44,469 bases of DNA from an uncultured bacterium (GTDB taxonomy: Bacteria > Cyanobacteriota > Vampirovibrionia > Gastranaerophilales > Gastranaerophilaceae): the NCBI GenBank assembly GCA_902803265.1, contig CADCPD010000065.1, positions 1 through 44,469 on the forward strand, given 5' to 3'. This document shows, piece after piece, positions 1 to 44,469 of the stretch (the stretch's first letter is position 1; the number at the start of each line of letters is the position of its first letter). Both the position numbers and the translations under genes were made by a program. The notes under the pieces were generated by a model, which searched no databases, was not told where the DNA came from, and saw only the letters and a list, made by a program, of their open reading frames with translations.

Positions 1-78
1 ACTTAGGCGCAAACTTCATCGCATAATCCTTAAACAAAATTTTAACACGAGGAAAAGGAAAAGGTATTTGTTTACATC

Positions 79-102
79 AGGGACTTATTCAGTCCCTTTT
101 TT
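79..102 (+). terminator. Rho-independent terminator-like hairpin (AGGGACT-TATTC-AGTCCCT followed by T6)
   Basis: 7-bp perfect stem, 5-nt loop and a TTTTTT run on the + strand. This implies a + strand gene ending at or before the window edge. It lies 5 nt beyond the rpoD stop, but the minus-strand reading lacks a T-run. Confidence 0.5.
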
Positions 103-107
103 ATTGC

Positions 108-1106
108 TTAATTTCCAAAATAATTTTTTAAATCAACGGTTAAGTTAGCATTCTTACAAAGTTTTTTAAGCTTTGAAATAGCTCTGTTTTCAATTTGTCT
201 TATTCTTTCTCTTGAAACGCCATAATGAGAACCTATTTCATCAAGAGTTTTCTTTTCACCGTTGTTATCAAGTCCGTAGCGTAAAATTAAAATATCACGT
301 TCTTTTGGACTTAATTGTTTTAACATCTTTTGAATATCAGAAAATAAATTTTCTTGAGAAACTCTGTTATCAGGCGCCATTGTATTTTCGTCAACTATAT
401 AATCAGCAATTTTTGTAGAATCTTCTTTTTGATTTGCAGGAGTTTCTATACTTATTGTTGATTGAGCTGATTTTAAAATTGAAGTAAGTTTTTGCACACT
501 CAAACCCAATTTATAAGCAACCTCTTGTTTTGAAGGCGGATGCCCAAGTTCTGTAGTCAAATCTAAAGTAGCTTTTCTAATTTTACCCAAAGATTCTATC
601 ATGTGTATTGGTAATCTTATCACTCTTGCTTTATCTGCTATTGCACGAGTTATTGATTGTTGTATCCACCAAGTTGCATATGTTGAAAATTTATAGCCCT
701 TTTCATAATCAAAGCGTTCGGCAGCTTTCATTAAGCCAATATTTCCTTCCTGAATTAAATCAAGAAAAGAAAGCCCTCTGCCTATATATTTTTTAGCAAT
801 ACTTACAACAAGTCTTAAATTTGCATTTACAAGTATATTTTTTGCTATTTCACTATTGTTTTCTTTTATTTGTCTGGCAACTTCTATTTCTTCTTCATGA
901 GAAATTAAAGGAATTTTTCCTATTTGTTGAAGATATATTCTGACAGAATCGTCTGTGTTTACTGATGAAAGACTTTCTTGAATTTTTGGATCTTCAATTG
1001 ATGCCAATAAATCTTCATCGTCATCTGATTCTTCAATCTTTGAAAAATCTACACCTTCTTCAGAAATCTCTTCTGTATTAAAAAAAAGTTTTGTATCGTC
1101 TTTCAT
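108..1106 (-). CDS. rpoD: Primary-like sigma-70 factor (RpoD/SigA family)
   Basis: Motifs seen: region 1.2 [12 protein letters not shown], region 2 RpoD box [19 protein letters not shown], region 3 IRLPIHM, region 4.2 [27 protein letters not shown]. The track ORF starts at a GTG at 1118. The ATG at 1106 lies 1 nt after the rlmB stop and has a GAGAG SD-like motif, so it is preferred. Confidence 0.93.
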
Positions 1107-1107
1107 T

Positions 1108-1848
1108 TTATCTCTCACTTATTAATTTCTGACGAACGCTTTCAAATATTATAATACTTAAAGCATTTGAAACATTCAACGAATTAAAGTTTTTTAACAT
1201 AGGTATTTTTATTTTAAAATCGGCAAGTTTAAGTATTGATTTTGAAACACCTGCATGTTCTGCTCCCATAACGAGAACAAAATTCATATTGTTGTAATCA
1301 ACATCATAGTAATTATCTGATTCAAATGCCTCTGCAGCAATTACCCACCAGTCCGATTTTTTTAATCTTTGAATAGCAGATACCGGACTGTTTACTTTTA
1401 TTATATCAATATGATTTATAGCGCCTGCGCTTGCCTTTTCTACTGTTGAATTAATAGGACAAGTCCTTCTTTCAGGTATTATTATTGCATCGACACCGGC
1501 ACATACGCAAGTTCTTATTATTGATCCTAAATTTTGTCCGTCTTCTATTCCGTCAAGCATTACTATTCTTGAATTTTGATGTTCTTTTGCTAAAAAATCT
1601 TCCAATTCAATAAATTTTATTGGAGATACAAGAGCAATTATTCCTTGATGATTATATTCATCATATTTTGACAGATTTTCTTTTGCAGTAAATTGAAATA
1701 AAATACCTTTTTCTTTTGAAATATCTATTATTTCATTAATTTTTTCCGAAGGATGAACACTTTTTGAAATAAGAATTTTGTTAAAAGTTCTTGTTCCTGA
1801 TTTAAGCGCTTCTAAAACAGCATTTCTGCCGTATATTATATCTTCCAT
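1108..1848 (-). CDS. rlmB: SpoU/TrmH-family 23S rRNA 2'-O-methyltransferase (RlmB-like)
   Basis: N-terminal [15 protein letters not shown]-terminal SPOUT knot motifs ([19 protein letters not shown]) and a typical 246-aa length. The start ATG overlaps the nadA stop (TAATG). Confidence 0.85.
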
Positions 1849-2750
1849 TATTTAACCTCAAGCATTTTTGTTATACAGCTTCTTGCTTTGTCGGCAATCT
1901 CTTTTTCTATTGTAATTTCGTGTTGTTCGTATAAAAGAGATTCATAAATATCTTCAAGAGTATTAAATTTCATATTAAAACATACTAAATCCTCTTTTAT
2001 CGGTATAAATTCTTTATCAGGATAGTCTCTTTTTAATCTGTCTGTTACACCTTGTTCTGTACCGATTACGAAAGATTTTTCATTACTTTCTTTTACATAA
2101 TTCATTATACCGGAAGTTGAACCCACATAATCAGCAAGTTTGCTAACTTCTATATGGCATTCAGGATGAATTAAAATTTTTGAATTTGGATATTTTTCTC
2201 TTGCTGAAAGAACATCTTCTTTTTTTATTTTAAGATGTGTAGGACAAAAACCAGGATAAGTCGTAACTTTTACTTTTTGCAATTTATACTCTGACCATTT
2301 TCCCAAATGAGTATCTGGGACAAATAAAACTTCATCTACGTTCAAACTCTTAATAATTTTTTCTGCATTTGCACTTGTACAACATATATCACACAAAGCT
2401 TTTACTTCGGCGGTTGAATTTACATAACAGACAACAGGTATATCAGGGTGTTTCATTTTAAATTCGTTTAATTGTTCTTCGTTAATCATATTTGCCATAA
2501 CGCAGCCTGAATTTTTATTTGGAAGTAAAACTTTTTTATCAGGAGAAATAATTTTTGCAGTTTGAGCCATAAAAAATACTCCTGCAAAAACTATTATATC
2601 TGCATCATTTTTGGCAGCCATTCTACTTAAATATAAAGAATCACCAACAAAATCCGCTACTTCGTCAATTTCTACATTTTGATAGCAATGGGCTAAAATA
2701 CAGGCATTTTTTTCTTTCTTTAATTTTAATATTTTATCCTTTATGTCCAT
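1848..2750 (-). CDS. nadA: Quinolinate synthase A
   Basis: 300 aa with NadA-type motifs (ILAHCYQ, DFVGDSL, conserved Cys contexts SGCVMA / VCYVNS / HPEC). It is the first gene of a translationally coupled nadA-rlmB-rpoD string. Confidence 0.9.
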   Translation of the reverse strand: MDIKDKILKLKKEKNACILAHCYQNVEIDEVADFVGDSLYLSRMAAKNDADIIVFAGVFFMAQTAKIISPDKKVLLPNKNSGCVMANMINEEQLNEFKMKHPDIPVVCYVNSTAEVKALCDICCTSANAEKIIKSLNVDEVLFVPDTHLGKWSEYKLQKVKVTTYPGFCPTHLKIKKEDVLSAREKYPNSKILIHPECHIEVSKLADYVGSTSGIMNYVKESNEKSFVIGTEQGVTDRLKRDYPDKEFIPIKEDLVCFNMKFNTLEDIYESLLYEQHEITIEKEIADKARSCITKMLEVK

Positions 2751-2763
2751 TTATAAACCTTAA

Positions 2764-2792
2764 TTGACGTATAAATTTATTCAACCTATAAT
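2764..2792 (+). promoter_or_regulatory. Near-consensus sigma-70 promoter TTGACG-17 nt-TATAAT upstream of the pilM-like gene
   Basis: The -35 TTGACG is at 2764-2769, followed by an exact 17-nt spacer and the -10 TATAAT at 2787-2792. It lies 25-40 nt upstream of the candidate starts at 2817 and 2832. Confidence 0.55.
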
Positions 2793-2816
2793 AATTATTA
2801 TATAATAGAAAAAAAG

Positions 2817-4622
2817 TTGTACAACATAATCATGCTGAATAAATTATTATCCAAATTGGGGTCTAGTTCGAGTGCTACTGTGGGGGTGGCAGTATCGCCA
2901 AGTATCGGATTAGAAATGATAGAAATTGATAAAAATACTAAAACTGTAAGTAAATATGCTTGCAGACCTTTGGAATATAATTATTCTACGCGTGAAATTT
3001 CAGATTACGATGAATTCAGAACGACATTAGCAGCACTTTTTGACGATTTGAAAATCCCCAGAAAGTCAAATGTTATCTTAACACTGCCAAATGTTTATTT
3101 CGGACTAATCAATTTACCTCTTATGTTTGGTGATGAAGCAGTCAGCAATGCTATTCTTTCAGAAGTAGAACAAACATATATCTTTAAAAGACAAGAACCG
3201 GTTATTGGTTGGACTAATATTATCAAACCAAATCAAAGTACTGACTCTACCGATATTTTATATTCAGCAATACAAAATAGTGCCTTGTCAGAGATTTTTG
3301 CATCTTGTGTTGAAGTCGGATGTACCATAGTTGGATTGGAAAATTCATATTTATCTTTGCTTAAGGCTCTTGATTATACAAATTCGGCAGAAGAACAAAT
3401 GGCCGATTTTGTTACATGGAACTTAATGGTAATTGGACAAAATAACTATTCTATTTTGTCAATGTCAGGGAAAAATGTCATAAGTTACTATGAAGAACCA
3501 TTAGCACTAAAATCTTTTTCCGGAGAAGAAATATATAATGCAATAATTTCTTCCTCAACACTAACACTTACAACTAATCCGGCTAATTGGCTCTATATAG
3601 TTTCAGAAACAGATATTGTATCCGCTGAAGTTCTTTCTAAAAAAATAACTTTTGATGGAAAAATTACATATTTAGAAAGTAATAAATATGTTCAAAAACC
3701 ATTAATAGAATCAGCTAGTTCAGTTATGCCTAATTTGGCATTAAAAATTACCCCTGAAATTATAGGTTCCGGTATTTATAATTTTATTGATTATCCGGTA
3801 AAATTAAATTTACTTGGTGAATTTAAACCTGATAACGTCAAAGTTGAAGTTTATCCTTCAGTAAATATAGGTAGTTTAACTGTTGAAATTTCACCATCTT
3901 TTATAAAAAAACTATCTTTATTTATCTCGATACCAATTTTACTTATTATTTTATTAGCTTTTATAATCTTAAATGTTTTAAACAATAAACAAATAGCAGA
4001 ACAAGCATCATTGAGTTCTGAGTTAGAAGCAAAACAAGCTGAAATGAAAAAATATGACGCAATTAAAGTTGATACTTTTGATGAAAAGACAGAAATGTCT
4101 TTGATAAACGCTTACAACAAAGAAAAATTAATATATTATTCTGCTATGGGTTTAAGTATTCCGGCAAAGACATGGATTACTCAATTTAAAATAACAAAAA
4201 TGGGAAAAGTTTATATAAGTGGTAAAACTTCCAGATTAGAAGATGTTTATAATTTTTATAGAGATTTAAAAATGTCTGTAATTAATTCAGACTTAAAAGT
4301 TTATACGCTTGAAACCATAGAGAATGATGATAGTGAAAGTACAAAAAGGCCTAAATTTTATAGTTTTGAAATCACGAATATGGAAGATGCTGATATCGTA
4401 GCGATGAAAGAATATAAAGATTATAAAAAAGATCAAAGAAGTCAAAATCCTACAAATGCAATGAACGAACAAGATATTCCTGCTGCACCTGCCGCAACAA
4501 ATCCTGACGGAACACCGGTACAACCAGATCCGAATGCACCACCTCCTGCTCCTGGAGAAAATAACGAAAATCCTTTCAGTAAAGGACTTCCTCCTAATCT
4601 TGAAAAGATAGAAAGTTTTTAA
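2817..4622 (+). CDS. Type IV pilus assembly PilM-PilN fusion-like protein with Pro-rich C-terminal tail
   Basis: The N-terminal ~350 aa is actin-like and PilM-like (VGVAVSPSIGLEMIEID start). A single TM helix follows (LSLFISIPILLIILLAFIILNVL), then a coiled coil and a PilN-like domain (TWITQFKITKMGKVYISGKT). The tail reads PAAPAATNPDGTPVQPDPNAPPPAPG. The track start at 2817 is TTG; an ATG at 2832 is an alternative. Confidence 0.65.
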   Translation: MYNIIMLNKLLSKLGSSSSATVGVAVSPSIGLEMIEIDKNTKTVSKYACRPLEYNYSTREISDYDEFRTTLAALFDDLKIPRKSNVILTLPNVYFGLINLPLMFGDEAVSNAILSEVEQTYIFKRQEPVIGWTNIIKPNQSTDSTDILYSAIQNSALSEIFASCVEVGCTIVGLENSYLSLLKALDYTNSAEEQMADFVTWNLMVIGQNNYSILSMSGKNVISYYEEPLALKSFSGEEIYNAIISSSTLTLTTNPANWLYIVSETDIVSAEVLSKKITFDGKITYLESNKYVQKPLIESASSVMPNLALKITPEIIGSGIYNFIDYPVKLNLLGEFKPDNVKVEVYPSVNIGSLTVEISPSFIKKLSLFISIPILLIILLAFIILNVLNNKQIAEQASLSSELEAKQAEMKKYDAIKVDTFDEKTEMSLINAYNKEKLIYYSAMGLSIPAKTWITQFKITKMGKVYISGKTSRLEDVYNFYRDLKMSVINSDLKVYTLETIENDDSESTKRPKFYSFEITNMEDADIVAMKEYKDYKKDQRSQNPTNAMNEQDIPAAPAATNPDGTPVQPDPNAPPPAPGENNENPFSKGLPPNLEKIESF

Positions 4623-4637
4623 TAGGTAAAAAAAATT

Positions 4638-5222
4638 ATGCAAAAATATTTCAATATGTACAGAGAATCTATATTATTTGTAATACTTGCCATAGTTTTA
4701 TGTTATGCAGCTATTGGGCAGCTCAAACCTAAAATTAATGATTACAATTCTGTGCATAATGATATTGCACAGAAAAAAGCTTCTATTGATCAATTAAATG
4801 CCCAACTACAAACTGCACAACAACAAATGGCAAGACTTGAAAAGGCAAGAATTGCAAACAGTATGGTTAATAAAACTATTTTTCAGCCAAGAAGTTTATC
4901 TTTGGATAATGAAGCCGGATATAGTGTTTTATTCAATGACATTTTTGAAATGACTAAAGCAAATAAAATCAAAACTTATTCTATTCAATATGAATATAAT
5001 CCTACAGATGATCCTTTTGCCGCAGCTAATAAAGGTTATAATGTCTGTCTTTTAAAAATGAAGCTTATTGGCAGTTTTAGAGATTTTGAAAATTTATTAA
5101 CTGATTTGTATAAATATCCGTATTTCATAAGTATTAGCAGTTATGATATTGTACCTTATTATAAAGATAAAAATGTTTTATTTATCAAACTTGGTATAAA
5201 AGTATATATGAAAGGTGATTAA
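4638..5222 (+). CDS. PilO-like pilus assembly protein (N-terminal TM + coiled coil + small C-terminal domain)
   Basis: 194 aa with TM helix ILFVILAIVLCYAAIG and coiled coil IDQLNAQLQTAQQQMARLEKA. It sits directly downstream of the PilMN-like gene. Assignment rests on architecture and position only. Confidence 0.45.
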   Translation: MQKYFNMYRESILFVILAIVLCYAAIGQLKPKINDYNSVHNDIAQKKASIDQLNAQLQTAQQQMARLEKARIANSMVNKTIFQPRSLSLDNEAGYSVLFNDIFEMTKANKIKTYSIQYEYNPTDDPFAAANKGYNVCLLKMKLIGSFRDFENLLTDLYKYPYFISISSYDIVPYYKDKNVLFIKLGIKVYMKGD

Positions 5223-5224
5223 GT

Positions 5225-6082
5225 TTAAAAAATATTTTTATCTATCGCAAACATTTGCTCTTTATTTTTTATACAAGTTATACAAAAATCGGTTTCAAGT
5301 TGGACTTTTTTTGAATAATTACTAAAATCGGTTCCCATTCTGCCACGATAATCATTTGCAAGAAACGGGCAGGTATATATTCCTTTTGTTGTCAAGATTC
5401 TTGAATTTTGACAATCTAATTTTTCATTATTTTCTTCTGTTTTTTCAATATTAACTGTTTTTTCCCAACATTCATTTATTTTTATATTTTTATCATCAAT
5501 AATAATATCTAAATTTTTAAATATATTTTTTAGTTCAAAAACTATTTGTTTCTTACTTTCTTTATATGAATTTGTTATACATAAAATAATATAAAAATCA
5601 TACTTATTTAAATTTTTTACAGCATGTAAAACTTGTCTGAAACTTCCTCTGCTTCTGATATCATCATTTTTTATTTCATTGTAATGGTTTAGTGGAAGCT
5701 GAAAAATAATAGAATAATCACTTTCATTTTCTACTTTTTTTAAAAATCTGGCTTTTTTTTCATTAATGAAACTGCCATTAGTACAAATACATACATTTGA
5801 TCTTTTTAAACATAACCTTAAAATACTATTGAAATCAGGATGAGTCATTGGTTCTGCACCTGTCAAATAAATACAGTTTATTTTTTCATTTTCTGTTTGT
5901 TTAATAGCTTCTTTTATTTTGTCTATAGATATAAAGTCTTTTACTTTTTTATTAAGTGGAAAGTTTATATAACATTGTTTACAATGCTGATTACAATTTT
6001 TTTCGGTTAATTCTATAAATAAATTATTTAATTCTTCTAATGTGCATGTTTTTGCACATAATAATGTGTTTTCAGTTGACAT
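5225..6082 (-). CDS. Radical SAM protein (function unknown)
   Basis: CX3CX2C motif CNQHCKQC near the N-terminus and a glycine-rich LTGAEP motif. There is a C-terminal Cys group (YTCPF ... FCITC). A strong RBS (AAAAGGAGAAAAAA) precedes the ATG. Confidence 0.8.
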   Translation of the reverse strand: MSTENTLLCAKTCTLEELNNLFIELTEKNCNQHCKQCYINFPLNKKVKDFISIDKIKEAIKQTENEKINCIYLTGAEPMTHPDFNSILRLCLKRSNVCICTNGSFINEKKARFLKKVENESDYSIIFQLPLNHYNEIKNDDIRSRGSFRQVLHAVKNLNKYDFYIILCITNSYKESKKQIVFELKNIFKNLDIIIDDKNIKINECWEKTVNIEKTEENNEKLDCQNSRILTTKGIYTCPFLANDYRGRMGTDFSNYSKKVQLETDFCITCIKNKEQMFAIDKNIF

Positions 6083-6155
6083 TTTTTTCTCCTTTTATTA
6101 ATTATTTTAGAAGTTCAAAAGGAGTTTTAAATTCACCATGCGGTTAAATTAAATA

Positions 6156-7460
6156 TTATTTACCAAGTAATTCTAAAGGTTTCTTAATCTGAAATTCTTT
6201 TACTAAAAGTTTATGATTTTCTTTTTTATATAAATAAAAATCAACATCTAAAGTATCAATAGATTTATTTAAATTATGCTCATTCAGATCTGTTGAAAGT
6301 CTTATCGTAGAAGTTTGTTCTCCCATAGGAAATATATTTTCATATGCAAATATTTGTTTTGAAGATGTTCTTACTTTATGATTTTTTTCTTTAAAGACTA
6401 ATTCTGCCGTAAGATTTTTTATATTAAAAGGTGAATTATTTCTCAATTGGAATTTAACATCTACGTCAAATGTTTTATTTGCTTTATTGTAATTTGTATT
6501 AATATCTGAAATTATAACTATTATGTCATCTTTATATAAAATATTTGATGAAACAAAATCCTTAAAACGTTTTGCTTTCATATCAAATAAATCTTTTTCA
6601 GCTTTATCTCCCAATGCTTCAGCACTTTCAGACATTTCCATTAATAAATCATAATACATATAATAATTTAGCATTTCCGGTGCTTTTTTTCTTACTACTT
6701 CTAATAATTCAAAAGATTTCCTAGGATTATTATCTATATATAAAAGAGCTAATTTATAATTTATCTGTGCTTTGTCATTTAATTCATCAGCTTTTTCAAG
6801 ATAATATACTGCTTCTTCTATTATACCTTTTTCAACAAAAATATCCGCCATTGCTTCATAACAATTTGCTAATCTTATTTTCGTATCTTCCATTTCTCTA
6901 TTATCACATCGTTTTAAATAAAATATAGCTTTTTCATATTTACTTGCAGCTTGTGGGTATAATTCAGCTTCAAATAATTTATTACCTATTTCTTTATAAA
7001 TTATACCTTTGTTTTTTATAAGTTTTTTATCAGGCTTATCAGTTATTTCGTCCATTAACTGTTGAGCTTCTTTTAATTTATTCATTTTTATATATAAAGT
7101 AGCTAGTTTATATCTTGCGTTATAAGCCATATATGGAGATTTATCAACTGCAATTTGTAATTCTTTTTCTGCGTTTACATAATCTTTTTTTATAGCATAT
7201 AAAGTTCCTAAACGAATATTATATCCATAATTTTTAGGATATCTTGATAACAAATATTGATTTTTTTCTATTAAAAAGTCTATTAAATAATAATCTACTT
7301 CAGCTGCTGATTTTGACAGCTTTGGATATCTTATAGAATAAGGTATTGTTAGCCAAGTTATACCAATTATAAAACCAACAATTACTGCAACAACAAAAAA
7401 TGTTATTGCAAAGGTTTTTAAATAAGGTTCTATATCTTTTTTATTTATTTTATTCATCAA
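6156..7460 (-). CDS. Membrane-anchored TPR-repeat protein
   Basis: N-terminal TM helix (AITFFVVAVIVGFIIGITWL), multiple TPR-like A/Y/L repeats and a ~120-aa non-TPR C-terminal domain. The start overlaps the mgtC stop. Confidence 0.7.
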   Translation of the reverse strand: MMNKINKKDIEPYLKTFAITFFVVAVIVGFIIGITWLTIPYSIRYPKLSKSAAEVDYYLIDFLIEKNQYLLSRYPKNYGYNIRLGTLYAIKKDYVNAEKELQIAVDKSPYMAYNARYKLATLYIKMNKLKEAQQLMDEITDKPDKKLIKNKGIIYKEIGNKLFEAELYPQAASKYEKAIFYLKRCDNREMEDTKIRLANCYEAMADIFVEKGIIEEAVYYLEKADELNDKAQINYKLALLYIDNNPRKSFELLEVVRKKAPEMLNYYMYYDLLMEMSESAEALGDKAEKDLFDMKAKRFKDFVSSNILYKDDIIVIISDINTNYNKANKTFDVDVKFQLRNNSPFNIKNLTAELVFKEKNHKVRTSSKQIFAYENIFPMGEQTSTIRLSTDLNEHNLNKSIDTLDVDFYLYKKENHKLLVKEFQIKKPLELLGK

Positions 7461-8151
7461 CTTCCTGTATTGCTATTGATGTTATTCCATTAAATAATTC
7501 ACATTTTCTATATGCTGTTTGCAATGGATTTTTATCTTTTATTCTCACAACTGCAACTATTTTTGCATCGTGTTCTTTATCAGAATCAACTTTTTTAATT
7601 TCATTTAAATAAGGAAATTCTTCCATTATATAATTTTGAACTTCATTAACACTACATTGTTCACATTTTAGTGTAAGTTTTAATCGTTTTTTTGAGATTT
7701 TACGTTTTTCTAAAAAGTTTCTTTCAATCCATTTGATAAAAATAAGAACAATAATGCTCAAAGCTGTTCCAATAAGTGCTATATCAAAATTTCCAGTACC
7801 GCAAGCCATACCTATTGCAGCAGCTATCCAAAGAGTTGAAGCTGTAGTTAATCCGTGAACAGATGAACCTGTTTTCATTACAGTTCCTGCACCAATAAAA
7901 CCAATACCTGTTACAATCTGAGCTGCAATTCTGGCTGTATCTCTTAATCCTGTTGCTTGAGCAACTATTACATTATCGCCAATAGCAAAGGTAGGAAAAC
8001 CATGTATTGAAAGCAATGTAAAAACACATGACCCTAAACAAACAAATATATGCGTTCTTAATCCTGCTTGTTTATTCGTTAATTCTCTTTCAAGACCAAG
8101 GGCAAATCCTAATATTACCGATGTAAATAAACTTAGTGCATATTGTATCAT
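7450..8151 (-). CDS. mgtC: MgtC/SapB family membrane protein
   Basis: N-terminal LGLERE motif, four to five TM helices and a C-terminal ACT-like soluble domain. The 233-aa length is typical. Confidence 0.85.
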   Translation of the reverse strand: MIQYALSLFTSVILGFALGLERELTNKQAGLRTHIFVCLGSCVFTLLSIHGFPTFAIGDNVIVAQATGLRDTARIAAQIVTGIGFIGAGTVMKTGSSVHGLTTASTLWIAAAIGMACGTGNFDIALIGTALSIIVLIFIKWIERNFLEKRKISKKRLKLTLKCEQCSVNEVQNYIMEEFPYLNEIKKVDSDKEHDAKIVAVVRIKDKNPLQTAYRKCELFNGITSIAIQEVDE

Positions 8152-8162
8152 TTTCTACCTTT

Positions 8163-9227
8163 TTATCTCATTTTACTTTTTGGATCTAAAATATCTCTTA
8201 TTGTATCACCTATCAGATTAAAAGACAGCACTGCAACAAAAATTAAGAATCCCGGAGTTAAAAGCCAAGGTCTGTATAAAATATTTGAATATTCTTGTGC
8301 CTCTTTAAGCATATTACCCCAACTTGCATCAGGTTGTTGAATTCCTAATCCTAAAAAACTTAATCCTGATTCTGATAATATATATCCCGGAACAGATAAT
8401 GTCATTGCAACTATTACATAACTTGTTGTTTGAGGTAATATATGCTGTAAAATTATCTTCATATTAGAAAGCCCTATTGATTTAGCACTTTCTACAAATT
8501 CTTGAGTTTTTATTGATAGAACCATTCCTCTTACAACTCTTGCAAAGCCTGCCCAACCTATAAGAGCAAGTATTATTACTATAAGAATAAATCTTTGGAC
8601 ACTTGTCATATTAGGAGGCAAAATCGCTGCAAGTATTATTAGAAGATAAAAACTTGGTATTGACATAACAGCTTCAGCAAATCTCATCATTAATACATCA
8701 ACTTTCCCGCCAAAATATCCTGATATTCCGCCATATAAAAGACCTATCGGAAATAATACAAATAAAGCTAAAAATCCTATTGTCATTGAAATTCTTCCGC
8801 CAAATAATAATCTTGAAAATACATCTCTACCGTTTATATCTCCGCCTAAAAGATATAATCGGCCTTCATTTTCAACAGTTACAAGATGTCTTTTCATCGG
8901 AATGAATCCAAAAACTTTATATGGCATTCCTTGACTAAAAAACTTAATGTAATATTTATGACTTCTATCCAATTTATAAGTTGTTTCCAAAAGATTTGGA
9001 TCAAATTCTCTTTTGTAATTATATGTATATGGTCTTGAAAAATGTCCTTTTTCATTAATAGTAAAAATTGGTGATGGAGGAACATAAGATAAATCTCTGT
9101 CTGAAAAATCTTTTGTATATGGCGCAATAAAATCAGCAAACAATAACGCCGTATATATTACAATAAGCACAATCAGTGCAATAAGTGAAAATTTATCTTT
9201 TATTAATTGTTTTAATACTTTTTTCAT
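8163..9227 (-). CDS. ABC peptide/nickel-type transporter permease (OppC/DppC family)
   Basis: Six-TM permease with the BPD_transp_1 EAA-loop context (ESAKSIGLSNMKIILQHILPQ). It follows an OppB-like gene. Confidence 0.85.
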   Translation of the reverse strand: MKKVLKQLIKDKFSLIALIVLIVIYTALLFADFIAPYTKDFSDRDLSYVPPSPIFTINEKGHFSRPYTYNYKREFDPNLLETTYKLDRSHKYYIKFFSQGMPYKVFGFIPMKRHLVTVENEGRLYLLGGDINGRDVFSRLLFGGRISMTIGFLALFVLFPIGLLYGGISGYFGGKVDVLMMRFAEAVMSIPSFYLLIILAAILPPNMTSVQRFILIVIILALIGWAGFARVVRGMVLSIKTQEFVESAKSIGLSNMKIILQHILPQTTSYVIVAMTLSVPGYILSESGLSFLGLGIQQPDASWGNMLKEAQEYSNILYRPWLLTPGFLIFVAVLSFNLIGDTIRDILDPKSKMR

Positions 9228-9230
9228 ATA

Positions 9231-10205
9231 TTACCCCCTAACCCTTATTCGAGGATCGGTTAAGATCAGTAATATATCAGAAAGTAAATTTCCCGCAATT
9301 AACATAAAAGCACCCATCATTAAAGATGCCATTACAAGATTTATATCTGATTTTAATACCGCTTCAAGAATTAATCTTCCAAGTCCGGGATATTGAAAAA
9401 CATACTCTGTTAGCGCCGCACCTGAAAGCAATGAAGAAAATTCAAACCCTAATAATGTTATCATTGGATTTACTGCATTTCTTAATGCATGTTTAAATAA
9501 TACTTTTTTCTCACTTAATCCTTTTGCTCTTGCAAATTTTATATAATCTGAATCCAATACATCTAAAATATTAGCTCTCATTTGTCTTTGCAAACCGGCA
9601 AGAGATATTGTAAACAACACTGTTACAGGTAAAATTAAATGTTGTGTTATATCCCAAACTTTATTCCAAAGTCCCATTTCGTTAAAATTATAACTTGTTA
9701 ATCCTCCAACAGGAAACCAACCTGTTTTTACAGCAAAAATCAATAATAATATTGCAAAGAAAAACGAAGGCACTGCCATCCCAATACTGGTCAAAAATGT
9801 TAAAAACCTATCAAATGGGGTTTTCCACTTAACCGCAGCAAGCATTCCAAGTGGTATTGCAACAGACCAAGTCATAAATATTACAACTAATGTTAAAAGT
9901 AGTGTATTTGGTATTCGCTCTTTTAACTTGCTTGCAACGCTTTCTCCTGTTGTAGTTACACCTAAATCACCTTTTATAAATGATTTTGCCCATAATAAAT
10001 ATTGTTTCCAAACAGGTTTGTTTAAACCCATTCTTTGAGCTTCTTTTTGAAGTGTTTCTTTTGATATTGAAGGGTTTAACTTTAATTCTGCCAACGGATC
10101 AACCGGACTTAGTCTTATTATAAAAAAGCTCATTATTGATACTAAAATCAATAACGGTACGGTTTGTAAAATTCTTTTTAATATGTATATCAGTATTTCC
10201 TGCAT
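9231..10205 (-). CDS. ABC peptide/nickel-type transporter permease (OppB/DppB family)
   Basis: The N-terminal YILKRILQTVPLLILVSIMSFFIIRLSP signature is typical of OppB/DppB. EAA loop: FARAKGLSEKKVLFKHALRNA. Confidence 0.88.
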   Translation of the reverse strand: MQEILIYILKRILQTVPLLILVSIMSFFIIRLSPVDPLAELKLNPSISKETLQKEAQRMGLNKPVWKQYLLWAKSFIKGDLGVTTTGESVASKLKERIPNTLLLTLVVIFMTWSVAIPLGMLAAVKWKTPFDRFLTFLTSIGMAVPSFFFAILLLIFAVKTGWFPVGGLTSYNFNEMGLWNKVWDITQHLILPVTVLFTISLAGLQRQMRANILDVLDSDYIKFARAKGLSEKKVLFKHALRNAVNPMITLLGFEFSSLLSGAALTEYVFQYPGLGRLILEAVLKSDINLVMASLMMGAFMLIAGNLLSDILLILTDPRIRVRG

Positions 10206-10206
10206 T

Positions 10207-12042
10207 TTATTTATCCACGTATATTTCTTCTATGTTATACATTACTCCGTTTAGCATTGACGGATATATATTTTTTATTTTTTTTCTTACAGCAACTATT
10301 CTTGTTGGCGAATACAAGTATATAATAGGTTTTTCGTCATATACAATTTGTTGATATTTATTGTATAAAGCTTTTCTTGCTTCAAAATTTGTTTCTAATG
10401 ACGCCTTATCAAAAATTTCATCTAATTCTTTTTCAAAATCCAATCTGTCATCAAATGAAGTTTTTTCTAATCTTTGATTAAATAAATGAAGAGAACCGTA
10501 TGAATTCCAAACATTTTTACCGTTATGAGGTTCAAGAGGAGAACCTGTTAAACCCATTAATATCATATCCCAATCAAGAGTATTTACCATTTTATTTACA
10601 AGAGTATTAAATTCAATAGGTTTAAAATTAACTTTCATACCTAAATCTTCAAGATCCTGTTTTACCATAACACCTAAAGATTCTCTTTCGATATTACCGG
10701 CATTTGTATACAAATCAAACTCTACATTATTTCCATATTTATCAAATAATTTTCCATTTTTGTTATAGAAAAATCCTGATTGAGTCAAATACTCTCTAGA
10801 AACATCTATATCTCTTTTATGACCTTTTATATTTTCGTTTAAAAATATTGAATTTAAACTTTCAGCAGTAAATAAAGGTTCTGCAAGGCCATTGGCTATA
10901 TTTTGAACCATATTATCTCTGTCTATTGCATAATCTATCGCATATCTGAAATTTTTATCTTTAAACCAAAATTGTTTTTCAGGCTGAACATAATATTTTC
11001 CGTCAGGATTTTTTCTGTTATTTAAATTTAAAACAATAAACATTGTACCTGTGTCAGGTCCTAAATTATAAATTTTATAATCTGAAGATGGTTCTTTTTG
11101 TTTATATATAGCCACATTGGAACCTTTTAAAGAAATTAAATCTATTTCTTTTGCTTCAAATTTTAATATTTCATTATTTGCATCCCCAACAATCAAATAA
11201 ACAACTTTATTAAGATAAGGAAGTTTTTCATTTTTTGTATTTACTTCGTAATAATCAGGATTTTTTACAAAAACTATACGCTGAGCAGGTATATATTCTT
11301 TTAACTTAAAAGCTCCTGAAGTTACAAATTTGTCAGGAGGTGTTGTAGTTGAATAAAAACCATCAAAATATTTAGCACCTTTTTTTACTGCATTTTCAAA
11401 AGCATGTTTCGGTGCAATTTCTGCAGACAATTGTCTTAAAAATGGTGCAAACGGTCTTGATAACGTAAATTTTACCGTGTAATCATCTACTTTTGTTATT
11501 ACAGGCAATTTACCTTCTATCATACAACTATCTCTTAATGATGTATTGCCAAGACCTGCAAAAATTATATCTTGCCATGTAAATATTACATCATCTGCCG
11601 TTATTGCCTTTCCATCAGACCATTTTATGCCTTTTCTTAAATAAACATAATAATTATTACCTTTTATTTCATAACTTTTAGCGAGTTTTGGAATTACTTC
11701 CCCTGTTTTTGCATCCGTTGTGAATAATCCGTCAAACATCATGCCTGCCATTTGAGAAGAAGTTGCATCTTTTGAAGTAAAAGGATTAAATGTTTTTGGG
11801 CCTTCTCCAAAAATTGATAAAATAACTTCACCGCCAAAGTTTCCAACAGGAGCTTGACTTTGAAGGTAATCTATTCCGTTTAATGTTATAGTTTTGGCTC
11901 TTTTAGGATATGTAAATTCTGTTCTTTGATTTATATTTTGAGTATTTGCCGGCTTTTGTTCAGGAATATCTTTTCTGATACACGCTTTCAAAAACAACAA
12001 AACCAAAAATATTATCAAAAAAATATATATTACGCGTTTCAT
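10207..12042 (-). CDS. ABC transporter substrate-binding protein, family 5 (OppA/DppA-like), probable lipoprotein
   Basis: Signal peptide ending in LKAC (lipobox-like), 611 aa and SBP_bac_5-like core motifs. It is the first gene of the permease operon. No ATPase genes follow. Confidence 0.85.
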   Translation of the reverse strand: MKRVIYIFLIIFLVLLFLKACIRKDIPEQKPANTQNINQRTEFTYPKRAKTITLNGIDYLQSQAPVGNFGGEVILSIFGEGPKTFNPFTSKDATSSQMAGMMFDGLFTTDAKTGEVIPKLAKSYEIKGNNYYVYLRKGIKWSDGKAITADDVIFTWQDIIFAGLGNTSLRDSCMIEGKLPVITKVDDYTVKFTLSRPFAPFLRQLSAEIAPKHAFENAVKKGAKYFDGFYSTTTPPDKFVTSGAFKLKEYIPAQRIVFVKNPDYYEVNTKNEKLPYLNKVVYLIVGDANNEILKFEAKEIDLISLKGSNVAIYKQKEPSSDYKIYNLGPDTGTMFIVLNLNNRKNPDGKYYVQPEKQFWFKDKNFRYAIDYAIDRDNMVQNIANGLAEPLFTAESLNSIFLNENIKGHKRDIDVSREYLTQSGFFYNKNGKLFDKYGNNVEFDLYTNAGNIERESLGVMVKQDLEDLGMKVNFKPIEFNTLVNKMVNTLDWDMILMGLTGSPLEPHNGKNVWNSYGSLHLFNQRLEKTSFDDRLDFEKELDEIFDKASLETNFEARKALYNKYQQIVYDEKPIIYLYSPTRIVAVRKKIKNIYPSMLNGVMYNIEEIYVDK

Positions 12043-12176
12043 GCTTTTATTATCACAAAAAAACAGTATTTTTCATACCCCATATTACGAATTTTTGAAT
12101 AAATCTTTAAAACGAAAATACATGTAATCCTTTAAGTAAAATTTTTTGTAAATTTAATATGGGAGGATTAATTACA

Positions 12177-12416
12177 ATGTATTCAATAATTTTATCTTTT
12201 AATCGGCCAAAAAATATTTTAACAAGTAGAGAAGAAGAGGTTTTAGTTGAGGTTGTTAAAGGTAAAAACAACGGAGAAATTGCAAATGAACTTTATATAA
12301 GTATTCATACAGCTAAATTCTATGTAGCATCTATTCTACAAAAATTTGGAGTTTCAAGACGTTCAGGGATAATTGTTAAAGCATTGCTTGAAGGTTGGGT
12401 TGAAGTTAGTCAATAA
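12177..12416 (+). CDS. Stand-alone LuxR/GerE-family helix-turn-helix protein
   Basis: LTSREEEVLVEVVKGKNNGEIANELYISIHTAKFYVASILQKFGV matches the GerE HTH pattern. The track ORF starts at 12159. The ATG at 12177 follows GGGAGG (12161-12166) and is preferred. Confidence 0.75.
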   Translation: MYSIILSFNRPKNILTSREEEVLVEVVKGKNNGEIANELYISIHTAKFYVASILQKFGVSRRSGIIVKALLEGWVEVSQ

Positions 12417-12420
12417 TATA

Positions 12421-15400
12421 TTATGCTTTTGTTTTTTTAAAAAATATATTTTCACTTAATTTATTTTTATCTATTAATATTTGTGCCTGATTTTTGAATG
12501 ATTCAGCTTTTTCGATTTCACCTTTTTGTACAAGTATTCTTGATGCTAATAAATTGAACATTATTCTCAACAATTCATTGGATTCATAATTTTTGTCCAA
12601 TAGTGCCATAGTATTTTTTGCTATACCCAAACTAACATCCAACTGACCCTGTGCAATTTTTAAATCACCTATAAAATACCACGCCAAAATAGAAGCATTT
12701 GATAATCCGTTTTGATTACCGATTTCTTTTACATTTTGGTAGATTTTGTATGATTTATTGTAATCTTCAAGAACTTTATATGAATAACCTATAAGCAGGT
12801 CACAAATTAAATCAAGTTGAGTAAGATTATTTTCTTTTGCTGATAATTTAGATTGATAGATACTTTTAGCAAACATTTTTATATCGCTGTTTACATATTC
12901 AAAAGCTTTTAATAAATTATAAATATAAGTTCCAAAAATATTTGAATCTATTAACATTTGTGGATTAATATTCAAATCATATTCTTCACCTCGCATAAAT
13001 CTTTGGAGATATATAAATAGTGAATAAGATTCCGGCAATACTTCTAATTGTTCTGCAACTTTTTTAATTAAAGGTCTTACATCTTCTGATTGGAATATTT
13101 TAGCAACACAAACATATCCTATTGTGTCAAATATTGATGAAAATACCTGTTCTTGAGGCATTTTATCTGTAATTAACAATGCTATATTTTCCGGTGTAAA
13201 TGTTGATATTAAATCTTCACCAAGAGAAATACATTCTTTTAAATTACCTATATTAAAGAATATATTTACTTTTATCAATGATACCCAGAATAAAATTTTA
13301 TTAAAGTTTTGGTCCGCAGGATTAAATGTTGATTCAGGAAGTCTTGATAATATTTTGTTTGACAATGTTATCGCTTGTGTATAATTACCTGTTCTCAAAC
13401 AACATTGCAAGATTTTATTACATAAATTTATTACCTTTTTATCTTCCATTGCATGTTCTATATTTTCCAAAACAAGTTTTGAGAAATTGTATAATTTTGT
13501 AGGAATAAATTTATACAACATGTTTGAAATATTTTCATAAATAATCATTTTGTAATCATTAATGGATTTTTGAATTTCTTCATCAGAATCTTCTTCCATT
13601 AATTTTAACAATGTCATACTGTAATTAAGATAAGAACTAAAATCTCCCAACAATAAAACGATGTTAGAAAGTTTTTTCCATACATCTTGAACTTTCTTTT
13701 TATCATTTAATATCGTATAAACATTTAAGTTTATTGGTAATGGTACATTATCATCAACAACAGTATTCAAAAGGGATTTAGCGATATCAGTTTTTTCTTC
13801 TTCGCTTAACATATCATCCATTACTGCTTTTAAAAGATTATAGTTATTGAAATGAACAACATTATTTTCTAAGTAAATATAGCCTTTTTCATCAAGTAAT
13901 CCCAAAGAATTTCCCAAATCAGGAATATTTAATGACTGTAATGTTGCAATATCAATTCTTGGTCCTAAGTAAAGCAATAAAACAAAAATATCATATGCAT
14001 TTTTATCATGCGTTAAAAATCTAAATCTGGTTTCTAATAATTTTTCTATTGTCGGAGAAAAAATTACAGAAGATTGATTTTTTATTACATATTTATCATT
14101 TTTTAGTTCAAAAATATCATTTTCAAGTAAATAATATATTGCGTGTTTTAAATATAACTGACAACCTTTTGTATACTGTGCAATTTTTTCCATGTAGAAA
14201 GAATCCAAGACTTTTGAATATAAATCTACTTCAGGAGTTATCATTTTTTCAAAATTTGAACCGCTAACCATTATTTCTGTATAATTAGGATTTGTTAATA
14301 AGAAGTGAGAATTTTTATGAAGTGAGAAATTTTCATCTGAGAATAATAACAAGTTCAAATTATACTTATCAAAATCTTTTAACAACATTTGTAATATTTC
14401 AAAAGAAGTAACATCTACTTTTTCAAAATTTTCAACATATATCAAGCAATGTTCTAATGAATTAAATAGAATTGTAAATATATTATATAGAGTATCTCTT
14501 ACATCTTCCGGATTCATTCCATTTATAGGTTGTAAATTTATTAAAGCTTTTACAACACCTGTTTTATCTAATTTTTCAAAAGTAGAAAAATCATTTTTTA
14601 CAAAATTTCTAGCCGAAATAGAGAATTTAAATAAAGATGATAAAAGTTCATAGAAAAACCCATACGGTTTGTTTTTGGTATCTTCCGTACAAGTTATTTT
14701 AACAACTCTGTTACAAGTACCCTCTTTCAGCACTACGTTTGGAATATCTTTTGATAACGGATAGAATTTTTTATTCGTTTTTACTGAAATTATATTCTTA
14801 GAACTATTTTTAAGTAAAGATAAAATACTTTCTTTTAAATCACCAGATTCAATTTTTTTAAATTCACAAACTTGTTCATCAAAATTAAGTTTTTTAATAT
14901 TATGAATAATTGCATCATCTGTCTTCATTTCAGAATCAGCATCAATATCCTCTAATGAAAGTTGTTTTAATCTTTCTCTTAATTTATCATTTTTAGAAGT
15001 ATCTTCTTCTTCTTTAGGAACAGTAATATATTTTTTCAAATCCAGTTCATAAAAAATTTCAAGTTTATCTTTTACAAGAACTGTTCCTAATTGTGCAAGA
15101 GATATTTTATTTCTTAAGACATCAGCCGTACTACTGTCTAACAATACTTGTAATGCATTATGATATTGTCCTTGTGATGTATTTTTATACATCATTTTTA
15201 TATTAAATCCTGATTTAAAATCTTTTGGTCTTGTATTTATATCTCTTTTTATTAATGTAAAATTGCATCTTAAAAGTGTATCGTGTGAATTATGCAATTT
15301 AATATTTAATTTCATTATTGGTTTAGCAATTTCCAAAATAAAGGAAAGAGCCCTAAATACTGATTCATCAAAAGTTTGTTCTTTATTGAATTTTATAATA

Positions 15401-15813
15401 TAAGCTTTATCTATAATTTGCCATTTTATAGCAATATTCGTACAAAATCCTGTTATAAGATTATGTAAGTTGGTTTGAAATTTTTTATATGCTACATCAG
15501 AATTAAATAAATTCTTTAATTTAGGCATATTTGGAAATTCTATTACAACACACGCAAAATTAAGAATGGTAGACTCATTTAAAGCTATACTTAAATATGT
15601 ATCCATTCCACAATTACTACAAGCTTCTGTCTGAGTTAAATTAAGTTTCCCGCAATTATGACATTTACTTAAAATAGGATAACCACATTTTATACAATTG
15701 CCTGTTTTATTTAAAGTTCCGCAAACAGGACAAGTTAACTGTAAAATCTTTTTACAATTAGGGCAAATCTTTGTATCATCAGATACTTCATGGTTACATT
15801 TTGGACATTGCAT
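12421..15813 (-). CDS. Large (1130 aa) triple zinc-ribbon / degenerate cyclase-like / Walker-A-less STAND-like / helical-repeat protein
   Basis: Six CxxC pairs lie within the first 70 aa. A cyclase-like block has non-canonical residues (VVIEFPNM, AYIIKFN, LLRCNFTL). AAA_16-like landmarks are present (KPYGFFYELL; LIYVENFEKVDVTSFEILQMLL), but no GxxxxGK[ST] occurs anywhere. The C-terminal ~450 aa is TPR-like. Domain calls were made by eye. Confidence 0.6.
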   Translation of the reverse strand: MQCPKCNHEVSDDTKICPNCKKILQLTCPVCGTLNKTGNCIKCGYPILSKCHNCGKLNLTQTEACSNCGMDTYLSIALNESTILNFACVVIEFPNMPKLKNLFNSDVAYKKFQTNLHNLITGFCTNIAIKWQIIDKAYIIKFNKEQTFDESVFRALSFILEIAKPIMKLNIKLHNSHDTLLRCNFTLIKRDINTRPKDFKSGFNIKMMYKNTSQGQYHNALQVLLDSSTADVLRNKISLAQLGTVLVKDKLEIFYELDLKKYITVPKEEEDTSKNDKLRERLKQLSLEDIDADSEMKTDDAIIHNIKKLNFDEQVCEFKKIESGDLKESILSLLKNSSKNIISVKTNKKFYPLSKDIPNVVLKEGTCNRVVKITCTEDTKNKPYGFFYELLSSLFKFSISARNFVKNDFSTFEKLDKTGVVKALINLQPINGMNPEDVRDTLYNIFTILFNSLEHCLIYVENFEKVDVTSFEILQMLLKDFDKYNLNLLLFSDENFSLHKNSHFLLTNPNYTEIMVSGSNFEKMITPEVDLYSKVLDSFYMEKIAQYTKGCQLYLKHAIYYLLENDIFELKNDKYVIKNQSSVIFSPTIEKLLETRFRFLTHDKNAYDIFVLLLYLGPRIDIATLQSLNIPDLGNSLGLLDEKGYIYLENNVVHFNNYNLLKAVMDDMLSEEEKTDIAKSLLNTVVDDNVPLPINLNVYTILNDKKKVQDVWKKLSNIVLLLGDFSSYLNYSMTLLKLMEEDSDEEIQKSINDYKMIIYENISNMLYKFIPTKLYNFSKLVLENIEHAMEDKKVINLCNKILQCCLRTGNYTQAITLSNKILSRLPESTFNPADQNFNKILFWVSLIKVNIFFNIGNLKECISLGEDLISTFTPENIALLITDKMPQEQVFSSIFDTIGYVCVAKIFQSEDVRPLIKKVAEQLEVLPESYSLFIYLQRFMRGEEYDLNINPQMLIDSNIFGTYIYNLLKAFEYVNSDIKMFAKSIYQSKLSAKENNLTQLDLICDLLIGYSYKVLEDYNKSYKIYQNVKEIGNQNGLSNASILAWYFIGDLKIAQGQLDVSLGIAKNTMALLDKNYESNELLRIMFNLLASRILVQKGEIEKAESFKNQAQILIDKNKLSENIFFKKTKA

Positions 15814-15854
15814 AAATAAATTATATCAGTTTATTTTAATAAATCAATTTTTTG

Positions 15855-15863
15855 TGCTACAAT
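15855..15863 (+). promoter_or_regulatory. Extended -10 element TGcTACAAT upstream of the MotA-like gene
   Basis: TG at 15855-15856 and TACAAT at 15858-15863, lying 24 nt upstream of the ATG at 15887. The -35 is weak. The element sits in the 73-bp divergent region shared with the 1130-aa gene. Confidence 0.35.
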
Positions 15864-15886
15864 ACCGTATAAAAGAGGGAGTTTTT

Positions 15887-16798
15887 ATGGAATATTTCAA
15901 ATATCTTCTAAATCCTGCACTAATGTTAATTTTTTTATTTTTTGCCGTTTCTGTAGGTTATTGTATTCTTAAGTATCACAAAATTAATAAACAAATGATG
16001 ATACTTTTAAATTACTTAAAAAAATTCAAAAAAAATGATTTAACGTTCAGATTTAAAGAATTTGATGACGGTTTAACTTCAAATTCTTACATTTCAAATA
16101 GTTGGACAGAATTTAGAAACACTCTTGTTTTTGATGAAAACGTAGTTCTTTCTAATGAAAAAGAAGATGTAGTGTTTGAAAATGCTTCACAAGTAGTATC
16201 TGGTATTCAAACCACAGTTGATTCTGCTTATTTCTTTAATGAAGAAATTTTAATTACTTCAAAATTAAACTACAAATTTGTGCAGGTTACACCAACTTTA
16301 TTAACAGGTATGGGGCCTTTATTTACATTTATGCATATTGCATTTGCATTTGCTAACGTTGATTTTACAACTAATGAAGCTACGATGATGACTATTTCTA
16401 ATTTGATTTCTAATATGCAAATTGCAGCTTTGTGTTCTGTTTTTGCTGTTGGTGAATCATTGATATTCTTAATGCTTGAAAGATTATTGTATAACTACAA
16501 GTGTAAACAACCTCTTTCTGAAATTCAGGATTGTTTCTATAAACTTTTTGACAGCGTTACATCTGAAAAATTCTTAATTGAATTATTAAAAACAACAAAA
16601 ATTCAAAATAATTCATTAACTAATGCAATGAAATCAATGCCTCAAAAATTTCAAGATGCACTAACAAAGAGTTTGGCCGCTGTTATGGTTCCTTATTTGG
16701 ATAACATTCTTTTCAATCTTGATAAAATAAAAGAAAATAATCCTAATAATTTTACCCAAAATGCAATAGATTCCGTTGATGATTTATTCCAACAATAA
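15887..16798 (+). CDS. MotA/TolQ/ExbB-family ion-channel protein (non-flagellar context)
   Basis: Starts at the ATG after the AGAGGGAG RBS. TM1 is ALMLIFLFFAVSVGYCIL, followed by a ~100-aa loop. TM2 and TM3 carry LLTGMGPLFTF and ALCSVFAVGESLIFLM. A ~90-aa helical tail follows. The track's longer ORF (from 15698) overlaps the divergent gene and was rejected. Confidence 0.65.
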   Translation: MEYFKYLLNPALMLIFLFFAVSVGYCILKYHKINKQMMILLNYLKKFKKNDLTFRFKEFDDGLTSNSYISNSWTEFRNTLVFDENVVLSNEKEDVVFENASQVVSGIQTTVDSAYFFNEEILITSKLNYKFVQVTPTLLTGMGPLFTFMHIAFAFANVDFTTNEATMMTISNLISNMQIAALCSVFAVGESLIFLMLERLLYNYKCKQPLSEIQDCFYKLFDSVTSEKFLIELLKTTKIQNNSLTNAMKSMPQKFQDALTKSLAAVMVPYLDNILFNLDKIKENNPNNFTQNAIDSVDDLFQQ

Positions 16799-16818
16799 AC
16801 TATATTTCAGGTGTATTC

Positions 16819-17508
16819 ATGTTTAAAAAAACAATTAACAAAACAGATTATAAAGAAGAAAATATTTTTTGGATAACAATGTCAGATTTGTTATTGGGTT
16901 TAATGATTATATTTTTAACCCTTTTCATAATGTCTATGGTTGGATTTTCTCAATCAAAATTTGCTGAAAAATCAGCCCAAATATCATTAGCCGAAAATAT
17001 GGCCGATAAATTTTCGGAAAATAAAGTCAACGTTAATATTGATAAAGTTTCAGGGTTGGTAAAAATTTCTGATCTTGAACTATTTGATACCGGTAGTTTT
17101 AAATTATCACCAAAGGGTAAAAAATATTTAGACAAATTTTTCCCAATTTATATTGATACAATTTTTTCTGATGCTGAAATTAGCAATAAAGTTGAAAATA
17201 TTGTAATAGAAGGTCATACCGATTCTCAAATGTTTAAAGGGTTAAAATCTCAAGATGAACAATATACCAAAAATCTGGAACTCTCTGCTCTTCGTGCAAA
17301 TGCAGTTGCAAGTTATGTATTTAAGACAAATTATGATAAAAAATATAGCGACAGACTTCGTAAAGTACTTATTGTCGAAGGAAAAAGTAACACAGTTCCT
17401 GTTATTGTAAATGGAAAAGAAGATTTAAATAAAAGTAGAAGAGTTGAATTAAAAATAAGAATTAAATCTAACAGTGATAAAATTGAAGATTTATTTTTCA
17501 AAAAATAG
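16819..17508 (+). CDS. MotB-like protein with OmpA-type peptidoglycan-binding domain
   Basis: N-terminal TM helix with a conserved-position Asp (FWITMSDLLLGLMIIF). C-terminal OmpA-like motifs: IVIEGHTDS, NLELSALRANAVASYV, SRRVELKI. It starts 20 nt downstream of the MotA-like gene. Confidence 0.75.
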   Translation: MFKKTINKTDYKEENIFWITMSDLLLGLMIIFLTLFIMSMVGFSQSKFAEKSAQISLAENMADKFSENKVNVNIDKVSGLVKISDLELFDTGSFKLSPKGKKYLDKFFPIYIDTIFSDAEISNKVENIVIEGHTDSQMFKGLKSQDEQYTKNLELSALRANAVASYVFKTNYDKKYSDRLRKVLIVEGKSNTVPVIVNGKEDLNKSRRVELKIRIKSNSDKIEDLFFKK

Positions 17509-17512
17509 AAAT

Positions 17513-18043
17513 TTATTTTATTAAATTTTGAATTTCTTTAAAATTTGGATTTTTTGAGGATTGTAATAATTCAAATAATACTATTTCAAGACAAGTTATT
17601 TTTACTCCTTCTTGGCGCATAAGCTCTATACCTGTACCAAATTCAAAATCTTTTCTGCTCTTGCAGGCATCCTTTACAAGATAAACTTCATAACCTTCTT
17701 TTAATAAATCCATTGCTGTTTGATAAACACAAATATGCGCTTCTATTCCAAACAAAATTATTTGAGGTCTTGCATAAGTTTTTAAAGTTTCTAAAAAATT
17801 ATTTTCTTTCACAATTGAAAAAGAAGTTTTTTCAAAATATTTTTGTTTATCATTTTTTAAACAATCCAAAGTAAAACCTAAACCTTTAGGATATTGTTCA
17901 CTAACAAACATAGGAATATTTAAAATTTTAGCAGCACTAATCAATTTTTCTGCCTGAGAAACTTCTTGTTCAGCATTAGTTGCTTTAACAAGTTTTTCTT
18001 GCATATCTATCATTAAAATAAGACTATTTTCAATGTTTAACAT
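17513..18043 (-). CDS. Isochorismatase-family cysteine hydrolase
   Basis: LILMIDMQE (catalytic Asp context), a conserved Lys region and the GIEAHICV catalytic Cys motif. 176 aa. Confidence 0.8.
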   Translation of the reverse strand: MLNIENSLILMIDMQEKLVKATNAEQEVSQAEKLISAAKILNIPMFVSEQYPKGLGFTLDCLKNDKQKYFEKTSFSIVKENNFLETLKTYARPQIILFGIEAHICVYQTAMDLLKEGYEVYLVKDACKSRKDFEFGTGIELMRQEGVKITCLEIVLFELLQSSKNPNFKEIQNLIK

Positions 18044-18300
18044 AATTCTTTTAATTTTTCGTCAATAACTTGTAAAACTTTTTCAACAGTAGCTTCTTTA
18101 ATTATATCGTCATTTACCTTTACGTAAGGAGGCTTAGGAGCTTCCCATTGTATTGAACACACGCCTAAACATTGTGATGGAGTTAATTCAACCTTATCTC
18201 CATATTTTTCAGGAATAATTTTTGATAAATTTTTCATATTTTCCTGACCTTGAATATAACAAGTTGTTCCAATACAAACTTTTACGCTTACTTTTTTCAT
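18037..18300 (-). CDS. Thioredoxin-like [2Fe-2S] ferredoxin (NuoE/HndA-like small protein)
   Basis: Cys pattern VCIGTTCY ... CLGVCS, as in thioredoxin-like 2Fe-2S ferredoxins. 87 aa. It overlaps the downstream hydrolase gene by 7 nt. Confidence 0.65.
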   Translation of the reverse strand: MKKVSVKVCIGTTCYIQGQENMKNLSKIIPEKYGDKVELTPSQCLGVCSIQWEAPKPPYVKVNDDIIKEATVEKVLQVIDEKLKELC

Positions 18301-18369
18301 ATAAAACCTCTTTTTGAATAAAAATATTATATGTCTTTAAAAATCTTTTACAACAGCACCAGATAAAAT

Positions 18370-19254
18370 TTATTTATTTATATTTTGGAGAGAAACAGGT
18401 TCTGCATGGATAATAACATCGATATTACCTATTTCATCATTTATTCTTTTTTCAATGTTATCACAAATCGTATGACATTGAGATATTTTCATATCGTCCT
18501 CAACAAATATAGTTACTTCAACTCTTACCATTGGTCCTAAATTTCTTGCTTTTAGATTTTTATATCCCTTTATTTCTTCACAAGAATGCAAAATATTATT
18601 TATTTCAAAAATCTTTTTATATGATACAGAGCCATCAAGAAGATTATTAAGCGTTTGTTTTATAATTAAAAATCCTGCTTTGAAAATAATTCCTGCAACT
18701 ATAAGAGCAATTATCGCATCCAAAATATTTAAACCTGTTATTTTTATTGCTATAAGGCCTATTAAAACACCTAAAGATGAATAAACATCTGTTTTTAAAT
18801 GTTGAGCATCAGCATAAAGAGATATTGAATTTGATTTTTTTGCTACATATGAAGAATATGTGCTTGCAATTATATTACCAAGCATGGCAATTGCCATAAC
18901 ATATATACCAAAGGTTGAATCTATATTTTCATGATATCCGAAAATAATTTTTTTACTTGCTTCGTATAAGATAAAAGCAGATGCAAAAATTATCATTACC
19001 CCCTCAATAAAACCTGCCATATCCTCATATTTTCCATGACCGAAAGGATGGTCCGCATCAGCCGGAGTTGAAGAACGTTTAATAGCAAAAAAAGTTATAG
19101 AAGAAGCCAAACAATCAGCAACGGAATGAACAGCTTCAGATAAAAGACAAATACTTCCCGAAATATATCCGGCAATTAATTTCAATACAATAACTATTAA
19201 ATTAAATGTTAGAGAAAGACATATTGCTAATTTTTTTTGTAAATTTATTTCCAT
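18370..19254 (-). CDS. Cation diffusion facilitator (CDF) family metal efflux transporter
   Basis: Six TM helices with HSVADCLAS (TM2) and DAQHLKTDV (TM5) metal-site motifs, plus a C-terminal cytoplasmic domain. Confidence 0.88.
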   Translation of the reverse strand: MEINLQKKLAICLSLTFNLIVIVLKLIAGYISGSICLLSEAVHSVADCLASSITFFAIKRSSTPADADHPFGHGKYEDMAGFIEGVMIIFASAFILYEASKKIIFGYHENIDSTFGIYVMAIAMLGNIIASTYSSYVAKKSNSISLYADAQHLKTDVYSSLGVLIGLIAIKITGLNILDAIIALIVAGIIFKAGFLIIKQTLNNLLDGSVSYKKIFEINNILHSCEEIKGYKNLKARNLGPMVRVEVTIFVEDDMKISQCHTICDNIEKRINDEIGNIDVIIHAEPVSLQNINK

Positions 19255-19297
19255 GTCAAAATTATATCATATAAAGATATTATCTGAAAAAAATAAG

Positions 19298-19325
19298 TTG
19301 CAATATTACATGTTTGTTGTAATAT
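19298..19325 (+). promoter_or_regulatory. Candidate sigma-70 promoter TTGCAA-16 nt-TAATAT for the SLH-domain gene, overlapping an 8-bp inverted repeat
   Basis: -35 at 19298-19303 and -10 at 19320-19325. The inverted repeat ATATTACA-N7-TGTAATAT spans 19303-19325. Confidence 0.4.
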
Positions 19326-19374
19326 GAAAATGAAAAGAAAGATTTTAATTAAGAATAGATAAAAGGAGAACAAA

Positions 19375-20778
19375 ATGAAACTATCAAAATCTTTATTAGC
19401 ATTATCTGTATTAGCAATGGCTTCTTCAACAGCTATCGCAGCAGATACAAAAGTTGAAGCATATGCACACCCAACAATGTTTAATTCATCAGCAGTTGAA
19501 GTTGCTGAATCACCAAGAGGCGTTTATTTAGTTGGTGAAAAAATGTTAAAAGCAGCTCAAGATTATGCTATCGCAGGTAAAGAAAATGTATTAATAGATG
19601 CAGAATCAAAAGCATTAGCAGCAGATTTAGAAGCAATTTTAGGTAAAGCATTTGATTTAAAAACTCCTGCTTTACGTTCAGAAATGGCTCACGCTTTAGC
19701 TGAAGGTTTAGGTTTAAAAACTCCTGCAACAAGAAAATATACTTATAAAGATGTAAAAAATCACAAATTAGAATCTTACATCTACAGAGCTTTAGGTGCT
19801 AACGTAATGATTGGTTACCCTGATAAAAACTTCAGACCTGACCAAAGAATTACAAAAGCAGAAGTATTCGCTACTTTAGCTCAATTATTAACTAACACTC
19901 CAAGTTCTTCAGAATTAGGTTTATTAGCTAACAAATATGAAATGAAAGAAATTCCTAACTGGGCTATCGCTCCAACTGTAAAAGTTATGGATTCTGGTAT
20001 TTTAAACAACTTACCTGATTTAGCATCAGTTGCTAACGACAAATATTTAACAACTGAACAATTACAAAAATTAGTTGTTACTTTAAGCCACAGCAAATAT
20101 TACAACGCAGCTTACTTAGCAGATTCAGCTAATACAGCTACAGTAAGAGTTAAAATTAAAGAAAGAGTTGATGCTAGACACATTAACATTGGTGAAACAA
20201 TTTACGCTGAAACAACTGAAGCTTCAGTAGTTGCAGGTAAATCTTTCAAAGCTGGTTCTAAAGTAATCGGTGAAGTTGTTGAAGTTTCAAGACCTGGTGT
20301 TAAAAATCCTGGTTATGTAAAAGTTAAATTCAACACTATTAAAGACGGTTCAGTTAAAGCTGATTTCCCTACAAGCGTAACAAGCGCTTCAGTTGATACA
20401 GCTAAAACAACTAACTTTGTAGCTCGTTTAATTGCAACTCCTGTTTCAGCTGTTGCAAGAGTTGGCGGTACAGCTGCAAGATCAGTTTCTACAGAAGCTA
20501 TGAACATCTCTAATGATGGTGAAAGATATGTTGAAAACTGGTCAAATGCATTTGCTAACCTATTCTCATTACAACCTGTTGCAAGTTTAAGAAACGTTGG
20601 TAAATCATTCGTAACAGTTGGTTACTTCATCGCTGATACAGCTAAATTAGCAGTATCTGGTACATTCGGTGTTCTTTATGAATTAGGTGACGAAGTTAGA
20701 TACGTTATCTTACCTTCATCAACAAATGATTCAGCATTGAACCCTGGTGATGAATTAACAATCATCTACAACAAATAA
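19375..20778 (+). CDS. Secreted SLH-domain envelope protein
   Basis: Signal peptide MKLSKSLLALSVLAMASSTAIA. SLH motif: YKDVKNHKLESYIYRALGANVMIGYPDKNFRPDQRITKAEVFATLAQLL. Composition is Ala/Val/Thr/Ser-rich, unlike the neighbouring genes. It has a strong RBS (AAAAGGAGAA) and its own terminator. Confidence 0.8.
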   Translation: MKLSKSLLALSVLAMASSTAIAADTKVEAYAHPTMFNSSAVEVAESPRGVYLVGEKMLKAAQDYAIAGKENVLIDAESKALAADLEAILGKAFDLKTPALRSEMAHALAEGLGLKTPATRKYTYKDVKNHKLESYIYRALGANVMIGYPDKNFRPDQRITKAEVFATLAQLLTNTPSSSELGLLANKYEMKEIPNWAIAPTVKVMDSGILNNLPDLASVANDKYLTTEQLQKLVVTLSHSKYYNAAYLADSANTATVRVKIKERVDARHINIGETIYAETTEASVVAGKSFKAGSKVIGEVVEVSRPGVKNPGYVKVKFNTIKDGSVKADFPTSVTSASVDTAKTTNFVARLIATPVSAVARVGGTAARSVSTEAMNISNDGERYVENWSNAFANLFSLQPVASLRNVGKSFVTVGYFIADTAKLAVSGTFGVLYELGDEVRYVILPSSTNDSALNPGDELTIIYNK

Positions 20779-20801
20779 TTATTATTTGAATAAATGATTA
20801 A

Positions 20802-20833
20802 AAGAGACTGACTTGATAGTCAGTCTCTTTTTT
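20802..20833 (+). terminator. Rho-independent terminator (AAGAGACTGAC-TTGATA-GTCAGTCTCTT + T-run)
   Basis: 11-bp perfect stem, 6-nt loop and T6, located 24 nt after the SLH gene stop. Confidence 0.85.
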
Positions 20834-20883
20834 ATTCTGTCAGCTAATAGAAAAATTTTTATTTAGTTTTAAAAATATTTATT

Positions 20884-22245
20884 ATGACAAAAGTTGTTAT
20901 CATTGGTGGTGTTGCAAGCGGTTCAAAAGCTGCTTTTAAACTCAAACGATTAAAACCGGAATTTAATATTACTATTTACACAAAAGAGCATAATGTCTCT
21001 TATTCTGCTTGCGGAATGCCATATTATATCGGTGGAATTATTAAAGATATTGAAAAACTAATTATAAGAAGGGTTGACGATTTTAAAAAATCCGGAATTG
21101 ATGTTAAAAATTTACATGAAGTTTTAAAGATTCTTCCTAACCAAAAAAGAATTTTGGTTCGAGATTTAAAAAGCGGAATGGAATTTTTTGATAATTATGA
21201 CAAATTAATCATTGCAACGGGAGCTTGTCCGTTTATTCCTGAGATACAAGGGATTGATTTAAGCAATGTATATACATTAAGAACTCTAAATGACGGAAGA
21301 AAAATAAAAAAGAAACTTTTACACAGTGAAAGAGCTTTGATTATTGGTGGAAATTATATTGGTGTAGAACTAGCAGAAAGTTTTATTCATCACAAAGTTA
21401 CAACAACTATTGTTGAAAAGAATTCTCATTTAATGAAATTTTTTGATGATGATATGGGAACTCTTATACAAAATAATATAAAAAATATAAGTCATGATTA
21501 TCTTAATATTTTAAATTCGGACACTGTTACAGAACTAAAAAAAACAGAAGACAATGATATTGAAGTTATAACAAAAAACGGCTATCGAACGGTCGTTGAT
21601 TTTGTTATTGTAGCTGCAGGTGTAAGACCTAGTGTAAAACTAGCAGTTAATGCCGGTATTGAACTTGGAGAAAGCGGTGCAATTAAAGTAGATAACAAAA
21701 TGAGAACAAATATTGAAGATATTTGGGCAATAGGAGATTGTGCCGAAAAATTGCATTTAATTTCAAAAAAGAATATCTTTGCACCATTGAGTTCTATTGC
21801 AAATAAAGAAGGCAGAATTTGTGCGTTAAATATTGCCGGAAGAGAAGCTAAAACTTTTAACGGTATTATTGGTTCGTCTGTTGTAAAATATTTTGATTTT
21901 TCTATGTCAAAATCCGGCTTAGCAGATTTTGAAGCAAGAGAATTAGGTTTTGAACCTGTTTCTGTAATTATTACAAATCTGGATAAATCAAAATATATGC
22001 CGGAAGCTAAGGAAATAACAATTAAGCTTACAGCAGATAAAAATACACATAAATTACTGGGGGTTCAGTGTATTGGTTTTGGTGATGCAGACAAACGTGT
22101 AAATATTCTTGCAACAGCACTTTTAAAAGAATTTACTGTTGAAGAGCTTGTTAACATTGACCTTACTTATTCTCCGCCAATTTCGATAAGTATTGATCCT
22201 ATATTAATTGCAACTTATAAATTAATAGAAAAATTAGAAAACTAA
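20884..22245 (+). CDS. Pyridine nucleotide-disulfide oxidoreductase (CoA-disulfide reductase / NADH oxidase family)
   Basis: FAD-binding motif VVIIGGVASGSKAA, redox Cys context SYSACGMPYY, NAD-binding motif LIIGGNYIGVELAE and GDCA. 453 aa. Confidence 0.88.
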   Translation: MTKVVIIGGVASGSKAAFKLKRLKPEFNITIYTKEHNVSYSACGMPYYIGGIIKDIEKLIIRRVDDFKKSGIDVKNLHEVLKILPNQKRILVRDLKSGMEFFDNYDKLIIATGACPFIPEIQGIDLSNVYTLRTLNDGRKIKKKLLHSERALIIGGNYIGVELAESFIHHKVTTTIVEKNSHLMKFFDDDMGTLIQNNIKNISHDYLNILNSDTVTELKKTEDNDIEVITKNGYRTVVDFVIVAAGVRPSVKLAVNAGIELGESGAIKVDNKMRTNIEDIWAIGDCAEKLHLISKKNIFAPLSSIANKEGRICALNIAGREAKTFNGIIGSSVVKYFDFSMSKSGLADFEARELGFEPVSVIITNLDKSKYMPEAKEITIKLTADKNTHKLLGVQCIGFGDADKRVNILATALLKEFTVEELVNIDLTYSPPISISIDPILIATYKLIEKLEN

Positions 22246-22487
22246 ACTTTATTTTCTTCAGGTTGACCTACTAATTTAACTAATAATTTAATAACTTTTG
22301 GCATTTGGCAAACAAAAGAATAATTCCCTGCTGAAAGAGAACACTTTGAGCAATCACATTTAATGTTATAGCATTCAATTGCTTGTTCAGTCCAGTTTTG
22401 TGTTAATGAATCAGAAATTTCACCATTGTTCTGAGGATAAAAATCCTCTCTTGTTCCAATGATTGAATTTGTCATACTTAAAGCCAT
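22242..22487 (-). CDS. Small Cys-rich hypothetical protein (81 aa)
   Basis: A strong RBS (GGGGGAAGG) lies 7 nt upstream of the ATG. Cys cluster: CYNIKCDCSKCS ... FVC. It is the last gene after TPR-engB. Its 3' end overlaps the convergent oxidoreductase gene by 4 nt. Confidence 0.55.
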   Translation of the reverse strand: MALSMTNSIIGTREDFYPQNNGEISDSLTQNWTEQAIECYNIKCDCSKCSLSAGNYSFVCQMPKVIKLLVKLVGQPEENKV

Positions 22488-22557
22488 TTGATACCTTCCC
22501 CCTGTAAGTGTATTTACTATTTAAGTACTTACAATATCATTTTAACAGGTGGGTATA

Positions 22558-23151
22558 TTAAGTTTCATCCTTTATTTGGAGGATATTGTCAAATATATAT
22601 TTTATGACTTCTTCATTGTATCTTGTATTTTTAGAAGTAAAAAGTAAAACTTCTTCGCCAAACGATTTTTTTATTTCTTGAATTCGCTTATTTAAATCAT
22701 TTTGTTTAACTAAATCAACTTTTGAAAGAATAGTCAATGTATCTAAATTATTATGATTAAGCCATTCTCTCATTTGAAAATCATTTTTTTGAATTTCATG
22801 TCTGGCATCAACAAATTGAATAAGTTTGACAATTTGAGTTCTCTTTAGGAGATATTGTTCCAAATTTTTTTGCCAGTCATCCTGCATACCTTGAGAAACT
22901 TTTGCATAACCGTATCCCGGTAAATCTGTGATGATAAATTTATTTGAAAAATTAAAAAAGTTTATAAGTCTGGTTTTTCCCGGAGTGTTAGACGTTTTTG
23001 CGAGTTTTTTATTATTTGCCAAGCCATTTATAAATGAAGATTTACCAACATTAGAACGTCCGATTAGGGCAATTTCGGGCAAGCCGTAATCTGGGCATTG
23101 AGATAATTTTGCCGCACTTATTAAAAATTTTCCGTCCAGTGATTTTTTCAT
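22558..23151 (-). CDS. engB: Ribosome biogenesis GTPase YihA/EngB
   Basis: G1 GRSNVGKSS, G3 DLPGYGYA, G4 SKVD. The 197-aa length is typical. Confidence 0.92.
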   Translation of the reverse strand: MKKSLDGKFLISAAKLSQCPDYGLPEIALIGRSNVGKSSFINGLANNKKLAKTSNTPGKTRLINFFNFSNKFIITDLPGYGYAKVSQGMQDDWQKNLEQYLLKRTQIVKLIQFVDARHEIQKNDFQMREWLNHNNLDTLTILSKVDLVKQNDLNKRIQEIKKSFGEEVLLFTSKNTRYNEEVIKYIFDNILQIKDET

Positions 23152-23152
23152 T

Positions 23153-24988
23153 TTATCTTAATTTTTTTTCTAATTTTTTAATTTTTCTGTTTATTTTTCT
23201 TATTTCACGTTTTGTATGGTCATAAGCTAAATATTTTTGATAATTGTATATCGCATCATAATAGCTCTTGTCTTTTTCATTTGCTTTAGCCAGTAATAAT
23301 AAAGCATCCACATTTGATGGATTAAAGTTTAGAGAACGTGTTGCATATTCTCTTGCCAATATATAGTTTTTCTTTTCAAAAAAGACTGTTCCGTCTTCAA
23401 GTAAAGCCTTTGAACGATTTTCGGTTTTTAAAATGTACTCAAAGTTACTTAAAGCAATTTTATTATCTCTGTCTTTTGAAAGAGCTTTTCTTAAAGCTCT
23501 TTTTGCAGGTGTAAAGTGTTTATGATATGTTAATATTTCCGCTAAATATAAGTCATCTTTAAGAGTTTTTGTACTGTATATAGCTTGTTCAAACATTTCA
23601 TTAGCATGAGCGATATCATCTAATACAAAATATGCTTCTCCTTTTGTAACCATATCATTGGTATTTTTTACAGGGAAGTTAACAAGTTGAGCTAACAAAT
23701 CTTTTTGATTAAATTTTTGATTAGCCACATTCATTAATTTTATTTTTGCCAAATATAATTCTAAATCTTTAGGATTTGCTGCAATAGCTTTATTTACGTT
23801 GTCCAGAGCTTTTACAAAGTTTTGAGTTGAACCTATTGCATTTTTAGCTGAGGCAACTTTTGCAAGTTCAAAATATGTTGCAGAAACTCCTTTTAGTGCT
23901 TCTTCATTATATTTTGGAACTCCTAAAAGAGATGAATAATATTTTAAGGCTTGATCATATTTTCCTGTTGCATAACTGATATCTGCTATTTTTAATTTTG
24001 CATCATACAAATTCGGATTTGTAACAGATACGGTTTTTAATTGTTCAATAGCGAATTCGCTATCTGCACGTTTTTCATAAATTTCTGCCAAATTTAAATA
24101 TGGTTGAATATTTTCCGGTGAAATAGCACTTGATTTTCTAAACGCTGCTATTGCAGCTGCTTCATTACCTTGATTTCTGTATATCTCACCGAATAAATTA
24201 TATATTGAAGATGAATTTGGATTTATGCATAGTGCATTGTTCAAATATGTCAAAGCTTGAGAATAATCTGTTCTTTTGTTTGCAAGTTGAGCTAAATGAT
24301 AATAAGCAGTTGCATTATTTGGGTTTAATTTTATAGATTTCTTAAATTTTGTTTCAGCTTCATTTAAATTATTGTGCAAATAATCAATTGTTCCCAAATT
24401 ATCTATTGCATTTGCGTATTGTGAATCAATTGACAAAGCCTTCTCGAACATCTCTTGTGCTTTTTCAATATTTTTCATTTTTAATTCGCAAATACCAAGC
24501 TCATTATATGCAGCATAATGTCTTGGATTTAAAAGAGTTGTAACCGTAAATTGATCTTTCGCTGAAGAGATTAAATAATCTTTATTTGCTTGGTAGTCCA
24601 TATTGGAAGATTTTAATCTTGCAAGATGAATTAAACCTTGTGCATAATGTAAATCAGCATTTTGAGGATGTGTTTTAAGTAAATTATTTAATTCTTTTTG
24701 CGCAGCATCTAATTTATTTTGTTTTACCTGAAGTAAAATTTTCAAACTTTTTGCATTAATATCATTTGGATTAGATTTTAACATCGCATTAATTTTGGTT
24801 TCAGCTTGACGAAGATTACCATATTCTATATTTTTTAATGTTGAAATATTTGCATTATAAGTTGTTTCAATTTTTGCATTTATTTTTTGTGTAGGCTTTG
24901 CTTTATTAGCATTAGTTGTTGTTGCTGCATTTGCTGTTGTACCTAAAATTAATAGTGCTGATAAAGTTAATGCTAGTTTTTGCTTCAT
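23153..24988 (-). CDS. Secreted TPR-repeat protein (611 aa)
   Basis: Signal peptide MKQKLALTLSALLILGTTANA, followed by about 14 TPR-like repeats (recurrent A..Y/L..G..A.. patterns). The engB start lies 1 nt after its stop. Confidence 0.75.
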   Translation of the reverse strand: MKQKLALTLSALLILGTTANAATTTNANKAKPTQKINAKIETTYNANISTLKNIEYGNLRQAETKINAMLKSNPNDINAKSLKILLQVKQNKLDAAQKELNNLLKTHPQNADLHYAQGLIHLARLKSSNMDYQANKDYLISSAKDQFTVTTLLNPRHYAAYNELGICELKMKNIEKAQEMFEKALSIDSQYANAIDNLGTIDYLHNNLNEAETKFKKSIKLNPNNATAYYHLAQLANKRTDYSQALTYLNNALCINPNSSSIYNLFGEIYRNQGNEAAAIAAFRKSSAISPENIQPYLNLAEIYEKRADSEFAIEQLKTVSVTNPNLYDAKLKIADISYATGKYDQALKYYSSLLGVPKYNEEALKGVSATYFELAKVASAKNAIGSTQNFVKALDNVNKAIAANPKDLELYLAKIKLMNVANQKFNQKDLLAQLVNFPVKNTNDMVTKGEAYFVLDDIAHANEMFEQAIYSTKTLKDDLYLAEILTYHKHFTPAKRALRKALSKDRDNKIALSNFEYILKTENRSKALLEDGTVFFEKKNYILAREYATRSLNFNPSNVDALLLLAKANEKDKSYYDAIYNYQKYLAYDHTKREIRKINRKIKKLEKKLR

Positions 24989-25081
24989 ATCCTAATCTTC
25001 CGTTATCTTTTGTTAAAATTTTCTCAAAATAATGTAAATATTGTATAATACTAACGTTAAAAAATCAATATAACTGGTATT

Positions 25082-26005
25082 ATGGCTCTTTTAGAAACTT
25101 CAAAACAGTATTTAGAAATGTTTAAAACATATTTAATTGTTGAGAAAAATTTTTCTCAACATACTTTAAGAGCTTACGTGTCAGACATTTTAACGTTTTT
25201 AATATGGCTAAAAGATATTCCTTGTGAAAAAGTTAATTATACAAAACTTAGAGAATATCTCTATTTTATCCAAAAATTTGACTATAAAAAAACTACAGTT
25301 GCAAGAAAACTTGCCTCTGTCAGAACTTTTTATAAATTTTTATACAAAGAAAAAATAATGGAGATAAATCCTGCTGTAAATTTAAATTCTCCAAAACGCC
25401 CAAAATCTTTGCCAAAATTTTTAACACAAGATGAAATGGAAAAGATTTTGAATAACGTAAAAATGGATACACCTGCGGGTTACAGAAATAAAGCAATATT
25501 AGAACTTCTTTGGGCAACAGGAATGCGTATCAGCGAATTAAGCGGACTCAATTTTGGAGATTTAAATCTTGAAAATAATGAAATTAGAGTTTTTGGTAAA
25601 GGGGCTAAAGAAAGAATTGTTCTTGTTACAGATAGAGCAAAAACTTATTTGCAAAGATACATAGAAAACGCAAGACCTCTGATTGCTAAAGGTTTTCGTT
25701 TAGAAGAAATAACCGAGTCAACTCCTGTATTTATAAACAATACAGGGTATCGTCTTCAAAATAAAACCGTTAGAAACGCTATTAAAAATGTCGTTGAAAA
25801 TATTGAACTTCCTAAAAGAGTAACACCTCACATGTTCAGACACAGTTTTGCGACAAAATTAATTGAAAATGGAGCAGATTTAAGGGTTGTTCAAGAACTA
25901 TTGGGTCATGCCAGTATTTCTAATACACAAATTTATACTCACATTAGCACAAAGCGGTTACAAGATGTATATGATGCTGCTCACCCGAGAGATTCCCTTG
26001 ATTAA
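25082..26005 (+). CDS. Tyrosine recombinase, XerC/XerD family
   Basis: N-terminal SAM-like core-binding domain (FSQHTLRAYVSDILTFLIWL). Catalytic motifs: ATGMRISEL (Arg), HMFRHSFAT (HxxR), LGHASISNTQIYTH (His and Tyr). 307 aa. Confidence 0.88.
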   Translation: MALLETSKQYLEMFKTYLIVEKNFSQHTLRAYVSDILTFLIWLKDIPCEKVNYTKLREYLYFIQKFDYKKTTVARKLASVRTFYKFLYKEKIMEINPAVNLNSPKRPKSLPKFLTQDEMEKILNNVKMDTPAGYRNKAILELLWATGMRISELSGLNFGDLNLENNEIRVFGKGAKERIVLVTDRAKTYLQRYIENARPLIAKGFRLEEITESTPVFINNTGYRLQNKTVRNAIKNVVENIELPKRVTPHMFRHSFATKLIENGADLRVVQELLGHASISNTQIYTHISTKRLQDVYDAAHPRDSLD

Positions 26006-26132
26006 TATTAAGTTTTACAAAGTAACTTATAATACTATATTTATTGAATTTTAGAATATTTCTTTAAAATTTATTTCTTATATATTAATGTTTAAAAAAA
26101 TAATTCCGATAGAAGTATTAAGGAGTATTATT

Positions 26133-26552
26133 GTGAATAATTCTACGCAACAATTAAGATTAAATTTTCTTACACTAAGATTGCATGACCTTGATGCAAA
26201 TGCTCAAAGTATTTCATCGCAAAAAATGAATTTAATGTATCAAGCTCAGAATCTTAGTACAGAAACTTTTAATCCTGCAAGTGGAATCTCTTTTGGTGGA
26301 ACAGCAACCGATAATACTGAATGGGCAATAGACGGAGATGATTTTAATTTTGAAGACATGTCTTTCGACAACCCTGCGGAAAATCAACAAGTTAATAAAG
26401 AAGCCTTAGCCGAACAATTAAAAGAAATTAGCGAACAAGAAAAAATACTTGATATGCAATTAATTCAAATTAATACTGAACGAACAGCAGTAAAAACTGA
26501 GCGAGATTCTTTAAAAGAAAAAATGGATAATGATAATAACACAGAAAATTAA
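26133..26552 (+). CDS. Hypothetical acidic coiled-coil protein
   Basis: The in-frame GTG at 26133 is preceded by AAGGAG (26121-26126). The track ATG at 26088 has no SD. The protein has an N-terminal helix, an acidic D/E/N-rich middle and a C-terminal coiled coil. I recognise no family. Confidence 0.5.
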   Translation: MNNSTQQLRLNFLTLRLHDLDANAQSISSQKMNLMYQAQNLSTETFNPASGISFGGTATDNTEWAIDGDDFNFEDMSFDNPAENQQVNKEALAEQLKEISEQEKILDMQLIQINTERTAVKTERDSLKEKMDNDNNTEN

Positions 26553-26658
26553 ACTCTTTTTTATGTTTGATTACAATTAATTTAATAAATTTTTAAAGCC
26601 CCTTTTTGTTATTTACAAATATTTTTATTTCATATATCATTAAATAAAAGGGGTTTTT

Positions 26659-27375
26659 ATGGAATTAAGATATAACAGAATACTGTTAAAAATTAGTGGT
26701 GAAGCACTTATGGGGAAACAGGATTTTGGTATTGATTATGAACCTGTTCAAATGATTGCTAAAGAAATTAAAAACATTCACAATATCGGTGTAGAAGTTG
26801 CTGTTGTTGTGGGTGGCGGTAATATTTTCAGAGGTATGAAAAACAGTACCAAACTTGGAATGGATAGAGCTTCAGGTGATTATATGGGTATGCTTGCAAC
26901 TGTTATGAATGCTCTTGCACTACAATCAGCATTAACTCAAATTAATGTGGACTGCAGAGTTCAGACCGCAATTGACATGAATCAAATAGCAGAACCTTAC
27001 AGAAGATTTAAAGCAATAAGACATTTAGAAAAAAATCGTGTTGTAATATTTGCAGCAGGAACCGGTAACCCATTCTTTACAACTGATACAGCATCAGCAC
27101 TAAGAGCTTCTGAAATTGGTGCTCAGGCAATGCTTATGGCTAAAAACGGTGTAGATGGCGTTTACGATGATGATCCTAATGTTAATCCAAATGCTAAAAA
27201 ATTAGAAAATATTAATTACGATGATATCATTAAAAACGGATTAAAAGTAATGGATACATCAGCTTGTTCTTTGTGTAAAGAAAATAATATTCCTATTATA
27301 GTATTTGATTTTAAAGCTAAAGGAAGCATTGAAAAAATTGTTTACGGTGAAAAAATAGGAACTTATGTAGGTTAA
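26659..27375 (+). CDS. pyrH: UMP kinase
   Basis: [23 protein letters not shown] and [12 protein letters not shown] are classic PyrH motifs. 238 aa. Confidence 0.95.
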
Positions 27376-27408
27376 TAATATAGAAAATAATATAAGAAAG
27401 AGGTAAAT

Positions 27409-27969
27409 ATGTCATTAGATGAATTATTTTTAAACGGTGAAGAAAAAATGGAAAAAGCACTTGAACAGTTAAATCGTGAATTTAAGACTGTTAGAACCGG
27501 AAGAGCAAATCCTAATATTTTAGACAGAGTTAATGTTGAATACTATGGAGCGCCTACTCCATTAAGACAAATGGCTCAAGTAACCGTTCAAGATGGCACA
27601 ACTCTTGTTATAGCACCATTTGATAAATCAATTCTTAAAGAAGTTGAAAAAGCATTAACAAAAGCTGAATTAGGTGTTATGCCAAACAATGACGGTATTG
27701 TTATTCGTATGATTTTCCCACCTCTAACTGAAGAAAAAAGAAAAGAAATTACAAAAGACGTTAAAAAATTCGGCGAAGATTCAAAAGTTGCAATAAGAAA
27801 TATCAGACGTGATATGACTGATGCTTTGAAAAAACTTGAAAAATCAGAAAATCTTCCTGAAGATGTTGTTAAAGATAATCAAGATAAAATTCAAAAATTA
27901 ACTGATAAATATACAGGTAAAATTGAATCTATGGTTAGCGAAAAAGAAAAAGAGGTTTTAACCGTATAA
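27409..27969 (+). CDS. frr: Ribosome recycling factor
   Basis: 186 aa with RTGRANPNILDRVNVEYYG and IRNIRRD motifs. It follows pyrH, as in most bacteria. Confidence 0.95.
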   Translation: MSLDELFLNGEEKMEKALEQLNREFKTVRTGRANPNILDRVNVEYYGAPTPLRQMAQVTVQDGTTLVIAPFDKSILKEVEKALTKAELGVMPNNDGIVIRMIFPPLTEEKRKEITKDVKKFGEDSKVAIRNIRRDMTDALKKLEKSENLPEDVVKDNQDKIQKLTDKYTGKIESMVSEKEKEVLTV

Positions 27970-28883
27970 TGGATGAAAAAACAAATCCTAAAAAATCAAT
28001 AGTTCAAAGAGCATTAACAGGTGTAATTTTTGGTTTAATTGCTTTGTTTTGTATTATTTTTGGTGGATTTCCTTTGTTATTACTTTTAATGATTGTAATA
28101 GTTTTAGGTTCAAAAGAATACGTACATATTTTACAACATAAAGGGTTTTATCCAAGTTTGAAAGTTATTTTGGCTTTAAATACTGTAATGGCTGTTTTTG
28201 CATACTTTAATTGTAAATTTTTAATGCCAATGGTATTTACTTTAGGTGTAATAATATCCTTTATGTGGGTATTGTTCAAAGGAAGACAACCATATATTGC
28301 TAATGTCGCAACTACTCTTTTAGGTTTTGTTTATTGTGGCTGGTGCCCATTACAAATGCTTTTTTTGAGAGATTTGGGTACAACCAATAATACATCTTAC
28401 ATGCAAATGATTTTTAAAACTAATATTTTAAGTGCAGGCTTAGGTTACGTTGTCTTTTTACTTTTACTTGTAATAATGACAGATATTGGTTGTTTTTATG
28501 CCGGAAAATTTTTTGGCAAACATAAACTTGCACCTGTTGTAAGTCCTAATAAAACAGTGGAAGGTGCTATTGGAGGTGCTATTTCTGCTGTTATTTTGGG
28601 TATGATTTGCGGTTATTTTATGGGACTACCTTGGTACCATTCTTTTATAATGGGATGTTTGGTTACTGTTTTTGCTCAAATTGGTGATTTGTCGGAATCT
28701 TTACTTAAACGTGATGCAGGAGTTAAAGATTCAGGTGATTTATTACCGGGTCATGGAGGATTTTTAGACAGAACCGACAGTTATATTTTAACTATTCCTG
28801 TTTTATATTATTACTGTTTATATTTTGTTCAATCTAATGATTTATTAAACAATATTATTGCTTTTGTTAAAGGACTATTTTAG
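27969..28883 (+). CDS. cdsA: Phosphatidate cytidylyltransferase
   Basis: Multi-TM protein with the CTP_transf_1 signature SLLKRDAGVKDSGDLLPGHGGFLDRTDS. Its start overlaps the frr stop (TAATG). Confidence 0.92.
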   Translation: MDEKTNPKKSIVQRALTGVIFGLIALFCIIFGGFPLLLLLMIVIVLGSKEYVHILQHKGFYPSLKVILALNTVMAVFAYFNCKFLMPMVFTLGVIISFMWVLFKGRQPYIANVATTLLGFVYCGWCPLQMLFLRDLGTTNNTSYMQMIFKTNILSAGLGYVVFLLLLVIMTDIGCFYAGKFFGKHKLAPVVSPNKTVEGAIGGAISAVILGMICGYFMGLPWYHSFIMGCLVTVFAQIGDLSESLLKRDAGVKDSGDLLPGHGGFLDRTDSYILTIPVLYYYCLYFVQSNDLLNNIIAFVKGLF

Positions 28884-29581
28884 TGAATATTAAAGATTTA
28901 GAAAAAATTTTTAGTATTGAAATTATTGACGAAGAATTATTTAATAAAGCTTTAACTCATTCTTCATATACAAAAGAAAATTCTCTTGATTCACTTTTAA
29001 ATTATGAAAGATTAGAATTTTTTGGAGATTCTGTTTTAAAATTAGCTGTATCAGAAATTTTAATGAAAAAATTTCCAAAATCAAATGAGGGTGAATTAAC
29101 AAAAATTCGTTCGATAATAGTTTCAGATGCAATGTTATCAAAAGTTGCCATTAATTTAGGATTGCAAGATTTTATAATTTTAGGTAAAAATGCTGAAAAA
29201 TCAGGAGAAAGAAAAAGAAGTTCCATTAATGCTTGTATATTTGAAGCCTTGTTGGGAGCTTTTTATTTAACAGGTAAAAAATCAGAAATCATAGAATTTT
29301 TAGGAAAAGTTTTTGAACCTGAAATTATGGATGTAAAAAATAATTTTGCAAAATATAATGCGAAAGAAATTTTACAGGAATATACTCAATCTAAAACAAA
29401 AGAATTACCTGAATATCACTTAATAAGAGAATTTGGACCTCAGCATGAGCCAAGTTTTGAAATAGAAGTTATTTATAAAGGTGAAGTTTTGGCTTGTATG
29501 ATTGGAAAATCAAAAAAAGATGCAGAACAAAAATGTGCTTATGAAGCATGTAAAAAATTAGGAGTAATTAAAGATGAATGA
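28883..29581 (+). CDS. rnc: Ribonuclease III
   Basis: RNase III signature ERLEFFGDSVL and a C-terminal dsRBD (KELPEYHLIREFGPQHEPSFEIEV ... KKDAEQKCAYEA). The GTG start overlaps the cdsA stop. Confidence 0.93.
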   Translation: MNIKDLEKIFSIEIIDEELFNKALTHSSYTKENSLDSLLNYERLEFFGDSVLKLAVSEILMKKFPKSNEGELTKIRSIIVSDAMLSKVAINLGLQDFIILGKNAEKSGERKRSSINACIFEALLGAFYLTGKKSEIIEFLGKVFEPEIMDVKNNFAKYNAKEILQEYTQSKTKELPEYHLIREFGPQHEPSFEIEVIYKGEVLACMIGKSKKDAEQKCAYEACKKLGVIKDE

Positions 29582-30224
29582 AGATGAAAAAATAATAATT
29601 TCGCCGTCAATATTATCAGCTGATTTTACTGAATTAGGCAGAGACGTAAAAGCTGTTGAAGATGCCGGTGCTGATTGGATTCACGTAGATGTTATGGACG
29701 GACATTTTGTACCAAATATTTCTATTGGTGTTCCCGTTGTTAAATCTTTAAAAAAAGTTGCAAGAGTACCTTTAGATGTTCATTTAATGATTGAAAATCC
29801 TGAAAAATATATCGGTGCATTTGCAAAAGCGGGTGCTGATATTATTACTTTTCACTACGAAGCAGCTCAAGACAAAATTGAATCTGTTATAAGCTTAATT
29901 CGTTCATTTAATATTAAAGTTGGTATTTCTATTAAGCCTAAAACAAATCAAGAGGTTTTATTTCCATATCTTGATAAAATTGATATGGTACTTGTTATGA
30001 CAGTAGAACCGGGATTTGGCGGACAAGAATTTATGGGATATTGTGCTCAAAAAATCCCTTATATCAGAGGAAAAGCTCCTGAAAATTTAATTGTTCAAGT
30101 TGATGGCGGTATCAATGAAAAAACTGCAAATATCTGCAAAAGTTTAGGTGCAAATTCATTAGTTGCAGGCAGTTACATTTACGGAAGTGATAATATAAAA
30201 GCTGCAATTGAAAGTTTGAGATAA
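29574..30224 (+). CDS. rpe: Ribulose-phosphate 3-epimerase
   Basis: SPSILSADF, HVDVMDGHFVPN, MTVEPGFGGQ and VDGGIN motifs. 216 aa. Confidence 0.95.
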   Translation: MNEDEKIIISPSILSADFTELGRDVKAVEDAGADWIHVDVMDGHFVPNISIGVPVVKSLKKVARVPLDVHLMIENPEKYIGAFAKAGADIITFHYEAAQDKIESVISLIRSFNIKVGISIKPKTNQEVLFPYLDKIDMVLVMTVEPGFGGQEFMGYCAQKIPYIRGKAPENLIVQVDGGINEKTANICKSLGANSLVAGSYIYGSDNIKAAIESLR

Positions 30225-30236
30225 TTTTAGCAAAGT

Positions 30237-30271
30237 AAAAGAGCCGTTCAGTAAAACTGAACGGCTTTTTT
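30237..30271. terminator. Bidirectional rho-independent terminator (AGCCGTTCAG-TAAAA-CTGAACGGCT, A-run upstream, T6 downstream)
   Basis: 10-bp perfect stem at 30242-30266, lying between convergent rpe (+) and the 198-aa ORF (-). Confidence 0.85.
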
Positions 30272-30290
30272 GTTTCTATATTTCTAATGA

Positions 30291-30887
30291 TTAATAATGA
30301 CCACCTTCTGATTTAAAAATACCTTCACCTTTATAATGTTTATGTCTTCCAGAAGAAAATGATGATTCATCTCCCGCTACATCAGCGACATCAGATTCAC
30401 CAAGTTTGTAAGTATTATTTCCGTGTTCCCAATCTGTACCACCGAAAAGACTTCCCGTATGAGATGTGTGTTCAAAAACTATATCTTGATTTCCATCTTT
30501 TTGTGATAAATCTACTTCTGAATTTGTGCATCCGTTCAAATAATAACAATCTTCATTTTCAGTACCTGTTATTTTTGCACCTGTCATACGGTTAAAACTT
30601 GTTACTTTTACAGAAGTGTCTTCAACTTTGTCTAAACTAATATGAGGTCCCACGTTTCCTGTCATAGGATTAAATCCAACATGAGCACCAGGTTCATAGT
30701 GAGCAGAATTACTTTGAGATACAGAAGATTTATTATTTTCTGATTGATTTGGAAATTCTACATGAGTACCATCTTTTAAAAATACACTGTTAATTTTTTT
30801 ACCGTCTTTTACTATAACTTCTGATGATTTTACATCTGCTTTATTAAATTTGACTCCGCCAATTTTTATTGTGTTTCCGTCCGCCAT
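30291..30887 (-). CDS. Orphan hypothetical protein (198 aa, Gly/His/Asn-rich, no signal peptide)
   Basis: An AAAGGAG RBS lies upstream of the ATG and the frame is intact. There is an internal repeat FNPMTG / FNRMTG. The gene is monocistronic between two terminators. I recognise no family. Confidence 0.6.
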   Translation of the reverse strand: MADGNTIKIGGVKFNKADVKSSEVIVKDGKKINSVFLKDGTHVEFPNQSENNKSSVSQSNSAHYEPGAHVGFNPMTGNVGPHISLDKVEDTSVKVTSFNRMTGAKITGTENEDCYYLNGCTNSEVDLSQKDGNQDIVFEHTSHTGSLFGGTDWEHGNNTYKLGESDVADVAGDESSFSSGRHKHYKGEGIFKSEGGHY

Positions 30888-30980
30888 TTTAACTCCTTTC
30901 TTTAACCTTACTACACATATAGTTCATGTAAGTAAATTAAAAGTACAAAATTGCCAAAACGCAGTCATATCCCATCACAT

Positions 30981-31000
30981 CATATCATATCATATCATAT
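30981..31000. repeat. Pentanucleotide microsatellite (CATAT)x4 with degenerate 5' extension from 30966
   Basis: Read directly as catatcatatcatatcatat. It lies between a minus-strand TATAAT (31006-31011) and the 198-aa ORF start. Confidence 0.9.
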
Positions 31001-31096
31001 AAAGGATTATAGTTGAGTTTCAGCTATTTTAAAATTAGGTTTACAAAAATTAATATTAATATATTCTTACGTTAAGTATAAAATTAAATCTGATAT

Positions 31097-31128
31097 TTAA
31101 AAGCCGTTCATTTTCAGAACGGCTTTTT
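31097..31128. terminator. Rho-independent terminator downstream of ileS (AGCCGTTC-ATTTTCA-GAACGGCT)
   Basis: 8-bp perfect stem at 31101-31123, flanked by an A-run and T-run. The stem sequence is nearly identical to the hairpin at 30242-30266. Confidence 0.8.
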
Positions 31129-31140
31129 TACTTTAAAATA

Positions 31141-33954
31141 TTATTCACTTATAGCATCTTGGCAATGTTTGCAAATACCGTTTTCATTAAGGTCTTGATA
31201 TTTCCAGCATCTTGCACATTTTTCGCCTTTTGCTTTTGTTACCCATACTGTTGTATCGTTTTCTGTATATTCATTCAAAACATCAGCGGGTTTTTCTTTA
31301 ACAACATAGGCTTGAGATGTTATGTACAAATCGCAAAGATCATTTTCATTTGCTTTTAAAAGTTCGTTATCCGAAGATTTAACATAAACTGCAACTTCTA
31401 ATGAACTTCCCACTTTTTTATCTGCTCTTAATGGTTCTATTGCCTTTGTTACTATTTCTCTTGTTTTTAAGAGTTTAGCAAAATCTTCTTCCAGTTTTTC
31501 GTTATTCCATTTTTCATTTTCTTTTACCCAGTCAGATAGAAGAATAGATTTTAGACCTTGTCTTTGACATTCCGGAATGTTTTGCCAGATATCTTCTGCT
31601 TGGTGAGGCATTACCGGCGCTAAAACTCTTACCAAAGCATGCATTGTTTCATACAATACTGTTTGACAAGCTCTTCTTGATAATGATTTTTTACCACTTG
31701 TATAAAGTCTGTCTTTTACAATATCAAGATAGAATGATGATAAATCCACAGCCGCAAAGTTTTGTAAGCATTGGAAGTATTTATAGAATTCATAGCTTTC
31801 AAATGCTTCTGTTACTTCAACAATTAACTTATTTAATTTTGATAGAGCAAATTTATCAATATTTTTTAAATCTTCATAAGATACATAATCCTTTTCAGGG
31901 TCAAAATCAAACAAATTACCAAGTAAAAATCTTGCTGTATTTCTTGTTTTTCTGAAAATTTCAGATAATTGCTTGATTATATTATCACCAATTTTAATAT
32001 CGTTTCTGTAATCTACAGATGCTGCCCAAAGTCTTAGTATATCAGCACCGTAATTTTTAATAATATCATCAGGTCTTATGTAATTACCCAAAGATTTTGA
32101 CATTTTTCTGCCGTCTTCACCAAATACAAATCCGTGAGTTAAAACTTGTTTATATGGCGAAATACCTTGTGTTGCAATTGAAGTTAATAACGAAGACTGG
32201 AACCATCCTCTGTGTTGATCTGAACCTTCTAAATACATATCTACAGGTGTGTGGTTAAGTTCTTCATGTCTTTTTTCTACAACTGCTCTCCAAGATACTC
32301 CTGAATCAAACCATACGTCCATAATGTCGTTTTCTTTTCTGAAATGTTGTTTTCCGCATTTTGGACATACAAAATTTTCCGGTAAAAGTTCTTTTTCAGA
32401 ATATTTTACCCAAGCGTCAGAAGATTCTTTTTCAAATAATTTTGCAACATGTTCAATTGTTTCATCTGTTACAATAACTTCACCACAATCTTCACAATAG
32501 AATACAGGAATAGGAACACCCCAAGCACGTTGTCTTGAAATACACCAGTCAGTTCTACCTTCTACCATGTTTGAAATTCTTGCTTCACCTGATGCAGGAA
32601 TAAATTTAACTTTTTTAATTTCTTCCAAAGCTTTATCTCTGAATTTATCAACTTTTACAAACCATTGAGGAGTTGCTCTGTAAATTACAGGTTTTTTACA
32701 TCTCCAGCAATGAGGATAACTGTGTTGTAAGTCAGCTTTCTTTAATAAAGCACCAACATTTTCTAATTTTTCTATTACAATATCATTTCCTTTATAATAA
32801 GGAATTCCTTCTAAATCACCGGCTTCAGATGTCCATACACCTTTTGAATCAAGAGGTGAATAAACACCGATTTTATATTTGCAGCAAACTTCATAGTCTT
32901 CCAAACCATGTCCGGGAGCTGTATGAACAGAACCTGTACCTGCGTCAAGTGTTACGTGTTCACCGCATAATATAGGTGATTTTCTTTCGTACAAAGGATG
33001 AACAGGTGTTAGATTTTCTAAATCTTCACCTTTACAAGTTCCTAAAACTGTAATATCTGATTTTTCCCATTCAACATCTTTTAAGAAATTATCCAATAAT
33101 CCTGTTGCAGCGTAATAAACATCATTTTTGTATTCAAAGAATGTATATTCAAATCTTGGATGAACGCTTATTGCCAAGTTTGACGGAATTGTCCATGGAG
33201 TTGTTGTCCAAATTATTGAATAAATATCTTTGCCGACATTTAAAAATTCAAATTTTTCTTTTAATTTATTTGTACTTTCATCATCAAACTTAAATCTTAC
33301 ATAGATTGAAGTTGATGTATGGTCTGCATATTCAACTTCTGCTTCTGCAAGTGCAGTTTCACAAGATGCACACCAATATACAGGTTTTAAACCCTTTTCA
33401 ATGTATCCTTTTTTGTACATTTCACCAAAAACTCTTACCTGTTCAGCTTCATATTCACCGTCTATTGTTAAATAAGGGTTTTCCCAGTTACCTAAAACGC
33501 CTAATCTTTTAAATTCAGATTCTTGTCCTTTTAAACTTTTATGAGCATATTCTCTGCATTTTGCTCTTAATTCTGCAGGAGTTACGGCGTTTCTTCCGCC
33601 TTCTATATTTTTTACAACCTTGTTTTCAATAGGCAAACCATGTCCGTCATACCCCGGTACATACGGTGCATAATAACCTCTTTGAGATTTATATTTAATA
33701 AGAATATCTTTTAAAATTTTGTTTAATGCTGTTCCTACGTGAATTTTTTCTGAACTCAAATACGGAGGTCCATCGTGTAAAATAAAACTGTTGGTTTTAT
33801 CTCTGTTTGAAATTATTTCATCATAGATATTATTTTCTTCCCAAAATTTTTGAATTTCGGGTTCTCTGTTTACTGCATTTGCTCTCATTTGTAACGTTGT
33901 TTGAGGCAAATTAAGCGTATCTTTATATTCAGGTTTTTTATTTTCTTCAGCCAT
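31141..33954 (-). CDS. ileS: Isoleucine--tRNA ligase
   Basis: 937 aa with a class I HIGH-type motif (HVGT), KMSKS (GRKMSKSLGN), a CP1 editing domain and a C-terminal Zn-binding motif (CARCWKY ... CKHC). Confidence 0.96.
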   Translation of the reverse strand: MAEENKKPEYKDTLNLPQTTLQMRANAVNREPEIQKFWEENNIYDEIISNRDKTNSFILHDGPPYLSSEKIHVGTALNKILKDILIKYKSQRGYYAPYVPGYDGHGLPIENKVVKNIEGGRNAVTPAELRAKCREYAHKSLKGQESEFKRLGVLGNWENPYLTIDGEYEAEQVRVFGEMYKKGYIEKGLKPVYWCASCETALAEAEVEYADHTSTSIYVRFKFDDESTNKLKEKFEFLNVGKDIYSIIWTTTPWTIPSNLAISVHPRFEYTFFEYKNDVYYAATGLLDNFLKDVEWEKSDITVLGTCKGEDLENLTPVHPLYERKSPILCGEHVTLDAGTGSVHTAPGHGLEDYEVCCKYKIGVYSPLDSKGVWTSEAGDLEGIPYYKGNDIVIEKLENVGALLKKADLQHSYPHCWRCKKPVIYRATPQWFVKVDKFRDKALEEIKKVKFIPASGEARISNMVEGRTDWCISRQRAWGVPIPVFYCEDCGEVIVTDETIEHVAKLFEKESSDAWVKYSEKELLPENFVCPKCGKQHFRKENDIMDVWFDSGVSWRAVVEKRHEELNHTPVDMYLEGSDQHRGWFQSSLLTSIATQGISPYKQVLTHGFVFGEDGRKMSKSLGNYIRPDDIIKNYGADILRLWAASVDYRNDIKIGDNIIKQLSEIFRKTRNTARFLLGNLFDFDPEKDYVSYEDLKNIDKFALSKLNKLIVEVTEAFESYEFYKYFQCLQNFAAVDLSSFYLDIVKDRLYTSGKKSLSRRACQTVLYETMHALVRVLAPVMPHQAEDIWQNIPECQRQGLKSILLSDWVKENEKWNNEKLEEDFAKLLKTREIVTKAIEPLRADKKVGSSLEVAVYVKSSDNELLKANENDLCDLYITSQAYVVKEKPADVLNEYTENDTTVWVTKAKGEKCARCWKYQDLNENGICKHCQDAISE

Positions 33955-33988
33955 TTTTATTCCTCTATACTTTTTTACTTATTAAATA

Positions 33989-35290
33989 CTAAACTTTTAC
34001 AGCTTTTTTACTAGCTTTAAATCTTGCTATTAAAGCCTTTCTTCTTGAACTTCTTGAAATATAATGCTGCATTTTATTATCATCGAATTGACCTTCCCAA
34101 CGAGCAATAACGGTTGTTGCAATGCAGTTTCCGATTAAGTTAATAGTTGTTCTGCCCATATCAAGAATGTGGTCTATACCAAGTAAAATTGCAACACCGA
34201 TTACAGGATAATTGAATGTAGTTAAAGTACCTGCAAGAACAATTAAAGATACTCTAGGAACACCTGCAATACCCTTACTTGCAAACATTAATGCAACCAT
34301 CATAACCAATTGTTGTTCCAAATTAAGATTTATTCCTACAATTTGTGTTGAAAATAATACAGCCATTGCAAGGTGTAACGTTGAACCATCAAGATTGAAT
34401 GTATAACCTGTCGGCATTACGAATGATACTATATTTCTCGGAACACCAAATTTTTCCAATATTTCCATTGATTTAGGTAAAGCAGCTTCCGAACTTGTTG
34501 TTGAAAATGCAAGTAATATTTGGTCTTTTAATGCTGCCATAAGTTTCCAGAACGGAATTCTTGCAATTAAGCAAACACCATACAAAACAACAAATACAAA
34601 TATTGCCAAAGCTCCGTACAGGCAGAATATAACTTTAGCATAATTTTTCAGCACACTTATACCATTTAAACCTACCGTTGAAGCGATTGCACCAAAAATA
34701 CCTATCGGTGCAAAATACATTACATATTCCGTAAATTTAAACATTACTTTTGCAGTGGAATTTAAAACATCCAAAACAGGTTTTGCCATTTTTCCGACAC
34801 CGCATATTGCAACTGCAAAGAATATTGAGAAGATTACTATTTGTAATAAGTTACCGTCTGCCATTGATTTAATTACACTTGTAGGAAACATTCCGACAAA
34901 CATATCACTCAATGAATTATGAGGATTGATAGTTGCCATATGTTCTACGGCTTTCATTTCCTGACTTAAATCTCCGGATGTATCAAAGCCTGCTCCCGGT
35001 TGAATCCAGTTACCCATAAATAATCCGATACAAAGAGCAAGTGTTGTTACTATTTCAAAATAAATTATTGTTTTTAAACCAATTTTACCCAATGACTTTA
35101 TATCACCATGTCCTGCAATACCAACAACAAGCGTTGAAAATAACAACGGTGCTATAATCATTTTTACCATGTTAAGGAAAATTTTTGATAAAGGACTCAA
35201 TTTAACAGAAAAATCCGGAAATAACCAACCTACAATAACACCCAGAACAAGTGCTAAAAATATTGCAATTGTAAGTTTAGAATTCTTCAC
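33989..35290 (-). CDS. Dicarboxylate/amino acid:cation symporter (DAACS/SLC1 family)
   Basis: SSEAALP and NLDGS family motifs, about 8 TM helices plus hairpins, 433 aa. GTG start after a GGAAAGGAAG RBS. Confidence 0.88.
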   Translation of the reverse strand: MKNSKLTIAIFLALVLGVIVGWLFPDFSVKLSPLSKIFLNMVKMIIAPLLFSTLVVGIAGHGDIKSLGKIGLKTIIYFEIVTTLALCIGLFMGNWIQPGAGFDTSGDLSQEMKAVEHMATINPHNSLSDMFVGMFPTSVIKSMADGNLLQIVIFSIFFAVAICGVGKMAKPVLDVLNSTAKVMFKFTEYVMYFAPIGIFGAIASTVGLNGISVLKNYAKVIFCLYGALAIFVFVVLYGVCLIARIPFWKLMAALKDQILLAFSTTSSEAALPKSMEILEKFGVPRNIVSFVMPTGYTFNLDGSTLHLAMAVLFSTQIVGINLNLEQQLVMMVALMFASKGIAGVPRVSLIVLAGTLTTFNYPVIGVAILLGIDHILDMGRTTINLIGNCIATTVIARWEGQFDDNKMQHYISRSSRRKALIARFKASKKAVKV

Positions 35291-35379
35291 TATGTTCTTA
35301 CTTCCTTTCCTTTTGTAATTATATTACAAACATAGTGGAGTTCATAAATTTCTTGATATTTTTTTTATACGATTGTAAA

Positions 35380-36285
35380 CTAAACCTTTACCGTATAGTA
35401 TTTTTTAAGAAATTCTAGCAAATCAGTAGTTATATCCAACACCGTTATATCACCTTCTTCAAGCAGGCGTTGTCTTAATTTGTCGCTTTTATCTCTTGGC
35501 GGAAGAACACCTATTCCTTTTACGTGAGCATTTCTTGCACAGCTTGCATCATCAACGGTATCTCCAAGATAAAATATATCGTTTGCAATAACTTTTTCTT
35601 TTATCAATTCAACACCTTTGGTATCGGGTTTTTGATTATCCCAGCCGACACATTCAAATGTTATTATCGGATAAAAATACTTTGTTAAATTCCAAACTTT
35701 TAAGGAATGCATTGCAGATTTAGTGTCTCTACCGGTAAAAACAGCCAAGTTATAACTTTTTGCAAGTTCTTTAACGTGTTCTTCGTCTAAAATAATTTTT
35801 TCTTCGTCAATAAATCCGCCTTTTCCGTCAAAATAAATATTTAGATAATAATCTGCCATTTCGTCAAAATCAACATCAAAACCGTTTTCTTTAAATTTGT
35901 GCATCAAAATGTCAAAATCACTGTTAAAACCGCCTTGATATTTTATTGTATTTATTTCTTCTCTTGTAAGTTCACCGCCTGTAAAATGATTGTATGTCAT
36001 CATTGTAACTACACTGAAAGAATTTGTTGTATCAATAAGAACACCATCCATGTCAAAGATTATTGTAGGTCTTAGAGTTATTTTTTCAATAAATTTTTCT
36101 GTTTGTTCTTTATTTTGTTCGTCTAAAATAAAACATTGTTTTTCGCTATTAAAAGGTATTTCCAAATTATGCAGTTCAACTTTATGTTTTATAAAATCAA
36201 ATTTTTTATCAAAATAAACTTCTAACTGATTATTATTTTCCAAAACTTTTGCATTTAATTTTTCTAACTCTTCCCTAATATTCAT
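35380..36285 (-). CDS. HAD-superfamily hydrolase with ~70-aa N-terminal extension
   Basis: HAD motif I FDMDGVLID, motif II FTGR, motif III KPD and motif IV GDTVDD. Confidence 0.75.
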   Translation of the reverse strand: MNIREELEKLNAKVLENNNQLEVYFDKKFDFIKHKVELHNLEIPFNSEKQCFILDEQNKEQTEKFIEKITLRPTIIFDMDGVLIDTTNSFSVVTMMTYNHFTGGELTREEINTIKYQGGFNSDFDILMHKFKENGFDVDFDEMADYYLNIYFDGKGGFIDEEKIILDEEHVKELAKSYNLAVFTGRDTKSAMHSLKVWNLTKYFYPIITFECVGWDNQKPDTKGVELIKEKVIANDIFYLGDTVDDASCARNAHVKGIGVLPPRDKSDKLRQRLLEEGDITVLDITTDLLEFLKKYYTVKV

Positions 36286-36321
36286 AAATTAATCCCATAG
36301 CCTGTTGTAAAAGAAACTTTA

Positions 36322-37722
36322 ATGTTATACTATCATATTATGAAATCACTTTGCAATAAGATTTTATTGGCTTTTTTAATCCTTTTTGCAGGAATAAAAG
36401 TTTATGCATTAGATGTTGTTTATCCTACAAGTTACAACATGAATATTAATGCTCCGTCAACATTTTTTGTCGGAAATACTAATCCGGAAGAAATTTTAAC
36501 TATAAACGGAGTTAAAATTGATGTTCATCCGTCAGGCGCTTTTGCTCAAAAAGTACCTCTAAATATCGGTAAAAATGTTTTTACTATTACTTCAGATTGG
36601 AATAAAAAAGTTTACACCATTAACAGAAAAGCTATTCTAAGCGTTTCATACAATAATTCTAATCCAATGAATAATTTTAAAAAATTTGATAAAGAAAAAT
36701 TTGTATATGTAAAAAAAGACGGAACAGCATTGAGAAGCACGCCTGTTGAACAAGGTATAAATAGATTATCACATCTGGAAAAAGATGTAATATTAAAAGT
36801 TGATGGCGAAATGTACGGATTATATAGAGTAGTTTTATCAGAAAATAATTATGCATGGATAAATAAGAAAGCTGTTTATGAAAATGTTATTAATGAAGAA
36901 CCTGAAACCGCAAAATTAATCGCTAAATCTTTTACACAAAGTAATCACTCTAAATTTTATAAAATCAAATTAACTCAAAGAATTCCGTACTATGTTGAAG
37001 AAAGCAATCCGCTTGTTTTACATTTATTTAATACGGACGGAAGTGAAACAGTTTTCCCTATAAATTTAAAACATAATCTTTCAGGTTATGATGCATATTA
37101 CGAAGGAGATTGTCTTGTACTTGAAATTAAGAAAAAACTTAATGTCTACCGATTTAGACCATTGAGAGATATAACCATAGTAATAGATCCCGGTCATGGA
37201 GGAAATGAAAAAGGAGCTGTAAGCTGTCTTAGAAACTACGAAAAGGATATTAATTTAAAAATTGCATTATATCTATACAAAGAACTCTCTCGAAAAGGAG
37301 CAAATGTTTACATGACAAGATTTACAGATGAATTTGTATCTTTAAATGACAGAGTAAAATTTTCAAATGAAAAAAATGCCGATATTTTTATTAGTATCCA
37401 TGCAAATTCATTACCTGACGGCAAAGATCCTATGAAAGAAAGAGGTACAAGTGTTTATTATTATTATAATGAGTCAAAACCTCTTGCAGAAAGCATTTTA
37501 AATAATATTGTTAATAAAGTACATACTAATAATGATGGTTTATACCAGAGAAGTTTTGCAGTTGTAAGAAATAGTCGAGCTTTGAGTGTTTTAGTAGAAA
37601 CTGCATACGTTATAAATCCTTACGATAATATTCTTTTGATTAATGAAAAATTTCAAAAAAATTGTGCTAAAGCTATTTCTAATGGTGTTATAGAGTATTT
37701 AAAATCAATACAAATTAACTAA
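36322..37722 (+). CDS. N-acetylmuramoyl-L-alanine amidase (Amidase_3, AmiC-like) with N-terminal accessory domains
   Basis: C-terminal IVIDPGHGGNEKGA, DIFISIHANS and ETAYVINP motifs. Signal peptide: MKSLCNKILLAFLILFAGIKVYA. The start may be the ATG at 36340. Confidence 0.85.
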   Translation: MLYYHIMKSLCNKILLAFLILFAGIKVYALDVVYPTSYNMNINAPSTFFVGNTNPEEILTINGVKIDVHPSGAFAQKVPLNIGKNVFTITSDWNKKVYTINRKAILSVSYNNSNPMNNFKKFDKEKFVYVKKDGTALRSTPVEQGINRLSHLEKDVILKVDGEMYGLYRVVLSENNYAWINKKAVYENVINEEPETAKLIAKSFTQSNHSKFYKIKLTQRIPYYVEESNPLVLHLFNTDGSETVFPINLKHNLSGYDAYYEGDCLVLEIKKKLNVYRFRPLRDITIVIDPGHGGNEKGAVSCLRNYEKDINLKIALYLYKELSRKGANVYMTRFTDEFVSLNDRVKFSNEKNADIFISIHANSLPDGKDPMKERGTSVYYYYNESKPLAESILNNIVNKVHTNNDGLYQRSFAVVRNSRALSVLVETAYVINPYDNILLINEKFQKNCAKAISNGVIEYLKSIQIN

Positions 37723-38253
37723 TCTTCATTAAGTTTACAAACCTAAAATATACACTTAAAATAAAAAAATAAGCAAACCCATGAGTAATAAACATTTTGA
37801 GGATTATTAAAAAATATGTAAAATTTTAAGTTATTTTAAAAATCTTCTCAAAGTCCCATGCCTACATGAAATCAAGTATTTTTAACAAAAACTTCACAAA
37901 AATTAAGTAAAATTTTTAAAAATCTCAAAAAGCAGATTATAAAATTATCTTCAAATTTGTGAAGAAAAATTATGTAAATTTCACATGATTTTTTAAGTAA
38001 AAAGTTTGCGATTTTGATTATATTTTGTTTTAATTAAAGAACGTAGTCTTGGAAATTAAAAGTCAAATTTTTGACTGTGAGATATAGAAAAATTAAACAA
38101 TTAAAACCTGCTAAAACTCAAGTTTTATCAGTGTTTTTGGACCCAACAAATTAAACCACAAAACTAAAAATACATTGAAAAAACGATGTAGAAATTTAGA
38201 AACTAAATTAGAATCATAAAAGAAAAAAGAAGAAAAATCTTTGGAGGCATAAA

Positions 38254-38784
38254 TTGTTAGAACGCGGTTATATACAAATCTATACAGGAGATGGAAAAGG
38301 TAAAACTACAGCATCTTTAGGTTTGGCTATGAGAGCATTGGGACACGGTTGGAAAGTTCTTATCATCCAATTTGCAAAAGGTGATAGTGCAACTTCTTAC
38401 GGCGAAATTGTTTCTGGCGGTATGTTTCCAAATTTAGATATTATCCAATGCGGCGTTGATAGAGTTGTATATTCTCACAACGTTTGTTTAGAAGACTACA
38501 AAGAAGCTAAAAAAGGCTGGGGTATTGCTAAAGAAGCTATTCAAAGCAATAAATACCAACTTATTATTTTAGACGAAATTAATATTGCTATTGCAATGAA
38601 TATGATTAAGGTTTCAGAAGTTAAAGACGCTTTATTGAACAAACCTGAAACTCTTGAAATCGTGTTAACAGGACGCTATGCTCATCCTGAATTAAAAGCA
38701 TTAGCTCACCTTGTAACTGAAATGAAACCTATTAAACACTACTTTGATATCGGTGTTATGGCAAGACAAGGTATTGAATATTAG
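38254..38784 (+). CDS. cobO: Cob(I)yrinic acid a,c-diamide adenosyltransferase (CobO/BtuR type)
   Basis: GYIQIYTGDGKGKTTASLGLAMRALGHG P-loop and ILDEINIA motifs. 176 aa. The TTG start lies 6 nt after GGAGG (38243-38247). Confidence 0.88.
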   Translation: MLERGYIQIYTGDGKGKTTASLGLAMRALGHGWKVLIIQFAKGDSATSYGEIVSGGMFPNLDIIQCGVDRVVYSHNVCLEDYKEAKKGWGIAKEAIQSNKYQLIILDEINIAIAMNMIKVSEVKDALLNKPETLEIVLTGRYAHPELKALAHLVTEMKPIKHYFDIGVMARQGIEY

Positions 38785-38787
38785 TTA

Positions 38788-39678
38788 ATGAAAAGATTAG
38801 CAATATTTGCACATTATGATAAAAAGAACGTGATTGATGATTACGTTCTTTTTTATGTCGAAAAACTTAAAAAATATTGTGAAACAGTATTATTTTTATC
38901 TCTTTCCGATTTACCGCAAGAGGAGCAAAATAAGCTTGATAATGTTATTTTGGTAAAACATAATGAATACGATTTCGGTTCTTATAAAAGAGGGTTTAAT
39001 TATGCTCTTGAAAAAGGTTTGTTAAATGATGTTGACGAACTTTTATTTGTAAATGACAGTGTTTATTGTATTGATGAGCTTTCTTCAATTTTTGAAAAAG
39101 ATTATAATACTAATTTTTGGGGAATTGTTGAAAATAAATATGGATTTAAAAAATACGGCAAATTCTGTATTTCAAAAAGACAACCTCATCTTCAAAGCTG
39201 GTTTGTCGCTTTTAAAAGAAATGTTTTTGAAGCAAAAGAGTTTAGAGATTTTATAAATTCTGTTAAAGAAGAGAAATCTAAAAATGATGTTATTTTAAAT
39301 TATGAATTAAAACTTACTAAATATCTTACAGATAAAGGTTTTAAGTATAACTCTTTTATAACAAAATATTCAAAATCTTATAATCCTTCTGTTTATTATT
39401 GGAAAGAACTAATTAAAGACGGCTGTCCTTTTGTTAAACGTTCGGTTTTACTTGGTTTGAACAGAGATAAAACAACTATTGTTAATTATGAAAAAGAAAT
39501 AAAAAACGAAAAAGCTCTTCAATATATTAGAAATAACACCAAAAATGTAAAAATAAAGACTTTTACGCCATTATTTATCAAACGAGGTCTGTTTAATGTT
39601 TTAAGAATATGTCCGGATATTTTACGCAGAATTTTAACAAAAATCTTACGAACATTTTTTATATTTTTATTTGATTAA
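38788..39678 (+). CDS. Rhamnan synthesis protein F (RgpF)-like glycosyltransferase
   Basis: N-terminal LAIFAHYDKKNVIDDYVLFYV and FVNDSVY motifs are characteristic of the Rhamnan_synth_F family. Called by eye. Confidence 0.6.
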   Translation: MKRLAIFAHYDKKNVIDDYVLFYVEKLKKYCETVLFLSLSDLPQEEQNKLDNVILVKHNEYDFGSYKRGFNYALEKGLLNDVDELLFVNDSVYCIDELSSIFEKDYNTNFWGIVENKYGFKKYGKFCISKRQPHLQSWFVAFKRNVFEAKEFRDFINSVKEEKSKNDVILNYELKLTKYLTDKGFKYNSFITKYSKSYNPSVYYWKELIKDGCPFVKRSVLLGLNRDKTTIVNYEKEIKNEKALQYIRNNTKNVKIKTFTPLFIKRGLFNVLRICPDILRRILTKILRTFFIFLFD

Positions 39679-39686
39679 AGCTAATT

Positions 39687-40556
39687 TTAATTGTCAAAAA
39701 GAGGTGATTTACGCTTTTTTATATGTAAAATATCTTTGATTTTTCTTATTATCACTACGTAATAGAATTTTAATCTGTTTAAAAACATTATAAAAATTGA
39801 AAATATTAAAAACGGTAAAAAAGTTATATTTAATTTATTTGTTTTATAAACATCTAAATAGGCCTCAATATTGGCGAGTTTGAAAGAGGGCTGTTTCTTT
39901 CTTAAAATATAGCTTTGTCTGTGCTGACGCCATTTAGTAAGTTTTTCTTTTATATAAAAAGCCTTTGTATGATATGATATATGAATATAAATCCACCAGT
40001 CTAAAAGAGCATCAATCGGCGTATTGAAGTTAAGATTTTCAAAATATTCCCTTTTAATCATAACGGAAGAAAATGTCATAATAAGATTATGAACGTTAAT
40101 ATTGTAGAAAATATTTTTAGGGAATTTTAACTTATTTAAGATTTTTCTTGTTCTTGTAAAGTTGTTCTTTACAGCTTTCAGCCATCCTTCGTCACCAAAT
40201 TCTTCAACATCGTTAAAAATTATTCCAACGTCAGAATATTTTTCTGCATATTTTAATCTTATTTCCAAAGTATCAGGAACCCATAAATCATCACTTTCCA
40301 AAAAAGCAATCCATTCTCCTTGGGCGGATTGCAGCGCTTTTTGAATAGAATATTTTAATCCGTAATTTTTATCATTTTGAATAAATTTTATACGCTCATC
40401 ACTAAAATTTTTAATAATTTCAGCAGAATTATCAGTAGAACAGTCATCAATAATTATCAGTTCAAAATCTCTAAAAGTTTGATTTAAAACAGATTCTACA
40501 GCGTCTTTTATGTAATGTTCATAATTATAACTTGTAATTATAACCGAAATTTTCAT
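39687..40556 (-). CDS. Family 2 glycosyltransferase with C-terminal TM segment
   Basis: ISVIITSYNYEHYI, IIIDDCSTD and LESDD (DxD) motifs. C-terminal hydrophobic stretch: FLPFLIFSIFIMFL. Confidence 0.85.
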   Translation of the reverse strand: MKISVIITSYNYEHYIKDAVESVLNQTFRDFELIIIDDCSTDNSAEIIKNFSDERIKFIQNDKNYGLKYSIQKALQSAQGEWIAFLESDDLWVPDTLEIRLKYAEKYSDVGIIFNDVEEFGDEGWLKAVKNNFTRTRKILNKLKFPKNIFYNINVHNLIMTFSSVMIKREYFENLNFNTPIDALLDWWIYIHISYHTKAFYIKEKLTKWRQHRQSYILRKKQPSFKLANIEAYLDVYKTNKLNITFLPFLIFSIFIMFLNRLKFYYVVIIRKIKDILHIKKRKSPLFDN

Positions 40557-40708
40557 ATGTTAATTGTATCAAATAATAGAAATAATGCTCATTTTAAACT
40601 TTTTGTAATAAAACTTAACATGATAAAACATGCTTCTAAAGTTTTTCAAAAATAAACCGATAAATAGTATGTAAGGAAGATAACTAATCAAGAAAAGGGA
40701 TAAGTGCT

Positions 40709-40864
40709 ATGTTAAGAAGAATTGAAAAACCAAGTTGCAATATAGAAAATAGTGTTGAATATATTTTGAGAGGAGCAAAAAAACGCCGTTCAATGGCAGC
40801 GGCAAGCGCAAAAATGCTATCAAATGAAGATGGCATAAGAACAATGTTGGTTGCAGTTCAATAG
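40709..40864 (+). CDS. Candidate 51-aa micro-ORF (MLRRIEKPSCNIENSVEYILRGAKKRRSMAAASAKMLSNEDGIRTMLVAVQ)
   Basis: The ATG is preceded by AAAAGGGA (8-nt spacing). The ORF contains a local GC spike (40784-40809, 18/26 G+C). A terminator follows at 40950-40980. It falls below the length cutoff of the ORF track and has no recognised family. Confidence 0.3.
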   Translation: MLRRIEKPSCNIENSVEYILRGAKKRRSMAAASAKMLSNEDGIRTMLVAVQ

Positions 40865-40949
40865 TGTAGAACGTGTGGAAAAATCGAGAAATCGATGGTG
40901 TGTAAAAAAGCAACCTAGTGTGAGATAAGACGATAGTTGAAAAAATTTA

Positions 40950-40980
40950 AAGCGGTCAATAATTTGACCGCTTTTCTTTT
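40950..40980. terminator. Bidirectional rho-independent terminator (AAGCGGTCAA-TAAT-TTGACCGCTT)
   Basis: 10-bp perfect stem with T-runs on both strands. It lies just downstream of the Spy-like gene (-) and the candidate micro-ORF (+). Confidence 0.8.
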
Positions 40981-40989
40981 TATAAATTA

Positions 40990-41511
40990 TTATTTTTCAA
41001 CCGTTTTTTTAGGCATTGGACAAGCTTTATTTTTTCTTGCTTTTTCCATTTGTTTTTTATGATCTTTTTTTATTTTTTCAAAAGTTTTCTTTTGCTTTGG
41101 AGTTAATTGAGATTCAAAGAAGTTCATATCTTCTTGTCTGATTTCATTTGCTTGTTTTCTCAATTCTCTCATTTCTTTTTTTATTGTAGTTATTTGTTCA
41201 ACTTTTTGATCATCAGTTAATTTTGTTGATGATTGAATAACTTTGATTTTTGTTCTGTTTTTGTCCATTTGTTCAAAAATCGGTTTCATTTTTTCACGGC
41301 TGGCATTACGATTTTCATCTAATTTAGCTTTTTGTTCATCTGTTAAATTTAATTTTGAAAAATCAGGTGGAGGTAATTTAGGACCATGCATTTGACCGCC
41401 ATGGCATGGAGGTTCTTTTGGTGGCATTCCGCCTTCATTAGCTTGAACTGTTGATGCTGTTACTGTTGATAAACCTAATATACATGCTAATAATAAACAA
41501 AGTTTTTTCAT
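40990..41511 (-). CDS. Periplasmic Spy/CpxP/ZraP-family (LTXXQ motif) protein
   Basis: Signal peptide MKKLCLLLACILGLSTVTASTVQA. Three LTXXQ motifs are present (LTDEQKAKL, LTDDQKVEQ, LTPKQKKTF) in a Lys-rich helical protein. Confidence 0.75.
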   Translation of the reverse strand: MKKLCLLLACILGLSTVTASTVQANEGGMPPKEPPCHGGQMHGPKLPPPDFSKLNLTDEQKAKLDENRNASREKMKPIFEQMDKNRTKIKVIQSSTKLTDDQKVEQITTIKKEMRELRKQANEIRQEDMNFFESQLTPKQKKTFEKIKKDHKKQMEKARKNKACPMPKKTVEK

Positions 41512-41513
41512 TT

Positions 41514-42008
41514 TTAATCTCCTAATAATTCTCTTAACTGTTCCATCAAAACTTTTCTTGCGTTGTAAAGTCTTGATTTAATTGTTCCTTCAGGAACATT
41601 TAGTTTTTGTGCTATTTGCTCGTAGCTGTTACCTTCAAATTCGTACAGGATTACAACCTGTTTTAATTTTTTCGGTAAATTATCTACGGCTTTAAGTATC
41701 AGTTTTTGACGCAATTTCTTATCCAGAATTTTTTCGGGATATTCAGAGCTCTTAACGTTTGAAATTACATCTTCGTCTGATATTTGGTTTGAGGAAGTTT
41801 TATAATCTTTTGATTTTAAAAAATCCTTACAAACATTTGAAGCTATTGTTGAAATCCATTGAGAGAACTTATTCTGTTCTTTGTAAGTATCCAGACGTCT
41901 CCAGATTCTTAAAAATATTTCTTGTTCTAAATCTTCGTTTGGAGTTCCGACAAATCGCTTTATTATTGATTGAATTTTATATTTATTTTGTTCTATTATG
42001 TTTTTCAA
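41514..42008 (-). CDS. ECF-type sigma-70 family RNA polymerase sigma factor
   Basis: Region 2: DLEQEIFLRIWRRLDTYKEQNKFSQWISTIASNVCKDFLK. Region 4: LPKKLKQVVILYEFEGNSYEQIAQKLNVPEGTIKSRLYNARK. The TTG start lies 1 nt after the upstream stop. Confidence 0.88.
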   Translation of the reverse strand: MKNIIEQNKYKIQSIIKRFVGTPNEDLEQEIFLRIWRRLDTYKEQNKFSQWISTIASNVCKDFLKSKDYKTSSNQISDEDVISNVKSSEYPEKILDKKLRQKLILKAVDNLPKKLKQVVILYEFEGNSYEQIAQKLNVPEGTIKSRLYNARKVLMEQLRELLGD

Positions 42009-42009
42009 G

Positions 42010-42258
42010 TTAATACACCTTTAACAAACCATAATCATCGGTTGGTAAGCCTTGATACTCAATAATTGATTCTTCGCTTAGGATATTTTCTGTTTGAATA
42101 TAGTTATTTATGGGAATAACCGGCAGAACAAAAAGAAAAACTCCTAAAATAATATTTGTTTGTAATCGTTTTTGCTTTCGTTCATGATAGAGAGGTTTTG
42201 CTTCTCTTATCAAATCAGAAATGTTTTCAAGTTCTTCAAAATTTTCTAAATTTTCCAT
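42010..42258 (-). CDS. Small single-pass membrane protein, candidate anti-sigma factor
   Basis: 82 aa with an acidic N-terminal ~35 aa, the TM helix IILGVFLFVLPVIPI and a short C-terminal tail. It is translationally coupled to the ECF sigma gene. It has an AAGAGG RBS. The function is inferred from context only. Confidence 0.4.
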   Translation of the reverse strand: MENLENFEELENISDLIREAKPLYHERKQKRLQTNIILGVFLFVLPVIPINNYIQTENILSEESIIEYQGLPTDDYGLLKVY

Positions 42259-42281
42259 TTTGTACCTCTTACATTTAGTAT

Positions 42282-42306
42282 AACGAGAAAAATTTTTAAA
42301 AGTTCA
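42282..42306 (-). promoter_or_regulatory. ECF-type promoter TGAAC-N16-CGTTA upstream of the small-TM/ECF sigma/Spy operon
   Basis: The minus strand reads aaaaTGAACttttaaaaatttttctCGTTAtac. GAAC is at 42305-42302 and CGTT at 42285-42282, with an exact 16-nt spacer. The element lies 23 nt upstream of the ATG at 42258. Confidence 0.6.
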
Positions 42307-42392
42307 TTTTTTTATGAAAATTTTTTATTATTTTGTAAAAACCCGACAATAGGGGAATTATAAAGTCATATTTTTCAAAAAATAATAAAATT

Positions 42393-43112
42393 ATGAAAAA
42401 ATTTTTAGTAATATTTTCCATAATTTTTTTGACAGCAAATATAATTTTTGCAAATGATAACTATAATCTTTATAAATACGATAATTACAAACCAAATTTA
42501 ACTAAAAACGAAAAAATATTATTTATAATGGATTATTCAAACAGTATGAACGAATTTTTAGGCGGTGAGCGAAAAATCAATCTTATGCGAGAAACAATGA
42601 GAGAAATCTTACCGGCTATAAATCCAAATATAGAAACAGGTTTGAGGGTTTACGGACACCGATTGGGCTTTACTGCATACGAGTGTTGCAAAGCCTCAAA
42701 ACTTGCCGTTCCCATACAAAATGACAACAACGAAAATATTTTAACCGTACTTGAAAATGCAAAAGCAAGAGGCATGACACCTATAACATATTCCCTTAAA
42801 AAAGCTGTTGCCAACGATTTTGAAAATTTTACAGGGAAAAAACATATCATTTTGCTTTCGGATGGTGGCGAAAACTGTGATGAAAGTCCCTGCGATTATG
42901 TTATGAAAGATTTGGCTAAACGTAAAGATTTTACAATAGACGTTATTGCGTTTAATGTAAACGATAGAGATGATATAAATCAATTAAAATGTGTATCAAC
43001 AGTAACAAGCGGAAGATTTTATACAGCTAATACAAAAGGTGAACTTGTTAACGCACTAAATAATACACTCCGCACAACAAAAGAAGTCGGCGGAGTGATT
43101 ATAAAAGAATAA
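42393..43112 (+). CDS. Secreted von Willebrand factor type A (VWA) domain protein
   Basis: Signal peptide MKKFLVIFSIIFLTANIIFA, MIDAS DxSxS (FIMDYSNSM), conserved T (GMTPI) and D (LLSDGGEN). 239 aa with several Cys pairs. Confidence 0.8.
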   Translation: MKKFLVIFSIIFLTANIIFANDNYNLYKYDNYKPNLTKNEKILFIMDYSNSMNEFLGGERKINLMRETMREILPAINPNIETGLRVYGHRLGFTAYECCKASKLAVPIQNDNNENILTVLENAKARGMTPITYSLKKAVANDFENFTGKKHIILLSDGGENCDESPCDYVMKDLAKRKDFTIDVIAFNVNDRDDINQLKCVSTVTSGRFYTANTKGELVNALNNTLRTTKEVGGVIIKE

Positions 43113-43127
43113 ATTATATTTTTTATT

Positions 43128-43925
43128 TTATGATTTAAACCATTCGCAAGACTCACGTTTGCAAAGTAAACTGTTTAAATCTCCCATTATTTTAGTTTTA
43201 GTCATTTCAAAAGTAACAGGTGTTATAGAGATGCGATTATTTCTGATAGCAGCGATATCTGTCATTGCATCAGCAGGAGCAGAAGTAATTTCCCCTGCCA
43301 TCCAGTAATAAACTTTTCCACGAGGATCAATACGTTTTTCATAAGCATCAGTAAACAATTTTCCACCTAATTCCGTAATCGCAATACCTGCAATATCCTC
43401 AGGTTCTACTCCCGGATAATTAACATTTAAAATAACTCTAGGAGGGAAATAAAAATCTTTTAAACGAGGTAACAAATCTGCTACAAATTTTGCGGTAGGT
43501 CTAAAAGCATCCATAGTTGTTAAATTACCGCAATATGAAGTAGCTATCGAAGGAATATTCATTAAAGCACCTTCTAATGCACAACTTACTGTACCTGAAT
43601 ATAAAATGTCAGTACCTAAATTTGGACCATGGTTTATACCTGAAATAACCATATCAGGTTTTTCGTTTTCGGCAAGAATTGCGTTGATACCAATTTTAAT
43701 ACAATCACCAGGAGTTCCTGATGTAGTCCATACTTTTTTTGCACCGTATTTTGGAGGGAGTTCATCAACCCTGATTGGCGTGTGCAAAGTTAAAGAATGA
43801 CCTGCAGCAGATCTTTCACCATTAGGAACTACAACATATACCTCATGCTGTATACTCAAAGCTTCTACAAGTGCATGAATACCGTTTGCTGTATATCCGT
43901 CATCATTAGATACTAATATTCTCAT
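43128..43925 (-). CDS. surE: 5'/3'-nucleotidase SurE
   Basis: N-terminal MRILVSNDDG signature, GINHGPNLG and YSGTV motifs. 265 aa. Confidence 0.94.
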   Translation of the reverse strand: MRILVSNDDGYTANGIHALVEALSIQHEVYVVVPNGERSAAGHSLTLHTPIRVDELPPKYGAKKVWTTSGTPGDCIKIGINAILAENEKPDMVISGINHGPNLGTDILYSGTVSCALEGALMNIPSIATSYCGNLTTMDAFRPTAKFVADLLPRLKDFYFPPRVILNVNYPGVEPEDIAGIAITELGGKLFTDAYEKRIDPRGKVYYWMAGEITSAPADAMTDIAAIRNNRISITPVTFEMTKTKIMGDLNSLLCKRESCEWFKS

Positions 43926-44323
43926 AAATCTCCTTTACTGTTTGAATAAAATGACTATTCCGTATTGTAAGTATATACAAATGTTTTCTATATATAATCA
44001 TCAATTTGTATGATAATTAATTGTAAATTTATGTAACAAAAAATATATATTTTTAGGTTTTTATGAAATTCAACGATAAAAAAATACTTTATATACATGC
44101 GAGGACATTATCAAGACCTACGGGCTTGAGGTAAGATTTTTTAAACACATAACAAAACACACACACTACACTACACACATTACGAGGAATTTAAAACAAT
44201 TTTAGAATTCCAAAAGGGTCAAAATTAAAAAAGACTCTTTTTTTTTGCCTAAAATTTTTCAAAAATTTTGTATTTATCTAATATCCAGTTAAAGGTAACT
44301 CTTAAACAAATTAATACTTAGGG

Positions 44324-44352
44324 TTGATTTTATATTTTTAGCGTTCCATAAT
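44324..44352 (+). promoter_or_regulatory. Candidate sigma-70 promoter TTGATT-17 nt-CATAAT for the tRNA gene
   Basis: -35 at 44324-44329, a 17-nt spacer and -10 at 44347-44352, about 40 nt upstream of the mature tRNA 5' end. Confidence 0.5.
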
Positions 44353-44392
44353 ATAACTGTCGAGGGAATTCCAACGACATAAAATTGAATAA

Positions 44393-44469
<77 letters not shown>

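What the first reader, a model, noticed from the sequence alone, without database searches (positions are those of the whole stretch)
15887..17508. Orphan MotA/ExbB-like + MotB/OmpA-like ion-channel pair outside any flagellar, Tol or Ton context (Zorya-like core?)
The 303-aa ORF has one N-terminal TM helix and a ~100-aa loop. Two closely spaced TM helices then carry LLTGMGPLFTF and ALCSVFAVGESLIFLM, the channel signature of the MotA/TolQ/ExbB family. A ~90-aa helical tail follows. Twenty nt downstream, the 229-aa ORF has a MotB/ZorB-type TM helix with an Asp at the proton-binding position (FWITMSDLLLGLMIIF). It also has a full OmpA-like peptidoglycan-binding domain (IEGHTDS, LSALRANAV, SRRVELKI). 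The three-TM topology differs from four-TM flagellar MotA. No flagellar, Tol-Pal or TonB genes lie within 44 kb. Stator-like pairs detached from motility form the core of Zorya anti-phage systems and of other ion-driven envelope machines. This pair has only a short tail and no ZorC/D/E-like partner. Instead it sits head-to-head with a 1130-aa zinc-ribbon/STAND-like gene. I do not recognise this arrangement as a described system.
Basis: partly seen in the sequence, partly recalled or inferred. Interest (0 to 1): 0.7.

Follow-up and report, generated by a model that had tools for sequence, protein, structure and literature searches.

The report
Tail-less Zorya-type motor pair, core gene
Two adjacent genes encode a membrane ion-driven motor related to the ZorA/ZorB core of the Zorya anti-phage system, but it lacks the long signalling tail and the effector genes and is inherited as a housekeeping gene pair across a whole order of gut non-photosynthetic cyanobacteria, so it is probably not a stand-alone phage defence.

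Summary
Window 15887-16798(+) and 16819-17508(+) encode a 303-aa ZorA-like and a 229-aa ZorB-like protein.

- **Closest relatives:** Zorya ZorA and ZorB, by PADLOC, solved-structure sequences and Foldseek. Flagellar MotAB, TolQR and ExbBD are much more distant.
- **Ion path:** every key residue is invariant (ZorA-like P136, T147, S184; ZorB-like D23; OmpA-type peptidoglycan motifs).
- **Not a Zorya system:**
  - ZorA-like stops about 100 aa after TM3, whereas genuine ZorA has a ~500-aa tail that defence requires.
  - No ZorC/D/E-like gene or other defence gene lies nearby.
  - The 44-kb window is ordinary housekeeping chromosome.
- **Distribution:** relatives occur in 296 species genomes, in the 80 loci fetched mostly titled Melainabacteria/Gastranaerophilales. 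ZorB-like is adjacent in 80/80 fetched loci. ZorA-like divergence tracks that of a housekeeping neighbour (r = 0.85).
- **The 1130-aa neighbour:** zinc ribbons, a cyclase-like domain, a STAND-like domain without a P-loop, and TPR repeats. It is also widely conserved in these genomes. Head-to-head linkage survives in three of four deep clades and was lost in the largest.

Best reading: a constitutive, peptidoglycan-anchored, proton-driven 5:2 motor with a short output stub ending in a conserved VDDLF. Its partner is unknown. This is a new variant of a known kind.

The parts
15887..16798 (+). ZorA-like A subunit, 303 aa. It has three TM helices and a membrane-proximal cytoplasmic domain, but only a ~100-aa tail.
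   Evidence: ORF. PADLOC ZorA1 3.5e-21, covering profile positions 34-290 of 699. Solved ZorA 8QYK/8QYD 4e-18, aligned to residues 24-256 of 729. Foldseek top six hits are all ZorA. Precomputed Pfam PF28082 ZorA-like_t1.
15911..15973 (+). TM1 of ZorA-like (aa ~9-29).
   Evidence: Hydrophobic stretch in the sequence. Falls within helix 10-46, where the AF2 model's 10-residue blocks average pLDDT 66-85.
16286..16354 (+). TM2 of ZorA-like (aa ~134-156). Carries invariant P136, T140, G141, G143, P144 and T147, the ion-filter Thr.
   Evidence: Invariant columns in 56 homologues. T147 and P136 align to EcZorA T147 and P136. Their roles are described in PMC11946911.
16412..16483 (+). TM3 of ZorA-like (aa ~176-199). 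Carries invariant S184, the ion-filter Ser.
   Evidence: S184 aligns to EcZorA S184.
16484..16795 (+). Short cytoplasmic tail (aa ~200-303). The tail-base motif SEKFLIELLK is conserved and is homologous to EcZorA ~215-256. The remaining ~470 aa of a Zorya tail are absent.
   Evidence: Alignment ends at EcZorA residue 256. Family lengths cluster at 299-335 aa. Long-tailed ZorAs appear only at E >= 6e-30.
16775..16795 (+). C-terminal VDDLF(QQ), a near-universal [VI]-D-[DE]-L-F end of the family. It is a candidate docking peptide.
   Evidence: D298, L300 and F301 are invariant in 56 sequences.
16819..17508 (+). ZorB-like B subunit, 229 aa. One TM helix with the proton-carrying Asp, then an OmpA-type peptidoglycan-binding domain.
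   Evidence: PADLOC ZorB1 PDLC00609 2.5e-51, full length. Solved ZorB 8VVI 5e-17 and 8QYD_F 7e-9. Pfam OmpA 8.5e-10. Adjacent to ZorA-like in 80/80 fetched loci, with gaps of -4 to 49 nt.
16885..16887 (+). Codon of ZorB-like Asp23, equivalent to EcZorB Asp26.
   Evidence: Alignment. At least 98% conserved across 80 family members. Its essential role is described in PMC11946911.
17080..17463 (+). OmpA-like peptidoglycan-binding domain of ZorB-like (aa 88-215). Contains GHTDS, N-L-x-L-S-x-x-R-A and SRRVEL.
   Evidence: N, L and R align to the EcZorB peptidoglycan-binding residues N152, L155 and R159.
15814..15886 (.). 73-nt divergent intergenic region. Contains the ZorA-like ribosome-binding site (AAGAGGGAG) and promoter-like hexamers on both strands.
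   Evidence: Promoter-like sites are no more frequent than in shuffled sequence, so this is only suggestive.
12421..15813 (-). Divergent neighbour of 1130 aa. Domains: about four zinc ribbons, a class-III-cyclase-like domain, a STAND-like domain without a P-loop, and a TPR array. A functional link to the pair is unproven.
   Evidence: Pfam DZR and TPR. AF2 pLDDT 84. Foldseek: 6MFV STAND-TPR 2.8e-10, Avs3, adenylyl cyclases, MalT. Walker A absent in 58/59 homologues. Directly adjacent in 23 loci, plus two with a ~1-1.3 kb insertion.

Best explanation
The two genes encode a ZorAB-type 5:2 inner-membrane complex: five ZorA-like subunits around a ZorB-like dimer.

**How it most likely works**
- The ZorB-like OmpA domain anchors the complex to peptidoglycan.
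- Protons pass the ZorA-like T147/S184 filter to ZorB-like Asp23. This flow drives rotation of the ZorA-like pentamer around the fixed ZorB-like dimer.
- Zorya has a 70-nm tail that signals to nucleases. This family keeps only the tail base, which in E. coli ZorA is needed for motor assembly.
- Beyond the tail base lies a short helical stub ending in a conserved acidic-hydrophobic VDDLF. Five copies of this tip are the likely output surface for an unidentified cytoplasmic or membrane partner.

**Biological role**
- The pair is a vertically inherited, lineage-wide gene pair of Gastranaerophilales/Melainabacteria.
- Its role is most likely constitutive and envelope-linked (envelope-status sensing or energy transduction), not a self-contained anti-phage system.

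**Shown versus inferred**
- Shown: homology, conserved ion-path and peptidoglycan-binding residues, tail loss, distribution and genomic context.
- Inferred: 5:2 stoichiometry, proton specificity, rotation, the role of VDDLF and the non-defence function.
For: **Homology to ZorA/ZorB**
- PADLOC ZorA1 3.5e-21 and ZorB1 2.5e-51.
- Solved ZorA 4e-18 and ZorB 5e-17.
- The Foldseek top six hits are all ZorA, at about 2e-6 to 3e-5. TolQ and ExbB score 0.02 or worse; MotA and PomA score 0.18 or worse.

**Functional residues**
- Invariant P136, T147 and S184 sit at the same positions as in EcZorA.
- D23 equals EcZorB D26, and the N/L/R peptidoglycan-binding residues are conserved (roles from PMC11946911).

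**Tail**
- The alignment stops at EcZorA residue 256 of 729.
- At 50% clustering the family has about 11 full-length representatives of about 300 aa. A score gap then separates them from ZorAs of roughly 400-880 aa, mostly 550-700.
- Other short hits look like fragments.

**Core-gene behaviour**
- About 1015 protein clusters, of which the 120 listed are 286-330 aa, and 296 species genomes.
- ZorB-like is adjacent in 80/80 fetched loci.
- ZorA-like identity co-varies with that of the neighbouring DUF711 gene (r = 0.85) and of ZorB-like (r = 0.89).
- Neighbours are dnaB, DUF711 and rpmG-secE-nusG-rplK-rplA.
- The window is housekeeping with flat GC.
- No PADLOC hit in the 11 neighbouring ORFs tested: the 1130-aa gene, those without a clear Pfam assignment and a few others.
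- No copy of the short family on plasmids or phages.

**Zorya requires a long tail**
- All tail truncations abolish defence, and long tails occur in all Zorya subtypes.
Against: - No experiment or complex model supports the stoichiometry or the function.
- The AF2 monomer model is only moderate (pLDDT 62; tail below 55).
- A lineage-wide defence system cannot be excluded on distribution alone.
- Effectors could be encoded elsewhere. I could not inventory a whole genome.
- Head-to-head linkage with a STAND-like/TPR protein persists across three deep clades. That hints at a functional module I cannot explain.
- I do not know what fraction of all Gastranaerophilales species the 296 genomes represent.
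Confidence: 0.6

Rival explanations
1. It is a new Zorya subtype. The short-tailed ZorAB senses phage attack at the envelope and activates the divergently encoded 1130-aa zinc-ribbon/STAND-like/TPR protein as its cytoplasmic arm.
For: - ZorA and ZorB are the closest homologues.
- The 1130-aa gene is head-to-head in the window. It is adjacent or within ~1.3 kb in every determinable locus of three deep clades, down to about 45% ZorA-like identity.
- Its fold resembles STAND proteins, including the anti-phage Avs3.
- The TPR array could bind the conserved VDDLF C-terminus (inference).
Against: - The pair is lineage-wide and the 1130-aa gene is widely conserved. Both sit in housekeeping contexts.
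- They are unlinked in the largest clade. There the 1130-aa gene sits next to a GT5 glycogen-synthase-like gene.
- No Walker A motif in 58/59 homologues and no nuclease or other effector domain.
- No PADLOC hit for the 1130-aa protein.
- Zorya function needs a long tail.
Confidence: 0.12
2. It stands in functionally for TolQR/Pal or ExbBD. A PMF-driven motor would energise an outer-membrane or cell-division process in a lineage whose envelope is organised differently (SLH-anchored outer membrane).
For: - The 3-TM A-subunit topology and fold are shared with TolQ and ExbB.
- The pair behaves as a core, vertically inherited gene pair.
- An SLH-domain protein lies 2 kb away. Melainabacteria have cyanobacterial-type SomA/B anchoring (PMC4040986).
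Against: - No TolA/TonB-like transducer, Pal or TonB-dependent receptor in the window or in conserved neighbours.
- The B subunit is MotB/ZorB-type with an OmpA domain, unlike TolR and ExbD.
- Sequence and fold similarity to TolQ and ExbB is far weaker than to ZorA.
- Whether these genomes also carry canonical TolQR or ExbBD was not tested.
Confidence: 0.15
3. It is the flagellar stator of Gastranaerophilales.
For: - The B subunit has weak MotB_plug and MotB/MotS family hits.
- Some Gastranaerophilales are flagellated.
Against: - The A subunit has 3 TM helices and lacks the MotA cytoplasmic torque-generating domain.
- Pfam MotA_ExbB does not hit. Foldseek to MotA and PomA gives E of 0.18 or worse.
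- The pair is present in MEL.A1 (L057). MEL.A1 is not among the three genomes that Soo et al. reported as having complete flagellar gene sets.
- Only about 25% of human-gut Gastranaerophilales genomes encode full flagella, yet the pair occurs in 296 species genomes.
- No flagellar genes are among the conserved neighbours.
Confidence: 0.03

Closest known systems
ZorA/ZorB core of Zorya anti-phage systems (E. coli type I, PDB 8QYD; Shewanella type I, 8VVN; Sulfuricurvum type II, 8VVI)
   Same: - Best sequence, profile and fold matches.
- A subunit with 3 TM helices and a membrane-proximal cytoplasmic domain.
- Conserved W-x-E-F motif at the Ca-site position.
- P136, T147 and S184 conserved, and the tail-base motif retained.
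- The B subunit aligns over its full length, with the essential Asp and an OmpA-type peptidoglycan domain joined directly to the TM helix.
- A-then-B operon order.
   Different: - About 100 aa follow TM3, against about 500 aa in Zorya ZorA.
- No ZorC/D, ZorE or ZorF/G genes.
- NCBIfam ZorA and ZorB scores are far below the curated cut-offs.
- The pair is chromosomal, lineage-wide and vertically inherited, not patchy.
- ZorB-like has no cysteines, so it lacks the E. coli ZorB disulfides.
TolQ-TolR and ExbB-ExbD 5:2 motors
   Same: - 3-TM A-subunit topology.
- Weak fold similarity (Foldseek E 0.02-0.1).
- Housekeeping, chromosomal character.
   Different: - Pfam MotA_ExbB does not hit.
- The B subunit carries an OmpA-like peptidoglycan-binding domain, which TolR and ExbD lack.
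- No TolA/TonB partner nearby.
Flagellar MotA-MotB / PomA-PomB stators
   Same: - B subunit with a single TM Asp and an OmpA-like peptidoglycan-binding domain.
- A/B operon.
   Different: - The A subunit has 3 rather than 4 TM helices.
- No torque-generating cytoplasmic domain.
- Present in a genome not reported to have a complete flagellar gene set.
- Fold match is very weak.

Membership tests
Zorya anti-phage system (types I-III) | ZorA motor domain homologous to ZorA (3 TM helices plus a membrane-proximal cytoplasmic domain) | tested here: met
   PADLOC ZorA1 3.5e-21. Solved ZorA 4e-18. Foldseek top six hits are all ZorA.
Zorya anti-phage system (types I-III) | Long C-terminal ZorA tail; present in all subtypes, and every truncation abolishes defence | tested here: not met
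   The protein ends at aa 303, and the alignment covers only EcZorA 24-256 of 729. Family lengths cluster at 299-335 aa. The requirement comes from PMC11946911.
Zorya anti-phage system (types I-III) | ZorB with the essential TM Asp and a peptidoglycan-binding domain | tested here: met
   PADLOC ZorB1 2.5e-51, full length. D23 equals EcZorB D26, with conserved N/L/R peptidoglycan-binding residues.
Zorya anti-phage system (types I-III) | Adjacent effector genes (ZorC+ZorD, ZorE, or ZorF+ZorG) | tested here: not met
   No PADLOC hit for the 1130-aa neighbour or for the 10 other window ORFs tested. Conserved neighbours in relatives are dnaB, DUF711 and ribosomal genes.
Zorya anti-phage system (types I-III) | NCBIfam curated score cut-offs for ZorA/ZorB families | tested here: not met
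   ZorA_2 scores 65.9 bits against a cut-off of 100. ZorB2 scores 71.1 against 400.
Zorya anti-phage system (types I-III) | Anti-phage activity | not testable with these tools
   Requires phage challenge of an expressing host.
Flagellar stator MotAB/PomAB | 4-TM MotA with a cytoplasmic torque-generating domain; matches MotA_ExbB | tested here: not met
   Only 3 hydrophobic helices. Pfam MotA_ExbB does not hit at E <= 1. Foldseek to PomA and MotA gives E of 0.18 or worse.
Flagellar stator MotAB/PomAB | Co-occurrence with a flagellar apparatus | tested here: not met
   No flagellar genes in the window ORFs annotated. The pair is in MEL.A1, which is not among the three genomes reported with complete flagellar gene sets (PMC4040986). 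Only ~25% of human-gut genomes of the order have full sets.
TolQR / ExbBD | A subunit matches MotA_ExbB; B subunit is TolR/ExbD-type without an OmpA domain; TolA/TonB partner | tested here: not met
   No MotA_ExbB hit, and the B subunit has an OmpA domain. No TolA/TonB-like gene in the window ORFs annotated or in conserved neighbours.
5:2 ion-driven rotary motor superfamily (works like) | A5B2 assembly with a conserved B-subunit Asp and an A-subunit polar filter | tested here: inconclusive
   The residues are conserved. Stoichiometry could not be modelled, because only monomer prediction was available.

The most novel reading that the evidence does not exclude
A ZorAB-type motor has a non-defence, housekeeping life. 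In Melainabacteria a tail-less ZorAB would be a constitutive envelope-coupled rotary transducer. Its five VDDLF tips would engage the TPR array of the P-loop-less STAND-like zinc-ribbon protein, its ancestral head-to-head neighbour. That protein is itself linked to a glycogen-synthase-like gene, so envelope or PMF status would be coupled to cytoplasmic physiology. Zorya defence systems would then be derivatives, or the ancestors, of such a housekeeping sensor.
Probability: 0.12. Interest if true: 0.8.

Novelty: new variant of a known kind. Interest (0 to 1): 0.55.

Why it matters
ZorAB is the only 5:2 motor whose output is a cytoplasmic signal rather than work at the envelope. What it senses and how it couples to partners are still open questions.

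This family is a natural minimal version. It keeps the motor and the tail base and has lost the 70-nm tail and the nucleases. It is fixed in a whole bacterial order, not scattered like defence genes.

That has three consequences:
- ZorAB-type motors may have functions outside immunity.
- It offers a compact construct for structural and biophysical work on ZorAB activation.
- It gives a comparative handle on how Zorya arose, either by elaborating the tail of a housekeeping motor or by domestication of a defence motor.

It also adds an uncharacterised conserved envelope component to Gastranaerophilales, an uncultured gut lineage of current interest.

Tried and rejected
- **Generic Pfam MotA_ExbB assignment:** no hit at E <= 1.
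- **Filing as Zorya via NCBIfam:** all scores are far below the curated cut-offs.
- **Flagellar stator:** rejected on topology, fold rank and presence in MEL.A1, which is not among the genomes reported with complete flagellar gene sets.
- **Defence-island context:** no PADLOC hits in the 11 neighbouring ORFs tested, housekeeping Pfam content and flat GC.
- **Mobile-element origin:** tblastn against plasmids found only genuine long zorA1 in Klebsiella/Escherichia at 27% identity. Phages gave nothing.
- **Other short ZorA-like families:** the 250-330-aa hits at E of about 1e-14 to 1e-17 end abruptly inside the domain and look like fragments.
- **DUF711 as a partner:** it lies directly downstream in 62/81 loci, but it is absent from the window and its clade. 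I treat this as synteny.
- **AF2 monomer of ZorA-like:** only a moderate model (pLDDT 62), so tail geometry is not interpretable.
- **Promoter and terminator scan:** nothing above shuffled background.
- **Literature:** five searches found no description of tail-less ZorAB or of ZorAB in Melainabacteria. A sixth attempt was rejected by the search tool.
Full report
**1. Observation**

The ORF table confirms a 303-aa ORF at 15887-16798(+). Its ATG follows AAGAGGGAG, and homologues align from this Met. A 20-nt gap with a CAGGTG ribosome-binding site follows, then a 229-aa ORF at 16819-17508(+). A 1130-aa ORF at 12421-15813(-) is transcribed divergently across a 73-nt spacer.

The window has flat GC of about 25-33%. 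It contains one tRNA and no other Rfam match.

**2. What the two proteins are**

*Profile searches*
- PADLOC models give ZorA1 at 3.5e-21, but covering only positions 34-290 of a 699-position profile. They give ZorB1 (PDLC00609) at 2.5e-51 over the full length.
- NCBIfam returns only ZorA and ZorB families at the top, all far below their curated cut-offs.
- The local Pfam copy does not hit MotA_ExbB at all. It hits OmpA (8.5e-10) and, weakly, MotB_plug in the B subunit.
- The collection's precomputed annotation labels the A subunit PF28082 'ZorA-like_t1'.

*Solved structures*
- A family profile matches E. coli ZorA (8QYK/8QYD) at 4e-18, aligning ZorA residues 24-256 of 729.
- The B subunit matches type II ZorB (8VVI) at 5e-17 and E. 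coli ZorB at 7e-9.

*Predicted structure*
- An AF2 monomer model is moderate (pLDDT 62; the TM regions average about 80-87).
- Foldseek still ranks six ZorA chains first, at about 2e-6 to 3e-5. TolQ and ExbB score 0.02 or worse, and PomA and MotA 0.18 or worse.

*Residue mapping*
- P136, T147 and S184 of the window protein align with EcZorA P136, T147 and S184. Hu et al. identify T147 and S184 as the ion-selectivity filter and P136 as a functional kink (PMC11946911).
- All three are invariant in 56 homologues.
- ZorB-like D23 aligns with the essential EcZorB D26. The N-L-x-L-S-x-x-R motif aligns with the peptidoglycan-binding residues N152, L155 and R159.
- D23, GHTDS and SRRVEL are at least 98% conserved across 80 family members.

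The pair therefore has everything needed to work like a peptidoglycan-anchored, probably proton-driven, 5:2 motor. The stoichiometry itself is inferred from homology.

**3. What is missing**

- Homology to ZorA ends at residue ~256, and the protein ends at 303.
- Hu et al. report that long tails occur in all Zorya subtypes and that four different tail truncations abolish defence. They also report that deleting the whole tail (223-729) prevents motor assembly.
- The window family keeps exactly the tail base. This is the highly conserved S226-E-K-F-L-I-E-L-L-K motif, aligned to EcZorA ~225-234.
- It lacks the remaining ~470 residues.
- It ends in a near-universal [VI]-D-[DE]-L-F.

**4. Distribution**

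- A search of 5.8 billion proteins found about 1015 clusters. The 120 listed are 286-330 aa, and the few that carry a name are 'hypothetical protein' from bacterium/Gastranaerophilales records.
- An exhaustive profile search of 1.84 billion representatives shows about 11 full-length ~300-aa representatives at E <= 1e-80. A gap follows to E of about 6e-30, where ZorAs of roughly 400-880 aa (mostly 550-700) begin.
- Other short hits end abruptly and look like fragments.
- In one-genome-per-species GTDB contigs, 296 stretches encode a relative. The 80 loci fetched are mostly titled Melainabacteria or Gastranaerophilales, or are evidently mis-binned or untitled.
- Plasmids carry only genuine long zorA1 at 27% identity. 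Phages carry nothing.

**5. Neighbourhood**

- ZorB-like follows ZorA-like in 80/80 fetched loci, with gaps of -4 to 49 nt.
- A DUF711 gene follows directly in 62/81 loci (the 80 fetched plus the window), but not in the window's clade. The 1130-aa gene appears upstream and divergent in 28/81.
- Other neighbours are housekeeping: dnaB upstream in MEL.A1, and rpmG-secE-nusG-rplK-rplA beside the operon in L085.
- Pairwise identity of ZorA-like correlates with that of DUF711 (r = 0.85), ZorB-like (0.89) and the 1130-aa protein (0.89). This fits vertical co-divergence.
- The window itself encodes a sigma-70, SpoU methylase, NadA, an oligopeptide ABC transporter, MgtC, a CDF transporter, an SLH protein, PyrH-like kinase, RRF, CdsA, RNase III, Rpe, a class I aminoacyl-tRNA synthetase, an amidase, SurE and similar genes.
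- None of the 11 neighbouring ORFs tested hits a PADLOC model, apart from a trivial HTH match.

This is not a defence island.

**6. The 1130-aa neighbour**

- It has full-length homologues at 33-83% identity. Few carry a name; those that do include a Gastranaerophilales MAG and 'Clostridium sp. CAG:967', a genome whose ZorA-like locus lacks it.
- With a 59-sequence alignment AF2 gives pLDDT 84.
- Foldseek finds a STAND-TPR protein (6MFV, 2.8e-10), Avs3, class III adenylyl cyclases (TM-score normalised to the target ~0.65) and MalT.
- Walker A is absent in 58 of 59 members. It is replaced by a conserved T-C-[YT]-[DE]-[ED]-M-K-x-x-P-Y-x-F-F. A Walker-B-like hhhhE-[ND]-F-[ED]-K-[IV]-D is invariant.
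The protein looks like a non-NTPase scaffold without an effector domain.
- In the gut clade it lies elsewhere, followed by a GT5 glycogen-synthase-like gene. The same gene follows it where it is adjacent to ZorA-like (cluster 7).

*Tree of the linkage*
- A neighbour-joining tree of ZorA-like plus ZorB-like shows the head-to-head arrangement in three of four deep clades.
- Two loci in those clades carry a ~1-1.3 kb insertion between the genes.
- One large monophyletic gut clade has lost the arrangement.
- In the window's clade both outer links (DUF711 and GT5) were broken while the head-to-head link survived.
- This is suggestive, but it is compatible with ancestral synteny broken once at a divergent promoter region.

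**7. Flagellar and Tol/Ton alternatives**

- A 2026 preprint reports complete sets in about 25% of 62 human-gut genomes.
- The pair is present in MEL.A1 (L057) and in 296 species genomes.
- Together with the 3-TM topology and the fold ranking, this rejects a flagellar stator.
- A Tol/Exb-like envelope role cannot be excluded. No TolA/TonB-type partner is linked, and the B subunit is of the MotB/ZorB type.

**8. Verdict**

Membership in Zorya fails on three tested features: the long tail, the effectors and the curated cut-offs. It also fails on behaviour, because the pair is a lineage-wide, vertically inherited gene pair in a housekeeping context.

The best-supported explanation is a constitutive tail-less ZorAB-type motor whose short VDDLF-tipped stub engages an unknown partner. 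A dedicated defence module with the STAND-like neighbour remains a minority possibility.

I found no published description of such a family. A Pfam 'ZorA-like' label already exists for these proteins. I rate it a new variant of a known kind, of moderate interest.

Noticed in passing
window 12421-15813 (-): The 1130-aa protein is a widely conserved, lineage-specific pseudo-STAND. It has about four zinc ribbons, a class-III-cyclase-like domain that keeps only the first acidic metal ligand, a NOD-like domain with no Walker A (58/59 homologues) but an invariant Walker-B-like motif, and a TPR array. In relatives it is followed by a GT5 glycogen-synthase-like gene.
   Followed up: partly
L057 11589-13765; L085 6563-8287: In 62/81 loci a DUF711 (UPF0210) gene follows ZorB-like directly, sometimes overlapping it. 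One or two paralogous ~110-160-aa proteins with no Pfam hit come next. They share the motif YNNLKVYM...PH..V...G.L..DER..W. Their function is unknown, and they are absent from the window.
   Followed up: partly
loci L004, L011, L027, L029, L040, L042, L044, L046, L079: Contigs carrying this Melainabacteria-type gene pair are titled Methanobacteriaceae archaeon, Muribaculaceae, Anaerovoracaceae, Alistipes senegalensis, Bacteroidaceae, Acutalibacteraceae, Clostridium sp. CAG:967 or Brachyspira sp. CAG:484. These are probably mis-binned or misnamed MAG records.
   Followed up: no
window 19375-20778 (+): A 467-aa protein with a signal-peptide-like N-terminus and an SLH domain. This fits cyanobacterial SomA/B-style anchoring of the outer membrane to the cell wall.
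   Followed up: no
window 2817-4622 (+) and 4638-5222 (+): Adjacent 601-aa and 194-aa ORFs with no Pfam or PADLOC hit.
   Followed up: no
window 12159-12416 (+): An 85-aa stand-alone GerE/LuxR-type HTH gene lies between the 1130-aa gene and the peptide ABC operon. A full-length copy at this position appears only in the window's own clade (L002-L007); L043 and L047 have weak partial matches about 8 kb upstream.
   Followed up: no
window 25082-26005 (+): A 307-aa tyrosine recombinase (Phage_integrase plus SAM-like N domain) lies among housekeeping genes. It is probably XerC/D-type and not a mobile-element integrase. No other mobile-element genes were seen nearby.
   Followed up: no
window 40990-42008 (-): An ECF-type sigma factor (164 aa) is followed by an LTXXQ/Spy-like periplasmic protein (173 aa). 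This is a possible envelope-stress module in the same window.
   Followed up: no
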